From: an uncultured Candidatus Saccharibacteria bacterium
GTDB lineage: Bacteria > Patescibacteriota > Minisyncoccia > Phycocordibacterales > UBA2100
Direction of reading: 5' to 3'
Assembly (NCBI GenBank): GCA_964623775.1
Contig: CAZUVH010000006.1
Span: 4,256 to 68,255 of the forward strand
DNA length: 64,000 nt
In this document: in pieces, positions 1 to 64,000 of the stretch
Numbering within the stretch: the stretch's first letter is position 1
How the letters are laid out: every line of letters begins with the position of its first letter
Position numbers and translations under genes: made by a program
The notes under the pieces: generated by a model
Database searches by the model: none
The model's input: the letters and a program-made list of their open reading frames with translations, nothing else
What the model was told of the DNA's origin: nothing

Positions 1-947
1 CTCCGATGCTCAAAGAGGCGGTCCTTACACCAGAAGACACGCTCGGATTTCTTAAGGTCCTCATCAATTCAGACGTCTTAAAAAAATTCCTCGTCGATCA
101 GGAAGTTGATTTTGCATACGAGACAGAAGACAAATTCCGTTTCCGAGGTAATGCGTACTTCCAGCGCGGGACAATCGGCATCGCGCTGCGCCTCATCTTG
201 AAGAAGATCCGTACGGTCGCAGAACTCAATTTGCCGGATGTCCTCGCAAGTTTTGCGCGCAAATCTCAGGGATTTTTCCTCGTTGTCGGCCCGGTAGGGC
301 AGGGCAAGACCACGACACTCGCCGCACTCATCGATCTCATCAATACAGAACGCATGGAGCACATCGTGACGATCGAAGATCCGATCGAATACATTTTCGA
401 ACCCAAGCAATCGCTCATCGATCAGCGCGAAGTGCGTATCGATACCAAGGATTTCGCGACGGCGCTTGAGTCGGCTTTCCGCCAAGACATCGACGTCCTT
501 CTCGTGGGCGAAATGCGAGGGCAAGATACCATGGCTGCAGCCGTCACCGCCGCCGAGACCGGCCACCTCGTCTTTTCCACGCTCCACACAAACAACGCCG
601 CCCAGACAATCGACCGCATCATTGATACGTTCCCGGGGACGCAGCAAGACCAGATACGTCTTCAGCTCGCCTCCTCCCTTGCGGGGATCTTTTCCCAGCG
701 CCTCATTCCGCGCATTTCGGGCGGTCTCGTACCCGCGTATGAGCTTCTCATCAACAACAAAGCGGTCGCAAACCTCATCCGTGAGAAACGCACGCATGAG
801 ATCAATACCGTCATCGAGACGGGTTCTTCAGAAGGCATGATCGATATGAATCGCTCACTCGCCGAGCTCGTCGCGCGCGGAGAGGTCACGGTAGAAAATG
901 CGTACCAGTACTCACTCAATCCAAACGTGTTGAATAAATTGCTATGA
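1..947 (+). CDS. pilT: Twitching motility ATPase PilT, 5'-truncated by the window edge
   Basis: Walker A GPVGQGKTTT; HIVTIEDPIEY and GEMRGQDTMAAAVTAAETGHLVFSTLHT motifs typical of PilT/GspE-family retraction ATPases; the ORF runs off the window start. Confidence 0.85.
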   Translation, partial: PMLKEAVLTPEDTLGFLKVLINSDVLKKFLVDQEVDFAYETEDKFRFRGNAYFQRGTIGIALRLILKKIRTVAELNLPDVLASFARKSQGFFLVVGPVGQGKTTTLAALIDLINTERMEHIVTIEDPIEYIFEPKQSLIDQREVRIDTKDFATALESAFRQDIDVLLVGEMRGQDTMAAAVTAAETGHLVFSTLHTNNAAQTIDRIIDTFPGTQQDQIRLQLASSLAGIFSQRLIPRISGGLVPAYELLINNKAVANLIREKRTHEINTVIETGSSEGMIDMNRSLAELVARGEVTVENAYQYSLNPNVLNKLL

Positions 948-972
948 GCAAAGCGAATTACATGGTTTTCAA

Positions 973-1046
973 CCCAGCACCTTTCGCAAAAGGTGCTGGG
1001 CGTAAGTTATTTCTAAGCTCGCTCGTGCTCGCTAAGAAAAACTAAC
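973..1046 (+). promoter_or_regulatory. Hairpin (CCCAGCACC..GGTGCTGGG) plus conserved roughly 65-nt leader ending in CTAACATGGCTC, upstream of pilC; homologous to the leader upstream of ftsX
   Basis: 12-bp stem at 973..1000 followed by GTAAG..TTTCTAAGCTCG..CGCTAAGAA..CTAACATG, which is about 85% identical to 27611..27671. Confidence 0.4.
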
Positions 1047-2255
1047 ATGGCTCAATTTTCGTACAGTGCGCTCGACAACCAAGGGAATACGCGAGACGGC
1101 ACGATTGATGCCGTCAATATCGATATCGCGATCACCGCGCTCCAGCGTCGCGGGCTTGTTGTTGCCCAGATAAATCCCGTCGAGGCCGAGCACACGTTTA
1201 GAGAGCGCATCCCATTCCTCGACCGCATCACCAATGCCGACGTGGTCATGGTCTCTCGCCAAATCACGACGCTTTTCCAGGCTCAAGTCTCGGCGCTTCG
1301 CGCGTTCCGCTTGCTCGCGTCCGAGGCACGCACGCCGCAGCTGGGCGCACGCTTGAGCGAGATTGCCAATGACATCCAAAGCGGCAGCTCGATCTCAGCC
1401 GCGCTCTCTTCGCACTCCGAAATCTTCTCGCAGTTTTACGTCAACATGGTGCGCGCAGGTGAGGAGACCGGCAAGCTCGATGAGACCTTTGCCTACCTTG
1501 CCGATTACCTCGACCGCAACTACGAAATCACACAAAAGGCGAGAAATGCTCTCGTCTACCCGGCGTTCATCATCTTCACGTTCATTGTCGTCATGATCCT
1601 CATGCTCACACTCGTCATCCCGCGACTGGCGGACATGTTGACCGAGGTAGGGCAAGACATCCCAATCTATACAAAAATCGTCATCGGACTCTCGGAATTC
1701 TTGCGCCACTACTTCCTCCTCTTGTTTGCGGCCTTCGTAATCGGAGCCGGTATTCTCGTGCGCTACCTGCGCACTCCGGTTGGCCGCATCCTCTTTTCGC
1801 AGGCGCGATTGCAGACACCCGCTATTGGCAACATCTTCAAAAAGATTTTTCTCTCGCGTATGGCCGACAACCTCTCGACCATGCTCAAAAGCGGCATTCA
1901 GATCCTGCGCGGATTGGAAATCACTGCGTCGGTTGTGGAAGATCCTGTATATGAGGCGATTCTCCTTGAGGCCGCGACCGATGTGAAAGGGGGTATGCCA
2001 ATGTCCGATGCGCTCCGCAAACACCCGGAGATCCCTGGAATCATCACTGCGATGGTGAAAATCGGCGAGGAGACAGGAAATATGGCGGAAATCCTTGAGG
2101 TTATGGCGCGTTACTACCGCCGCGAGGTCAACAACGCCATAGATACGCTCGTGGAACTCATCGAGCCGTTCATCATCGTGCTTTTGGCCGTTGGCGTCGC
2201 CGTGCTCCTTGCATCCGTCCTCGTACCGATCTACAACATCGCTGCCTCTTTCTAA
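1047..2255 (+). CDS. pilC: Type IV pilus assembly platform protein PilC (GspF family)
   Basis: 402 aa, with paired T2SS-F-like domains and three membrane segments; lies between pilT and the pilin genes. Confidence 0.85.
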   Translation: MAQFSYSALDNQGNTRDGTIDAVNIDIAITALQRRGLVVAQINPVEAEHTFRERIPFLDRITNADVVMVSRQITTLFQAQVSALRAFRLLASEARTPQLGARLSEIANDIQSGSSISAALSSHSEIFSQFYVNMVRAGEETGKLDETFAYLADYLDRNYEITQKARNALVYPAFIIFTFIVVMILMLTLVIPRLADMLTEVGQDIPIYTKIVIGLSEFLRHYFLLLFAAFVIGAGILVRYLRTPVGRILFSQARLQTPAIGNIFKKIFLSRMADNLSTMLKSGIQILRGLEITASVVEDPVYEAILLEAATDVKGGMPMSDALRKHPEIPGIITAMVKIGEETGNMAEILEVMARYYRREVNNAIDTLVELIEPFIIVLLAVGVAVLLASVLVPIYNIAASF

Positions 2256-2368
2256 GAGGGCGATATCCACAGCGAGTCGTAGGGTGCCCGTAAGTGGGGT
2301 ATACAATAAAGCCACACGAAGACGTGTCTATTTATTAAGTGCATTAGCATTATTTATTTGTAACTATT

Positions 2369-2875
2369 ATGCAATTAGAACAGAAGCGCGGTTTCACCCT
2401 GATCGAACTCTTGGTGGTCATCGCAATCATCGGCCTTCTCGCATCAATCGTATTGGCCTCCCTTAACAGCGCCCGCAAAAAGAGCCGCGACGCCCGTCGT
2501 ATCGCAGACTTGAAGCAGCTCCAAAATGCGCTTGAGCTCTACGCCAACGACAACTCAGGTAATTATCCGAGTAACGCGACTACAGATGATGCTGGTGGTC
2601 AGACGGCCGCTACTGGTCTCGCAGCTCTCGTCACCGGAGGCTTCATCGCTGCAATCCCGGGCGATCCTCTTGGCGGTACTGTGATCTACTTGTACAAAAC
2701 TATTCCTTCTGGAAATACAACCGACAATGCGACCGGCTATTGCGTGGCCGCGAAGATAGAAGGCACAGCTCCGACACCATCGAGCACATGCCAGGGCGGT
2801 GCGACTCTCCTCGTGAGTGGCGACACCGATACGGGTGGATCAACTGTTGCCCCGAACTACGAAGTCGGTAACTAG
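2369..2875 (+). CDS. Type IV pilin (prepilin with N-terminal methylation motif)
   Basis: N-terminus KRGFTLIELLVVIAIIGLLASIVLASL is a class III signal peptide with the G-F-T-L-I-E cleavage/methylation site. Confidence 0.8.
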   Translation: MQLEQKRGFTLIELLVVIAIIGLLASIVLASLNSARKKSRDARRIADLKQLQNALELYANDNSGNYPSNATTDDAGGQTAATGLAALVTGGFIAAIPGDPLGGTVIYLYKTIPSGNTTDNATGYCVAAKIEGTAPTPSSTCQGGATLLVSGDTDTGGSTVAPNYEVGN

Positions 2876-2892
2876 TTTTCTCAGAAAACCTC

Positions 2893-3480
2893 ATGACACC
2901 AAAAACGTCAGAAAGGTTTTCACAGAACCACGCCCCCAAGGGGCGTGGTTCTGGGTTTAGTCTCATCGAGCTCCTCGTCGTGATCGCAATCATCGGTATC
3001 CTCTCCGCGATTGTCCTCTCATCACTCAGTGGTTCGCGCAAAAGGGGGCGCGACAGTCGTCGTGTTGCTGATGTCGCTCAGCTTAAGCTCGCGCTTGAGC
3101 TCTATTACGACGCGAATCAGCAGTATCCCACCGTGCTCTCATCGCTCACGGCGCCAGGATATATCCCCGCTATTCCAAAAGACCCGAAATCAAATCTTGA
3201 TTATGCATACGTAGCCCTCAAGGGCGCTTCGACCAATCCCGCGGTGTGCGCGAGCTATCACCTCGGGGCAAAGCTCGAGATAGACACAACAGCCAATTCC
3301 GGATCGCCGTTCCTCGATGACAAAGACGCCACCGTGGGCGGCACGTACGGTACGGGAGTGCAGAATGGCCCGGTATGTACAGGGAGTGCGTGGGCAGGGA
3401 ATACGGATATTGCCGCAAGCGCGAGCGATTTTGATGGCAGCAGCGACGCAACGAATCTCGTATACGACATGCGTCCGTAA
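2893..3480 (+). CDS. Type IV pilin paralog
   Basis: SGFSLIELLVVIAIIGILSAIVL prepilin motif; the RKRGRDSRRVADV..LELYY region is shared with the neighbouring pilins. Confidence 0.75.
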   Translation: MTPKTSERFSQNHAPKGRGSGFSLIELLVVIAIIGILSAIVLSSLSGSRKRGRDSRRVADVAQLKLALELYYDANQQYPTVLSSLTAPGYIPAIPKDPKSNLDYAYVALKGASTNPAVCASYHLGAKLEIDTTANSGSPFLDDKDATVGGTYGTGVQNGPVCTGSAWAGNTDIAASASDFDGSSDATNLVYDMRP

Positions 3481-3504
3481 TTTTCACAATTTATTTAATA
3501 CATC

Positions 3505-3999
3505 ATGAATACAGATTCACGGGGCCGAAAGGGTTTTACGCTCATTGAGCTCCTCGTTGTCATGGCGATCATTGGTCTTGCCGCAGCAGTAGTCCTCGCT
3601 TCTATGAGCGGTGCTCGTAAAAAGAGCCGCGACGCGAGGCGGCAAGCGGATCTCAAGCAGATTCACAATGCGCTTGAGCTCTACGTGAGCGACAACAAGA
3701 CATCCCCGACGACCGCCCAAGGGCTCGCCGTGCTCGCTCCGAATTTTATTGCAGCGATTCCTCCTGAACCACGTGGGGGATCGGGCGCATATGGATACGT
3801 GCAAGTAGGGGCAAGTGGGTACGTGATCGGGGCGATTATGGAGACAGTGGGGCAGGTGTCGCCACTCAACACCGATTACGATGGCGCTCAAAATAGCATG
3901 TCTATCAACGGTATCGCAGCAGGCGCGGGGAGTGCCGCAAATTGCAACGCGAATGCGGGCCTTGCGACGGAAGCTGTCTATTGCGAGTACTGGCCGTGA
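3505..3999 (+). CDS. Type IV pilin paralog
   Basis: KGFTLIELLVVMAIIGLAAAVVLAS prepilin motif; third tandem pilin. Confidence 0.75.
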   Translation: MNTDSRGRKGFTLIELLVVMAIIGLAAAVVLASMSGARKKSRDARRQADLKQIHNALELYVSDNKTSPTTAQGLAVLAPNFIAAIPPEPRGGSGAYGYVQVGASGYVIGAIMETVGQVSPLNTDYDGAQNSMSINGIAAGAGSAANCNANAGLATEAVYCEYWP

Positions 4000-4091
4000 T
4001 CGTTCGTCAGAAGTGTACACAAAGAACTCCGCAGGAGTTTTTTGTTTTTTGTGCGCATCCGGCTGGTAATCCACGCTATAATCGAGATCAC

Positions 4092-4892
4092 ATGCTCATG
4101 CTCGATATTGCGCTCCTGGGATTTGGTCTCATCATCGGAAGTTTTCTCAACGTATTGATTCTGCGGCACGGCGAGCGTTCTATCGGGGGGAGAAGTGCGT
4201 GCATGTCGTGCGGCCGCACACTGACATCCATGGATCTCATTCCTGTGCTCTCGTGGGTGATGCTCCGAGGGAAATGCCGCACCTGCAAAGCTCCGATTTC
4301 CATCCAGTATCCAATTGTGGAGGCCGCGACGGGCATCTGTTTTGTCGTTATTGGCAATGCGTTCTTTCAATATGGCTTCGAGATGTCGTGGCACTCACTG
4401 ATTGTTGTGCCGTACCTCGCCATCGTAGCGCTCCTCATCGCAATTACTGTGTACGACCTTCGTCACATGATTATTCCCGATGAGTGGGCGTATCTTTTTG
4501 CAGCGATCGCTTTCGTGACATCGCTTGTATCTATGGATTCAGGAGCGAGTGTCCTCGCGGTGATTTTGGGAGGACCGATCGCCGCATTTCCACTCTTTGC
4601 GCTGTGGTTTGTTTCAAGAGGGAGATGGATGGGGCTCGGAGATCCAAAGCTCGCGCTCGGTATTGGGTGGCTGCTCGGACCTTGGAACGGACTCATCGCC
4701 ATCTTCTTCGCATTTGTGATTGGTGCAGTCATCTCTCTTTGCGTTCTTATCCCCGTAAGTCGACTGCGACATGCAGGGGAACAGATTACAATTAAAAGTG
4801 AGGTGCCGTTTGGTCCCTTTCTTGTCGCGAGCACGGCTCTGGTATGGCTCATGACGATGTATGGGATCCCGCTCCCTCTCTTTACATGGTAA
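4092..4892 (+). CDS. pilD: Prepilin peptidase / N-methyltransferase (A24 family)
   Basis: Start taken at ATG 4092 (MLMLDIALLGF). Zn-binding CxxC..CxxC (CMSCGRTL..CRTCKAP) and a multi-TM body typical of PilD. Confidence 0.8.
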   Translation: MLMLDIALLGFGLIIGSFLNVLILRHGERSIGGRSACMSCGRTLTSMDLIPVLSWVMLRGKCRTCKAPISIQYPIVEAATGICFVVIGNAFFQYGFEMSWHSLIVVPYLAIVALLIAITVYDLRHMIIPDEWAYLFAAIAFVTSLVSMDSGASVLAVILGGPIAAFPLFALWFVSRGRWMGLGDPKLALGIGWLLGPWNGLIAIFFAFVIGAVISLCVLIPVSRLRHAGEQITIKSEVPFGPFLVASTALVWLMTMYGIPLPLFTW

Positions 4893-5530
4893 AAAAGGTA
4901 CCGAAAAGTACATCCACTGGGTTTACCCTCATAGAAATGCTCGTCGTCGTCGGGGTTATCGTCGTCGTGACGTCGGTCGTGCTCGCCAATAATTCAAGAT
5001 TCGGCGGTACCGTTTTGCTTCAAAATCTCGCCTACGATATCGCGCTCTCAAGCCGCGAGACACAAATCTACGGCGTGTCGGTAACGCGCTTCCAGACGTC
5101 GTTTACGGCCTCGTTTGGCATACACTTCGACGTATCGACACCCGCCTCCTCCAAGGTGTACACCGTTTTTGCCGACGCCGCGGCGACCGGTGCGGACAAC
5201 GGCCACTACGATTGCGTGGCGCCAGGGACGAGCGACTGCGAGATCGTACAAGCCACCAATATCACCCGTGGGTACTATATCTCTGAGGTGTGCATCACGG
5301 GCTCCGGCGCCGAAGATTGTACGAATAAAGTACTCGACGTCATCTACAAACACCCCGAGCCCGATGCCTACATATATGCGTGCCCGACGACGTCCACATG
5401 CGGCTCTCCGGGGACACAGTATCAGCGCGCGAGAGTCGTCGTCGCGTCTCCGCGCGGCGATACGATGAATATCTGCATAGATCTCAATGGACAGATTTCC
5501 ATACATGCCGGCAGTTCCTGCACATATTAA
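4886..5530 (+). CDS. Pseudopilin / minor pilin
   Basis: Start at ATG 4886 (MVKKVPKSTSTGFTLIEMLVVVGVIVVV); its 5' end overlaps the pilD stop. Confidence 0.7.
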   Translation: MVKKVPKSTSTGFTLIEMLVVVGVIVVVTSVVLANNSRFGGTVLLQNLAYDIALSSRETQIYGVSVTRFQTSFTASFGIHFDVSTPASSKVYTVFADAAATGADNGHYDCVAPGTSDCEIVQATNITRGYYISEVCITGSGAEDCTNKVLDVIYKHPEPDAYIYACPTTSTCGSPGTQYQRARVVVASPRGDTMNICIDLNGQISIHAGSSCTY

Positions 5531-5536
5531 TACGGT

Positions 5537-6187
5537 ATGGAGTACAGAGTAGAGAGTATGGAGCAAGAGAAAACACATCACGGTGTGCCTTTACGCCATA
5601 CGCGAAACTCTGAGCGCGGCTTTACGCTCATTGAAATGATCGTCGCTGTCGGACTCTTTGCGGTCGTGATGGTTATTTGTGTGTCGACGCTCTTTGCACT
5701 CGTCAATGCGAATCGAAAAGCGCAGGCGCTCCAATCCGTCATGAACAACCTCGACATCGCACTCGACGGCATGGCGAGGGCCATACGCGAGGGAAGTCAC
5801 TATCACTGCGGAAGTGCAGGAGATCCCACCGCGACACGGGATTGCGCCACAGGCGACACGTTGTTCCAATTCGAGCGCTATGGCGGTAATACGAGCGTGT
5901 TTACCGACCAGTGGTACTACGTATACGACTCCGACGGATCTGTCTGTGGGAGCAAAAGAATCTGTAAGTCGGAGCAGGGTGGTGCAGCCGGTACGTTCTA
6001 TCCGCTCACGGCGCCGGAGGTCACGATCGATGCCATGACGTTCTACACGATCGGCACGACGCGCACCGATACGGTGCAGCCGAAAGTCGTCATAGTGATC
6101 AAGGGCACAGCCGCTCCCGCAAACGCAAAGACAAAGAGCACATTCCACATCCAGGCAGCTGCGACGCAGCGACTCATTGATCTATGA
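5537..6187 (+). CDS. Pseudopilin / minor pilin
   Basis: RGFTLIEMIVAVGLFAVVMV motif after a roughly 27-aa leader. Confidence 0.65.
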   Translation: MEYRVESMEQEKTHHGVPLRHTRNSERGFTLIEMIVAVGLFAVVMVICVSTLFALVNANRKAQALQSVMNNLDIALDGMARAIREGSHYHCGSAGDPTATRDCATGDTLFQFERYGGNTSVFTDQWYYVYDSDGSVCGSKRICKSEQGGAAGTFYPLTAPEVTIDAMTFYTIGTTRTDTVQPKVVIVIKGTAAPANAKTKSTFHIQAAATQRLIDL

Positions 6188-7155
6188 TTAAACGTATAGC
6201 GTACAGTGTATGGCGTATGGCGGGAAAAATACAATCCCGCATAGAGAGCACTCGCGCCACTCCCTCCATACTCAATACCCCATACTCTATACGTTCTGGG
6301 TTTACTCTCGTCGAGACGCTCGTCGCGATTTCACTGCTCTCGATCGCAATCGTAGCGCCGATGTCGCTCACGACGCAAAGCCTCGTCGGTGCCTATTACG
6401 CACGCGACCAGGTCACCGCGTTTTTCCTTGCACAAGAGGCGATCGAAGCGGTGCGCAGCGCGCGCGATGCCAACGTGCTCGCGACCGCACTCGGTACGCC
6501 GACGGACCTCATGACAGGCATCCCTTCCTCTGGCGCAGCCTTTACGGTTGATGCGCACACCGTACCAGTGACGATGTCGCTTTGCTCTGGCACCTGCGCG
6601 CCCTTACAGACCGACGGCGAATTCTACGGATACCAGAGCGGATGGTCCGATACGAATTTCACGCGCTACGTCACCGCCACCTATGTGCCAGGGACGAGTA
6701 ACAACGAGATCGAAATATCCGCAACCGTCGTGTGGCAGACTGCCGCATACGAGCCGCGCACATTCACGCTCAAGGCAAATTTGTATCGATGGGTTTTTGA
6801 TTCGAGTGCGGTGACGGTTGAGGAAGGGAGCACTCCGCCACCCGCCGTGACAAATCTCACTGTCTCGTGTCCATCTCCGGGCACGTCTGCTGCCATCAAC
6901 TGGGCGGCGTCTCCAGGCGCGACCTCGTACGGCGTAAATGTAAACAACGACACAAATCCATGGGCGCCTGTCCGCTGCGACGGTACAATCAATGACGGCA
7001 ACACCAACGATCTTTGCTGGGCCGAGGTGGCTTCCCCCGCATACACATTTCCCTTCGGGATAGCGGGGACGGGTTACTGGGTCACTGTTTATGCAGAAAA
7101 TTCTAATGGGATCTCGCCTGTAAGTCAGGTAGTGAATTTCACGTGCGCATCATAG
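6184..7155 (+). CDS. Pseudopilin with a C-terminal fibronectin-III-like domain
   Basis: SGFTLVETLVAISLLSIAIV motif; C-terminus PPAVTNLTVSCPSPGTSAAINWAASPGATSYGVNVNN..WVTVYAENSNGISP resembles an FN3 fold. Confidence 0.6.
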   Translation: MIKRIAYSVWRMAGKIQSRIESTRATPSILNTPYSIRSGFTLVETLVAISLLSIAIVAPMSLTTQSLVGAYYARDQVTAFFLAQEAIEAVRSARDANVLATALGTPTDLMTGIPSSGAAFTVDAHTVPVTMSLCSGTCAPLQTDGEFYGYQSGWSDTNFTRYVTATYVPGTSNNEIEISATVVWQTAAYEPRTFTLKANLYRWVFDSSAVTVEEGSTPPPAVTNLTVSCPSPGTSAAINWAASPGATSYGVNVNNDTNPWAPVRCDGTINDGNTNDLCWAEVASPAYTFPFGIAGTGYWVTVYAENSNGISPVSQVVNFTCAS

Positions 7156-7164
7156 TCATCGTTT

Positions 7165-11412
<4,248 letters not shown>

Positions 11413-11413
11413 T

Positions 11414-12847
11414 ATGGATCTCAAGAAACTCACGGTAGCGCAGGCACGTCGGGATTTGGATGCAAAAAAATACTCTTCGCTCGATCTCACCAATGCGTAT
11501 TTGAAGCAGATTGCCGAAAAGGATGGCGATATCCATGCGTATCTGGAAGTGTGGGGAGATTCCGCGCGAGCGGAGGCAAAAGCGGCGGACGAGCGTATTG
11601 CGCGCGGAGAATCGGCACCGCTTCTGGGCATTCCCGTTGCGATGAAAGACAATATTTTGATTCATGGCCGCCATGCGAGTAGTGCCTCGAAAATTCTCGA
11701 GAATTATGTCGCGTCGTACGACGCGACCGTCGTGAAGAAATTGAAGGCGCAGGGTGCCGTCTTCCTCGGTCGCACCAACATGGACGAATTCGCGATGGGA
11801 AGCTCCACCGAGAACTCTGCATTTGGCCCGACGAAAAATCCTATCGACACAGAGCGCGTCCCCGGAGGATCGTCCGGCGGCTCCGCCGCTGCACTCGCGG
11901 CAGATATGGCACTCGCTTCCTACGGCTCCGACACCGGTGGCTCTATTCGTCAGCCGGCAGCACACTGCGGACTCATCGGGCTCAAGCCCACCTATGGCGC
12001 AGTGTCCCGCTTCGGGCTCATGGCGATGGGCTCCTCGCTCGATCAGATTGGACCCTTTGGCAAAACGATCGAAGACGTGCGCATCCTCTTTGATGCTGTT
12101 GCCGGGCATGATCCGCACGATGGGACGTCGCTGCCGGATAATACGAAGTCCGCCCAAGGCGGATCGGCCTTGGGCCGAAAGCCGAAAGTGATCGGCGTGC
12201 CGCGCGCATTTCTAAAGAGTGGAGTCGACCCCGACCTCTTGAAAATATTCGAGCAACGCTTGGAGGATTTGAAAGGGAAGGGCTACGAGATCCGCGATAT
12301 CGAGATGCCGACACTGCCGTATGGACTTGCCGTGTACTATATCGTGATGCCTGCAGAGGTCTCCACAAATCTCGCGAGATACGACGGCATTCGCTACGGA
12401 CTCTCGATCCCAGCAGAGACGATCGGCGATGTGTATGGAAAAAGTCGCGGAGCTGGATTCGGCGCCGAGGTCCGTCGTCGTATCATCCTCGGCACCTACG
12501 TTCTCTCAGCGGGATATGCCGATGCCTACTATCGAAAGGCGCGAGCCGTGCGAGCGACGATTCGCGACGAGTTTGCGAGCGCTTTCAAGGAGGTTGATGC
12601 GATTGCAGTTCCCACGACGCCATCGCCCGCATTCAAGATTGGGGAGAAAGCGGCAGATCCGCTCGCGATGTATGCAGAAGACATTTTTTCAGTCCCCGTG
12701 AATCTCGCGGGCGTGCCTGCAATCTCGATTCCGATGGGGTACGTAGAAAGGGAAGGCAAGCAGCTGCCAGTCGGATTTCAAATCATCGCGCCGCACAGCG
12801 CGGAAGAAACATTGTTCACGATTGGAGCCGAGATTGAGTCAAAGTGA
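11414..12847 (+). CDS. gatA: Asp-tRNA(Asn)/Glu-tRNA(Gln) amidotransferase subunit A (amidase)
   Basis: Start at ATG 11414 (MDLKKLTVAQARRDL); amidase signature GGSSGGSAAALA..GSDTGGSIRQPA. Confidence 0.9.
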   Translation: MDLKKLTVAQARRDLDAKKYSSLDLTNAYLKQIAEKDGDIHAYLEVWGDSARAEAKAADERIARGESAPLLGIPVAMKDNILIHGRHASSASKILENYVASYDATVVKKLKAQGAVFLGRTNMDEFAMGSSTENSAFGPTKNPIDTERVPGGSSGGSAAALAADMALASYGSDTGGSIRQPAAHCGLIGLKPTYGAVSRFGLMAMGSSLDQIGPFGKTIEDVRILFDAVAGHDPHDGTSLPDNTKSAQGGSALGRKPKVIGVPRAFLKSGVDPDLLKIFEQRLEDLKGKGYEIRDIEMPTLPYGLAVYYIVMPAEVSTNLARYDGIRYGLSIPAETIGDVYGKSRGAGFGAEVRRRIILGTYVLSAGYADAYYRKARAVRATIRDEFASAFKEVDAIAVPTTPSPAFKIGEKAADPLAMYAEDIFSVPVNLAGVPAISIPMGYVEREGKQLPVGFQIIAPHSAEETLFTIGAEIESK

Positions 12848-12862
12848 CCTTATAATGGAGTA

Positions 12863-13567
12863 ATGGAAGGAGATCCCACGATCGGCAGTACGCTCGGCTG
12901 GTTTGCGTGGTTTTTGGGTGATGTGGCATTCAAATGGATACCGGCGACCGTTATCGCACTTACACAAGTCGGCGACAGTGGCCTGGGGACGCCGCCGCCC
13001 CTGCAACCCATCACTGCACCAGTCACCACATCAGATGTCGCCAATTACCTGGCTCAGTCCTCGGACCCGAGGATCTACGACGTTTTGTATCACAGCTGGA
13101 GCACGTACACTTCTTTCATCACGATCGTCTGCCTCGCACTTGCCGGCGTATTGATCTACTCGATTATCCGCATACGACAGATCAGACACATGGAGCACCA
13201 GAAATTCATGACGACCGCACATACGGTGGTGTCGCGAGATTTGCCGAAGACACAGCTTCGCTGGAATCATATTTTGGAGCAAGTAGGCTCGGATTCAGAA
13301 CAGAATTGGCGACTCGCAGTCCTCGAAGCAGATATTATGCTCAACGAGCTTTTGGATATGCAGGGGTACAAGGGTGAGACGATGGGCGACAAGATGCGTC
13401 AGGTGGATCGCTCAAGCTTCAATACGATCGATATCGCGTGGGAGGCCCACCGCGTACGCAACAGGATCGCGCATGAAGGCATGTCGCACTTTATGAATGC
13501 GCGCGAAGTGCGGCGTGTGATCGGACTCTACGAACGTGTCTTCAGGGAATTTCGCATCATTCAGTAG
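12863..13567 (+). CDS. Hypothetical membrane-anchored protein with a C-terminal HEPN-like (Rx4H) motif
   Basis: One TM helix (FITIVCLALAGVLIYSIIRI); the C-terminal domain contains WEAHRVRNRIAHEG, matching an RN(x)3H HEPN-type motif. Confidence 0.45.
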   Translation: MEGDPTIGSTLGWFAWFLGDVAFKWIPATVIALTQVGDSGLGTPPPLQPITAPVTTSDVANYLAQSSDPRIYDVLYHSWSTYTSFITIVCLALAGVLIYSIIRIRQIRHMEHQKFMTTAHTVVSRDLPKTQLRWNHILEQVGSDSEQNWRLAVLEADIMLNELLDMQGYKGETMGDKMRQVDRSSFNTIDIAWEAHRVRNRIAHEGMSHFMNAREVRRVIGLYERVFREFRIIQ

Positions 13568-13637
13568 CCGGAAATAATACTTTGACATTTCAGAAATAGA
13601 AAGTTAGGGTGCTACAAGTTGAACAAGGGAGGTAATA

Positions 13638-14024
13638 ATGGCGTATGACAGTGACGGATTTAGTTCGTACATTGTGCGTGGCGGCAAGAGAGAGTTCATC
13701 AACCCCGAAAAAGCCAGTATGAAGATGGGGGATGACGAAGTCTTCCGATTCGACGGCAAGAGCGGACTTCTGGAACTCTCGATGAGTCAGGTCGACATCG
13801 ACTTCCTGATCAAGGGATACGGTGGATTACCCATCGTACAAATGCAGGTGCCAGCGCCATTCGAGCAGCCAATCGTTCAGAATGTAAAAGAGATACGGCC
13901 ACTTCCGAAAAAGGACGGCACGTTCTTGATGACTTTTTCTTCGGAAGAACCTGAAAAATCTCAAGCGGCTCAAGCTGCACAGCGGCCTGCCCGCCGCGGA
14001 TGGTTACGCAGAATCTTTGGTTGA
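13638..14024 (+). CDS. Hypothetical protein (128 aa)
   Basis: Clean ORF with an upstream AGGGAGG-like ribosome-binding site; no recognisable family. Confidence 0.4.
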   Translation: MAYDSDGFSSYIVRGGKREFINPEKASMKMGDDEVFRFDGKSGLLELSMSQVDIDFLIKGYGGLPIVQMQVPAPFEQPIVQNVKEIRPLPKKDGTFLMTFSSEEPEKSQAAQAAQRPARRGWLRRIFG

Positions 14025-14116
14025 ACATTTCAGCGCACGACCGATCAGGTACGGCGCTTTTTCTTTATCTAAAATATTCACGCAAAAATTCCGCTTTCGC
14101 GGAATCCTTGCATTTT

Positions 14117-14224
14117 CGTGTTGCGGGGGCAAGAACCCTGGGAAACCCACGGTTTTCCCAGACCTTCCTCCACGGGGAAACAAATGTTTCCCCGACCCCC
14201 TTCAATTCCAGCCCCCGCAACACG
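14117..14224. repeat. tRNA-associated structured repeat element, copy X: core with two hairpins, closed by arms that copy the 3' end of the adjacent tRNA-fMet
   Basis: 14117..14130 CGTGTTGCGGGGGC is identical to the tRNA 3' end region (plus strand); 14203..14224 is its 22-nt inverse complement. The core CTGGGAAACCCACGGTTTTCCCAG..CGGGGAAACAAATGTTTCCCCG is about 85% identical to the reverse complement of 37610..37680. Confidence 0.5.
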
Positions 14225-14274
14225 CTCTTAAAACAAAAACGCCTCCTTAAAGGAAGTGTTTTTGTCATTACGTG

Positions 14275-14346
14275 TTGCGGGGGCTGGAATTGCACCAGCG
14301 ACCTCCAGGTTATGAGCCTGGCGAGCTACTCCTGCTCCACCCCGCT
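14275..14346 (-). tRNA. tRNA-Met (initiator-like, anticodon CAU), no encoded CCA
   Basis: Reverse complement reads GCGGGGTGGAGCAGGAGTAGCTCGCCAGGCTCATAACCTGGAGGTCGCTGGTGCAATTCCAGCCCCCGCAACA, a near-match to E. coli tRNA-fMet including the three G-C pairs in the anticodon stem. Confidence 0.8.
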
Positions 14347-14460
14347 AGGACGCAATATACTCCAAAAGAGATGGAGTCGCAATTAAAACTGTCTCTGAAA
14401 ATGTCGCACTATGTATAATAATTATCGCATTGATTGACAATGAGCGCGTGAAAAGGAAGT

Positions 14461-16347
14461 ATGACCGCAGTGTTCCAAGAACAATTGGAAGGAAATATGG
14501 ACATGACAAAACAACAGAAGACCGGCGCAGAAAACGCGAGATGGGATCTCAGCTTCCTATATTCAGGAGTCGATGATCCGCAACTCGATCGTGATTTTAC
14601 GCAGTGGAAATCAATGGCGAAGCGCTTCAATGCAGCGTATCGCGGCATTCTCACGCACGAGCTAGGGAACGCAATCGCAGATTACGCGGCGCTTGTGGTG
14701 CTGAGCAATAAAATCGGTTACTACCTAATGTTTCTCCTCACGCTCGACACCGATGATAGTGCGGCGAAGCGCAAGAGGACCGAGATCGACCGAGGCTTCA
14801 ATCAGGTCAGTGGCGATTATCTCGAATTCTTCACGATCGAAATCGCGAATATGCCGCAGACTTCACTCGATGCATTGTATGCAAACGACTACAGGGTCGG
14901 TCAGCATCGTCCGTGGATCGAAAAAATCCGTCTTTTCCGGAAACATCAGTTGGGTGTAGAGGTGGAATCGGCGCTTACCAAGCGAGGCGAGTTCGGTGCC
15001 GGTGCATGGTCGGAATTTTTCGACGAGCTCGAATCCGATCTGCACTTCTCCTATCACGACAAGGAAGGGAAGCTCGAAGAAATTCTGCATGACATGACCG
15101 TGTCGAAAGATGCAGAAGATCGCGCAACGATACTGAAAATCGTCAACGATGGACTCAAGAAAAATTTCATCAAGTATTCGGCGCAGACGCTCAATATGGC
15201 GATTGGGCAAAAGGCGGTCGAAGACCATGAGCGCGGATTCGTGCACCCGATGGAGGCACGCAACAAAGAGAGTCTCATACCCGACGCCGTCGTCGAAGCG
15301 CTTCACGCATCTGTTATCAATGCGAGTCCTTTGGTCCATCGGTACTACAAATTGAAAGCAGCACATCTGGGGTTGGAAAAACTGCGCTGGAGTGATCGCA
15401 ATGCTCCGATGCCCTTTGAAGACACATCAGTAGTCTCATGGGACGATGCACTCAAAATAGTGATCGCTGCATATGAGAGCTTCAGCCCGACGCTCGCCGG
15501 ATTGATCCGTCAATTTGTCGACAAGAAATGGATCGATGCCCCCGTGACTCCGACGAAGCAGGGTGGTGCGTACAATGCCTCCGCGTATCTGCCGAATGGC
15601 ACTTTTGCGCTTACGACGATGAACTATCTTGGCTCGTCACGCGACGTCGCCACGTTGGCACACGAGCTTGGTCACGGAGTGCATGGAATACTTGCCGGTG
15701 AAGCGCAGGGACCTCTCATGATGAGGGCGCCAATGGCGTATTGCGAAACAGCGTCTGTCTTCGGTGAAATGGTCACGTTCAACAACCTTAAAGCTGGACT
15801 TGCGCAGAAGGGCGATCCAAAGATGATGCTCGCGCTCGTCATGGGTAAACTCGACGACATGGTCAACACGGTCGTGCGGCAAATCGGCTTCTCCAATTTC
15901 GAGCGTCGTGCACATGCGATGGATAGCGCCACGATGACGCGCGGGAAAACCGATCGGCTCTCTGTCGAAGATTTCGACCGGATCTGGGCTGAGACTCGCA
16001 ATGAACTCTACGGTAAGCCGGGCGATGTGTTCACGTATGAAAATACAGAGCATCTCTGGTCGTATGTGGGTCACTTCCATCGTCCATTCTATGTGTATGC
16101 GTACGCATTCGGAGAACTTCTCACGCATTCGCTCTATGCCAAGAGGGGTGAATTCGGCGATCGCTTCGAGTCGCTCTATCTTGATCTGCTTCGATCCGGC
16201 GGCACGAAGGATGTCGTGGAGTTACTGAAGCCCTTCAATCTCGATCCGACCGATCCGGATTTCTGGAACGCCGGCATTGAAGTCAGTATCGGCGCATTTG
16301 TCAAAGAGGCAGAAGACCTCTCAAGGCAGATGGGCGTGAGTGTCTAG
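14461..16347 (+). CDS. pepF: Oligoendopeptidase F (M3B family)
   Basis: HELGHGVH zinc motif and a further downstream E; 628 aa with M3B-typical organisation. Confidence 0.8.
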   Translation: MTAVFQEQLEGNMDMTKQQKTGAENARWDLSFLYSGVDDPQLDRDFTQWKSMAKRFNAAYRGILTHELGNAIADYAALVVLSNKIGYYLMFLLTLDTDDSAAKRKRTEIDRGFNQVSGDYLEFFTIEIANMPQTSLDALYANDYRVGQHRPWIEKIRLFRKHQLGVEVESALTKRGEFGAGAWSEFFDELESDLHFSYHDKEGKLEEILHDMTVSKDAEDRATILKIVNDGLKKNFIKYSAQTLNMAIGQKAVEDHERGFVHPMEARNKESLIPDAVVEALHASVINASPLVHRYYKLKAAHLGLEKLRWSDRNAPMPFEDTSVVSWDDALKIVIAAYESFSPTLAGLIRQFVDKKWIDAPVTPTKQGGAYNASAYLPNGTFALTTMNYLGSSRDVATLAHELGHGVHGILAGEAQGPLMMRAPMAYCETASVFGEMVTFNNLKAGLAQKGDPKMMLALVMGKLDDMVNTVVRQIGFSNFERRAHAMDSATMTRGKTDRLSVEDFDRIWAETRNELYGKPGDVFTYENTEHLWSYVGHFHRPFYVYAYAFGELLTHSLYAKRGEFGDRFESLYLDLLRSGGTKDVVELLKPFNLDPTDPDFWNAGIEVSIGAFVKEAEDLSRQMGVSV

Positions 16348-16363
16348 AGATTATTCAATAATC

Positions 16364-16396
16364 CCCGCGAGCATGGGCTCGCGGGGCTCTTTTTTA
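16364..16396 (+). terminator. Rho-independent terminator after pepF
   Basis: CCCCGCGAGC-ATGG-GCTCGCGGGG stem followed by CTCTTTTTT. Confidence 0.6.
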
Positions 16397-16579
16397 GTCG
16401 GCAATGAAAGCGATGACGACCTGGGTCAGACTGAAGAATGCAATCGCGATGATCCCGTACAAAAAGCGATTCCAGTCGAATGACAGCACCCCATACGTGA
16501 CGGCATAGACGCAATACGTCGCTGCCAATATCCAGAGGCAGGAGTTGATGAGAAGCAACTTTTTCCAGATTGTTTTCAT
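16394..16579 (-). CDS. Small two-TM membrane protein (61 aa)
   Basis: Hydrophobic ORF with two predicted TM helices; weak support. Confidence 0.3.
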   Translation of the reverse strand: MKTIWKKLLLINSCLWILAATYCVYAVTYGVLSFDWNRFLYGIIAIAFFSLTQVVIAFIAD

Positions 16580-16597
16580 AGCGTAGAGATACTGTAA

Positions 16598-16852
16598 CTA
16601 TAGCAAAGTGTTCCTCAGTCTTTTACGAAGCTGCGCGTAAGCTCTACCTTTCAATTTTAATGCCGCTTCACGTAATCGAGCATCTTTCTCGACTTTATAT
16701 GCTTCGTAATAGAGTAGCTCAAGAGGTCTTCGAGGCCTGGTCGATTTCACATCGCCATCGTTATGTTCTTTCAGGCGTCGTTTAAGATCCGTAGTTGAGC
16801 CGATGTAGCTTTTCCCGTCACTCTTGCTGCGAATTACATATACGTAAAACAT
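16598..16852 (-). CDS. GIY-YIG nuclease family protein (small, YhbQ/UPF0213-like)
   Basis: YVYVIRSKSDGKSYIGSTTDLKRRLKEHN is a GIY-YIG motif in an 84-aa protein. Confidence 0.75.
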   Translation of the reverse strand: MFYVYVIRSKSDGKSYIGSTTDLKRRLKEHNDGDVKSTRPRRPLELLYYEAYKVEKDARLREAALKLKGRAYAQLRKRLRNTLL

Positions 16853-16863
16853 AACTGATTCAG

Positions 16864-16968
16864 GGTGTCAGGACACCACACCAATAGCTGTCACTTGTAA
16901 TCACATCTCAAAATACCATATGCACCGGCGTCTGATTCCGTTGAGAATTTCAACTATTGGTGTGGTGT
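16864..16968. mobile_element. MITE-like palindromic element, copy 1, inserted at the 3' end of tRNA-Met(CAU)
   Basis: Terminal inverted repeats ACACCACACCAATAGCTG (16873..) and CAACTATTGGTGTGGTGT (..16968); a flanking direct copy GGTGTCAGG (16864..16872) repeats the tRNA 3' end. The same repeat core CACACCAATAGCTG recurs at 33101..33208. Confidence 0.5.
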
Positions 16969-17039
16969 CAGGGGCGGGAGTCGAACCCGCGACCTTAGCG
17001 TTATGAATGCTATGCTCTAACCATCTGAGCTACCCTGAC
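16963..17039 (-). tRNA. tRNA-Met / Ile2 (anticodon CAU), CCA encoded
   Basis: Reverse complement GTCAGGGTAGCTCAGATGGTTAGAGCATAGCATTCATAACGCTAAGGTCGCGGGTTCGACTCCCGCCCCTGACACCA gives a cloverleaf with a CAU anticodon; elongator Met versus lysidine-modified Ile cannot be told apart by eye. Confidence 0.8.
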
Positions 17040-17195
17040 AAGTGAGCCGCAAAGTGAGAATTCAAGGATTCTCATTTTCGGCGAACGCCGTCAGGGCATG
17101 AGCTGGCGATTACCCTGACCCGTACCCCTAAATACTACTGATTTTTAGCCCGTAATCAAAGGCATGCAAGAAAAGGGACGCACCGAATGCGTCCC

Positions 17196-17816
17196 TTATG
17201 TGTGCACAAATATCAGATACAGACCCGCGGTGATTGAGAGGCCTCCACCGATACTGAGTATAAGTTTCAGATTTTCTCGAAGCCACGGGAGAAGGGAGAA
17301 CACTTTCACGAATCCTATCCACGTGAGGAGTCCGCCGATCGAAAACCCGAGCAAGATGAGATCCAGATGACCCTTAGCACTTTCTGCGTGTACACCGAAG
17401 TTCGTAAGTACGATGCCGACGAGCAGGAAATTTTGCGGCAGGACCGATCCGAGGAATGGGGTCAGGAACAAGCCCCTTTCTGCCACCGTATTTCGAAGTG
17501 CCGTAAAAATCAGAAACGTTCCCACTGCAATAAGTCCTACACCACGTACGACATGGCTTAGAAAGAATGTGCTCAGGAGCGCACCTGTGCCCGGCGATAA
17601 GAACTCAGCAATCTGGCTCCCAATGAGATACATGAGGACCATGAGAATGTCGCCCGTGACTCCGCCGAGCGCGACGATGATTGCCGCTTTCCATCCTCTG
17701 CTGACGAAGATGTGAATAGCCCAAATACCAAAGGGACCAAGAGGGACACTCACACAAAAGCCGGCGAGCATACCCAGTGCAAACTGCGACACGGGCTTCT
17801 CCCCACCTTGTTTCAA
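17196..17816 (-). CDS. LysE/RhtB-like small membrane transporter (putative)
   Basis: 206 aa with about 6 TM helices; size and topology are consistent with the LysE family, a weak call. Confidence 0.35.
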   Translation of the reverse strand: MKQGGEKPVSQFALGMLAGFCVSVPLGPFGIWAIHIFVSRGWKAAIIVALGGVTGDILMVLMYLIGSQIAEFLSPGTGALLSTFFLSHVVRGVGLIAVGTFLIFTALRNTVAERGLFLTPFLGSVLPQNFLLVGIVLTNFGVHAESAKGHLDLILLGFSIGGLLTWIGFVKVFSLLPWLRENLKLILSIGGGLSITAGLYLIFVHT

Positions 17817-17873
17817 GAATATTCGCTACTCAAAATGGTAGCACCTAATACATTCAGTCAAAACCACATTGCT

Positions 17874-19769
17874 TTACAGATTGCGATTGATCAATTTTTT
17901 AAACCTCGGATGTTTTAGGTGGCGTAGAGCCTTTGTCTCAATGCCGCGGATGAGCTCTTTGGTTCCTCCATAGACGTTCGCCACTTCTTCGAGCGTGCAA
18001 TCAGGTGCAAGAGGATACTTTTCCGCCTGTTCTTGGTTTAGTGCGCCCAACATCGCAAGAAAGAGCCGCTCCGCTCCATTGTATTTTTCTAGTTCGGTAT
18101 CTGTAAGGGGCTCTCGATCGGCCTTGTGTGCCTGCTCTAAGAGCTCAACAAAATGCATAGTACGGCCCGTGGCACTCGTCCCGCGTAATTTCTTGTCCTC
18201 CATTACGCTTCGCGCACGTCTCAACAAATCATCGATCGGCTCCTTCTCGAGAGTTTCTTCCGGAAGTGAAAAATAAAATCCGCCGTTGATGAGTGCCCGA
18301 ATATCAATCGGTTTACTGGGGATTATTCCGAATCGCATACAGAGAATAAGCTCCTCTCTGGGAGGTAACTGCGATATCGCTTCGTGTAAGAGCTCTGCGC
18401 GCTCCGTCTCAAGTGTTGCGTTTTCCGACGACTCAGAAAAAAGCGGGTTTCCGTTCAGATCAATACGCTCAGGTAATGCTTCCGCAAACGATTCATCAAG
18501 TGGATCAAAGCGACTTTGTATGAAGTATGTACGTTCAAATTTATCGAGCGATGCCTCTGTGGGTGGCCAAATCATTTCCTTTTCGTGCAGTGCCGCAGCA
18601 AGAACTCTCCGGTCACGAATTCCGGCCTCTTCCAGGGGTTTTTTCAATTTGTGATACTGGGAGCGGATTGTTGATGTGTGTGCAGGAAGATGGACCACTC
18701 GTCTTTTTTCGGCTATGAATCTGCGCATCCGAGACTCGGCATACATGAGCGCGACAGTACCGAAGGTCGCCCTCCCAGGCTCCCATTTGACAAAAGCTCT
18801 CGTCAATCCCATGAGTCCCTCTTGAAATATATCGTCAGGCTGAAGATCAGAGCCGCCCTGCCTTTTCCAAACACGAGCCTGTGCTCGCAATACGAGTCCC
18901 ACGTTCATCCGCACGGCTTCTTCCAGTGCTTTTGCGTCGCCATTTTTTGCGTTTGCGTATAGTGCCTCGCGATCTTCTTTCGTAATGTGTTTGCCGGAGT
19001 GTCGCTCGTACATTTCCCCCTTATCCCAAATATATTTTTGAGGAAAGAGCGTGAGTGTGGGTAATTCGCCGAGACGCGCCTTGAATTCGGGGGAGTCGGT
19101 AATGTCGGGATTGCCGCTATCAAAAGCATCGACGATCTTCTGGAGCTCCTCATCTATTTCCCGTGGCTCGTCAGGTGCGCCATCTTGTTTTTCGGCAGGA
19201 TTACGCCGCATCGTCTCTTTTTTTGATTCTTGTGGTGGAAATGGAAAGGCGTGTGGGTCAAACCGTGGTCGCTTTGGCAGTTCGTCCAAAATCCCTTGTG
19301 CAGACTCGTCGAGTGACGCCGTCCTTTCGGGGTCGACAAGTTCGATGGTGGGATCTTCGACCGGCGCCCCCGTCGGTAAGAGAGGAGTTTCGGGGTGCTG
19401 AATTTTTTCTTCATCCGGTATGAATCCGGCAGCCCGAAGTTTCTCCACGTCTTTTCGATGCTCAATGATGAGTAGGCCGTTTTCTTCCCAGGGAAAAATA
19501 CCGAGGTCGGTTAGATTTTCAAGAATCCTATCTTTTTGCTCAGCAGATATTAAAGGGACGACAAATTCGCGTCTATCCTGACGGTACAAGCCCCTGCTTG
19601 TAGCACCGGTTCTCGGAGCATTTCTAAATTCTTCCTGGAGATTGAGGACTGCCTGTCGCACCGCCTCAAAGTCTCCCTGGATCACCTCTGCCAGTTCTTC
19701 GAAATCAATCGTTCTATTCTTTTCGGCACCGCCTTCATTTGTTTTACTCAATGCGATCCGCTCCTTCAT
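17874..19769 (-). CDS. RNA polymerase sigma factor, sigma-70 family (RpoD-like) with a long N-terminal extension
   Basis: Region 2 DIFQEGLMGLTRAFVKWEP and region 4 LTLEEVANVYGGTKELIRGIETKALRHLKHP align to RpoD. Confidence 0.75.
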   Translation of the reverse strand: MKERIALSKTNEGGAEKNRTIDFEELAEVIQGDFEAVRQAVLNLQEEFRNAPRTGATSRGLYRQDRREFVVPLISAEQKDRILENLTDLGIFPWEENGLLIIEHRKDVEKLRAAGFIPDEEKIQHPETPLLPTGAPVEDPTIELVDPERTASLDESAQGILDELPKRPRFDPHAFPFPPQESKKETMRRNPAEKQDGAPDEPREIDEELQKIVDAFDSGNPDITDSPEFKARLGELPTLTLFPQKYIWDKGEMYERHSGKHITKEDREALYANAKNGDAKALEEAVRMNVGLVLRAQARVWKRQGGSDLQPDDIFQEGLMGLTRAFVKWEPGRATFGTVALMYAESRMRRFIAEKRRVVHLPAHTSTIRSQYHKLKKPLEEAGIRDRRVLAAALHEKEMIWPPTEASLDKFERTYFIQSRFDPLDESFAEALPERIDLNGNPLFSESSENATLETERAELLHEAISQLPPREELILCMRFGIIPSKPIDIRALINGGFYFSLPEETLEKEPIDDLLRRARSVMEDKKLRGTSATGRTMHFVELLEQAHKADREPLTDTELEKYNGAERLFLAMLGALNQEQAEKYPLAPDCTLEEVANVYGGTKELIRGIETKALRHLKHPRFKKLINRNL

Positions 19770-19787
19770 AGAGATGAGTATAGCAGT

Positions 19788-20519
19788 TTGGAGCTACTGT
19801 CTACTTGCGCGGTCAGTGTGGGCTTGCGCTCGGGAGGATGGGGAAATAGAGTGATTTCAGGAATAGTAGGGGAGGTTGCGGTGAGCACAGTTGTACCCGT
19901 GAGCGGCACATTTGCCGAGCGGCGAAGGATTCAGGAAGACGTCGCAGAAGGACTGCATAGTCTTGGATCTCGTGAAGGCACACGATTCTTTATGAATACA
20001 GTGCATTATCCGCCCTGGGATGAGAGCGACATCATAGTGGTTCCCGGCAAACTCAAGCTGGTTCAGAAAAGACCCGAAGAACCTGAGAAGATATACCGAA
20101 ATCAATATTTATCACCCGATTTTCTCGTTGTCCTCGAAAAACCTGATACGCAGTTATATCTCCTTCGTGATTTTCTTCCGAGTTATCGGGCCGAAGCGGG
20201 AACGGTCAAGGGTTTCCAGGTGCTCGCGGCAGTCGCGTTTGGTCTTGTCGTCTCTTCCATGCTCGCGGTGGGGTATGGGTTCGGGTGGTGGAGTTTCCTG
20301 TATGCTCTTGCGACGGCGATCATGATAGTTATGTATTTCGCGCATGAGTATAGATTGAAAGCGTGGTTCATCGGCATGTGGGGGGCGCTCTTCATCCGGC
20401 GACAAGTTTCGCTCGGTAGGAAATCGCTCGAGGAGTATTGGACACTGGTCGACCACCTCTCGCGCAGCGACGAGCCCGACGTAGCCATCGTCAATCGGAT
20501 GATCCTGAAATTCATTTAA
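19788..20519 (+). CDS. Hypothetical membrane protein
   Basis: 243-aa ORF with two to three TM helices in the C-terminal half; start uncertain. Confidence 0.4.
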   Translation: MELLSTCAVSVGLRSGGWGNRVISGIVGEVAVSTVVPVSGTFAERRRIQEDVAEGLHSLGSREGTRFFMNTVHYPPWDESDIIVVPGKLKLVQKRPEEPEKIYRNQYLSPDFLVVLEKPDTQLYLLRDFLPSYRAEAGTVKGFQVLAAVAFGLVVSSMLAVGYGFGWWSFLYALATAIMIVMYFAHEYRLKAWFIGMWGALFIRRQVSLGRKSLEEYWTLVDHLSRSDEPDVAIVNRMILKFI

Positions 20520-20525
20520 AACAAA

Positions 20526-20556
20526 GCACCTGGGAAAACCCCAGGTGCTTCCTTTG
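20526..20556. terminator. Bidirectional hairpin terminator between gene 19788..20519 (plus) and tRNA-Asp (minus)
   Basis: GCACCTGGG-AAAAC-CCCAGGTGC with a T-rich tract on both strands. Confidence 0.55.
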
Positions 20557-20843
20557 CGCGAGTGACGGGACTCGAACCCGCAGCCTCTTCCGTGCACGTT
20601 ATCCGCTATTTTCATAGTGGCATGGACTATATCTTCACCATAGAAGGAAATTCCGTAGGTGCTCCGGTATCTAGTCTCTACGGCGCCCCCAACTTAATTC
20701 AGAAGGGGTTCCCTCGGTATTCGCATATCCGTCAGATTGACGAACTTAGCCTTCACCGATATCCCAGAGAGTTTCAATCGGCCTTTTCGACAGAAAGCTG
20801 CACATCTACAGGGAAGTGCTCTAACCAATTGAGCTACACCCGC
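20557..20843 (-). tRNA. tRNA-Asp (GUC) interrupted by a group I intron in the anticodon loop; no encoded CCA
   Basis: Exon 1 20843..20808 (GCGGGTGTAGCTCAATTGGTTAGAGCACTTCCCTGT) and exon 2 20594..20557 (CACGGAAGAGGCTGCGGGTTCGAGTCCCGTCACTCGCG) splice to an anticodon loop CUGUCAC and a T-arm identical to E. coli tRNA-Asp. G73, C38 and G10 all fit Asp identity. Confidence 0.75.
20595..20807 (-). other. Group I intron (about 213 nt, IC3-like) inside tRNA-Asp
   Basis: 5' splice site after U and a terminal G; P7-like GTAGAGACTAGA..GAAGATATAGTCC closely resembles the Azoarcus and Tetrahymena P7 and guanosine-binding-site sequences. Confidence 0.7.
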
Positions 20844-21535
20844 ATTTGATACAGAGTCTGCATCGCCCTCTTGAATATACGACGTTTTCGAGGCAAGCAG
20901 AGGTCTGTAGCAGCCACATTATGATACATGAGTCTATAGAGTGCAAGGCTGTCGCGATGACTAAGTATCAGTTCGAACCCACTGCGATTACTTTTTTTCA
21001 CAATAAATCCCTTCTTAATCCCGTGTGTCTTCAGGGCATTATGTAACCCGACAAGGAAAGTATTACTTCCAGAAATGAAACGTGAAGAAAATACCCATCT
21101 TTCTTTGTCTCGATCTTTTGCCCAATGTTTTTTGAAATATACATTGCCATCCCCGTCAAAGTAGCCACGCACAAAATCACCGATATACTCGGCGGGAACC
21201 GGAGGAAAAAGTATTATTTTTGATTTATTTTGCGAAAATCCACGAGCTTTCAAGTCCGCGAACATCTTTAAGCTACCGAATTGTATCCGGTATGCGGGCT
21301 TCCACTTCTCATTCATCTCATTTAGTTTTCTCACTCCAATGCGATGGCTCGATTTAAATGCATTACGAACGTGCGTGATCAGGATCTTGTCGGTGCTGTG
21401 GAATTCAATAAAATGTGCGCCGCGATTATTTTTGATCATTGCTCCGTCCGCGGCAAAATAGCCGAGCACATATGCCATCCGAGACGACCAGGTGCTAAAA
21501 AAATCGTGATCAACTTCTTTAAAAACAGGTGCCAC
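20834..21535 (-). CDS. LAGLIDADG homing endonuclease (double-motif), free-standing; its last 10 nt overlap the tRNA-Asp 5' end
   Basis: Motifs YVLGYFAADGAMI and VRGYFDGDGNVY; the stop codon TAG sits inside the tRNA acceptor-stem sequence GCGGGTGTAG. Confidence 0.8.
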   Translation of the reverse strand: MAPVFKEVDHDFFSTWSSRMAYVLGYFAADGAMIKNNRGAHFIEFHSTDKILITHVRNAFKSSHRIGVRKLNEMNEKWKPAYRIQFGSLKMFADLKARGFSQNKSKIILFPPVPAEYIGDFVRGYFDGDGNVYFKKHWAKDRDKERWVFSSRFISGSNTFLVGLHNALKTHGIKKGFIVKKSNRSGFELILSHRDSLALYRLMYHNVAATDLCLPRKRRIFKRAMQTLYQMRV

Positions 21536-21610
21536 AGATACAGTTTACCGCATGACAGTGCGTGTGTATAACCAAGGATAGTTGCATCTGCAACATAGTA
21601 TACTAATCGC

Positions 21611-22171
21611 ATGTCAGAAAAGCACAGTATTAATCTGAAGATAGGGGGTGAAAAGCCCATGTCGACACCAGAGCAGCAAAATACTCTTGAAGTGAAGAAG
21701 GTTACCCACGAAGAATTTCCCAAATTGGCGCGTCAGATCCGGGGCCTCGGCCGCAACGCACTTGATACCCATGAAGGAACGGGATTTTCCGAACGAGAGG
21801 AAGACGTACAAGATCTTGATCGTAAGTATTTGGAAGCCGCCAAACATGGCGATTTGTATGTGGGGGTAAAGAACGATGTCGTGATCGCGTTTGTCGCCCT
21901 CAAGAAAACAGGGGATGGGGCGGGGAAGAAAGCGATCATCGAGCAGATACGGTATGCGGCGGGTATGCACAGGCCGGATCGAATTGTTGGAGATATTCTT
22001 ATGCACATAAAGTCCGATCTCGAACACAAGGGGATTTACCATACTGAGATCGAGACGGAGGGCGGACACCACAATCTCGACAATGTAGAAGGGGCGGCGT
22101 GGTTTCAAAAAATGTTTGAGATCACGGATTCAAAGGCGGCAAATGCGCACGATCTCGATGCGCACGTGTAG
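21611..22171 (+). CDS. Hypothetical protein (possibly GNAT-like)
   Basis: 186-aa ORF with no firm motif. Confidence 0.35.
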   Translation: MSEKHSINLKIGGEKPMSTPEQQNTLEVKKVTHEEFPKLARQIRGLGRNALDTHEGTGFSEREEDVQDLDRKYLEAAKHGDLYVGVKNDVVIAFVALKKTGDGAGKKAIIEQIRYAAGMHRPDRIVGDILMHIKSDLEHKGIYHTEIETEGGHHNLDNVEGAAWFQKMFEITDSKAANAHDLDAHV

Positions 22172-22180
22172 AATGCATGT

Positions 22181-22840
22181 ATGAAAACGCCTCGTGAGAT
22201 CTACGCGGCATACAAGATCATGCCGAATTTGCAGCTCCACCAGCTGCGTGTCGCGGCAGTGGGGAAGCGTATCGCCGAGAGTGCGCCCTACGCCCTTGAT
22301 GTGAATTCGATCGTTCTCGCAAGCCTTTTTCACGACATGGGTAACATCATAAAATCTGATTTTTCCGTTTTCCCCGAATTCGCAGAGCCGGAGGGTGTCG
22401 AGCATTGGGAAAAGGTAAAAGCAGACTTTATTCAAAAATACGGACAGAAAACTCATCGGGCCAATGTCATGATCGCTCAGGAGCTAAAGCTCTCGCGGCG
22501 GGTGGTCGATATTATCGATGCGGTCGGCTTTTCAAATATCAAAAACGTCTCAGATGCCGACTTGTGGGAAGAGAAGATCGTGGAATATTCGGATTGTCGC
22601 GTAGGACCCAAGGGCGTGCTTTCCCTCAAAGACCGTCACGAAGAGGCGCATCATCGGTACATGTCACATATGCCGCAGAGTGAAAAGTATTCAGAAGATG
22701 AATATATGCAATTGATCGCTTCGGCCGCGGCGATTGAGACCCAAATCTTCGCCATGAGCCTGATCGCTCCGTCCGACATAACCGACGCCGCGATCGCACC
22801 GATCATTGAGCAATTGTGGGACTATCCCGTCACGGCGTAG
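22181..22840 (+). CDS. HD-domain phosphohydrolase
   Basis: LFHDMGN HD motif with further conserved H and D downstream. Confidence 0.6.
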   Translation: MKTPREIYAAYKIMPNLQLHQLRVAAVGKRIAESAPYALDVNSIVLASLFHDMGNIIKSDFSVFPEFAEPEGVEHWEKVKADFIQKYGQKTHRANVMIAQELKLSRRVVDIIDAVGFSNIKNVSDADLWEEKIVEYSDCRVGPKGVLSLKDRHEEAHHRYMSHMPQSEKYSEDEYMQLIASAAAIETQIFAMSLIAPSDITDAAIAPIIEQLWDYPVTA

Positions 22841-22871
22841 AAAAGCAATACCTGTAAGATATAATGGTCTA

Positions 22872-23468
22872 ATGTTATCGAAGGATGCATTGGAGGAGCT
22901 TTACTTACAAAAAAGACTGCCGGTATCGTTCATAGCTAGTCGATTAAAATGCTCGGAAGGCAAGATAAATTACTGGCTTGCCGAGTATAAAATTCAAAAA
23001 CGAACGATCAGCGACGCCATATACAACAAATGGAATCCGCTGGGAGACCCTTTCTCAATAAAGAAACCAAGAACGATTGAGCAGGCCATCCTTTACGGTA
23101 TCGGAATCGGACTGTACTGGGGTGAGGGCACGAAAAGTAATAAAGTCTCAGTCCGACTAGGTAACACCGATCCGCGACTGATAAAAAAATTCATTCAATT
23201 TCTAACAAACATATATCAGATCGATAAAAGGAAGCTACACTTCGGGCTGCAGATTTTTTCAGACATGAACGCCGATGTGGCACTTGATTTCTGGACATCC
23301 GCATTAAAAATTTCTCGGAAACAATTCTACAAAGTAATCGTTACTCCGTATCGCGGGGTAGGGAACTATCGCCAGAAAACAAAACACGGTGTTCTTACGG
23401 TTTACTTCAACAACAGAAAATTGCGTGATATTATCTGCCATGCCATCGAAGAACAATCGATGAGCTAA
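22872..23468 (+). CDS. LAGLIDADG-like (single-motif) homing endonuclease or maturase with an N-terminal helix-turn-helix; stop abuts the tRNA-Thr 5' end
   Basis: AILYGIGIGLYWGEGTK fits the G-L-x-x-x-[DE]-G LAGLIDADG pattern; the stop TAA at 23466..23468 lies immediately before tRNA nucleotide 1 at 23469. Confidence 0.55.
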   Translation: MLSKDALEELYLQKRLPVSFIASRLKCSEGKINYWLAEYKIQKRTISDAIYNKWNPLGDPFSIKKPRTIEQAILYGIGIGLYWGEGTKSNKVSVRLGNTDPRLIKKFIQFLTNIYQIDKRKLHFGLQIFSDMNADVALDFWTSALKISRKQFYKVIVTPYRGVGNYRQKTKHGVLTVYFNNRKLRDIICHAIEEQSMS

Positions 23469-23726
23469 GCCGACGTAGCTCAGTTGGTAGAGCACGTCCT
23501 TGGTAAAGAAAATTGCCCGCTGGTGGAGCAATCTACCAGATGTAACTCGAATAACGGTTAAAGGCCTCCCGGAGGTTCAGACCGTGGCGAATCGACCGGA
23601 TTCGCCCGAACGACTGACAAGAGCGACTCACGTAGTCGAATATACAGTCTAATCCTCTGATAATTCATAAACAGAGGTAGGAAATGAAGGACGAGGTCAC
23701 CGGTTCAATCCCGGTCGTCGGCTCCA
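23469..23726 (+). tRNA. tRNA-Thr (GGU) interrupted by a group I intron; CCA encoded
   Basis: Exon 1 23469..23504 (GCCGACGTAGCTCAGTTGGTAGAGCACGTCCTTGGT) and exon 2 23687..23726 (AAGGACGAGGTCACCGGTTCAATCCCGGTCGTCGGCTCCA) give an anticodon loop UUGGUAA and a perfect acceptor stem. Confidence 0.75.
23505..23686 (+). other. Small group I-like intron (about 182 nt) in tRNA-Thr(GGU)
   Basis: 5' splice site after U36 and a terminal G at 23686; internal GACTG..CAGTC (P7-like) and CGACTCACGTAGTCG hairpins. Less clearly conserved than the tRNA-Asp intron. Confidence 0.55.
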
Positions 23727-23781
23727 AATGCTAGGGCTATATGCAGGCCACTTTAAAAAATTAAAGTGGTATGATGTTACG

Positions 23782-24267
23782 ATGAACGCAAAGAAGCCCA
23801 GGACCCCGTGTCGCAATTGTGGTAAAGAGCCTTATCGTTCATACTACAAATACTGCAGCAACGTGTGTCAGATCGAATACCAATTCACACTCTATATCGC
23901 AAGATGGAAAAGAGGAGAGGTGAGCGGTTTGCAGACTATCGGTACTGTCTCGCCGCATCTCAAAAGATACCTTCGTCAGAAATTTGGAAACAAGTGTTGT
24001 TTATGCGGATGGGCCGCTGTCAATAAAAAAACCGGCCTCGTTCCGCTTGTTGCCGATCATATAGATGGAGATTGGCGAAACAATATCGAGGATAATCTAA
24101 GGCTCTTGTGCCCCAATTGTGATTCACTCAGTCCCACCTTTGCAGCTTTGAACAAAGGTAACGGAAGAAAGAACCGGGCAGTAAGTAATCGCGTCAAAGA
24201 AGGTCGTATGCTGATTGAAAAACAACGCATTAAGAGAAAGATCCGCGTATTACCGTATTCTGTTTGA
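23782..24267 (+). CDS. HNH endonuclease
   Basis: CCLCGW..ADHIDGDWRNNIEDNLRLLCPNCDS is an HNH/His-Me finger motif; the alternative start at 23728 would abut the tRNA 3' end. Confidence 0.7.
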   Translation: MNAKKPRTPCRNCGKEPYRSYYKYCSNVCQIEYQFTLYIARWKRGEVSGLQTIGTVSPHLKRYLRQKFGNKCCLCGWAAVNKKTGLVPLVADHIDGDWRNNIEDNLRLLCPNCDSLSPTFAALNKGNGRKNRAVSNRVKEGRMLIEKQRIKRKIRVLPYSV

Positions 24268-24304
24268 ATGAGTCATGATGTGCTATATTCTTATCTCATA
24301 CACT

Positions 24305-24377
24305 GCCGCCTTAGCTCAGTTGGTAGAGCACAGCTTTCGTAAAGCTGGGGTCCGGAGTTCGATCCTCCGAGGCGGCT
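24305..24377 (+). tRNA. tRNA-Thr (CGU)
   Basis: GCCGCCTTAGCTCAGTTGGTAGAGCACAGCTTTCGTAAAGCTGGGGTCCGGAGTTCGATCCTCCGAGGCGGCT folds as a canonical cloverleaf; only CA follows the discriminator. Confidence 0.8.
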
Positions 24378-24396
24378 CAGGTTATACTTAACAACC

Positions 24397-25395
24397 ATGA
24401 TCAAAAGATTTTTATTCGCTTTTTGGGGTCCGATTCTTGCAACGATAGTCGGGCTCATTGCAGTCGCTCTGTGGGGTGGGGTCACCGCATTCGTGATTGC
24501 AATCCTGCTCGTGATTCTTGAAGTCACGCTCTCGTTCGACAACGCCGTCGTCAATGCAAAAGTACTAAAGCAATTGTCTGAGAAATGGCAGCACCGATTC
24601 CTCACATGGGGTATTTTCGTCTCGGTCGTCCTGACACGAGCACTGTTGCCGATCGCGATTGTCGCGATATCGACCGGCGTTTCCTATTTCACGATCGCGC
24701 ACATCGCGCTCTATGACTCAGAGCACTATGCCGAGCTCCTTGAAGGCGCGCACATTATCATCTCGGCATTCGGCGGCATTTTCCTGACCATCGTCGGCCT
24801 CAGGTACTTCTTCGATAAAGAAAAACAAGTGCATTGGATTCAGTCGGTCGAGAAGAAACTGGCCGAATGGGGGACGATCGAATCTGTCGTTATCGGCCTC
24901 GCGCTCCTCATCCTTTTCATAATCGCGTTTGCACTACCCGATCACCGCACCGAAGTCTTGTTCTCGGGGCTCGCAGGCGTGCTGGTATTCATCGTATTGC
25001 AGGGAATCATCAGTGCGTTTGGCGCCGAGTCGTACAAAATGCATCACACTGGCTTCGCACTTTTCGCGTATCTCAACGTCCTCGACGCAGCCTTCTCTCT
25101 CGATAGCGTCGTCGGAGCATTCGCGCTCTCGACGCAGCTTCCCGTCATCATCGTCGGCCTCGGCGCGGGTGCGTATTTCGTCCGATCACTCACCGTCTAC
25201 ATGGTGCAACACAAAGTCCTCGATGAACTCATATACATCGAGCACGGAGCGCACTGGGCGATCCTCGGTCTTGCCGGCGCGATGCTCGGGAGCATGTTCA
25301 TTAATTTGCCCGAGCCCATCACGGGCTTGATCGGTCTCACGCTCGTCATACTCGCGTACATTTCTTCGATTAAAATCGAAAACAAGACCCTATAA
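24397..25395 (+). CDS. TerC/DUF475-family integral membrane protein
   Basis: EVTLSFDNAVVNA motif repeated in the second half (SLDSVVGAFALS); about 9 TM helices. Confidence 0.5.
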   Translation: MIKRFLFAFWGPILATIVGLIAVALWGGVTAFVIAILLVILEVTLSFDNAVVNAKVLKQLSEKWQHRFLTWGIFVSVVLTRALLPIAIVAISTGVSYFTIAHIALYDSEHYAELLEGAHIIISAFGGIFLTIVGLRYFFDKEKQVHWIQSVEKKLAEWGTIESVVIGLALLILFIIAFALPDHRTEVLFSGLAGVLVFIVLQGIISAFGAESYKMHHTGFALFAYLNVLDAAFSLDSVVGAFALSTQLPVIIVGLGAGAYFVRSLTVYMVQHKVLDELIYIEHGAHWAILGLAGAMLGSMFINLPEPITGLIGLTLVILAYISSIKIENKTL

Positions 25396-25410
25396 GGGTA
25401 TACTCGAGAG

Positions 25411-26319
25411 ATGCCGAAAGATAAAATCGAGGCGCGCATCAAAGAGATAGAGGGAGCGATGGGAAGCCCCGATTTTTGGAATGATAAAGACAGGGCGCAG
25501 GCAGTACTCAAGGAATATCAGGATTTGAAGGCCAAGCTTGCGGGTGGAGGGGGATACGACAAGAGTGACGCGATCGTCACGATCGTCTCCGGCGCTGGAG
25601 GCGACGATGCGGAGGATTTCTCGCGCATGCTTTTTTCCATGTACGGCAAATACGTAGCGGGCCGCGGATGGCGCATCTCAATGCTCTCGTCCAATGAAAA
25701 TTCAATGGGTGGATTTCGAAGTGTTTCGTTTGAGGTAATCGGTGGCGGAGCCTACGGTGCGCTCAAGAACGAGGCGGGCGTCCATCGCCTTGTGCGCATG
25801 TCACCGTTCAATTCCGCCGGCAAACGCCAGACATCATTTTCACTCGTCGAGGTCCTGCCGAAGCTCCCAGATGTAGGAGAGGCGCATGTCCCCGAGAGCG
25901 ATCTCGAGATCACCGTGGCCCGCTCAGGCGGCCCTGGTGGGCAGAATGTGAATAAGCGTGACACTGCGGTGCGCATGACGCACAGGCCGACCGGCATCTC
26001 CGTGCATGTCACGAGCGAGCGCAGCCAGGTACAAAACAAAGAGAAGGCGCTCGAAATGATCCGCGGCAAACTCTTCCAGATGAAACAGGAGGCCCAGCTG
26101 CGCGAATCACGCGGCCTCTCCGTCGCCTCGAGCACCAAGATCGAGTGGGGGAGTCAGATCCGCTCCTATGTGCTCCACCCATACCAGTTGGTCAAAGACC
26201 ACCGCACCAATCATGAAGAGAGAAACGTCGATAAGGTGCTTGAGGGCAGCATTCAGCCATTTATTGATGCAGAAAAAGATCTGGAACACGGCGCTATTAT
26301 AGAGAACACGGACGTTTAG
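25411..26319 (+). CDS. prfB: Peptide chain release factor 2 (short form, no programmed frameshift)
   Basis: SPF tripeptide ([14 protein letters not shown]) and GGQ ([11 protein letters not shown]). At 302 aa it is N-terminally shortened relative to E. coli RF2, and no in-frame TGA or upstream frame is present. Confidence 0.8.
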
Positions 26320-26351
26320 TAAGATCGAATCAACGGAGTTACAATATTTTC

Positions 26352-26720
26352 ATGTCTTTAAATGAAGCTCCGAGAATAGTTCAAGGTGAACGTACACAGG
26401 AAAAAATCAGAAATGCCGCAGTTTTGTACAAAGGAAAAATATATGAGGGTGCTAGCCATGGACACGCTTTCGGCGAGCTTTTAAAGGAGTTAAAAATTAG
26501 CGACCCAGAATTGTTTAAAAAAGTGCATGGTGACGAATTCGAGCTTGTTACGATATTAGAGGCCGAGGAGGGTGGTTCAAGCAATTTTGAGGGTTTTGTC
26601 ACAAATACTGGCAGATACGTCGGCAGATCTGAGGCGACCGTCATCGCCGAACGAGCACGACAGCTGAAAAAACGAAAAGATTTGGGCAGCGACCTGTACT
26701 CCGAAGATTTGGTCGGCTGA
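26352..26720 (+). CDS. Hypothetical protein (122 aa)
   Basis: Clean ORF, no family recognised. Confidence 0.4.
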   Translation: MSLNEAPRIVQGERTQEKIRNAAVLYKGKIYEGASHGHAFGELLKELKISDPELFKKVHGDEFELVTILEAEEGGSSNFEGFVTNTGRYVGRSEATVIAERARQLKKRKDLGSDLYSEDLVG

Positions 26721-26788
26721 GTCACAGTTCCTGTCCCGTTAAAAATGAATTTTCACGATTCGCACATTAGGCGGTATAATTATCTGCG

Positions 26789-27478
26789 TTGTTTATGATC
26801 TATTACGACAAGGTTACGAAGCAGTACGCAGACACCGCGCTCCCCGCGGTCGCAGATATCAACCTTCATATAGAGCCGGGAGAATTCGTCTCAATCGTGG
26901 GTCACTCCGGCGCGGGCAAGACGACACTCCTCAAGATGCTTTTTGCGGAAGTGTATCCTACCGAGGGCACGGTGCATTTCGGCTCTCACGATATCGCCAA
27001 GTTGAAAAACGGCGATCTTCTCCGATTGCGCCGCAATATCGGCACTATTTTTCAGGACTTCCGGCTTCTTCCCACAAAAACTGTTTATGAAAATATCGCA
27101 TTCGCACTCGAAGTGGCGGGCAAATCCGACGAAGATATCGAGGCCGATGTGCCGCACGTGCTTGATCTCGTGGGCTTAAGCGAGAAGATCTGGAGTTTCC
27201 CCAACGCACTCTCCGGAGGGGAGCAACAGCGAGTCGCGATCGCCCGCGCAATCGTCAATCAGCCCGATGTTCTTATTGCCGATGAGCCGACGGGTAATCT
27301 TGATCCGATCAATACACACGATGTCGTCGGTATCCTCAAGAAGATCAATGACTTGGGCACGACCGTCATTCTCACGACGCACAATAAATCCGTCGTCGAT
27401 TCCGTGGGTCGCCGCGTGGTCACCATGGATCAGGGCAGGATCGTGCGTGACGATCGGCAGGGGAAATACGTCTTGTGA
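26789..27478 (+). CDS. ftsE: Cell division ATP-binding protein FtsE
   Basis: Walker A GHSGAGKTTLLK, ABC signature LSGGEQQRVAIARA, Walker B LIADEPTGNLD; about 228 aa, followed by ftsX. Confidence 0.85.
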   Translation: MFMIYYDKVTKQYADTALPAVADINLHIEPGEFVSIVGHSGAGKTTLLKMLFAEVYPTEGTVHFGSHDIAKLKNGDLLRLRRNIGTIFQDFRLLPTKTVYENIAFALEVAGKSDEDIEADVPHVLDLVGLSEKIWSFPNALSGGEQQRVAIARAIVNQPDVLIADEPTGNLDPINTHDVVGILKKINDLGTTVILTTHNKSVVDSVGRRVVTMDQGRIVRDDRQGKYVL

Positions 27479-27511
27479 AATAACGAGCCGAAGGCGACTA
27501 TATTTCACTAG

Positions 27512-27625
27512 ACCCAGCACCACTTTTGTATGCACAGCAATTTTCCACCTAGCAACCTCGTTGAGAGCGTTCCAACCAACGCGTATAATGTACCTATGGT
27601 TTTGTATACAAAAGTGGTGCTGGGT
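27512..27625. repeat. Perfect 19 to 20-bp inverted repeat (ACCCAGCACCACTTTTGTAT / ATACAAAAGTGGTGCTGGGT) enclosing a sigma-70 promoter
   Basis: Arms at 27512..27531 and 27606..27625; the loop contains TTGAGA-17-TATAAT. Confidence 0.5.
27561..27589 (+). promoter_or_regulatory. Sigma-70-type promoter for ftsX (TTGAGA-17 nt-TATAAT)
   Basis: -35 at 27561..27566 and -10 at 27584..27589 with a 17-nt spacer, about 80 nt upstream of the ftsX ATG. Confidence 0.5.
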
Positions 27626-27668
27626 GTAAGAGTTTCTAAGCTCGTAATACTCGTTAAGAATCTCTAAC

Positions 27669-28598
27669 ATGGCTCTCTGGGTTAATGTCAAACGTGTCAC
27701 TCGCTATGGCCTCATTGGTTTCATACGCAACGGCTTCGTCTCACTCTCGGCGATCCTGATCATGACGATCACGCTCTTCGTGGTCGCCTCGCTCCTCATC
27801 TCGGGAGCGGCACTGCGCTCTGTGCTCGCTGACCTCACGAGCAAGGTGGACGTAACGGTTTATTTTCTTCCCACTGCTGCGCAGTCGCAGATAGACAATG
27901 CAAAGAGAGATCTTGAGAGCCTGCCGCAGGTTGCCTCCGTCACGTATGAGAGCCCCGAGCAAGCGCTTGAGCAATTCAGGGAGCGTCACAAGGGTAATCA
28001 GGTAGAGCTGCAGGCGCTCGATCTCTTGAGCAGCAATCCCTTCGGTGCGGCGCTCGAGATTCGCGCCAAGCAGACCTCTCAATACGAGAGCATTGCAAAG
28101 TACCTCAGTGATAAGCAGGCCTCCGATCAGGCGCTCGCCTCCGCTATTCACGACGTCAATTTCTACCAAAACAAAACCGCAATCGATCGACTCACGGCCA
28201 TCATAGAAACAAGTCAGCGTCTTGGAGTTGCACTTGCCATCGTGCTCGGACTCTCCTCGCTCCTCATCGCATTCAACACTGTGCGCCTCGCCATCTACAC
28301 GGCACGCGACGAGATCGGCGTGATGAATCTTGTCGGTGCGGGCCACTGGTTCGTGCGCGGCCCCTTTATGATCGCGGGCATATTGTACGGAGCCGTGAGC
28401 GGCGTCATCGTCCTCGCGGTCATGTATCCACTTGCCGCCTGGATCGGCCCTGCTTCTGAGCAATTTTTCGGCACGTTCAACGTCTTTACGTACTTCATCA
28501 GCTCATTCGCATTTCTTTTCTTTGTCGTGATGGGTTCCGGCATCGTTCTCGGCGCGCTATCCAGCTATCTGGCAGTACGTAGGTATTTGTACACGTAA
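27669..28598 (+). CDS. ftsX: Cell division permease FtsX
   Basis: 309 aa with an N-terminal TM helix, a periplasmic domain and three C-terminal TM helices; follows ftsE. Confidence 0.8.
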   Translation: MALWVNVKRVTRYGLIGFIRNGFVSLSAILIMTITLFVVASLLISGAALRSVLADLTSKVDVTVYFLPTAAQSQIDNAKRDLESLPQVASVTYESPEQALEQFRERHKGNQVELQALDLLSSNPFGAALEIRAKQTSQYESIAKYLSDKQASDQALASAIHDVNFYQNKTAIDRLTAIIETSQRLGVALAIVLGLSSLLIAFNTVRLAIYTARDEIGVMNLVGAGHWFVRGPFMIAGILYGAVSGVIVLAVMYPLAAWIGPASEQFFGTFNVFTYFISSFAFLFFVVMGSGIVLGALSSYLAVRRYLYT

Positions 28599-28602
28599 AA
28601 TT

Positions 28603-30249
28603 ATGGCCGAAGCGAGCGCAAATCCGAAATACATTTTCGTAGTTGGCGGAGTCATGTCCGGCATCGGCAAGGGTGTCGCCTCATCCTCTATTGCTCGCAT
28701 ACTCAAATCCAAGGGCTACAAAGTGACTGCCATCAAGATCGATCCATATATCAACGTCGATGCGGGCACCATGAATCCGACAGAGCATGGCGAGGTCTTT
28801 GTCCTCGACGACGGATACGAGACAGACCAAGACATGGGCAATTACGAGCGTTTCCTCGATGAATCGCTGCCGTCGATCAACTACATGACGACCGGTCGCG
28901 TGTATCAGGAAGTCATCCGCCGCGAGAGGAACCTCGAATACAAAGGCAAGAATGTCGAGGTCGTTCCCGATGTACCACTCGAAGTCATTCGTCGCATACA
29001 GGAGGCGCAAAAGGCCGCCAAGTCCGACGTCACGATCATCGAGATCGGCGGTACGATCGGTGAGTATCAAAACATTATTTTCCTCGAAGCGGCCCGCATG
29101 CTCAAAAATAGATTCCCGCGCGACGTGGCGGTCGTTATGGTCTCATACCTGCCGGTGCCGGGAAATATCGGCGAAATGAAGACGAAGCCCACACAATATG
29201 CAGCGCGAAGCCTCAATTCGGTAGGACTCCAGGCCGACGTGATTTTGGCGCGCGCGTCGACCGCAATAGATGCAAAACGCAAGGAAAAAATCGCGATCTT
29301 CTGCAACATCAATCCGGATCACGTAATCTCTGCTCCCGATCTCCAAACCATCTACGAGGCCCCGCTCAATTACGAGAAAGATGGCATGGGCGATATTCTC
29401 TGTGACGTTCTCGGACTCGAGAAACGCAAGACCGACCTGTCGGACTGGGAAGCGTTTGTCAAAAAGATAAAGAATGGCAGCAGGGAAATAAAGATTGCTG
29501 TCGTTGGCAAATACTTCATGTCGGGCGAGTACGTCCTCTCGGATGTGTATATTTCAGTCATCGAGGCTATCAAGCATGCGGCGGCGTATCAGGATGTGAA
29601 AGTATCGCTCGCGTATCTTGATTCCGAAGAATACGAGCGTGATCCCAAGAAGCTTGAGGAGTTGCGGCAGTACGCCGGAATCGTCGTTCCCGGAGGTTTT
29701 GGTTCGCGCGGCGTTGAGGGGATTGTGCAGGCGATCAAATTCGTTCGTGAAAACAAAATCCCGTACCTCGGTCTTTGCTACGGCATGCAGTGGATGGTCG
29801 TCGAATGTGCGCGCAACATGGCAGGCCTCAAAGACGCCAACACCGCCGAGGTCAATAAAGACGCGCCGCATCCGGTCATCGACATCATGGAGGATCAGAA
29901 AGAAAAGGTCATCAAGCAAGATTTTGGCGGTACGATGCGCCTCGGCACGTACCCATGCGCACTTACTCCAGGGAGCGTGGCACGCGAGGCGTATGGGAAA
30001 GACCAAATCGACGAGCGTCACCGCCACCGCTACGAAGTAAATCCAAAGTATATTGAGCAGATCGAAAAAGCCGGACTTGTCTTCAGTGGGAAGTCCCCAT
30101 CGGGCGTTCTTATGGAAATAGCCGAATTGCCCAAGAACGTACACCCATTTTTCGTCGGATCACAATTCCATCCCGAGCTTCTCTCGCGCCCACTTTCTCC
30201 GCACCCGCTTTTCACTGCGTTCATCAAGGCTGCCTCGAAAGCACGTTGA
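28603..30249 (+). CDS. pyrG: CTP synthase
   Basis: N-terminus KYIFVVGGVMSGIGKGV..; C-terminal glutamine amidotransferase domain with GLCYGMQ and HRHRYEVN. Confidence 0.95.
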   Translation: MAEASANPKYIFVVGGVMSGIGKGVASSSIARILKSKGYKVTAIKIDPYINVDAGTMNPTEHGEVFVLDDGYETDQDMGNYERFLDESLPSINYMTTGRVYQEVIRRERNLEYKGKNVEVVPDVPLEVIRRIQEAQKAAKSDVTIIEIGGTIGEYQNIIFLEAARMLKNRFPRDVAVVMVSYLPVPGNIGEMKTKPTQYAARSLNSVGLQADVILARASTAIDAKRKEKIAIFCNINPDHVISAPDLQTIYEAPLNYEKDGMGDILCDVLGLEKRKTDLSDWEAFVKKIKNGSREIKIAVVGKYFMSGEYVLSDVYISVIEAIKHAAAYQDVKVSLAYLDSEEYERDPKKLEELRQYAGIVVPGGFGSRGVEGIVQAIKFVRENKIPYLGLCYGMQWMVVECARNMAGLKDANTAEVNKDAPHPVIDIMEDQKEKVIKQDFGGTMRLGTYPCALTPGSVAREAYGKDQIDERHRHRYEVNPKYIEQIEKAGLVFSGKSPSGVLMEIAELPKNVHPFFVGSQFHPELLSRPLSPHPLFTAFIKAASKAR

Positions 30250-31322
30250 TCAATTCTATGCGTGAAGGTGGTCGACAGGATTGGAAGAGACCCTCGTCTT
30301 CGCCTCGGGAAAAGCAACGACCGCCGGCGGAAGTGTTGCGGGAACGCGCCCGAAAAGGCGAATGGGATCCTGATATCTGGTATCAACAGATGATGGACTC
30401 GGGCATGGTAGCTACGGAAGAAGACGCTCTAATATCGCGAAGAAAATTCCTGCTCGGTGCGGGAGCGGTTGCCGCAACACTCGTAATAGACAATGTCGGC
30501 AAATTCACTCCGCTCGCAAAATGGCTTGATGACAAAGTTGTGGGTCAGTACGACTACGATGCGGAAGTCAGTCGGGCGAAAAGCTATCTCAAGGAAAGAT
30601 ATGGTATTGACCTCGTAATGGGGGAGGACAAAAATAGAGAGCAAATTTTAGGTGACCCAGTGACTCTGGAAAAATACCGAACGACACTTCGAATTCTCTT
30701 TCAAGAAATATCAAAATATCCTCCTGAGATGATCCATAAGATGAGAGAAGGGCGTGTTTTCGAAATTCGAATAGTTCATACGCTCTACCGTAAAGATATA
30801 GGTAATCCGGATATACCACCAAAGCGTGTAGCGGGCACAGCTCTATGGCCCTCAGAAAAAGGGCCGACAAGAGTTGCCTTAGATGCGGGCTTTGACGAGT
30901 TTTTTCAAAGAAAAAACATCCATCACGAACTTAACCACAAGTTTGCTGAACGTAATTGGCAAGAAAGGGATAAAAAATGGGTTAGTTTTCATGCCGCAGT
31001 GTCGGTGAAACCATATCACCCAGAAAGTGCGAACGTATCGTCGGACGTGATGGCCGAAGAGCGCTACTTCCTAACTAAATATGCGTCATCAGCACCGCCT
31101 GAAGATCAAGCCGTTTGTGCAGAGTGGATGATGACGCCTTCTTTACATGTTATTTTTCTTGACCGATGGCGGAACGAAAAGGACCCAGTCACAAAAGATA
31201 TTCTTGCGGCAAAATACATTGAGACAAAGAAGAATTACTCTGACTGGAGCGATGGGAAAATAGGGGATGCTTTTTGGGAATCAATCATTGCGCAGGGCGA
31301 GAAGGAGAGAGGGTCAAAATAA
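30246..31322 (+). CDS. Putative Tat-secreted protein with an HExxH motif (possible zinc peptidase)
   Basis: SRRKFLLGAGAVAATLV twin-arginine-like signal and HHELNH, a single motif only. Confidence 0.4.
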   Translation: MINSMREGGRQDWKRPSSSPREKQRPPAEVLRERARKGEWDPDIWYQQMMDSGMVATEEDALISRRKFLLGAGAVAATLVIDNVGKFTPLAKWLDDKVVGQYDYDAEVSRAKSYLKERYGIDLVMGEDKNREQILGDPVTLEKYRTTLRILFQEISKYPPEMIHKMREGRVFEIRIVHTLYRKDIGNPDIPPKRVAGTALWPSEKGPTRVALDAGFDEFFQRKNIHHELNHKFAERNWQERDKKWVSFHAAVSVKPYHPESANVSSDVMAEERYFLTKYASSAPPEDQAVCAEWMMTPSLHVIFLDRWRNEKDPVTKDILAAKYIETKKNYSDWSDGKIGDAFWESIIAQGEKERGSK

Positions 31323-31383
31323 GGTCATTGCGCAGTGCCCCTGGCGCGTTATATTTGCACAAGACAATCAAGGGGTATGACCG

Positions 31384-32118
31384 ATGCGACTCGTTTCGAT
31401 CAATGTCGAACGTTCAAAACATCTCGATAAAGTAATTCCGTTCCTGAAGAGGCTTAATCCTGACGTGGTATGTGTCCAAGAGCTGCTGCAGCGTGATATT
31501 CCACTTTTCGCACAGGTCACCAAAGGCAGCCATGTGTGGGCCCCGAATTGTGCCCATCATCCGGATCCCCCGGATCTTGAGCCGCAGATCATGGGGAGCG
31601 GTATATTTGCGAAAGGGCATGCATGTACGTCGGATGTTCGCTATTACTGCGGATCGTGGCCCAGTGCCATGTCATTCCCGGCAAAAGAATATGTTGAGGA
31701 TCATTGCCTTGTCTGCCTGGATGTCGTCGCGAACGATGGTACGTATCGATTCATGACAACGCATTTCACGTGGTCCCATGGTGGGGAAGCGACGGATCTA
31801 CAGCGCGAGAACATCAAAAATCTTCAACGCCTACTCGAGCAATTCGGAGATTTCATCCTGACCGGAGATTTCAATGCCCCGCGCGGTGGAGAAATTTTCC
31901 GTGAGCTTTCGTCCCGCTACAAAGACAATGTGCCTGCGTGCTACCAGACCAGTATCGACGTGAATTTGCATCGGGCCGGCAAAGTGCGACCACGTGAACT
32001 CAGTGACAAAATGGTCGACGGTCTCTTCACGACACCCGCGTACGCGGCCACGAATGTCGAACTCGTCTTTGGCATCTCCGATCATGCGGCGATCGTCGCG
32101 GATATACATAAGATCTAA
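31384..32118 (+). CDS. Endonuclease/exonuclease/phosphatase (EEP) family protein
   Basis: N-terminal VSINVE..VVCVQE and C-terminal LTGDFNAP..SDHAAIV are EEP signatures. Confidence 0.65.
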   Translation: MRLVSINVERSKHLDKVIPFLKRLNPDVVCVQELLQRDIPLFAQVTKGSHVWAPNCAHHPDPPDLEPQIMGSGIFAKGHACTSDVRYYCGSWPSAMSFPAKEYVEDHCLVCLDVVANDGTYRFMTTHFTWSHGGEATDLQRENIKNLQRLLEQFGDFILTGDFNAPRGGEIFRELSSRYKDNVPACYQTSIDVNLHRAGKVRPRELSDKMVDGLFTTPAYAATNVELVFGISDHAAIVADIHKI

Positions 32119-32126
32119 TTGTACAA

Positions 32127-33119
32127 ATGCACCCATGCGCAAAGCGTATGGGTGCTTTCTGGCATAATGGGGAAGTGAATCAATTTTTCGCGTCATTTTT
32201 TGCGTCACTCCTCGCGCTTTTTCCGGTACATGGTCGGCCGGTTGCTGCGGTCGCGGCTACGCCGCGGCCACCGATCAAGGAAGCGCGGATTCTTTTTGGA
32301 GGCGACATGATGTTTGATCGCTACATCCGCGAGACTATTGAAAGTAGAGGTGATGACTACGTCCTTTCGTGCATCAAGCCACTTTTTCAAAAGGCGGACC
32401 TCGTCGTTGCCAATCTCGAAGGACCGATTACGCAAGAGCCCTCAAAAAGTCTGGGAAGTGTCGTCGGTTCGCCAAATAATTTCAAGTTTACGTTTCCAGT
32501 GTCAGTCGCCCCCATGTTGTATGAGAGCAACATTCGGCTTGTGAATCTCGGCAACAATCACATCGACAATTTTGGCACCGAGGGAGTGTTCTCGACGCTC
32601 GAAGAATTGAATAAGGCGGGAGTTGAATACTTCGGCGACCCGATTTCATGGACCGTCGCCAAAAAAACGATCGGCAACGTGCGTATTGCATTTGTGAATT
32701 ACAACGAATTCATTCGGCCGACTATCGGATCAAGCGCGTCGACGACAATCGCGCAGATTCGTGCGGCGCGCGAGAGCGGTTATATCCCTGTTGTGTATAC
32801 ACACTGGGGTGCAGAGTACGCCACCACGTCCTCGGCTCGCCTCCATTCGCTCGCGCATCAATTCATCGACATGGGCGCCGAAATCGTGATTGGCTCGCAT
32901 CCGCACGTTGTCGCCGAGAGCGAAGTCTATAAAGGAAAGCATATTTACTATTCCCTTGGCAATCTCGTGTTTGACCAGTATTGGAACGAAGCTGTAAGAC
33001 GCGGGCTTGTGGTAGAAGTCCATTTCGACGGACTCGGCGTGCTGTCGGTAAAGGAAATTCCGGTCAATATCTTTCGAAGTGGCATTACGTGTCCCGACGA
33101 TACACCCCCACACCAATAG
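32127..33119 (+). CDS. CapA/PgsA-family metallophosphatase-like protein
   Basis: ILFGGDMMFDR, NLEGP, NLGNNH, THWGAEY and GSHPHV motifs; the stop codon lies inside the MITE-like element. Confidence 0.65.
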   Translation: MHPCAKRMGAFWHNGEVNQFFASFFASLLALFPVHGRPVAAVAATPRPPIKEARILFGGDMMFDRYIRETIESRGDDYVLSCIKPLFQKADLVVANLEGPITQEPSKSLGSVVGSPNNFKFTFPVSVAPMLYESNIRLVNLGNNHIDNFGTEGVFSTLEELNKAGVEYFGDPISWTVAKKTIGNVRIAFVNYNEFIRPTIGSSASTTIAQIRAARESGYIPVVYTHWGAEYATTSSARLHSLAHQFIDMGAEIVIGSHPHVVAESEVYKGKHIYYSLGNLVFDQYWNEAVRRGLVVEVHFDGLGVLSVKEIPVNIFRSGITCPDDTPPHQ

Positions 33120-33208
33120 CTGTCAACACACGTTAATCTCGAAACGTCACGGCACAAAAAATTTGACTATATTGTACACAATTGCAGCTATTGGTGTGGG
33201 GGTACACC
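33101..33208. mobile_element. MITE-like palindromic element, copy 2
   Basis: Terminal inverted repeats TACACCCCCACACCAATAGCTG (33101..33122) and CAGCTATTGGTGTGGGGGTACACC (33185..33208), sharing the CACACCAATAGCTG core with copy 1. It supplies the stop codon of gene 32127..33119. Confidence 0.45.
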
Positions 33209-33268
33209 GCCGGGAGGACAGATTTTGCAGTCGTAGGTCGACCTTTTTTCTTGGTACACTTTGAGTAT

Positions 33269-33778
33269 ATGTTCAAATCAAGCGGATCGGCAGCATATTT
33301 TCGCAATTTCATCTTTGGCGTCGAGGACGGCCTCGTCTCCACTGTCGCGTTTCTAGCGGGCGTATCTGTCACTGGCATCGACGTAAAGACCCTTTTTATA
33401 AGCGGCATCGTCCTTATCTTTGTCGAAGCATTTTCCATGGCCGCGGGCAGCTACCTCTCCGAAGAATCAACGGAGGAGTACGAACGACGATCGACTGTCC
33501 ACCCGCTCATAGCGATGGGGGGAGCGGTCGTTATGTTTTTCTCGTATTTTATCGCCGGTCTCATTCCACTGCTTCCGTACATCGTGTTTGATGGAGGATC
33601 CGCGAGAGTTATTTCCATAGCCTGCACGCTCTTCGCACTCTTTATCCTTGGGGTTGTAGGCGGCACGCTCTCTGGCATTCGTACGGTTAAAAGCGGCCTG
33701 CGCGCTGCAGTGGTCGGCGGTCTCGCGATCGCGCTCGGCGTTATCGTCGGCTCGATTTCGGAAGCAAACTTCAATTAA
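33269..33778 (+). CDS. VIT1/CCC1-family membrane protein (putative metal transporter)
   Basis: Start at ATG 33269 (MFKSSG..). FGVEDGLVSTVAFLAG and GAVVMFFSYFIAG motifs with a five-TM layout. Confidence 0.5.
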   Translation: MFKSSGSAAYFRNFIFGVEDGLVSTVAFLAGVSVTGIDVKTLFISGIVLIFVEAFSMAAGSYLSEESTEEYERRSTVHPLIAMGGAVVMFFSYFIAGLIPLLPYIVFDGGSARVISIACTLFALFILGVVGGTLSGIRTVKSGLRAAVVGGLAIALGVIVGSISEANFN

Positions 33779-33842
33779 GACATTGGATTATAAAAAAAAG
33801 AAACGGCCGACTCAAGGAGTCGGCCGTCTTGATAAACGAACT

Positions 33843-34574
33843 TTAGCTTCCCCCTACGGCCGCCGGAGTAGCGGAGTCGAAGTAATTATAGCGGCTTCCA
33901 TCGTTAAAATGGAAGGGTCGCCAGTCCCAGTACCCGCCATCATGCTGAAAGAGATAGCGCACGTATAACTGACCCGTGATGCGATCTCGGTAAATCGTAC
34001 CCCAGAAGAAGACGTACAGGCCCTTCAATTCTTCAGGGATGAGATGCCTGTGCTTGAGTAAATAGTCGAGCACATTCGCATTGAGGACTGGTTGGCCCCT
34101 CAACTCCTCGCGGAGTTCAGCAGCTGGGATTGTATTGCGGTCACGCTGCCACAGTGATCTATAGAGCCCAAACTCATCTCCGTCCCACTTCAGCTTCCCA
34201 GCTGCTCGGTGCTCGACAACTTCGTCGCCCTCGGGCCGATAGGGGGCGGCATCGAGGTCGATCACATGCGCAAGCGCCGATACCTCGAACGGATTGCGAT
34301 GTTCAAGGAGCGCTTGCACGTGCGCACGTGTAATAGACCCCTCCTTGATCTGGCGAAAGAGATTTTCGAGTACCGGAGCCGTCACATCTGGTGTCGTCTC
34401 CACGTCATAGCTGTGGCGCAGAGTCGCCGAGTGTTCGAACGGATTTCGATGCGCGAGGAATGCTTCCAGGTGGTGGCACAAGAGACCTGCGTCGCCGATT
34501 TGACGAAAGAGATCCTTGAGCTGCGAAGCCGTCACTCTGGACGACCCCGCCACGACAACCTTCTGAGTCGCCAT
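33843..34574 (-). CDS. Hypothetical protein with an internal tandem duplication
   Basis: LKDLFRQIGDAGLLCHHLEAFLAHRNPFE and LENLFRQIKEGSITRAHVQALLEHRNPFE repeat within the protein; start at ATG 34574. Confidence 0.45.
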   Translation of the reverse strand: MATQKVVVAGSSRVTASQLKDLFRQIGDAGLLCHHLEAFLAHRNPFEHSATLRHSYDVETTPDVTAPVLENLFRQIKEGSITRAHVQALLEHRNPFEVSALAHVIDLDAAPYRPEGDEVVEHRAAGKLKWDGDEFGLYRSLWQRDRNTIPAAELREELRGQPVLNANVLDYLLKHRHLIPEELKGLYVFFWGTIYRDRITGQLYVRYLFQHDGGYWDWRPFHFNDGSRYNYFDSATPAAVGGS

Positions 34575-34642
34575 GGATATTCTCCTTGTGTGAATGAGCT
34601 GTCGTACAATCCGACGAACGTCGGGTATACCAGCCAGAATGT

Positions 34643-34670
34643 TTATAATGTACTTTGTGACCCTTGTCAA
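34643..34670 (-). promoter_or_regulatory. Promoter for gene 33843..34574 (TTGACA-17-TATAAA on the minus strand)
   Basis: Consensus -35 and near-consensus -10, preceded by the shared motif TTACTACTGCCTGTGACCGGCCCG. Confidence 0.45.
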
Positions 34671-34762
34671 GTGGGGTGCTCGGGCCGGTCACAGGCAGTA
34701 GTAAAAAAATGCGCCCCAGTGATCTGGGGCGCATCGGGAAAGATCGGGGCCGACGATTTGTC

Positions 34763-35014
34763 CTAGGCGATCAGCGAGCGTGCTTCGTTTGCGATTCGCC
34801 GGAGGTCGGCACTGCCGATCGTATGGTATGCGTGCCCGACTAGCATGATGGAGCCGCGTGTATCCTTGAGCGTAATGGGCACATACGGCAAGCCGTCATT
34901 GGGACCATGCGGTATCACGCCGACGTCACCGATCGATCGTACCTCGGCCATCCTCGGAAGGTGAGGGTGGCTTTGAAAGAAGTGCTGGTTGTCGATGAAT
35001 GGCTCACGTGCCAT
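34763..35014 (-). CDS. Hypothetical small protein (83 aa)
   Basis: ORF with its own promoter and a downstream hairpin terminator (GCGCCCCAG-TGATC-TGGGGCGC plus a T-tract on the minus strand). Confidence 0.4.
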   Translation of the reverse strand: MAREPFIDNQHFFQSHPHLPRMAEVRSIGDVGVIPHGPNDGLPYVPITLKDTRGSIMLVGHAYHTIGSADLRRIANEARSLIA

Positions 35015-35044
35015 GGCTGTCTCCTCTGGGTTGGAACTTATGAA

Positions 35045-35073
35045 TCTATACTATATTATTTCCTATGAGTCAA
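35045..35073 (-). promoter_or_regulatory. Promoter for gene 34763..35014 (TTGACT-17-TATAGA on the minus strand)
   Basis: Preceded by the shared motif TTACTACTGCCTGTGACCGACCCG (35080..35103 on the plus strand). Confidence 0.4.
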
Positions 35074-35164
35074 GTGTGGCGGGTCGGTCACAGGCAGTAG
35101 TAAGTAAAAAGAATCAAAAGAAATCGGCCTCCACGAGAGGTGGAGGCCGGGGCCGCTTGAGCGG

Positions 35165-35383
35165 CTAAATCTTCAGAAACGTGATCTCAACGGCGGGATT
35201 TCGCGACTCGATCTTTTCGAGTGCCACTCGGAGCTCGGCCACCGTTTCACCTCGGGTGAAATCGTGGAGTACGTCGATGCCAGTGCTCTCGCCCTTAAAG
35301 TCGGGCGCTCGGTGACAAAAGGCCAGTCCAGACACGATGGCGGTGTCGGGAAGAAACTTCAGGTCAATCGTGGCTTTAGTCAT
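35165..35383 (-). CDS. Hypothetical small protein (72 aa)
   Basis: ORF only. Confidence 0.3.
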   Translation of the reverse strand: MTKATIDLKFLPDTAIVSGLAFCHRAPDFKGESTGIDVLHDFTRGETVAELRVALEKIESRNPAVEITFLKI

Positions 35384-35655
35384 CCTTCTATCCTTTGCGG
35401 CTGGTGCTGTGGGAGGAAACGTTCGAACCGATTAACACAATACGTTGAATTTAATATAGTGTCAAGTTCACGCTCTCCCGCATGCAATATTCCTGAATTT
35501 TTTTAAAATCGCGCCCTGCTCGGCCATGCGGAGCAGGGCGAAAAAAAAGTGCGACGAGCCTCAGGACTGGCGTTCCGAGACCGCATACACGAAACCATAA
35601 TCGTTGACATACTGTCAAAATTCCATAAAGTCTCCTGAGCTGAAAGGAGGTCCAG

Positions 35656-36285
35656 GTGACCTTAGAAGGTGCGAAAGCTGTTGCCCGCACGTGGGCCCTC
35701 GCACAACACCTACCTGATGGTTGGTTTCTGGCCTTAACAAGGGAGTGGGTAGGGTGTTGGTCGTTTTCAATACGGCAACGAGCGCGAGAGCACGACTCGG
35801 TACTTACGCTTATGTTGATTCTTGTGGATGAAGACGGGTCAGTCAAAGTAATGGCTGACCGACGCCAGCAAGTAGTAAGACTTTCGCCGATAGGTTTTGT
35901 CCGCGAGACGAGACTGTTTAATGTGATGAAGTTGAGAACGGCGCCGACACCGGACTGGTACCTCAAATGCGAACGAGGTTCCTACGGGCTAGATAAGCGC
36001 GGTGTCGATGGCTTCGCAAAAATCTCTACACCAGGAGGAACAATCAAGATTCCTTTCCAGGTTAAATCTTCGATATTGAGCGTCAAAAGATTCTTCGAAG
36101 AATACCCCGAGTATCGAGGCATAGTTGCTGCGGTGGTCGTCAATGACAATAGCTCGGATGATGAACTTCGAAGCAGTATGTACACTGCTCTCGAAGAGCT
36201 GCGCAATACGATCATCCGTGGAGAGCGCACGGTTGCAGAGTTCAAACAACAGATTACGGACCGCCTACGAAGCCGCACGCGATAG
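35656..36285 (+). CDS. Hypothetical protein (GTG start)
   Basis: AAGGAGG ribosome-binding site 8 nt upstream of the GTG; 209 aa, no family recognised. Confidence 0.4.
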   Translation: MTLEGAKAVARTWALAQHLPDGWFLALTREWVGCWSFSIRQRAREHDSVLTLMLILVDEDGSVKVMADRRQQVVRLSPIGFVRETRLFNVMKLRTAPTPDWYLKCERGSYGLDKRGVDGFAKISTPGGTIKIPFQVKSSILSVKRFFEEYPEYRGIVAAVVVNDNSSDDELRSSMYTALEELRNTIIRGERTVAEFKQQITDRLRSRTR

Positions 36286-36295
36286 TGCGGCTTCT

Positions 36296-37504
36296 TTATA
36301 ACTCACCGTTCTTTATGCGTCTGCGCACCTGCGCTGCAAGTGCATTGAAGTAAAAGAGATTGTGAAAGGTCGCGAGTTTCATGCCGGTCAGTTCGTGGCC
36401 GCGCATAAGATGTGATACATATGCGCGAGAATAATTTTTGCATACATCGCATCTACAATTCGGATCGAGGGGTTTGTCCAAATCCTTCAAATATTTTTTA
36501 TCAGCGATCTGCACGCGGCCTTTTGAGGTAAAGATAGTGCCCCGACGCGCGTAGTGCGTGGGTGCGATGCAATCGAAGGTGTCACCGCCGCTTTGCGCGA
36601 TGATTGCAAAATCCTCCGGATGTCCGATGCCGAGCACGTGACGCGGCTTTCCGTAGGGGAGGGTGTCGGAAACTGCGCTCACGACTTTCTTGAGTGATTT
36701 CTTGTCATATCCAAATTCTCCGCCAAAACCAAAACCGTCAAAATCCATCGCGCCGATAATGCCGGCGCTTTCAAGTCGCATTTCGATCGAACCGCCGCCC
36801 TGGACGATTCCGTAGAGTGCCTGCTTTTTATTTGTCTTTGCATCGAGGCACTCCTGCGCCCATCGGTGCGTCGTATCGATCGACTTACGCATGTACTCCG
36901 GCGTGGCAAGCGGCGAAGGGCATTCGTCGAAGGCAAAGATAATATCCGCACCGAGCGCCTCCTGGATCTTGATCGACTCTTTTGGTCCTAAGAAAAGTTC
37001 TTTACCATCGATGGGAGAGCGGAATTTCACACCGTGTTCGGTGATCTTCACTGATTTTGGCTGCGAGCCCTCGATGACTCTCTTGTCTTGCTCGTGGCGG
37101 AGCACTTTCCCGACGCCGTGGTCAGTGCCGAATCCGAGGGAAAACACCTGGAATCCACCCGAATCAGTCATGAGTGGCTTTTTCCACCCCATGAATCCGT
37201 GAATGCCGCCCGCTTTTTTTACGATTTTCTCTCCTGGAGTTACGTGGAGGTGGAAGGTGTTGCATATCAAGACCTGCGCGCCGATGTCGTGAATTTCCGA
37301 GGTATCGAGCGTGCGGATCGTGGCACGTGTCGCTACGGGTACAAATGCTGGTGTCTCGATCTCGCCATGGGGCGTTGATATCACACCGAGCCTGGCCCGA
37401 CTCTTCTTGGATTTCTTTAATATCTTAAAGTTGAACATTTGGACGATTGTACTTGTTTTATGGAGATTGAATAGAGGTCCATTTTCGGGTATCTTTAGCT
37501 TCAT
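36296..37504 (-). CDS. tgt: Queuine tRNA-ribosyltransferase
   Basis: TPAFVPVATRATIRTL, QGGGS, and the Zn motif CxCxxC..H (CRCDVCKNYSRAYVSHL). The true start may be the internal M at MFNFK (37435). Confidence 0.85.
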   Translation of the reverse strand: MKLKIPENGPLFNLHKTSTIVQMFNFKILKKSKKSRARLGVISTPHGEIETPAFVPVATRATIRTLDTSEIHDIGAQVLICNTFHLHVTPGEKIVKKAGGIHGFMGWKKPLMTDSGGFQVFSLGFGTDHGVGKVLRHEQDKRVIEGSQPKSVKITEHGVKFRSPIDGKELFLGPKESIKIQEALGADIIFAFDECPSPLATPEYMRKSIDTTHRWAQECLDAKTNKKQALYGIVQGGGSIEMRLESAGIIGAMDFDGFGFGGEFGYDKKSLKKVVSAVSDTLPYGKPRHVLGIGHPEDFAIIAQSGGDTFDCIAPTHYARRGTIFTSKGRVQIADKKYLKDLDKPLDPNCRCDVCKNYSRAYVSHLMRGHELTGMKLATFHNLFYFNALAAQVRRRIKNGEL

Positions 37505-37575
37505 TGCGGGATCGTCTAATGGTAGGACTACTGCCTCTGGAGCAGTGTATCTTGGTTCGAGTCCAAGTCCCGCAG
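37505..37575 (+). tRNA. tRNA-Gln (CUG), no encoded CCA
   Basis: TGCGGGATCGTCTAATGGTAGGACTACTGCCTCTGGAGCAGTGTATCTTGGTTCGAGTCCAAGTCCCGCAG, with a 3-bp D-stem typical of Gln/Glu tRNAs and anticodon loop CUCUGGA. Confidence 0.8.
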
Positions 37576-37595
37576 CTAACGAACGAAGTGAGGAA

Positions 37596-37695
37596 GATGC
37601 GGGACTTGGATTGGGAAGGGGTCGGGAAACGGGAGTTTCCCGTGGAGGAAGGTTTGGGAAAACCGTGGGTTTCCCAGTCGTCCTTGTCCCGCAGC
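37596..37695. repeat. tRNA-associated structured repeat element, copy Y: same core as 14117..14224 in inverse orientation, with arms copying the tRNA-Gln 3' end
   Basis: 37596..37609 GATGCGGGACTTGG is the inverse complement of the tRNA 3' end CCAAGTCCCGCAGC (1 mismatch); 37685..37695 TGTCCCGCAGC is a direct copy. The core hairpins are CGGGAAAC..GTTTCCCG and TGGGAAA..TTTCCCA. Confidence 0.5.
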
Positions 37696-37757
37696 AAATA
37701 TAGTCTCATTTTTTGCTGGGTAGACCATTGTGTGGCCCATGGTACGATTGGGCCCAT

Positions 37758-38660
37758 ATGAAAAACATCATCATCACAGTTCTTGTCATAGTCTTTGCCG
37801 GTGCCGGCACGTATTTTTATATGCAGCGTGCGCCGGGTACGGTAGATGTCGTCAGTAATAATCAGCCAGCAGCGCCTGTCGCGACCTCGACCGAAGGGCA
37901 GCAGTCCTCACTCGAGAGTAATGAGACCGTCATTGGCAAATCCGTTCAAGGTAACAATATCAGCGCATTTAAATATGGATCAGGGTCGAAGAAAATCGTT
38001 TTTGTCGGCGGTATTCACGGCGGATATGAATGGAATACCGTTCTCGTCGCGTACGAATTGATGGATTATTTGAAAGCAAATCCGGGCACACTTCCTGCAA
38101 ATGTAGAGGTGACAGTTATCCCGGTCCTCAATCCCGACGGCCTCAACAAAGTAGTGGGCAAAGCGGGTCGCTTTGCCGCTGTGGATGTCCCAGTATCGCA
38201 GGAAGTGCTTATCTCCGGTCGATTCAATGCCAACAACGTCGATTTGAACCGCAACTTTGATTGCGATTGGAAGCCTTCTGGTATGTGGCAGAACACTGCC
38301 GTTGAAGGTGGAAGCGCGGTCTTCTCGGAGCCGGAGAGTCAGGCGATGAAAGCATTTATCGAAGCGTACGCGCCGACTGCCGTCGTCGCATGGTACAGCG
38401 CGGCTGGGGGAGTCTATTCATCCAATTGTCAGGGTGGCATTTTGCCTCAGACGAAGACATTGAACGCTGTATATTCAAAAGCCTCGAAATATCCTGCACA
38501 CGAAGTGTTCGACAATTACGCAATCACAGGCGACATGACAAACTGGCTTGCCAAGATCAAGATTCCGGCGATCAGTGTTTTGTTGACCAACCATCAGGAT
38601 ACGGAGTGGGATAAAAATCTCGAGGGCGTGAAAGCGGTGCTTCAGTATTACAGCAAGTAA
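37758..38660 (+). CDS. M14-family zinc carboxypeptidase-like protein (murein peptide amidase-like), secreted
   Basis: N-terminal TM/signal; GGIHGGYEWNT (H..E zinc ligands) and VDLNRNFDC (Asn-Arg substrate anchor) motifs. Confidence 0.6.
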   Translation: MKNIIITVLVIVFAGAGTYFYMQRAPGTVDVVSNNQPAAPVATSTEGQQSSLESNETVIGKSVQGNNISAFKYGSGSKKIVFVGGIHGGYEWNTVLVAYELMDYLKANPGTLPANVEVTVIPVLNPDGLNKVVGKAGRFAAVDVPVSQEVLISGRFNANNVDLNRNFDCDWKPSGMWQNTAVEGGSAVFSEPESQAMKAFIEAYAPTAVVAWYSAAGGVYSSNCQGGILPQTKTLNAVYSKASKYPAHEVFDNYAITGDMTNWLAKIKIPAISVLLTNHQDTEWDKNLEGVKAVLQYYSK

Positions 38661-38668
38661 GCCTTCTC

Positions 38669-39520
38669 ATGTCGCCACTAAAGATCATGGGGGCGATTCT
38701 GGCGATCGCCGGGCTCGCAGGCGGTGTGTACTTCAGCTTGCCTCGTGCGGAGAAAAAGCCAGTCGTGGGACCGGTGGTCGTTCATGACCCGACACTGATA
38801 GGCACATCTGTAGAAGGTCGCGAGATTCGTGCATACACGTATGGCTCTGGCCCTACTCGTCTGCTTTTTGTTGGCGGCATGCACGGCGGATATGAGTGGA
38901 ACAGCGTCGTCCTTGCGTATCAATTCAAAGACTATCTCGAGGCACATCCCGAGATGATCCCTGCAAATCTCTCGGTCACCGTCATTCCCAGTATCAATCC
39001 AGACGGTGTCTTCAGGGTGGTCGGCAAAGAGGGGCGCTTCTCTCCGGAAGATGTCCCGGAAGGAGACACCTCAGCCGGACGATTCAATGCGCGCGAGGTC
39101 GACCTGAACCGCAATTTCGATTGCAAATGGAAGCCAGAGAGTATGTGGAAGTCGACGAAAGTATCAGCTGGCACGGCTCCTTTTTCGGAGCCAGAGGCGC
39201 AGGCGCTCCGTGATTTTGTGATTGCAAACAAGCCGAGTGCTGTTGTCTTTTGGCACAGCAAGGCCAATGCGGTGTACGCATCGGAGTGTGAAAAAGGGAT
39301 ACTCCCTCAAACGCTCGATATTGTGGATGCGTACGCGAAAGCTGCAAAATATCCCGCAATCAAATCATTCGACTCCTACGCGATCACGGGCGATGCCGAA
39401 GGCTGGCTTGCCTCGATCAACATCCCCGCTATCACCGTCGAACTCTCGACTCACGAAACGATCGAGTGGGATCGCAATCTTGAGGGTGTCAAAGCGCTCC
39501 TCAGCTTCTTCTCAAAGTAA
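38669..39520 (+). CDS. M14-family carboxypeptidase-like paralog (tandem duplicate)
   Basis: Same GGMHGGYEWNS and VDLNRNFDC motifs, about 50% identical to the upstream gene. Confidence 0.6.
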   Translation: MSPLKIMGAILAIAGLAGGVYFSLPRAEKKPVVGPVVVHDPTLIGTSVEGREIRAYTYGSGPTRLLFVGGMHGGYEWNSVVLAYQFKDYLEAHPEMIPANLSVTVIPSINPDGVFRVVGKEGRFSPEDVPEGDTSAGRFNAREVDLNRNFDCKWKPESMWKSTKVSAGTAPFSEPEAQALRDFVIANKPSAVVFWHSKANAVYASECEKGILPQTLDIVDAYAKAAKYPAIKSFDSYAITGDAEGWLASINIPAITVELSTHETIEWDRNLEGVKALLSFFSK

Positions 39521-39544
39521 CTTGATTACATGTACGCTAATTAG

Positions 39545-39790
39545 ATGTACTTCATATACATTCTCGAGTGCAAAGACGGTTCACTCTATACCGGTATCAC
39601 GACAGACGTGGCTCGGAGATTTGAACAGCATAAAGCGGGAAAAGGTGGCGCATATACACGGTCGCACGGAGCAAAGAAAATTTTGTATACGGAGAAAAAA
39701 CTCGATAGAAGTCGTGCTCTGAGGCGGGAAGCCGAGATCAAAAGTTGGTCACGAGAAAGGAAGCTTTCTCTCACACGATCACACCTGTAA
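39545..39790 (+). CDS. GIY-YIG nuclease family protein (small, UPF0213-like)
   Basis: MYFIYILECKDGSLYTGITTDVARRFEQH GIY-YIG motif; 81 aa. Confidence 0.7.
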   Translation: MYFIYILECKDGSLYTGITTDVARRFEQHKAGKGGAYTRSHGAKKILYTEKKLDRSRALRREAEIKSWSRERKLSLTRSHL

Positions 39791-39978
39791 GCGCCCCTTG
39801 ACAAAGGCCTTTCTACCTGCTACTCTTAAACGGTCTAACCTTCTCTAGTGGTTTTTTGTCTTGGGATTCCCAAGGCCCCTTGAGCTCATAGGGTGAACCT
39901 ATCCCGAGAACCAGTTCGACAAAATTTAAAAGGTCCTTTTAGGACCAAAGCCCTTCAATGGGCTCATAAAACTATTAA

Positions 39979-41250
39979 GTGAACTATATGAGTATCTACT
40001 CAAGTCATGGACGCAGCCCCTCCCGTCATGGAGGGTCTCGCTCTGGCGGACGTTCGGATGGTGGTCGCGCAGCGTTGCGTGGTCGTTCATTCTCTCGCCC
40101 GTCTTTTAACAACCGACGTGGTGGAGGCAATCGCGGTCCGAAAGGGGATCGCATTGATGTGTCGCGTTTTATAAATCATGCCGTCGAGCCGGTGCACGCA
40201 CAGGTATTTGTACCGAAGCACCAATTTTCCGATTTTGCTCTCGATACTCGTATCAAGCAGAATATCGCTCGCAAGGGATACGTAACTCCGACGCCGATTC
40301 AGGATCATTCGATCCCGGTCGTGCTCACCGGCGCTGATATCGTCGGTATTGCCAATACCGGCACAGGAAAGACCGCGGCATTTCTTTTGCCGCTCATCCA
40401 CAAGGTGCTCAACGATCGCTCGGCGCGCGTATTGATCATGGTCCCGACGCGCGAGCTCGCCGTCCAGATCGAGGATGAATACTGGGGTTTTGCCGATTCG
40501 CTCCGCATTGGCGCGGTTACCTGCGTCGGCGGTGTTTCGATCGGTAAGCAAATCGCCACACTGCGTCGCAATCCTAATTTCGTCATCGGCACGCCGGGAC
40601 GACTCAAGGATCTCATGGAGCGCCGTGAATTGGACATCTCTACCTTCTCGACCGTTGTGCTCGACGAAGCTGATCGCATGCTCGACATGGGATTCATCCA
40701 CGACATGCGCTTCATCCTTTCGAAGATGGTTGTGCCACGTCACACACTCTTTTTCTCCGCGACGCTTTCGCGCGAGATCGAGATGCTCATCGGCACCTTC
40801 CTCAATAATCCGGTACGCGTATCTGTAAAGACAGGAGACACCTCAAAAAATGTCCATCAGGATATCGTCCGTGTCGAGGGAGGCAAGAATAAGATCGACA
40901 TCCTTCACGATCTTTTGACGCAGGCCGATTTCCAGAAAGTGCTCGTCTTCGGACGAACAAAGCACGGAGTCGAGAAGCTCTCGAAAGTGCTCGTCCAGCG
41001 AGGGTTCAAATCAGAATCAATTCATGGCAACAAGAATCAAAACAAGCGCCAAAGGGCACTCGATCTCTTCAAGAAGAATCAAATCCAAGTGCTCGTCGCG
41101 ACCGACGTCGCAGCCCGCGGCATCGACGTTGATGATGTGAGTCATGTCATCAATTACGACCTTCCGACTACGTACGAGGATTACGTGCACCGCATCGGCC
41201 GTACTGGCCGCGCAGGGAAGCAGGGCAAGGCACTTACATTCGTCGAATAG
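39979..41250 (+). CDS. DEAD-box ATP-dependent RNA helicase
   Basis: Q motif, TGTGKTAAF (I), DEAD (II), SAT (III) and HRIGRTGRAG (VI); a glycine/arginine-rich N-terminal tail. Confidence 0.9.
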   Translation: MNYMSIYSSHGRSPSRHGGSRSGGRSDGGRAALRGRSFSRPSFNNRRGGGNRGPKGDRIDVSRFINHAVEPVHAQVFVPKHQFSDFALDTRIKQNIARKGYVTPTPIQDHSIPVVLTGADIVGIANTGTGKTAAFLLPLIHKVLNDRSARVLIMVPTRELAVQIEDEYWGFADSLRIGAVTCVGGVSIGKQIATLRRNPNFVIGTPGRLKDLMERRELDISTFSTVVLDEADRMLDMGFIHDMRFILSKMVVPRHTLFFSATLSREIEMLIGTFLNNPVRVSVKTGDTSKNVHQDIVRVEGGKNKIDILHDLLTQADFQKVLVFGRTKHGVEKLSKVLVQRGFKSESIHGNKNQNKRQRALDLFKKNQIQVLVATDVAARGIDVDDVSHVINYDLPTTYEDYVHRIGRTGRAGKQGKALTFVE

Positions 41251-41302
41251 CCAGACCATCCGTTTCCTGGCACGGAGGCACCGATTTGCTATCATTATCG
41301 GT

Positions 41303-41767
41303 ATGGCAATCGAATCGGGCTATGGGGTGTTTGGATCGCAAAGAATACCGCATTACTGGGGCGACGTCGTGCGAGTGCTTTTCGTCACTTCTGCGGCACT
41401 TTCAATAATTGCAATCCCGCTTTTGGGCGATCTACTGCCGTTTGGATCTTTTTTTGAAATCATACTAGCGGTCGCGCTCGTGATCTTGGCCGCCCTCACA
41501 AATCCGCATAGCCGTTCGATCATGACGGCAAATGCAATTCTCGCTGGCATCGGCGTAGTCGTCTACGAGCAAGCTGCGGTCTCGCTCTACTCGACCGACT
41601 CTTTTCCTCTCTTTATCGCTCGCGAAGCAGTCGCGCTCATGCTTCTTTTTGCACTCTACTACAGTGCCAAGACACTGCGCTCCATGATGCTGCGCAAGAT
41701 AGGGCGCGGAGATGCGTTTGGTGAATTTGTCGAGACCGAGGTAGAGAGTGATACGACGGAGGACTGA
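41303..41767 (+). CDS. Hypothetical membrane protein
   Basis: Start at ATG 41303 (MAIESGYG..), four TM helices and an acidic C-terminus. Confidence 0.4.
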   Translation: MAIESGYGVFGSQRIPHYWGDVVRVLFVTSAALSIIAIPLLGDLLPFGSFFEIILAVALVILAALTNPHSRSIMTANAILAGIGVVVYEQAAVSLYSTDSFPLFIAREAVALMLLFALYYSAKTLRSMMLRKIGRGDAFGEFVETEVESDTTED

Positions 41768-41833
41768 TCAAAGCTCGAATCAATAGATGTGGATGTGACT
41801 AAATCCCCGCAGTCTATGGGGTAAAATACAGCA

Positions 41834-43147
41834 ATGATTCCCCCGAAGTTTGTTGCGCTCGCACTCGTCTTCGTCACGCTTATTTCTGGAGGTGTGTACG
41901 GTTCTTACACGTACGTGACACCTGCAAAGCAGCAAGAGGTCACTGTTCAGTATGCGACTCCCGAGGAATCGGATGTGTACGTGCGTTTCGGCATGGAAGC
42001 GTACGATTCAATACTTAAAAATTATTGGAAGAAAGTATCGGAGGCTGATCTCGCTCAGCTTTTTCAGCAGTCTCTCCAAAAAGCCACCAGTTCCTCGACG
42101 CCACTCTCGAGCCCCGACAGGGCGGGCACGGCAAAAATGCTGCATCAGGGATTTGGTGCCGTCGCGGAGGGTGCAAAAAAGGAGCTCGCGATCAATACAC
42201 TCATCGTCGCGCTCTATAATTTGCCGCCGGTCGGCCGAGCGCAGCTCCTTTCTGCCAAGCAGGAGACGACGCTTCGTCAGGAGGTGAGCAATGTCAATCC
42301 GAATAAGGATTTGTATGCAGATGTGGGCGCGGCAAGTGGTGCGACGGTCGAGGATGTTAAGGCTGCATTCATCGAAAAGAAAGAAGAGCTCGAGAAAAAG
42401 GATACCGAGGAGGCAAAGCAGCAGCTCGCGCAGGCTAAATACGCGTACGATGTCCTCACGAAAGACGAGACCAAGACACGATACGACGTGGCAAAAATCG
42501 AACCCACCATTTTCACGCGTCAGATAGGGACGACGCTCTACCTCTATATTGAAAAGATGTCGCCAACGACACTCGATGAATTCATAAGCGCGGTCAATGA
42601 GGGTGCGAAAAATAAGACGACAAGCCTCATCATCGACATGCGCGGCAATATCGGCGGGTCGCTCGATATCGCGCCATCGTTCATCGGATTATTTGAGGGA
42701 CAAAATTCGTATACCTTCGATCTTTTTCATCAAGATGATTATCAGGTGCTGAGGTCGCCCGCGCCGAAGCTCGATTCGCTCGCGCAATTTCAAGAAGTCG
42801 CCGTGTTGACCGATGGCATGACACAATCGACCGCCGAGGTGATCACCGCAGCTCTGCGCCGTTTCAATATCGCGCATGTCGTCGGTGCGACGACGCGTGG
42901 GTGGGGGACTGTCGAGAATACATTCCCACTTTCCACCGAAATCGATCCCACCGAGAAGTACACGATGCTCCTCGTGCACAGCCTCACGCTGCGGGATGAC
43001 AATCAACCGATTGAAAGCCGTGGTGTCGATCCCGATATCGCAATCAGTAACCCAAATTGGCGCACTGAATTGGTCAAATACTTCAGGTCCACCAGTTTTA
43101 TAGAGGTGATTCGCTCCGTGGCGACAAAACCGCCCCTAAAAGGCTAG
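41834..43147 (+). CDS. S41-family C-terminal processing peptidase-like protein with an inserted degenerate J-domain-like segment
   Basis: LIIDMRGNIGGSLD is the S41 signature. DLYADVGAASGATVEDVKAAFIEKKEEL..YAYDVLTKDETKTRYD resembles a DnaJ J-domain but lacks HPD. Confidence 0.6.
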   Translation: MIPPKFVALALVFVTLISGGVYGSYTYVTPAKQQEVTVQYATPEESDVYVRFGMEAYDSILKNYWKKVSEADLAQLFQQSLQKATSSSTPLSSPDRAGTAKMLHQGFGAVAEGAKKELAINTLIVALYNLPPVGRAQLLSAKQETTLRQEVSNVNPNKDLYADVGAASGATVEDVKAAFIEKKEELEKKDTEEAKQQLAQAKYAYDVLTKDETKTRYDVAKIEPTIFTRQIGTTLYLYIEKMSPTTLDEFISAVNEGAKNKTTSLIIDMRGNIGGSLDIAPSFIGLFEGQNSYTFDLFHQDDYQVLRSPAPKLDSLAQFQEVAVLTDGMTQSTAEVITAALRRFNIAHVVGATTRGWGTVENTFPLSTEIDPTEKYTMLLVHSLTLRDDNQPIESRGVDPDIAISNPNWRTELVKYFRSTSFIEVIRSVATKPPLKG

Positions 43148-43243
43148 CCCTTGCATCCTCGCAAAAATAGTGGCATAGTGCACGCATTAAGAGCGGCAAA
43201 ATCACCATTTTAAGCCATTATTTAGCCATTTAAGGTATTTATT

Positions 43244-44995
43244 ATGAAGACATTTATCACATTTGTAGCCAGTTTCGTGCTCGTCCTCGGAGCCTCTCCG
43301 GTCTCTGCCCAGACGTTCAATAGTTTCTATAGTGCCGTCAATCCGGGCGTCTGTGCCAATCTCACGAGTGATCTCTCGATTGGCTCGAAAGGCTCTCAGG
43401 TACGCGCCCTCCAAACGTTCCTCGTCGCACAGAATTATTCTGGTGGTGGTAATTGGATGATCACAGGTAATTACGGACAAGCGACAGCAGCTGCGGTGAG
43501 GATTTTTCAGCAGCAACGCGGGTTGCCGATCACGGGGTGGGTGGATGCCGCGACACGTGCCGCGATTAATCAAGCGGGATGTGGCAATAGCTACGGATAC
43601 AACAATTTTAATTTCGGCAACACGTATCCCGACTACAGCTTCCCCAACAATTACTTCTACCCGTACAACTACAATAACTACCCCTATAACAACTACCCGT
43701 ACAACTACAACAACAACTGTGGCGCATATCCGTACTTCTACAGCTGCCAGACGAACACCGGATCTGCCCCGACCATCACATCGCTCTCGAACCAGTACGC
43801 AATGCCGGGGACCTCTGTCACCGTGTATGGCACAGGATTTGATAGTGTAAACAACACTGTATATGTCGGCGGTACCACGCTGCGCAATATTGCTTCCTAC
43901 AACGGCACGACACTTACCTTCGTCGTACCGACAAGCGCGGTTGGCACCGTATCGATCTCAGTCGCCAATACATACGGCACCAGCAATGCACTAACGCTCA
44001 ATACGGGCGTAAATCCTAATACCTGCAACACGTATCCGTATTATCAGTACGGCTACGGCAGCTATTGCCCGCCAGCATCCAACGGCCAGATCAGTATCTA
44101 TCCAGCTTCGGGCGGAGTCGGCACGAACGTTACCGTCTATGGCTGGAATTTCACGCAGACCAACAACACAGTGCGCTTTGGCAACGGCATCATCGCAAAC
44201 CTTAGCTCCAATGATGGCCGTTCGATCTCGTTCACCGTACCCTCCTCGATTTCCGGCTATGGCTACCAGCCGATTGGCTTGGGATCGTACAACGTATCCG
44301 TGACGAATGGCGTGGGTCAAACGAGCGGATCTGTGCCGTTTATGATTACTTCGCTTGGCGGCAGCGGCAACTCGGCAGCTCCGACCATCACGAGTGTCTC
44401 TGGTCCGACGACGATTGCCGTAAACACGCAGGGCACATGGACGCTCCAGATCAACAACAATCAGACCAATTCCTACACGACAACCTCTGTAAACTGGGGT
44501 GATCAGAATGTTTATGGCGCCGCACTCTCCGCGAATCAGACGACGTACGCGCAGGGGAGTCAGTCGGTCAGCTTCACGCACACGTACACGACGACGGGCA
44601 CCTACACGATCGTCTTTACGGTGACCGGCGTCAACGGTCTCTCGAATACTTCGAGCGTGACGGTAAATGTGAATGCAAATAATGCCGGCAACGTATCGCT
44701 GACCTCGCTCTCACCGAGCTATGGTCCGATCGGTACGCAAATCATTCTCGTAGGCACTGGTTTCACCAACGACAACACGATTTACTTCGGAATCGGCGGC
44801 AAGCTTCATGTCCCTTCGTTCAACAACGGTACGCTCATGTCGTTCACCGTCCCGCAGTACGTCGCCCCGTGCGATCTCGTACAGCCGGGCCAGGTGTGCA
44901 CTCAAAATATCCAGCAGGTCATGCCGGGTGCGATCCAGGTGAAAGTAGGGAATAGCAACGGCACCTCCCAGACCCTCTACTTTCAGGTGCTGTAA
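43244..44995 (+). CDS. Secreted cell-surface protein with a peptidoglycan-binding domain, a Tyr/Asn-rich linker and IPT/TIG-like repeats
   Basis: Signal peptide; a PG_binding_1-like segment (QVRALQTFLVAQNY..GNYGQATAAAVRIFQQQRGLPITGWVDAATRAAI); repeated PTITS..GTSVTVYGTGF beta-sandwich units. Confidence 0.55.
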   Translation: MKTFITFVASFVLVLGASPVSAQTFNSFYSAVNPGVCANLTSDLSIGSKGSQVRALQTFLVAQNYSGGGNWMITGNYGQATAAAVRIFQQQRGLPITGWVDAATRAAINQAGCGNSYGYNNFNFGNTYPDYSFPNNYFYPYNYNNYPYNNYPYNYNNNCGAYPYFYSCQTNTGSAPTITSLSNQYAMPGTSVTVYGTGFDSVNNTVYVGGTTLRNIASYNGTTLTFVVPTSAVGTVSISVANTYGTSNALTLNTGVNPNTCNTYPYYQYGYGSYCPPASNGQISIYPASGGVGTNVTVYGWNFTQTNNTVRFGNGIIANLSSNDGRSISFTVPSSISGYGYQPIGLGSYNVSVTNGVGQTSGSVPFMITSLGGSGNSAAPTITSVSGPTTIAVNTQGTWTLQINNNQTNSYTTTSVNWGDQNVYGAALSANQTTYAQGSQSVSFTHTYTTTGTYTIVFTVTGVNGLSNTSSVTVNVNANNAGNVSLTSLSPSYGPIGTQIILVGTGFTNDNTIYFGIGGKLHVPSFNNGTLMSFTVPQYVAPCDLVQPGQVCTQNIQQVMPGAIQVKVGNSNGTSQTLYFQVL

Positions 44996-45114
44996 AAGTT
45001 CGTAGTTCTTTGAAAAAGGATCAGCTGTTTGCCGCAGCGAAAAGCACCCATACGGGTTCTTCTCGCTGCGGCACAACCATTCTGGTAAAGCCGCGCAACA
45101 GAAGGAGACCCATT

Positions 45115-45798
45115 ATGGGGAGCCTCATTACTGAGACGCCGTTTTCGGAAATTACGGCAACACTCGAAGTCTTGGACCGCCACGGAGTGGGACGAGATCA
45201 TCTGAAGAAATTTCGTGCAGCGTCGTCGGGAGTGCAGGGACATATCGCCCTTATCCTGAAGACGGCTGACACGTGCACAATGATTTCGAGCACGAACACG
45301 TATACGAGCGATAACTCGAAGCCCAAGAAACTCCTCGTATCTGTTCGCTCGTTCAGGGCACCGGGCGCCAAGAAATTTGTTGCCATGAAGCAATTCCACA
45401 TCAGAATTTCTACGGACGCACGCGTGCGTATCTCGCGTCTCGGCGCCAACTTCATGACGAATTTTTTCGAGAAGACTGAGGCCGACGTTGCCGAATGCGT
45501 GCTCAAGCTTAAGCAGCTTCGTCAGGCTTCACTCGACACTCCGATCATCATGGAGCAAGGTGGCGAGAAGAAGGCCGAAATCAACCTGTGTGAATACTAC
45601 GAGACACTCGCGTATAAGCAGGCGATTCGTGACTTTTCGCGCTTGGTTGCCCATATCCGCGCTGTGGACGGCGGTCTCATGGCGGTCGCTGCTCACTGGG
45701 GCACTGAAGGCTTTGGTGGTGATGGATGGATCATCGAGGCCTTCCCGGTTGGCAATCCGCACGGCTGGAATGCTGGCAACGAGTTCGTCTCTCGCTAA
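45115..45798 (+). CDS. Paralog of the DGR target protein, carrying a degenerate VR-like 3' end
   Basis: About 60% identical to 50501..51121 across the body; its 3' end 45676..45795 is homologous to the TR but has non-adenine mismatches and a 15-nt indel. Confidence 0.55.
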   Translation: MGSLITETPFSEITATLEVLDRHGVGRDHLKKFRAASSGVQGHIALILKTADTCTMISSTNTYTSDNSKPKKLLVSVRSFRAPGAKKFVAMKQFHIRISTDARVRISRLGANFMTNFFEKTEADVAECVLKLKQLRQASLDTPIIMEQGGEKKAEINLCEYYETLAYKQAIRDFSRLVAHIRAVDGGLMAVAAHWGTEGFGGDGWIIEAFPVGNPHGWNAGNEFVSR

Positions 45799-45899
45799 TT
45801 CTATAGCTCTCTGATTTTGACCTTTCGACCCTTCGAATCTTTGTCACTTTGACGAAATTCGGAGGGTTTTTATTTTTTTTACTTTGCTATACTCCACGC

Positions 45900-46157
45900 A
45901 TGGATCCTAATAAAGTAGCGAAGCAGTTTTGCGACAATATATCAGTAGCGTTCTCACAGGAGTTTTTTGTCATGGGTATGCTCACCGGCGAAAATGGCAT
46001 TACGTACGCGCTCACGCCGCAGCACATGAAGCGTCTCGCGCAATATCTGAGTCATCAGATTACGGATTACGAAAAGGCGTTTGGTGAGATCAAGGCGGAG
46101 TGGAAGCCGGGTGTGCAGAGCCCCATCCAGACCAAGGATGTGATGGGCGGCAAGTAA
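45900..46157 (+). CDS. DUF3467-family small protein
   Basis: Start at ATG 45900; NISVAFSQEFFVMGM..TPQHMKRLAQYLSHQITDYEKAFG matches the DUF3467 pattern from memory. Confidence 0.5.
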   Translation: MDPNKVAKQFCDNISVAFSQEFFVMGMLTGENGITYALTPQHMKRLAQYLSHQITDYEKAFGEIKAEWKPGVQSPIQTKDVMGGK

Positions 46158-46196
46158 GCTTGCAAAGCAATCTTTTTGCGTCTTTGCTCGGACGAA

Positions 46197-46910
46197 ATGA
46201 AAATTGATTTTCATTTCGCATCCTCGCTAGCCGCAATGACCGAAAATGATACGATACTGCTATCTATGCGCGCGCGACTCATACTCGCAGTCGTAGGACT
46301 TCTCGCGATTGCAGCCGCCTTGATCATTGGTGCGTTTGGCATGCGTCTCGCGATGTCGCCCTACATGTACACCTCCCTTGATTCCGTGCCCCATGCAAAA
46401 GCGGCACTTATACTCGGCGCATCAGTCCAGCGAGGCTTGCCGTCACCCATCCTCGCCAATCGTGCAAATGCCGCGATCGTGCTGTATAAGGCTGGCAAAG
46501 TCGAAAAGATACTGGTGACCGGCGACGATGGTCAGTACGATTACGATGAAGTTACTCCCGTCCGAAAGTACCTTGTAGACGCCGGTATTGCAGAAGAAGA
46601 TATTTTTCTCGATCACGCAGGTTTCGATACATACAGCAGTATGTATCGCGCTCGCGATATTTTCGGTGTTGAGTCGATGATTGTCGTGACACAGGATTTC
46701 CATATGCCGCGATCTCTTTTTCTTGCGCGGCGTCTCGGCATCACCGCATATGGATACCTCGCTCCACACGAAGGAGGATATGCACGCACCTACCTTCGCG
46801 AAATTCCGGCATCGCTGAAAGCATATCTCGATCTTTTTACGCACCGCTTGCCTCGTTTTCTCGGAGATCAGATCCCACTCTCAGGGAGCGGTACGACCAC
46901 ATGGTATTGA
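46197..46910 (+). CDS. SanA/YdcF (DUF218) family membrane-anchored protein
   Basis: N-terminal TM then ILGASV..ILVTGDDGQYDYDEV..VVTQDFHMPRSL, typical of DUF218. Confidence 0.6.
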   Translation: MKIDFHFASSLAAMTENDTILLSMRARLILAVVGLLAIAAALIIGAFGMRLAMSPYMYTSLDSVPHAKAALILGASVQRGLPSPILANRANAAIVLYKAGKVEKILVTGDDGQYDYDEVTPVRKYLVDAGIAEEDIFLDHAGFDTYSSMYRARDIFGVESMIVVTQDFHMPRSLFLARRLGITAYGYLAPHEGGYARTYLREIPASLKAYLDLFTHRLPRFLGDQIPLSGSGTTTWY

Positions 46911-46950
46911 AATAATTGTAGTACTCGTCCGTCTACGCTACTATCAGGAT

Positions 46951-48453
46951 ATGAAACGTTTGTTGATTGTTGCTATGGCGATTGTTTTTTCGATGCCCGC
47001 GAGCGTCGCCGCGGCACCTCTTGAGTTTGAAGTGACGGGGTGGTTGCCGTACTGGCGAGCTTCCTCGAGTACCAAAGATGTGATGCCGCACCTCGATCTT
47101 CTTACTGAAGTAAATCCGTTCGTCTATACACTCAAGAACGACGGCACGCTTGTCGATAACGGTAGACTCGAAGAGGAGCCATGGGCGAGTTTCATTGCTG
47201 CCGCAAAAGCCAAAAAAGTGCGCGTCATCCCGACGATCATGTCAGGCAGTGGCGAGACGCTTCACCGCATATTGAGCGATACAAAATCGCGCATCGCACT
47301 TGAGGATGCGATCGCCGCCGAGGTAAAGGCCAAGGGGTACGACGGCATTGATATTGATTTCGAGGGCAAGCGCGCCGAGACCCGCGATTACTTCTCACTT
47401 TTTTTGAAGGGCCTCTACCAACGTATGGGCAACAAATGGGTCATGTGCACGATCGAATCGCGCACGCCGATCGATGATCGATACTATGGTGCCGAAACTC
47501 CGTCCGACGCGACAATCTATGCCAATGATTTCAAGGAGATCAATAAATACTGCGATCGTGTGCGCATCATGGCGTACGATCAGCAGGGGATCGATCAGTC
47601 GCTCACATCTCTGGCCGAAAAGTCCTCACAGCTTTATGCGCCTGTCGCGGACCCGCGCTGGGTAAGGAAGACGGTCGAAGTCGCCTCGAAAAATATCGCA
47701 AAAAGCAAAATACTCATCGGTATTCCGACATACGGATATGAGTACGAGGTTACCGCGTATGCAGGCAATCAATACATGTACGATATTCTTTGGACATTCA
47801 ATCCCGGCTGGGCGTATCAGCTCATGGCAAAGTACGGTGTCACAGCTGAGCGCAACGCTGCGGGCGAAATGCACTTCACGTATACGCCGAATCCCAACGA
47901 AAGTTCCATGGTGCCGCGCACTCCGACGCCGAATTCTGCTATGGTCGCAGCGATGGCGGCAAGCATGGTCGCGACGCAAGGCAACACAAATCTGAAATTT
48001 AGGCTTGTCGATTGGCCGGATGCACAATCGATTGCGGGTAAAATTGAGCTCGCAGAAATGCTTGGCGTACGCGGTGTCTCGATATTCAAAATGGATGGCG
48101 GCGAAGATCAGGGTATGTGGAAGGTGCTTGTGGGCGTCAAAGGCAGCCCTGTCGCTGCATCTGCTGCACCGCGCAGTACGATAAGTTCGATCACGAGTGA
48201 GCTCGAGCTCGGCGATAAGGGAGAAGATGTTCGTCGTTTGCAGGTCGCGCTCAACTCCGACCCCGCGACGCGTGTAGCCGCAAGCGGACTCGGCTCAAAA
48301 GGCAAAGAGAGCACGTACTTTGGCCCTGCTACACAGGCGGCTGTAAAGAAATTGCAGGAGAAATACAATATCGTCCGTCCCGGACAGACAGGCTACGGTC
48401 GCGTCGGCCCCTCGACCAAGATGCGCATCAATGCGATCCTTGATACGCTCTAA
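46951..48453 (+). CDS. Glycoside hydrolase family 18 (chitinase-like) protein with a C-terminal peptidoglycan-binding domain
   Basis: Signal peptide; GH18 catalytic motif YDGIDIDFE; C-terminal PG_binding_1-like LELGDKGEDVRRLQVAL..GPATQAAVKKLQEKYNI. Confidence 0.7.
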   Translation: MKRLLIVAMAIVFSMPASVAAAPLEFEVTGWLPYWRASSSTKDVMPHLDLLTEVNPFVYTLKNDGTLVDNGRLEEEPWASFIAAAKAKKVRVIPTIMSGSGETLHRILSDTKSRIALEDAIAAEVKAKGYDGIDIDFEGKRAETRDYFSLFLKGLYQRMGNKWVMCTIESRTPIDDRYYGAETPSDATIYANDFKEINKYCDRVRIMAYDQQGIDQSLTSLAEKSSQLYAPVADPRWVRKTVEVASKNIAKSKILIGIPTYGYEYEVTAYAGNQYMYDILWTFNPGWAYQLMAKYGVTAERNAAGEMHFTYTPNPNESSMVPRTPTPNSAMVAAMAASMVATQGNTNLKFRLVDWPDAQSIAGKIELAEMLGVRGVSIFKMDGGEDQGMWKVLVGVKGSPVAASAAPRSTISSITSELELGDKGEDVRRLQVALNSDPATRVAASGLGSKGKESTYFGPATQAAVKKLQEKYNIVRPGQTGYGRVGPSTKMRINAILDTL

Positions 48454-48517
48454 CTTGAAATTCGGCATTTTTTCTGTATAGTTGCACTGAAGCCCTCGGG
48501 GCTTTTCTCATTTACGT

Positions 48518-50302
48518 ATGGAAATCCGCAATATTGCTATTATCGCGCACGTCGACCACGGTAAGACAACCCTTACCGATGCTGTTTTGCGTCAAACGGG
48601 TGCGGCCGAAGAGGGGGTATCGATGGACTCCAATGACCTTGAACGCGAGCGCGGCATCACGATCTATTCCAAGAATGCTGCCATTTTCTATAAAGACACC
48701 AAAATTAATCTGGTTGATACACCCGGTCACTCCGACTTTGGTTCGGAAGTAGAGCGTGTCTTACGCAGTATCGACTGCGTGCTGCTTGTCGTTGATGCTC
48801 AGGAAGGTCCGATGCCACAGACACGATTCGTCCTCAAGAAATCTCTTGAGTTGGGGATCAAGCCAATCGTGGTGATCAACAAGATAGACAAGCCGGCAGC
48901 TGATCCTGCGCGCGCCGAAGAGCAGGTGCTCGAACTTTTCCTTGAACTCGGCGCGTCTGATGCTCAGTCCGACTTTCCCGTTGTGTACACGATCGGGAAG
49001 CAGGGAATTGCCAAATTGAAGCTCACCGATGAGTCCAAGGACCTGACGCCGCTCTTGGACATGATCCTGAAGCACGTGCCGCCAGCTGCCCCGGAAGGTT
49101 CCGATAACAAGCCTGTTCGCGCGCAACCTTTTAATCTCGCGTACGACAATTACCTTGGACGCCTCGCGATCGTTCGCATGTACGAAGGTGTCCTCAAGAC
49201 GGGCGATGCGGTCTTCGAAAAAACGGCTGCAGGGACAACGCGCAACGGCAAAATCACCAAGATGTTCACTTTCAAGGGATTATTGCGAGTCGAGACACCG
49301 GAAGTAGGGCCCGGTGATATCGCGATGATCGCGGGCCTACCCGATACATTTATCGGAGAGACGATCACGACTGATGCGGGGGCGGAGCCGCTTCCTGCGA
49401 TTGCGATTGATGAGCCGACGATCACGCTCAATTTCTTGGTCAACAATTCTCCATTTGCAGGTCGTGAAGGCAAATTTGTCACGACTCGTCAGATCCGCGA
49501 ACGACTTGAGCGCGAGCTCGAAGTTAACGTCGGTCTACGAGTCGATCTCGATAAAGGAGATGTCTTCCATGTTTCCGGCCGTGGCGAATTACATATCGCT
49601 ATTCTGCTCGAAAACATGCGTCGCGAGGGCTACGAAATGCAGGTCTCGCAGCCGCAGGTCATTTTCCATGAAGAAAATGGAGAGAGGCACGAGCCATACG
49701 AAGAGGTCATCGTTGATACCCCGCAAGAATATCAAGGCGCGATCATTGAGCGCCTCGGCACACGTAAATTCATCATGAAAGACATGAAAGTGCACGAGAA
49801 TCAGGTGCGACTCACCTTTGAAGGTCCGACACGTGGATTGCTCGGCTACCGCAATCAATTTGTTCTTGATACAAAAGGTGAGGGTATCATGTCTTCGCGC
49901 GTCGTAGGCTTCAAGCCGTTTGCAGGGGAGATCAAGAAGAAGCAGGTAGGCTCCATGATCTCGATGGCGACCGGCAAAGCACTCGGCTTTTCTCTGTGGA
50001 ATCTTCAGGATCGCGGCGTACTTTACATTCCGGCTGCGACTGAGGTATATGAAGGCATGGTCATCGGCAACACCTCTAAGGGTGAAGAAATGACCGTCAA
50101 CCCGACCAAGAACAAGAATCTCACCAACGTCCGTTCATCCGGCACAGACGAGGCGCTCACACTCATCCCTCCTTTCCAGCTTACGATCGAACGCGGCCTC
50201 GAGGTCATGGCAGAAGACGAATATTTGGAGATCACACCGGTCTCCGTTCGCCTGCGCAAACAGCAGCTTACCGAAAACGACCGTACACGCGCCCGCCGGT
50301 AA
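48518..50302 (+). CDS. typA: Translational GTPase TypA/BipA
   Basis: [18 protein letters not shown] and NKIDKP GTPase motifs; 594 aa with an EF-G-like domain order. Confidence 0.9.
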
Positions 50303-50500
50303 GGAATAGCATATTTTGTGGCTCTAAATCTGGTTTGAATGGAGCTTGCTTTTTGTATGAAAAGTAGTATAATACCAACGGTTCTTTGAAAGTGATTTGC
50401 CACAGCAGAAAGCAGCTTATTTTAAGCATTTTTCTGCTGTGGCGAATCCGATAGGATTGGCTAGAACAGCGGCTGTAAACCCACTCAAAAGGAGAATACC

Positions 50501-51121
50501 ATGAGTGAACAACAGATCGCCAAGCTCGCTGGTAAGATTGTCGAGCATCAAACGTTCCTCAGCGCACTCTCAACCGATGACGCCCAGTGGGCGATCATGA
50601 ACCCGAAGGACGCGATTGCGATCTTCTGCGAAGCGGTGAAGAGCCGTACCGAGAAGGTCGTCGAGAAACTCCTCGAATCCGTCGCCTCGTTCAAGGTGCC
50701 GGGCGCCAAGGAGTTCATCGCCAAGAAGCGCTTCGTCGTCGATACCTCCGAGAATGCGCGCGTGCGCATTTCGTGGCTCGGTGGCAACTTCAAGACGAAC
50801 TTCCTCGGGAAGACCGAGACCAATGTCGTCGAATGCGAGCTCAAACTCAAGAAGCTTCGTAAAGCTTCGCTCGATGCTTCCATCATCGTGGAGCAGGGTG
50901 GCGAGGAGAAGGCCGAGATCAGCTTGTGCGAGTACTACGAGACCCTTGCACATAAGCAGGCGACTCGGGACTTCTCGTGGCTTGTCGCGTACATCCGCGA
51001 CGTGAACGGCATCCTCTGGGCAGTCAGTGCCCGCTGGGGCGGTGGCGGCTGGCGCGTCGAGGCCTACTCCGTCGACTACCCGCGCGGCTGGGATGCTGGC
51101 TGCGAGTTCGTCTCTCGCTGA
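50501..51121 (+). CDS. DGR target protein (the variable repeat occupies its last 106 nt)
   Basis: The 3' end 51014..51119 is the VR of the downstream TR. The C-terminus WAVSARWGGGGWRVEAYSVDYPRGWDAGCEFVSR maps onto TR AAC (Asn) codons. Confidence 0.7.
   Translation: MSEQQIAKLAGKIVEHQTFLSALSTDDAQWAIMNPKDAIAIFCEAVKSRTEKVVEKLLESVASFKVPGAKEFIAKKRFVVDTSENARVRISWLGGNFKTNFLGKTETNVVECELKLKKLRKASLDASIIVEQGGEEKAEISLCEYYETLAHKQATRDFSWLVAYIRDVNGILWAVSARWGGGGWRVEAYSVDYPRGWDAGCEFVSR
51014..51119 (+). repeat. DGR variable repeat (VR)
   Basis: 106 nt with 89 identities to the TR; all 17 mismatches fall at TR adenines. Confidence 0.8.
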
Positions 51122-51437
51122 TCCTGTAGTCCTCTGCGTTTGCACCTTTGACCCTCTGAGTCTTTGTCACTTTGACAAAATTTGGAGGGTCTTTTTTCAT
51201 ATACAATGAGACACGAGGAACGCTCTGGCGCGACGGCCATGGCTTTCGCGCAGCGCCTCGGATATTCGTGAGCGAGAATTGCGAGCGGCATGCCGTGCGC
51301 GAGTGTGTTTGCGGAAATTCTACAAAAAAAGAAATAGGATCGGTGCGTTGCACTGGCGGACTTTGAAGTCCCACATTCGATACAGCGGCTTAGAGTATTC
51401 GAACTGCAGTGATATGGGTGGTGCGGCGCACAAATGG

Positions 51438-51543
51438 CTCTGGGCAGTCAATGCCAACTGGAACGATGACGGCTGGAACGTCGAGGCCAACTCCGTCGAC
51501 AACCCGAACAGCTGGAATGCTGGCAACGAGTTCGTCTCTCGCT
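51438..51543 (+). repeat. DGR template repeat (TR), non-coding
   Basis: Same 106-nt register as the VR, with AAC at every diversified codon; located between the target gene and the Avd-like/RT genes. Confidence 0.8.
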
Positions 51544-51560
51544 ACCCCTTCTTTCCCCGC

Positions 51561-51917
51561 TCAACCCTCTTTGTTGAGTGGGGTTTTCGTTAAGATTCCT
51601 TTGCGCCAACCGCCGATCATTCGACCCGTTTCTTCAATGAGTGCTCCAAGTTCTTCAAAGTGTTTATTTGCTATCAACTTTGCCTCCCATGCGATGTGGA
51701 CGAAAAAGCGCAGAGAATCGGTGATGCCGACTGCTCTTGTCAGCAGGGGAAGTTTCTCATGCGTGCCCGCGTATGTTGCCACACGTAGCGTTTCGAGAAG
51801 ATCAAGAAATAGTAGGTCTATTTTTGATCCGATTCCGAACCGCTCGTCACGCGATATGTTACGGCGGATGGGCAGCCACGTGCGGTATAGTTTCTTCACA
51901 TGTTCAACGACAGGCAA
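51561..51917 (-). CDS. Four-helix-bundle protein (23S rRNA IVS / Avd-like DGR accessory protein)
   Basis: 118 aa, start codon TTG or GTG; the helical pattern LLFLDLLETLRVATYA..LTRAVGITDSLRFFVHIAWEAKLI..FEELGALIEETGRMIGGW is typical of the four-helix-bundle family that includes DGR Avd. The family assignment is recalled from memory, not searched. Confidence 0.65.
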   Translation of the reverse strand: MPVVEHVKKLYRTWLPIRRNISRDERFGIGSKIDLLFLDLLETLRVATYAGTHEKLPLLTRAVGITDSLRFFVHIAWEAKLIANKHFEELGALIEETGRMIGGWRKGILTKTPLNKEG

Positions 51918-52966
51918 GACTCGGTTGGGGGGGGGGTCGTACGGGACGGGTTCAGTTCACTCATAGCTACGAGGATATCATTTCGATAGAAAATTTCCTT
52001 GCGGCGTGGAAAGAGTTCGTAAAGGGTAAACGTAAGAAGAAAGATGTGCAGGAATTCCAATACCGTCTGATGAACAATGTTCTCGCACTCCATCGGGATC
52101 TCGCGACGAAGATGTACAAGCACGGCGAATATCAGCACTTTAAGATCAACGATCCAAAGCCCCGTGATATTAACAAGGCGACCGTCCGTGACCGTCTGCT
52201 TCACCATGCGATATACCGAAAACTCTACCCATTCTTCGATCGAACGTTCATTGCCGACTCGTACTCGTGTCGGAAAGGGAAGGGGACGCACCGTGCTATG
52301 AACCGGTTTCGAGATTTCGCATACAGGGTGTCAAAAAATCACACACGCACGTGCTGGGTACTCAAGTGCGATATTCGCAAATTCTTCGCCTCAATCGACC
52401 AAAAGATTCTTCTCGATATCGTCGCGGACTATGTACCTGATAAGAATATCCTCGGACTCATTGCCGAAGTCGTCGGCAGTTTCAATTGCCCCCAATTGTT
52501 CACGGCCGTTGATAATAGGGGGAAATCAAAGAAAGGACTTCCGCTCGGTAATCTCACATCGCAACTCCTCGTGAATATCTACATGAATGAGTTCGATCAG
52601 TTCGTAAAGCATAAACTGAAAGTAAAGTATTACATCCGCTACGCCGACGATTTCGTAGTTCTCTCCCATGATAGGGCACAGCTGGTAGAAATGGAGCGAT
52701 ATATCGCTCCATTTCTGAAGGAACGGTTGTTACTCGAATTACATCCGAACAAAGTATTTATCAAGACGCTTGCATCCGGAGTGGATTTTCTGGGGTGGGT
52801 GCACTTTCCCGATCATCGAGTGTTACGGACAGTGACGAAGCGGCGGATGGCACGCCGCACAGCGGGACTCGCAGAGGAGAGTCCGATTGTCCAGTCATAC
52901 CTCGGCCTCACGTCGTACGGGAATACTGAGAAAGTGCGTCATGAAGTGAGAAAGAATCTTATTTGA
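51900..52966 (+). CDS. DGR reverse transcriptase (5' end split across two frames at a G10 tract)
   Basis: RT motifs including LPLGNLTSQLLVNIYMN (DGR-type IGxxxSQ motif 4) and YIRYADDFVV (YxDD). The conserved N-terminal region SYEDIISIENFLAAWKEF lies in frame 2, while the only upstream ATG (51900) is in frame 0, separated by G10 at 51927..51936. Confidence 0.85.
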
Positions 52967-52978
52967 TATAATTCCGGC

Positions 52979-53374
52979 ATGACTCAAAAATCTATGCCCG
53001 AGAACGAAGAAGGATATAAAGAAATGCTTACGCCCGAGGAGTACGCGGTGTTGCGCCAGAAGGGGACGGAGGCGCCTTTTACTGGCGAATACGTGCATGA
53101 AAAAGCCGACGGCACGTATGAATGCAGGGCGTGTGGCAATCCACTTTTCTCATCTGATGCAAAATTCGACTCAGGGACTGGCTGGCCGTCTTTCGATCAG
53201 GCTCTACCGGACGCGATCGAGACTCACAATGACAATTCCCACGGAATGCAGCGCACCGAGATCACGTGCGCGCGCTGCGGCTCGCACCTCGGCCACGTAT
53301 TTGATGACGGTCCTACAAAAACTGGTAAAAGATATTGTATAAATTCCGTGTGCTTAGATCTGGAGCAGAAATAA
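52979..53374 (+). CDS. msrB: Peptide methionine sulfoxide reductase MsrB
   Basis: CxxC..CxxC zinc site and catalytic RYCINSV; GTGWPSF motif. Confidence 0.9.
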
Positions 53375-53401
53375 AAAATTACCCACGCAGTGCGTGGGCA
53401 A

Positions 53402-53830
53402 TTAGTTTTCAAGGTCCGGGAGGATCAGGCAGTAGACGGTTTGTACTTTTTGCCCCCAGAAACCAGTTTTTCTGGCACAAACATGGGCGAGGGAATCCAG
53501 CTTTTTGATCTTCTTGATTTTTGTGGACGGGACAAGTATCCATTCGCGATCAATGTACGCGTACACATCGTCGTTGATCCACTTGACCTTCGTGGGGCGA
53601 CAGTCATCGTTGCAGCACGAACTACTGGGCATATCGGGGCGCATGATGGGGCCGCCGTTCTCGCCGGTCTGATACCACTGATGGTAGTCGGTATGGCGAC
53701 AACCGAAATCGCCAATCTCGCAAGGCTGAACCGGTGTTTCTTGCGCCTGTTTCCCGTTGAGATTTTGCGATGACGCAAAGATCGTCGAACTGAGAACGAT
53801 CAAAATACTGGTGAAAAGACTTTTCAACAT
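53402..53830 (-). CDS. Secreted cysteine-containing hypothetical protein
   Basis: Signal peptide MLKSLFTSILIVLSSTIFASS; ten cysteines. Confidence 0.4.
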   Translation of the reverse strand: MLKSLFTSILIVLSSTIFASSQNLNGKQAQETPVQPCEIGDFGCRHTDYHQWYQTGENGGPIMRPDMPSSSCCNDDCRPTKVKWINDDVYAYIDREWILVPSTKIKKIKKLDSLAHVCARKTGFWGQKVQTVYCLILPDLEN

Positions 53831-53930
53831 CACACACGTCCTTCTTTTCGAATTGAATTGTTCTTATTCGAGCGTACCGTTATCGAAACTGCCGTGCAAG
53901 CAGTTTGAATATTGCGGTGGGGATTGAGCG

Positions 53931-55574
53931 CTACTTGAGAAGCTCCTGAAAGATTGCAAAAACCGACGCGGTAAACATAGAGAGTGGTGTCATAGATGTT
54001 GGGCCGCTTTGTTGTGCGTCCGTATCCGGTCTCTGCGTAGGATCCATCATTCCATTACCGGGCCTTTGCGCGGGTATATTCATCGGAGGTCTTACCCCCT
54101 CAGGTCTCATGCCTTGGGGCATGTCAGGACGTGTTCCCGGTTGTCCAAAATTCCTTTCGTATTCACCGGCCGGTGCACCCTGGCGCAAAGGCATCGCACC
54201 TTGCGGTCTTTGCGGCATATTTTCTGAGGGCTCGACCATAACGCGAGGTCTCATATCGTCACTTTGTGATTGGTCGAAGTTTCCTTGCGGCCTCCTCTGC
54301 GGCGGAATTTCAGAACCTTCTTCCCTCATGCCCTGCGGGTAGGGACGCTGGGGCATTCCTTGGATTTGCTGAGCATCTATCATTTCAGGTCGTTGCCCGA
54401 TTTCGCGACACTGATCGGGATTTTCTTTGCAGAATGCCTCACATTCTTCCCGATTCTTGCATCCGCCAGGACCCTGCATCATGCCGGGCACGCCTTGTGG
54501 CGGACCCATTCGCATATCCGAACCGCCTTCAAATTGTCCACGCCCTTCTCTTTGCATGAATCCATTTTGCATTGCAAACTGGCGGCACTCTTCTGCGTGC
54601 GCACTGTCTTCGCAATATGTTTTGCACTCCTCGCCCTTGCATCCGCCAGGACCCGTCATTTGCATAAATGTGCGTGCTCTCTGCGCGTCTTCAGATTTCA
54701 TAAAGCCGTTCTTCTCGGCGAATGCGACACACTCTTCTGTATGTGATTCATCGGCGCAGTAGGTACGGCACTCCTCACTTTTGCATCCGCCCGGTCCGGG
54801 CTTTCCGGCAAATTTTTGTGCACGCTCAGCCTCGTCTTTAGTCATGAGGCCATTCTCCTTTGCAAAAGTTATGCATTCTTCCGCATGAGTGCTGTCGGTG
54901 CAGTATGTTTTGCATGAATCAACATCGGTGCATCCACCGGGACCGGTTTTTGTCGAAAGGATATCGTTGATCTTCCCGCGCAGCTGTGCCGGTGGGCCAT
55001 CCGGTCGTTCTATGTCAGACATCTCGCGCCCATCGCGTGGCGCCCTTAGTCCGTGTTCTTCTGCAAATTTCTTGCACTCCTCAAAATTCGCTTCTTGCGA
55101 GCAGTACGTGCGGCACTCCTGTTCGCTCTTGCAGCCGCCAGGGCCCCCCTTACTTTCGAGTGTCTCTGCGATTTTCTGCTCCCTCTCATCCAGGAGTCCG
55201 TTTTTCTTTGCAAAGTCGAAACACTCCTGCCTGTTGGCTTCCACTTCGCAGTACGCACGGCATTCGGTCGCACTGGTGCAGCCACCGGGGCCTTTACTTT
55301 TTATGCTCATGAATTTTCGTGCTCTTTGCGCCTCGTCTTTTTTCATGAGTCCATGCGTTTCCGCGTAGGCGAGACAGGCATCTTGGTGCGACGCATCAGC
55401 GCAGTACGCACGACACGATTCTTTGGACTCGCAGTTGCCGAGTTCTGGGATAGGGAAGGTGACCTGCGGCTGAGGAGGAGCGGATTCGTCAGCGCTGGTT
55501 ACTTCCTGCGCGAATACGACGCCCGCAGTCATGAAAACCGCAGTTGCGAGCGACGCGGTCAATAATTTCTTCAT
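53931..55574 (-). CDS. Secreted protein with six to seven tandem cysteine-rich repeats (GPGGCxSxxECRxYC..EEC..FA..NG) and a Pro/Gln/Met-rich C-terminal tail
   Basis: Signal peptide; repeats of about 45 aa, each with 4 Cys and a conserved His; low-complexity tail ending in a hydrophobic segment. Confidence 0.5.
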   Translation of the reverse strand: MKKLLTASLATAVFMTAGVVFAQEVTSADESAPPQPQVTFPIPELGNCESKESCRAYCADASHQDACLAYAETHGLMKKDEAQRARKFMSIKSKGPGGCTSATECRAYCEVEANRQECFDFAKKNGLLDEREQKIAETLESKGGPGGCKSEQECRTYCSQEANFEECKKFAEEHGLRAPRDGREMSDIERPDGPPAQLRGKINDILSTKTGPGGCTDVDSCKTYCTDSTHAEECITFAKENGLMTKDEAERAQKFAGKPGPGGCKSEECRTYCADESHTEECVAFAEKNGFMKSEDAQRARTFMQMTGPGGCKGEECKTYCEDSAHAEECRQFAMQNGFMQREGRGQFEGGSDMRMGPPQGVPGMMQGPGGCKNREECEAFCKENPDQCREIGQRPEMIDAQQIQGMPQRPYPQGMREEGSEIPPQRRPQGNFDQSQSDDMRPRVMVEPSENMPQRPQGAMPLRQGAPAGEYERNFGQPGTRPDMPQGMRPEGVRPPMNIPAQRPGNGMMDPTQRPDTDAQQSGPTSMTPLSMFTASVFAIFQELLK

Positions 55575-55577
55575 ACG

Positions 55578-55826
55578 TTACTCAAAAGGATTAACCTTTA
55601 CATCCTCATAGGGATTGGTCTTGATATCCTCGAGCGGATTCGCCTGAGCCTCTGCCTTCGGAGCTGGCATTTGCAGCTGGACAGTCGCGCGCTCGGCCGC
55701 AATACCTTGGGCTTGTCCGAGGAGCCATCCTGCGTAGTACCCGCCTCCGCCTCCAATAATGAGGCCAAGAATAATCCCTATAAAAAGTTTCTCATTGTGG
55801 GGTGTATCTAATTTTTGCGGGTCCAT
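55578..55826 (-). CDS. Small membrane protein (82 aa)
   Basis: Single TM FIGIILGLIIGGGGGYYAGWLL; ORF only. Confidence 0.35.
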   Translation of the reverse strand: MDPQKLDTPHNEKLFIGIILGLIIGGGGGYYAGWLLGQAQGIAAERATVQLQMPAPKAEAQANPLEDIKTNPYEDVKVNPFE

Positions 55827-55963
55827 AGAATGATATTAGTGCCCTTAATAAATAGAAAAGCGTTACATTCATTATATAGGCGGATATGCAGTGAGGTTTT
55901 GCATGTGTTGATATCATTTCGATTTCGTCGCCGAGTTGAGCCATTGTGATATAGTCGCCTCAC

Positions 55964-56224
55964 ATGGAACGCGGACGAGTCAGTGATGATGTGGTAAAGA
56001 AGGCGACGGGGAAAACCTGGGACGAATGGTTTATGCTTTTGAATAAGGCTGGCGTAAAGCAAATGGACCATTCTGAAATCGCTCATTTTTTGAGCACGAG
56101 ATACATCAGCAATGGCTGGTGGGCGCAGATGGTGACTGTTGAGTACGAACGCATGCTCGCGAAACGGAAGTCCGGCAGAGCGTCAAAAGTGTCGATTTCC
56201 GAGCTTCTCGAAAGAAAGTCCTGA
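55964..56224 (+). CDS. DUF4287-family protein
   Basis: GKTWDEWFMLLNKAG..HSEIAHFL..WWAQMVTVEYE matches the DUF4287 pattern from memory. Confidence 0.5.
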   Translation: MERGRVSDDVVKKATGKTWDEWFMLLNKAGVKQMDHSEIAHFLSTRYISNGWWAQMVTVEYERMLAKRKSGRASKVSISELLERKS

Positions 56225-56252
56225 TAATTCAGACAAAGAGTACAATACTGGT

Positions 56253-57191
56253 ATGCGTGTCACGGTAAACATGCTTCTGTTGATACTTATCGGTGGTGCC
56301 GCTTTTGTATATCGAGACGAGGTACGCGTGGCGGCGACGCAGATCTATGCCCGAGCATTGCCGTGCTCATCTCCCATCACTTTTCGCATAGGTACCGTTG
56401 ACGAGGAGTTTAATCTGTCTCGATCACAGTATCTTGCAACAATAGAGGCTGCAGCAGCCATCTGGGAGAAAGGCTCGAAGAGAGATCTTTTTGCACACGA
56501 TCCAGACAAGGGCAGTGTCGTGATCAACCTCGTCTACGATTACCGCCAGCAGGCGATCGACAGATTGAAAAAAATTGGCCTTACGATCGACGACACGCAA
56601 TCGTCGTACGACAGTCTCAAAGTGAAATACGATGCGATGAGGGCCTCGTATGATCAGAAAAAGGCGACACTCGAAGCTCACATCGCTGATTTTAAACGCG
56701 CGCAGGATGCATACAACGCAGAAGTCCAATCCTGGAATGCACGCGGAGGAGCTCCGCCAAAAGTGTACGACGAATTGCAGCGCACGAAGGAGGTGCTGAA
56801 CGCGCAGCGTGAGCAAATCGAAGTGGAGCAGCGCGCGTTTAATGCAGATGTGGATACGATCAATGCGCTCGCGACGTCGCTCAATCGGCTCGTCGGCGTA
56901 CTGCATTTGCAGGCGGCAAAATACAACGCGATCGGAGAGGAGACTGGCGGTGAATTCGAAGAGGGTGTCTATGAAAGCAGGCTTGGTGTGCAGAAAATAG
57001 ACATCTTTGAATTTGGCAATCGGGACGAACTTACCCGCGTGCTCGCGCATGAGCTCGGCCACGCGCTCGGCCTCGATCACGTGGAGGACAAAGACGCCAT
57101 CATGTATCGGCTCAATCAAAGCTCGAATGATCGCATGAGGCCTGCCGATTTGGATGAGCTCGAACGCGTCTGCGGCACACGTTCCTCGTGA
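56253..57191 (+). CDS. Matrixin-like (metzincin, M10) zinc metalloprotease with a coiled-coil middle region
   Basis: Start at ATG 56253 (MRVTVNML); VLAHELGHALGLDHVEDKDAIMY gives HExxHxxGxxH plus a Met-turn. Confidence 0.65.
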   Translation: MRVTVNMLLLILIGGAAFVYRDEVRVAATQIYARALPCSSPITFRIGTVDEEFNLSRSQYLATIEAAAAIWEKGSKRDLFAHDPDKGSVVINLVYDYRQQAIDRLKKIGLTIDDTQSSYDSLKVKYDAMRASYDQKKATLEAHIADFKRAQDAYNAEVQSWNARGGAPPKVYDELQRTKEVLNAQREQIEVEQRAFNADVDTINALATSLNRLVGVLHLQAAKYNAIGEETGGEFEEGVYESRLGVQKIDIFEFGNRDELTRVLAHELGHALGLDHVEDKDAIMYRLNQSSNDRMRPADLDELERVCGTRSS

Positions 57192-57425
57192 CAGTATTCA
57201 GGAGATTTTCACTCGATTCACGGTACAAGGGTACGGTGGTCGAGCACCTTATTGGCCCACAATACACATATATGAACGAAGAAAACAAAGATCAGGAGCA
57301 GAGAGCTAAGGAGAGAAATTGGGAAAAGGATTGGGATGAGGAAAAATCGTCCACTGCGGAAAAAAAGAGTGAAGATGATGTCAGTGAGAAAGACTGATTA
57401 AGCCCGTCGCACTCATTCATTCAAA

Positions 57426-57456
57426 TTACCTCCGCTGCAAGGCGGAGGTAATTTTT
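57426..57456 (+). terminator. Rho-independent terminator
   Basis: TTACCTCCGC-TGCAA-GGCGGAGGTAA followed by TTTTT. Confidence 0.5.
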
Positions 57457-57553
57457 GTCACTGTCCCGCTGGTTCACCCTTGTTTCACTCCGACATTGCT
57501 TGAATGGTTATGGTCGAACAAATTACCACCTTAGATTCTGTAGCCTACACATT

Positions 57554-57820
57554 ATGACTTCAAAAAAGAAAATCATAGGCACGATGGCGCTCGCGCTTAT
57601 GGTATCGGCTGGGGTCGCCGGAGCGCAGACTACCACCGACACTGTGACAACGGATACTGCAGGCGGTGCAGTGAGTACTACAACCACGGGATTACCGGGC
57701 ACGCCAAATACGGGAGTGGGCGGTGATGCCGCAGAGAACATGCTCTTGCTGGGATCCTCTGCGCTCGCTGCAATAGCCGGTGCCGCGTACTTGCTCTCGC
57801 GTAGATCGCCTGTTCGATAA
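57554..57820 (+). CDS. Small secreted Thr-rich protein with a C-terminal sortase-type sorting signal (non-canonical motif)
   Basis: Start at ATG 57554; signal peptide; C-terminus TGLPGTPNTG-VGGDAAENMLLLGSSALAAIAGAAYLL-SRRS follows the motif / hydrophobic / basic-tail layout. Confidence 0.5.
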   Translation: MTSKKKIIGTMALALMVSAGVAGAQTTTDTVTTDTAGGAVSTTTTGLPGTPNTGVGGDAAENMLLLGSSALAAIAGAAYLLSRRSPVR

Positions 57821-57890
57821 GGTGAAATAAAGCAGTCCTCCCTCGACTTGTCCCGAACCCGTCGAAGGGGACTGCTTTTTCGCATGATGT

Positions 57891-58487
57891 ATGAGATACG
57901 GCCTTACCTTTTTTATTTTCATAATCACCGCCATGGCTATTGCGGTATTCAGCTGGACGGCAGTGCATGCGCTCTGGTATGCCCCCGATGTCGATGCAAA
58001 GGTGCCGGAGCAAAGATCGCGAACCACAGCATCTCAAGGTGATGCTCCCGTACGACTTATCATCCCTGCGCTCGCGATTGATGCGCATGTTCAGGAGGTG
58101 GGTATCAATGGAAAGGGTAATATGGCCGTTCCAAGCAATTACACTGATGTCGCGTGGTACAAGTACGGGCCCACCCCGGGAGAGATCGGGAGCGCTGTCA
58201 TCGGTGGCCACGTCGACAACGCACTTGGGCTAGCCGGCGTCTTCAAGCGCTTGGAAGGTATACAGATTGGAGATGATATATACATTGATACAAAAAGTGG
58301 GAAGCGTCTCCACTTTATCGTTCGCAACGTGGAATCATACCACTATACGCAAGTACCTACAGAGCTTCTTTTCAATCTTGACGACACTGCTCGCCTCAAT
58401 CTCGTTACATGCGGGGGCTCATGGGTGAAAGAGGATGAGACGTACAGTCAGCGACTCGTCGTGTACACAGAGCTCAAAGCGTCCTAG
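57891..58487 (+). CDS. Sortase family transpeptidase
   Basis: N-terminal TM anchor; IGGHVDN (catalytic His) and LNLVTCGG (TLxTC active-site Cys); catalytic Arg candidate in YSQRL. Confidence 0.7.
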   Translation: MRYGLTFFIFIITAMAIAVFSWTAVHALWYAPDVDAKVPEQRSRTTASQGDAPVRLIIPALAIDAHVQEVGINGKGNMAVPSNYTDVAWYKYGPTPGEIGSAVIGGHVDNALGLAGVFKRLEGIQIGDDIYIDTKSGKRLHFIVRNVESYHYTQVPTELLFNLDDTARLNLVTCGGSWVKEDETYSQRLVVYTELKAS

Positions 58488-58493
58488 TATGAA

Positions 58494-59558
58494 ATGATGC
58501 AGGCGCGATTGCGAGCGATACGTGAAAGAGCAAGCCGTGCACTTGAGCAGAAAGTGTTTCCCGGCTGCGTGATTGGCATCGTGTATACGGGTGGTGAGCG
58601 CTTCATCATGCCATTCGGCACTCTCACCTTCGAGAATGATGCGGGTCGTGTGCGGGAAGACACCATATACGATCTTGCATCTGTTACGAAATCGATACCC
58701 ACCACATCGCTCGCTCTGCACTATCTGGAGAGTGGGCAACTCAAGCTCACCGACAAACTCATCAAATATGTGCCCGAGTTTAAAAATTCGGATCGCAGTG
58801 CGGTGAAGATCAAACACCTGCTCACATACACACTCGGCGGCTATCCGCTTTCGCAGTACAAAGACAAAACACCCCAAGAACTCTACGAAATACTCATGAC
58901 GCGCGATTTCGACGTGCGGCCGGGTACTGGCTTCAGTTATTCCAACCTTCCCGCATTTCTGCTCGGCCTTGTGGTCGAGCGGGTCGGCGGTCGTACGCTT
59001 GATAAGCTAGCGTACGAATTATTTTTCAATCCACTGCACATGATACACACATCTTTTTTCCCGCAGTACTTTTTGAGCGATGATATTGCACCCACGGAAG
59101 TCGACGATGAGCGCGGGGAAGTGCGGGGTATGGTGCACGACGAGAGTGCGTATGTATTTACGGTAAAAGGAGGAAAGGCTGTCGGACACGCGGGACTTTT
59201 TTCGACCGCACCGGATCTTCTCAATTTTTTGGAAATGCTTTTGCACGAAGGCGATTTTCGCGGGCATCAATATTTTCTGCCGGACACGATTGACCAGATG
59301 TCGAGCAATCAGATACCGGAACTCAACGCTTCCACGGGACTCGGATGGCAAACAGGTGAGTGGGGCAGGCATTCAGGTCTGCACACGTTCGGAAAGACCG
59401 GTTTTACCGGTACCTGCGTAGTCTGTGACGTGGAAAAAGGCGCTGCATTCACCATCCTCTCCAATCGCACCTACCCGAAACGCCCGCTCAACAATGAAGC
59501 GATCAAAGCATTCCGCGACGACATCGCGGATATCGTACTCAGTGACCCTGCTTCGTGA
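58494..59558 (+). CDS. Serine hydrolase, beta-lactamase / PBP4*-like family
   Basis: SxxK motif ASVTKS, a Y-x-N motif YSN, and HAGL near the C-terminus. Confidence 0.7.
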   Translation: MMQARLRAIRERASRALEQKVFPGCVIGIVYTGGERFIMPFGTLTFENDAGRVREDTIYDLASVTKSIPTTSLALHYLESGQLKLTDKLIKYVPEFKNSDRSAVKIKHLLTYTLGGYPLSQYKDKTPQELYEILMTRDFDVRPGTGFSYSNLPAFLLGLVVERVGGRTLDKLAYELFFNPLHMIHTSFFPQYFLSDDIAPTEVDDERGEVRGMVHDESAYVFTVKGGKAVGHAGLFSTAPDLLNFLEMLLHEGDFRGHQYFLPDTIDQMSSNQIPELNASTGLGWQTGEWGRHSGLHTFGKTGFTGTCVVCDVEKGAAFTILSNRTYPKRPLNNEAIKAFRDDIADIVLSDPAS

Positions 59559-59573
59559 GTTACACTTAATGCT

Positions 59574-60284
59574 ATGTGGCGGTATGCCAGGTTGGGGGTG
59601 CTCATCGTTGTTACGGGCGTCATCACGACGACCGCGATCGAGTTCAACGAACTCTACGCGACAAGTCCACAGTTGGCGGGTGCTGCGGCATCAGGGGAAT
59701 TTGGCGATACGCTCGCATGGGTGATCGCGGGCGGATATTTGCTCATGTATTTAGGAATGGTCGCAGAAGGCCCGATCGTGACAGCTGCGGCATCTTTTGC
59801 CGCGGCTCTCGGTTATTTCGATGTCGGAATAGTGTTTTTGCTTGCGATACTTGGCGATCTGACAGGTGACGCTGCGTACTATGCCATCGGATATATCGGT
59901 AGGAGGACGGTAATCGATCGATTCGGACATCGGCTCGGGCTTTCACGTGCACGCATGGAGCGCATCGAGCGCCTGATCAAGACCCATCCGTGGAAGGCGA
60001 TGGTCGCGATCAAATTTACGTTCGCTACCCCGGGATTGATCATGGTCGGCGTGACCCGTATGGATATACGAAAGTACACCATGTACTGCGTGGCGATCAT
60101 TCTGCCGAGAGTGCTACTTTTTACAGTACTCGGTTACTACTTCGGCAATGCATACGCATCGATCTCGCAATACATCGAAAATGCGCAGTATTTCCTCGTC
60201 ATGACAATAATGGTCGTCCTCGTCATCTACTATGGATATACCAAACTGAGCATTGCTCTCTCAAGGCGCCTCCAGCCGATCTGA
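59574..60284 (+). CDS. DedA/TVP38-family membrane protein
   Basis: GPIVTAAASFAAALGYFD and G(D)LTGDAAYYAIG motifs typical of DedA. Confidence 0.6.
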   Translation: MWRYARLGVLIVVTGVITTTAIEFNELYATSPQLAGAAASGEFGDTLAWVIAGGYLLMYLGMVAEGPIVTAAASFAAALGYFDVGIVFLLAILGDLTGDAAYYAIGYIGRRTVIDRFGHRLGLSRARMERIERLIKTHPWKAMVAIKFTFATPGLIMVGVTRMDIRKYTMYCVAIILPRVLLFTVLGYYFGNAYASISQYIENAQYFLVMTIMVVLVIYYGYTKLSIALSRRLQPI

Positions 60285-60338
60285 CCTTCATCAATCCTTC
60301 CATTACGGCCGTATAGTATCGGTGATACTATTTTCTAT

Positions 60339-62186
60339 ATGTGCGGCATCTTTGCATACACAGGGAATAACGGCAAAGAGGCACGCGACGTGCTCCTCGA
60401 AGGCCTCCTTTCACTCGAATATCGAGGTTACGATTCTGCGGGAATCTATGTACCGGAAAGTGGTTTTATCAAAACGCCCGGAGCTGTGGCGGCCTTGCGG
60501 GCAAAAGTCCCCAAGGTCTTCAAAGGCAAGAGTGGCATCTCTCATTTGCGCTGGGCGACACATGGAGAGCCGACAGCAAAAAATGCCCATCCGCATTCCG
60601 ACTGCACCGGGGAGATTTGGGTCGTGCACAATGGCATCATCGAGAATTTCAAGGAGTTGAAAGCAAAACTAGAAATGAAGGGGCACACGATCGTCTCGGA
60701 TTCAGATACGGAAATCCTCGCGCACCTGGTCGAGGAGCACATGAAATCCGCCCGAGGCGGATCGGCCTTGGGCCGAAATTTTGAAAAAGCAGCAGTCGCA
60801 GCGTTGAAGGAAATTCGCGGCACGTACGGTATTGCGTTGCAGTGGAAACGTGAACCGGACAAAATCATCGCCGCACGCATGGGCTCGCCGATTGTACTGG
60901 GCCTCGGGAAGGGTGAGCACTTCGTGGCTTCCGACCCTTCTCCGATTTTGCCGCACACACGGACGGTACTTTTCCTCGAAGACGGAGAAGTGGCCGTGAT
61001 ATCGCCCACGGAACACAAGGTGTTCAAGCTTGCGGGGGCGAGTGTTCGTCGCAAAGCGACCGAGATCGAATGGAATGCCGAGGAAGCGCAAAAGGGTGGC
61101 TACGATCATTTCATGCTCAAAGAGATCATGGAAGGTCCGGAAGTGATCCGCAATACACTGCGCGGACGCCTTTTGCCGGAAAAAGGAATGGCGAAGCTCG
61201 GCGGACTCGAGAGTGTCGCCAAAAAGTTGGAGCGCATCAATCGCATTATTATCGTCGGTTGCGGCACTGCGTATTACGCAGGATTGATCGGCGAGTACAT
61301 GATCGAAGAACACACGGGCATCCCTGTCGAGGTGGAGCTTGGCAGCGAATTTCGCTATCGCAAGCCGGTCATCAACGATCGCACGATCGTGCTTGCGATC
61401 TCGCAATCAGGTGAGACGGCCGATACGCTTGAGGCGATCCGAGAAGGGAAGCGCCGTGGCGCGCTTACACTCGGTATTTGTAATACAGTTGGCAGTACGA
61501 TCGCTCGTGAGACGGATGCAGGCGTCTACAATCACGCGGGGCCTGAGATCGGTGTTGCCTCCACGAAAGCTTTTGTATCACAGCTCACAGCGCTTGCGCT
61601 CCTCACTCTTTTCCTCGGGAGGCAGCGTGATATGTCGGTCGCGGAGGGGAGAGACATTGCGCGCGAGCTCGAATTGCTGCCAAAGAAAGTGGAAAAGATT
61701 CTTGAGAATCGAAAAGCGATAGAAAAAATCGCAAAGAAATATGCGAAGAGCCGCGACTTCCTTTTCATGGGCCGCAAATACAATTACCCGATCGCATTCG
61801 AGGGCGCGCTCAAGCTTAAAGAGGTTTCGTATATTCACGCCGAAGGCGTTGGGGCGGGGGAGATGAAGCACGGGCCCCTCGCTATGATCGACGAGCACTT
61901 CCCGACAGTCGCAATCGTGCCCGCCGACAGCATGTACGACAAAATGCTCTCCAATGTAGAGCAGATCAAGGCACGTAGAGGGCCCCTCGTCGCGATCGCT
62001 ACCGAGGGCGACACCGAGGTCACCAAACTCGCGGACGATGTGATCCATGTGCCGAAGACCATTGAGATGCTGAGTCCCATCCTCAACATCATCCCACTCC
62101 AGCTTTTCGCGTACTCAGTCGCCAATTCAAAGGGCCTCAACGTCGATCGTCCGAGAAATTTAGCGAAGTCTGTAACTGTTGAATAG
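60339..62186 (+). CDS. glmS: Glutamine--fructose-6-phosphate aminotransferase
   Basis: N-terminal MCGIFAY (Cys2 nucleophile); two SIS domains; C-terminal KSVTVE. Confidence 0.95.
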   Translation: MCGIFAYTGNNGKEARDVLLEGLLSLEYRGYDSAGIYVPESGFIKTPGAVAALRAKVPKVFKGKSGISHLRWATHGEPTAKNAHPHSDCTGEIWVVHNGIIENFKELKAKLEMKGHTIVSDSDTEILAHLVEEHMKSARGGSALGRNFEKAAVAALKEIRGTYGIALQWKREPDKIIAARMGSPIVLGLGKGEHFVASDPSPILPHTRTVLFLEDGEVAVISPTEHKVFKLAGASVRRKATEIEWNAEEAQKGGYDHFMLKEIMEGPEVIRNTLRGRLLPEKGMAKLGGLESVAKKLERINRIIIVGCGTAYYAGLIGEYMIEEHTGIPVEVELGSEFRYRKPVINDRTIVLAISQSGETADTLEAIREGKRRGALTLGICNTVGSTIARETDAGVYNHAGPEIGVASTKAFVSQLTALALLTLFLGRQRDMSVAEGRDIARELELLPKKVEKILENRKAIEKIAKKYAKSRDFLFMGRKYNYPIAFEGALKLKEVSYIHAEGVGAGEMKHGPLAMIDEHFPTVAIVPADSMYDKMLSNVEQIKARRGPLVAIATEGDTEVTKLADDVIHVPKTIEMLSPILNIIPLQLFAYSVANSKGLNVDRPRNLAKSVTVE

Positions 62187-62329
62187 GTTTCGGCAAAGTA
62201 CGCAATCTCGCTTGCACGTCCGTAGCCGTGGACGGAGGAGGGCGAAGTCGGTAACCGTGGAATAATTGACGTCGTTCACTGCGTACTGTAAATTGCCGAC
62301 TGGTCTAAATTGCAAATGGGAGAACAGGC

Positions 62330-62920
62330 GTGAGTGGTATCGAACTTTTAAAGCAGCCGGTGACGGAGCGCGAATACTTCGATGTTATCGAGGGACTGGG
62401 CGCCATGATACACAGCACCAATCGCGGCATCATAAAAGGGCATATCAAAGACAGTCTCGGGGCAAGTTCCGAAGTCGCCGAAATGGCTGCGTTGCAGAGG
62501 CGGATGGCCGACGAGCTTGAAACGAAATTCGGCGTTCTTCATGTCAGTAAGACGCCGACGAAGAACGCTGACGGCACGTATCCGCCACCGCCCGAAGGAA
62601 AACAATGGTACTGGTCGTGGTATAAGCAGATGAAAGAGCAGTGGCTTCGCGAAGAGTATGAGGGGGAAATTTGTTCCGTGTGCCCCTTCAGTTCCGGTTT
62701 CAGTGCAAGTTTCACCAATCGGGTTCCATGCACGGCCATTCAGGGATATATGTCGAGACTCATGAGAGCAGATATGTGCGGCATGGTCTCGTTCAATTAC
62801 TGGTCGCAGGAAGTTCTCATTGAGAAAATCCGAGCAAATGGCGGCGACGAAGCCGTGGAAAAATTTGAGAAGAAGCGGACCGAGATCGCTGCGCGTCTTA
62901 ACGCAAAAACCACTGCGTGA
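62330..62920 (+). CDS. Hypothetical protein (GTG start)
   Basis: 196-aa ORF with several Cys and Trp; no family recognised. Confidence 0.4.
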   Translation: MSGIELLKQPVTEREYFDVIEGLGAMIHSTNRGIIKGHIKDSLGASSEVAEMAALQRRMADELETKFGVLHVSKTPTKNADGTYPPPPEGKQWYWSWYKQMKEQWLREEYEGEICSVCPFSSGFSASFTNRVPCTAIQGYMSRLMRADMCGMVSFNYWSQEVLIEKIRANGGDEAVEKFEKKRTEIAARLNAKTTA

Positions 62921-63028
62921 TCTTTGCAAAAGGCCGTCCACAATGGGGCGGCCCACTCTCTTTCAAGAGTTCCTTGACTTACCTTGTCCTCAGGTGCAAT
63001 GTGGGGTCCGGCAACAAAGGAGATTAAA

Positions 63029-63235
63029 ATGTCGCAGTTCATCATGCAGATCAGGGACGATCAGGAGCTTCAGGTCCTGATGGAATTTTTCGGCACTCGC
63101 AGCAAGGCCGCGGCTATTCGCTCGGCTCTTCAGCTTGCGGTGCATGTCACACGTTCTGCGGGCAGCGCCAAAGACAAGGTCATCGTCAAAGATCTGAATA
63201 GAGGCGGATACGCGCAAATCAAATTTTCCCGCTGA
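63029..63235 (+). CDS. Small protein, possibly ribbon-helix-helix (antitoxin/CopG-like)
   Basis: MSQFIMQIRDDQELQVLMEFFGTRSKAAAIRSALQLAV shows a beta-strand then helix pattern reminiscent of RHH; weak. Confidence 0.3.
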   Translation: MSQFIMQIRDDQELQVLMEFFGTRSKAAAIRSALQLAVHVTRSAGSAKDKVIVKDLNRGGYAQIKFSR

Positions 63236-63249
63236 TCGTTAAAATGTAA

Positions 63250-63278
63250 CTGCTGACCTGTTGGTCAGCGGTTTTTTT
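63250..63278 (+). terminator. Rho-independent terminator
   Basis: CTGCTGACC-TGTT-GGTCAGCGG followed by TTTTTTT. Confidence 0.55.
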
Positions 63279-63283
63279 GTTGA

Positions 63284-63970
63284 TCACTTGTTAATTTTTG
63301 ATTCGAATTCTCCCACAAGACGCATGACATCGGTCATTGAGTCGGCGTACACATCTGCCCCTACTTGCTGGTAGCCTTGCGGTATGTGGCCGCGGAAACC
63401 GATCGTGTATGCGCCGGAATCTTTCGCGGCACGAAGACCGGCGTTCGAGTCCTCAAGGATCATCGAGGTGGTCGGACCTGCGCCAAGTACCTCCATCGCT
63501 TTTTTATATCCATCGGGGGAGGGCTTACCCCGCAAAAAAGGATGCTGATCCAATGAGAGCACGATCCCAAACTGATCGCGGAAAGAAATTTTTGCGAGCG
63601 TCAGATCTATCCATTTTTGTGGCGACATCGATACAAGGCCGATCTTAAAATCATGTTTGAGCAGGTAGCCTCCCAATTCCTCGACTCCGTCGGTGATAGG
63701 GGAATTTGCATAGACATCCGCAGACTCCCGTTCATAGGCTTCGATGAATTCATCTCGCGAGATCGTGGCGCCCAAGTGAACGGCGCTATCGTAGAAGTCA
63801 TGGAGACTTAAGCCCAGCGAACTCCCGATCTGACGCGCGATCGTTTCTCCAAAGAGTTGCGGCAGAACGCGACGTTCTATCGGCGCCCAATTCGACTCAC
63901 TGTCGATAAGTACTCCGTCCATGTCGAAGACGAACGCCTTGTTCATCTTTTGATGATACCTTAGATTCAC
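63284..63970 (-). CDS. HAD-superfamily hydrolase (beta-phosphoglucomutase-like, subfamily IA)
   Basis: N-terminal FVFDMDGVLIDSE (DxDG), middle S/T motif, C-terminal K..GD motif. Confidence 0.8.
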   Translation of the reverse strand: MNLRYHQKMNKAFVFDMDGVLIDSESNWAPIERRVLPQLFGETIARQIGSSLGLSLHDFYDSAVHLGATISRDEFIEAYERESADVYANSPITDGVEELGGYLLKHDFKIGLVSMSPQKWIDLTLAKISFRDQFGIVLSLDQHPFLRGKPSPDGYKKAMEVLGAGPTTSMILEDSNAGLRAAKDSGAYTIGFRGHIPQGYQQVGADVYADSMTDVMRLVGEFESKINK

Positions 63971-64000
63971 CCGTATAGAGCCATGAAATGTGTTTTAGGC

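Follow-up and report, generated by a model that had tools for sequence, protein, structure and literature searches.

A chromosomal CPR-type diversity-generating retroelement with a conserved folded leader 5′ of its TR

In the diversity-generating retroelement (DGR) of Bordetella phage BPP-1, the genes follow the order mtd-avd-TR-brt and all lie on one strand (Handa et al., PMC6182149; 10.1101/2023.10.23.563531). Its reverse transcriptase (RT) is wrapped by a structured RNA, namely the 140-nt spacer on the 3′ side of the TR; on the 5′ side no more than a short segment is required (PMC6182149; 10.1101/2023.10.23.563531). The spacer corresponds to RT-10, one of the 'RT' motifs, structured RNAs located next to reverse transcriptase genes, described by Weinberg et al. 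2017 (PMC5737381). Roux et al. 2021 (PMC8144416) describe CPR-type DGRs as 'DGR clade 2', and for 90% of CPR DGRs the layout TR-(avd)-RT, named 'Architecture B3', has been reported (Wu et al. 2018, PMC5758913). CPR DGR targets without a signal peptide or known domains, as well as an inverted avd, have been published (PMC8144416, PMC5758913), and five CPR DGRs sit among ribosomal protein genes (Wu et al., PMC5758913).

Here we describe a locus in a 64,000-nt stretch of DNA, referred to below as the window. With a probability of about 0.92, we conclude that it is a chromosomal DGR of the CPR type with the order target/VR, TR, inverted avd, and RT, and that it is active or was so very recently.

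Gene content of the locus

The coding parts and the two repeats are the following.

50501..51121, plus strand: target (variable protein) gene, ATG start, 206 aa
51014..51119, plus strand: VR, the last 35 target codons plus the first base of the stop codon
51438..51543, plus strand: TR, non-coding, with 25 adenines, aligning to the VR
51561..51917, minus strand: avd (accessory variability determinant), beginning with TTG and encoding 118 aa; it points towards the TR and away from the RT gene
51941..52966, plus strand: reverse transcriptase; the conserved N-terminus (..GRVQFTHSYEDI) begins at 51941 and the stop codon is at 52964-52966

The translated RT contains LGNLTSQ, in place of QGxxSP as the original prediction had it, together with YADD. 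It matches RVT_1 with an E-value of 6 × 10−23. Its best match in the PDB, and thereby its closest solved relative, is the Bordetella phage DGR RT (8ub7_A, E-value 1.8 × 10−38, 136 bits), whose residue numbering (D215, D216, I181, G182, Q187) agrees with that of the bRT in 10.1101/2023.10.23.563531. For RTs of group II introns and for PDB chains labelled 'retron-type' RT the values were about 10−18 and at most 70 bits, and the weakest RT chain among the PDB matches listed had an E-value of 2.6 × 10−9. The NCBIfam group II maturase model scored 143.7 bits, under its cut-off of 300. By these scores the protein appears to be an RT of the DGR lineage, closer to bRT than to group II or retron RTs. 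The divergently transcribed Avd-like gene predicted right after the TR proved to be a minus-strand ORF, the product of which matches Pfam PF22296 (bAvd) with 44.2 bits, above the cut-off of 40. The score against NCBIfam DivGenRetAVD (NF033474) was 60.5 bits, under the cut-off of 80, and no match to Avd was found among the PDB sequences.

According to the ORF coordinates, the gene order is TR-(avd)-RT, avd being encoded by the other strand; this is Architecture B3. Gene order, inverted avd and host group are thus shared with the published CPR DGRs (PMC5758913, PMC8144416), and here too the target is devoid of a signal peptide, a transmembrane segment and known domains. The DGR is of a kind already known, the TR-(avd)-RT layout of CPR bacteria, and not a new type; no difference of kind was found, the VR class relative to the 'UVR1-6' groups aside. 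Consequently the novelty of the set of diversified proteins, suggested in the original prediction, was overrated, since signal-less targets without known domains and an inverted avd had already been published for CPR DGRs (PMC8144416, PMC5758913). Thirteen distinct related loci, with three target families, have an identical cassette order and VR/TR pairs that differ at adenines only or nearly so, and the position and orientation of avd are the same in all related cassettes. Homologues and related loci come mostly from Kaiserbacteria, Parcubacteria and Patescibacteria, and two related MAGs are labelled Saccharibacteria. One related cassette, L050, is located among ribosomal protein genes, as are those of Wu et al.

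With the BPP-1 DGR the locus shares Avd, the I/LGxxxSQ and YxDD motifs, adenine-specific TR-to-VR transfer, a VR with AAY codons at the 3′ end of the target gene, a hairpin past the VR and a stem-loop just past the TR. It differs in that avd is inverted and that just 12 nt and a hairpin with a U-run follow the TR before the antisense avd begins.

VR and TR differ at TR adenines only

MAFFT aligned VR 51014-51119 with TR 51438-51543 over 106 columns with no gaps and 17 mismatches. In a scripted tabulation the TR base was A at all 17 of these positions, and none of the 81 non-A positions of the TR (25 A, 32 C, 30 G, 19 T) differed. The probability that 17 random mismatches all land on the 25 A sites is 5.5 × 10−14. 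The alignment agrees exactly with the one originally predicted, except that the spacing between VR and TR is 318 nt rather than 320. The homology ends sharply at both sides: the preceding base is G versus C, and the repeats part ways after the last common T, at the stop codon of the target. The VR begins at codon position 1. Read in codons, the TR adenines form nine AAY codons, six single-A codons and one silent GCA; as the AAY adenines occupy codon positions 1-2, no stop codons arise, and arithmetic from the genetic code on the nine AAY and six single-A codons gives a theoretical diversity of about 1.6 × 10^14 protein variants. At the 3′ end, an A-free segment of 14 nt (GTTCGTCTCTCGCT) is identical in VR and TR and the flanks differ from the stop codon on, so there is no IMH/IMH* difference inside the repeat, in contrast to BPP-1. 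The TR is the invariant master copy, from which the VR differs at TR adenines only.

An independent contig of 5,758 bp (L056) corresponds to positions 45783-51540 of the window and differs from it at 18 positions, every one of them a TR-adenine site within the VR (P about 7 × 10−47). The TR is identical in both over the covered part (51438-51540), and 23 of its 25 adenines are substituted in at least one of the two VR alleles. Two assemblies of one population therefore carry different VRs in an otherwise identical stretch of 5.7 kb; the heterogeneity that the original prediction would lead one to look for in population data is there, solely at the TR-adenine sites of the VR, and the element has been active in its source population. 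Variation confined to the VR was also seen, at the protein level, in three other 90%-identity clusters of the target family, in which one short-read-derived sequence has two substitutions upstream of the VR. Between samples, same-population assemblies of three related populations (L003/L020/L021, L005/L028/L029 and L049/L050) showed no VR turnover, their VRs being identical, which indicates that turnover at the consensus level is not fast everywhere.

The target gene was predicted as an ORF without a signal peptide; the ORF was confirmed, and neither a signal peptide nor a hydrophobic segment is visible by eye. Three helices make up the N-terminal segment of the protein (about residues 1-55); the core domain comprises about 150 aa. 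It had no match in Pfam or NCBIfam. There were 35 close homologues, the named ones from Kaiserbacteria/Parcubacteria, and a profile search with the family returned 2,838 cluster representatives at 50% identity; the profile found no relative among the PDB sequences. The family is thus a large, unannotated domain family without a Pfam model. An AlphaFold model has a mean pLDDT of 89.5, and the diversified residues lie on C-terminal strands of what is apparently a small cytoplasmic protein. Foldseek searches of the model against PDB and BFVD gave insignificant matches alone. The modelled fold weakly suggests, at most, a distant likeness to the C-type-lectin fold, which is that of the DGR variable proteins Mtd, TvpA and archaeal AvpA. 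Family members in Bradyrhizobium and relatives are non-diversified and bear signal peptides.

A paralogue of the target, which the original prediction took for a second diversified protein, lies 5 kb upstream.

45115..45798, plus strand: target paralogue, 227 aa, with an N-terminal segment different from that of the target

The paralogy holds, with 64% identity in the core domain; what failed is the adenine-only copy, as the VR-like 3′ end (45676-45796) differs from the TR at 13 A and 10 non-A positions and carries a 15-nt insertion. The paralogue bears on the alternative that there is no retroelement, but an ordinary duplicated segment whose pattern is owed to chance, to selection on the protein or to recombination with the paralogue. 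A similar C-terminus is indeed at hand, and over its final 33 nt the VR-like segment of the paralogue does not differ from the TR, showing that some non-mutagenic homogenisation or selection is at work. Nevertheless, the paralogue is not the donor, because its 15-nt insertion and its non-adenine differences are absent from both VR alleles. Chance is excluded by the two probabilities given above, for VR against TR and for the two alleles. The repeat at 51438 encodes no protein and has Avd and a DGR-type RT as its neighbours. We consider a mere duplication effectively refuted.

The original prediction of a complete DGR has held up through the adenine-only mismatches, the DGR-type RT, a bAvd match above the Pfam cut-off and the VR variation between two assemblies. 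The evidence supports a complete DGR engaged in adenine-directed mutagenic homing, and every test of this core reading that could be run was passed.

The start of the RT gene

An in-frame start scan found no ATG, GTG or TTG between avd and the conserved N-terminus of the RT. At the position where close relatives have the start codon (MGRVQFTH), the window has ACG (51941-51943) and would read TGRVQFTH. The 380-aa RT product stored at NCBI would start with a TTG at 51824. Between the starts of avd and RT lies an additional feature.

51927..51936, no strand assigned: poly-G tract of 10 G

A tract of 6-10 G is found at the same position in nine related loci and is missing from one (L025); in two assemblies of one population its length is 12 versus 10. 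It is possibly a Shine-Dalgarno-like site, a stretch coding for Gly-Gly-Gly, or a slippage-prone switch. Two explanations of the start were considered and rejected. A frameshift start, in which the TTG directly before the poly-G is used and one G is lost, fits the window, L003 and L005; it fails in L001, L002 and L006 and is thus not general. An upstream extension of the RT antisense to avd was dismissed, as its frame relative to avd differs between the window and the relatives.

With no canonical start near the conserved N-terminus, present-day expression of the RT is not assured, and the DGR could have been silenced recently: the RT would have lost its start (ATG to ACG), there would be little or no translation, and the VR would be frozen. 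The identity of VRs between samples in the three related populations would also fit. On the other hand, apart from the start, the RT gene has an unbroken frame that encodes the catalytic motifs. Over 106 nt, VR and TR are the same at every non-adenine site, and over 5.7 kb the two assemblies show no difference outside the VR, which implies that the last homing events were very recent. Furthermore, L001, L002, L003 and L005 likewise have no ATG, GTG or TTG at the RT start and have retained adenine-only pairs, which favours an unusual start over decay. We therefore regard silencing as improbable, and the active or very recently active DGR as the preferred reading.

Leader RNA and hairpins around the TR

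The non-coding DNA around the TR contains the following elements.

51150..51197, plus strand: 19-bp hairpin with U-run, 30 nt past the target stop codon, not downstream of the TR
51200..51207, plus strand: -10-like box TATACAAT, directly after the target terminator
51213..51437, plus strand: structured leader RNA, about 225 nt, directly 5′ of the TR
51229-51250, plus strand: leader helix P1
51260-51320, plus strand: leader helix P2, with inner hairpin P2a at 51279-51302
51325-51331, plus strand: invariant A-run of the leader
51343-51354 with 51420-51431, plus strand: long-range leader helix P3, enclosing P3a (51358-51371) and P3b (51385-51407)
51555..51587, plus strand: 11-bp GC-rich hairpin with U-run, 12 nt past the TR, found by a terminator scan and overlapping the last avd codons on the other strand

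The first hairpin (MFE −27.1 kcal/mol, z = −4.8) is the terminator of the target gene. It recurs behind the paralogue (45827-45868), where its stem shows compensatory changes, and a hairpin with a T-run follows the VR in related loci; possibly the target-gene hairpin also represents the GC-rich inverted repeat found past the VR in DGRs. The box TATACAAT is a candidate promoter of the TR RNA, suggested by TATAAT-like boxes at the equivalent place in related loci; this is an inference only, because a consensus promoter scan did not call the box. The hairpin past the TR (−19.0 kcal/mol, z = −4.1) is terminator-like, and a hairpin with a U-run, with differing stem sequences, follows the TR in 13 of the 13 cassettes examined. 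By analogy, it occupies the site of the Avd-binding stem-loops of other DGRs (10.1101/2023.10.23.563531).

nhmmer located the leader upstream of the TR in every related cassette, and it is conserved in 14 loci whose targets belong to three unrelated families. In the alignment of these 14 sequences, 95.0% of the cells pair, compared with 34-50% when the partners are slid; 33 of the 41 pairs show compensatory double changes (11-15 for slid partners), and the covariation score is 0.626 (at most 0.173 for slid partners). This large covarying structure 5′ of the TR, together with the lack of a long same-strand spacer between TR and RT, sets the locus apart from BPP-1. A leader-pattern scan of viral contigs gave no match. 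In the literature examined, we found no published description of a folded leader 5′ of the TR, and no RNA model for the B3 architecture was found. The nearest likeness is to Rfam RT-7 (RF03028): the first RT-7 hairpin aligns with P2, whose internal loop has the consensus CCAGAAU...GAGNGUG and which is followed by AAAUUC. However, the leader reaches 20.5 bits where the gathering score is 116.8, with one hairpin covered and 126 model positions skipped, and no Rfam match at gathering score was obtained in 13 related loci; the leader is thus a distant relative of RT-7 at most, not a member.

Two further pairings were considered. The helix proposed by RNAalifold between the 5′ end of the leader (GAGGAAC, 51215-51221) and the 3′ end of the TR (GTTCGTC, 51530-51536) has double changes in only two of six pairs. 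In a crude matrix of cognate and non-cognate duplex energies it showed no specificity, so that its possible role as a template:primer duplex is a low-confidence idea. The second, in which UUGCGCC beyond the hairpin would pair with the bases immediately before the TR, in analogy to the phage 'cPRT stop' duplex, was rejected: it is lost in L006 and L025 as judged by eye; UUGCGCC is conserved because the sequence there encodes the Avd C-terminal GGW(R/K)KG.

Following the Bordetella phage paradigm, the TR-containing RNA would be copied by an RT-Avd complex that misincorporates opposite template adenines, and the mutagenised cDNA would then replace the VR. Judging from anatomy and comparison, the template RNA may be a short transcript of its own, about 375 nt long, starting after the box at 51200-51207 and comprising the structured leader (about 225 nt), the TR (106 nt) and the GC hairpin with its U-run. 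P3, the end of which lies 6 nt ahead of the TR, may be where cDNA synthesis halts, and the 3′ hairpin may bind Avd. We tentatively propose, at somewhat less than even odds, that this large CPR clade uses a 'permuted' DGR RNA, in which the domain that recruits and positions RT-Avd is the 5′ leader and the RNA ends at the post-TR hairpin terminator. With such an RNA, priming would have to differ from the Sp-A56 mechanism, with, for example, a leader nucleotide or the terminated 3′ end as the primer. RT expression, in addition, might be gated by the conserved poly-G tract together with the non-canonical start.

Taken as a DGR, the locus adds a further example to the well-catalogued CPR class; its main value lies in being a clean and demonstrably active one, with two VR alleles in an otherwise identical background of 5.7 kb. 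The Bradyrhizobium-type homologues offer culturable hosts for studying the function of the CPR variable-protein scaffold, and the poly-G tract with the absent canonical start poses a testable question on the control of RT expression. For the B3 architecture, which makes up most CPR DGRs, the leader offers a concrete candidate for the RNA that binds RT and Avd. If this role is confirmed, it would mean that the DGR ribonucleoprotein tolerates a rearranged RNA, and the locus would provide a compact new system for engineered targeted mutagenesis.

The repeat pair, its genes and its activity

The original prediction described a complete diversity-generating retroelement (DGR), in which the variable repeat (VR, 51014-51119) at the end of the target gene and the template repeat (TR, 51438-51543) align without gaps and differ at 17 positions, all of them adenines in the TR. 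The alignment was reproduced over 106 columns with 0 gaps and 17 mismatches, and a scripted tabulation placed 17/17 of these at TR adenines, while all 81 non-A positions of the TR were matched in the VR (P = 5.5e-14 that 17 mismatches all land on the TR's 25 adenines). The boundaries of the homology are sharp: the preceding base differs, and divergence begins at the target's stop codon. Since the first base of the VR is also the first base of a codon in the ORF 50501-51121, the TR adenines are spread over nine codons of the form AAY, six with a single A (GAY, GAG, AGC) and one GCA in which the change is silent, from which the genetic code allows, by arithmetic, ~1.6e14 protein variants and zero stop codons. 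When both strands of the window were scanned with mismatches allowed at adenines, no other TR copy appeared at ≥75% non-A identity.

Features of the element and its surroundings
45115-45798: target paralogue, core 64% identical to the target
30 nt past the target stop codon: hairpin of 19 bp with U-run, z = -4.8
51561-51917, minus strand: avd (accessory variability determinant), Pfam bAvd match
51927-51936: run of 10 G between the divergent avd and reverse transcriptase (RT) starts
frame ending at 52966, plus strand: RT, RVT_1 match, LGNLTSQ and YADD motifs

The genes predicted to be Avd-like and a DGR-type RT were both borne out. The avd ORF scored 44.2 bits against Pfam bAvd, exceeding the cut-off of 40, and 60.5 bits against the NCBIfam DGR Avd model, under its cut-off of 80. 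The top match of the RT among all PDB chains was 8ub7_A (E 1.8e-38, 136 bits), compared with at most 70 bits for RTs of group II introns and for chains deposited as retron-type RT. The aligned 8ub7_A residues D215, D216, I181, G182 and Q187 agree with the numbering of the Bordetella phage bRT (10.1101/2023.10.23.563531); thus, the nearest solved relative is the prototype DGR RT.

Population data showed the heterogeneity at TR-adenine sites that the original prediction had named as a check. L056, an independent contig of the same population (Logan assembly of SRR12808459, 5,758 bp), matches window positions 45783-51540 and differs from it at 18 positions, all within the VR and all at TR-adenine sites (chance of this placement ~7e-47). 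Its VR allele differs from the TR at 18 positions, again all adenines, and across the two alleles combined 23 of the 25 TR adenines are substituted. The protein encoded by this allele, the second sequence in the target's 90%-identity cluster, is identical to the target over residues 1-175 and carries 13 differences within 176-201. Similarly VR-confined variation was seen at the protein level in three other 90%-identity clusters of the family, except that one short-read-derived sequence also carries two substitutions before the VR. Rewriting of the window's VR was very recent, and the two alleles strengthen the reading of the element as a complete DGR. Consensus VR turnover is not rapid everywhere, because assemblies of three related populations share identical VRs between samples.

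The target family and the paralogue

Neither the target (206 aa) nor its paralogue matched Pfam or NCBIfam. A profile search with the target family retrieved 2,838 representatives at 50% identity, mostly of ~200 aa, 541 of them with E ≤1e-30. The family alignment has a conserved C-terminal scaffold, LWAVxAxWxGxGWxVxAxSVxxPxxWxAGxxFVSR, in which the positions marked x are those of the A-containing codons of the TR. Distant homologues (~30% identity) from Bradyrhizobium and other soil bacteria have N-terminal signal peptides and a C-terminal scaffold that is fixed, with neither RT nor Avd found within 6 kb of them. These ~205-aa proteins (L007-L019, e.g. L009 5800-6429; Bradyrhizobium, Beijerinckiaceae, Xanthobacteraceae, Acidobacteriota) share the core domain, with the scaffold ...WGGxGWEIGASP...W.xGxRVFSR, and form a branch of the family that is not diversified and is apparently secreted. 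Several CPR paralogues are likewise located far from any RT; in two loci (L054, L055) orphan paralogues lie beside type IV pilus ATPase or T4SS coupling-protein genes. One protein of 926 aa (P0036) contains five matched stretches of the core domain.

The gene at 45115-45798 had been proposed as a second diversified target. Its core identity upholds the paralogy; diversification was unsupported, as its VR-like 3' end (VR2, 45676-45796) carries a 15-nt insertion relative to the TR and mismatches it at 13 adenine and 10 non-adenine positions. VR2 is thus not being rewritten over its full length at present, because full-length homing would erase the insertion and the non-A differences. The final 33 nt of VR2 equal the TR exactly, including four unmutated adenines, which suggests selection or non-mutagenic conversion. 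L056 starts within this repeat, so its comparison with the window does not cover VR2 variation. The paralogue keeps the target's downstream hairpin, with compensatory changes.

Long near-perfect hairpins closely upstream of the target (50394-50448) and of the paralogue (45030-45073), one with arms of 26 nt and 85% complementarity and the other of 20 nt and 90%, probably terminate transcription of the genes before them. Immediately upstream of the paralogue, a 583-aa ORF (43244-44995, plus strand) combines a signal-peptide-like start with an Asn/Tyr-rich low-complexity stretch and several ~90-aa Thr/Ser/Gly-rich repeats.

RNA structure around the template and the start of the RT

A TATAAT-like box, kept in relatives, directly follows the hairpin and U-run downstream of the target. 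All cassettes, also those with other target families, conserve the 225 nt between this box and the TR (nhmmer E 1e-13 to 1e-60). RNAalifold predicted for this leader (51213-51437) the helices P1 and P2/P2a, a run of invariant A, and a long-range helix of 12 bp, P3, which encloses P3a and P3b and ends 6 nt before the TR. In 14 sequences, 95.0% of cells pair, compared with 34-50% with slid partners; compensatory double changes were found in 33 of 41 leader pairs (11-15 with slid partners), and the covariation score was 0.626 (≤0.173 in controls). No shuffle reached the observed values. On the 3' side, the TR is followed by 12 nt, an 11-bp GC hairpin, a U-run and the antisense avd, and the hairpin and U-run are kept in all cassettes with differing stem sequences.

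The leader matched no Rfam family; the sole hit, P2 against RT-7, was sub-threshold (20.5 vs 116.8 bits). RT-7 belongs to the set of "RT" motifs near RT genes that Weinberg et al. (PMC5737381) suggested as possible DGR parts. In the Bordetella phage DGR, the RT is enveloped by the structured spacer RNA on the 3' side of the TR, which carries an Avd-binding stem-loop just past the TR and pairs with a short upstream segment, whereupon cDNA synthesis stops. The window shares the 3' stem-loop, whereas the bulk of its RNA structure lies 5' of the TR. Leader, TR and hairpin together may constitute the DGR RNA of this clade, in which P3 would act as the upstream stop for cDNA synthesis. A candidate leader-TR duplex for cDNA priming was unsupported by a specificity test. 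In another locus (L052 4203-4343), an orphan family member is followed by a leader copy truncated to model positions 2-142, which continues into pilM/pilO-like genes and resembles what is left of a lost cassette.

From avd up to the conserved ...QFTHSYEDI, the RT frame contains none of the start codons ATG, GTG and TTG. Many relatives start MGRVQFTH or MRGGG..., and the window has ACG at the start-codon position. At the site of the G-run, nine related loci have 6-10 G and one has none; its length was 12 vs 10 in two assemblies of one related population (L028, L029). L050, where a TTG lies 5 nt past the run, suggests that the G-run can serve as a ribosome-binding site. Given the very recent rewriting of the VR, the RT is presumably produced. 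L020 (~3395-3420) is missing 19 nt, among them the start codon of avd and three G from the run, relative to L021 and L003 of the otherwise identical population. Elsewhere in the window, a 547-aa ORF (53931-55574, minus strand) has a signal-peptide-like N-terminus, about nine cysteine-motif repeats (GPGGCxSxxECxxYCxxxxHxxECxxFAxxNG) and a Pro/Gln/Met-rich tail.

Related cassettes and class of the element

Close homologues of the target were found in MAGs of Candidatus Kaiserbacteria and Parcubacteria. Look-ups of genomes, metagenomes and contigs yielded 13 distinct related cassettes, all with the order target/VR, TR, avd (opposite strand) and RT, and all with VR/TR pairs that are adenine-only or nearly so. 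Three of the related loci (L057, L058 and L059) encode RTs ~68% identical to that of the window beside unrelated target proteins, with 25, 18 and 29 adenine-only mismatches, respectively. These three adjoin nusA, ndk and an integrase gene, respectively, and in L050 (3501-5975; also L049) the entire cassette of target, TR, avd and RT sits within a ribosomal protein operon, with the L5 gene on one side and the S14/S8 genes on the other. From these differing neighbours, the cassette is concluded to move among chromosomal sites.

The layout is that of the published "Architecture B3, TR-(avd)-RT", which accounts for 90% of CPR DGRs (PMC5758913), and the features rated most novel in the original prediction are documented traits of that class. 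Therefore, we conclude that the window DGR belongs to an already known class, and that what is most original about it is the covarying leader RNA 5' of the TR, together with the odd start of the RT.
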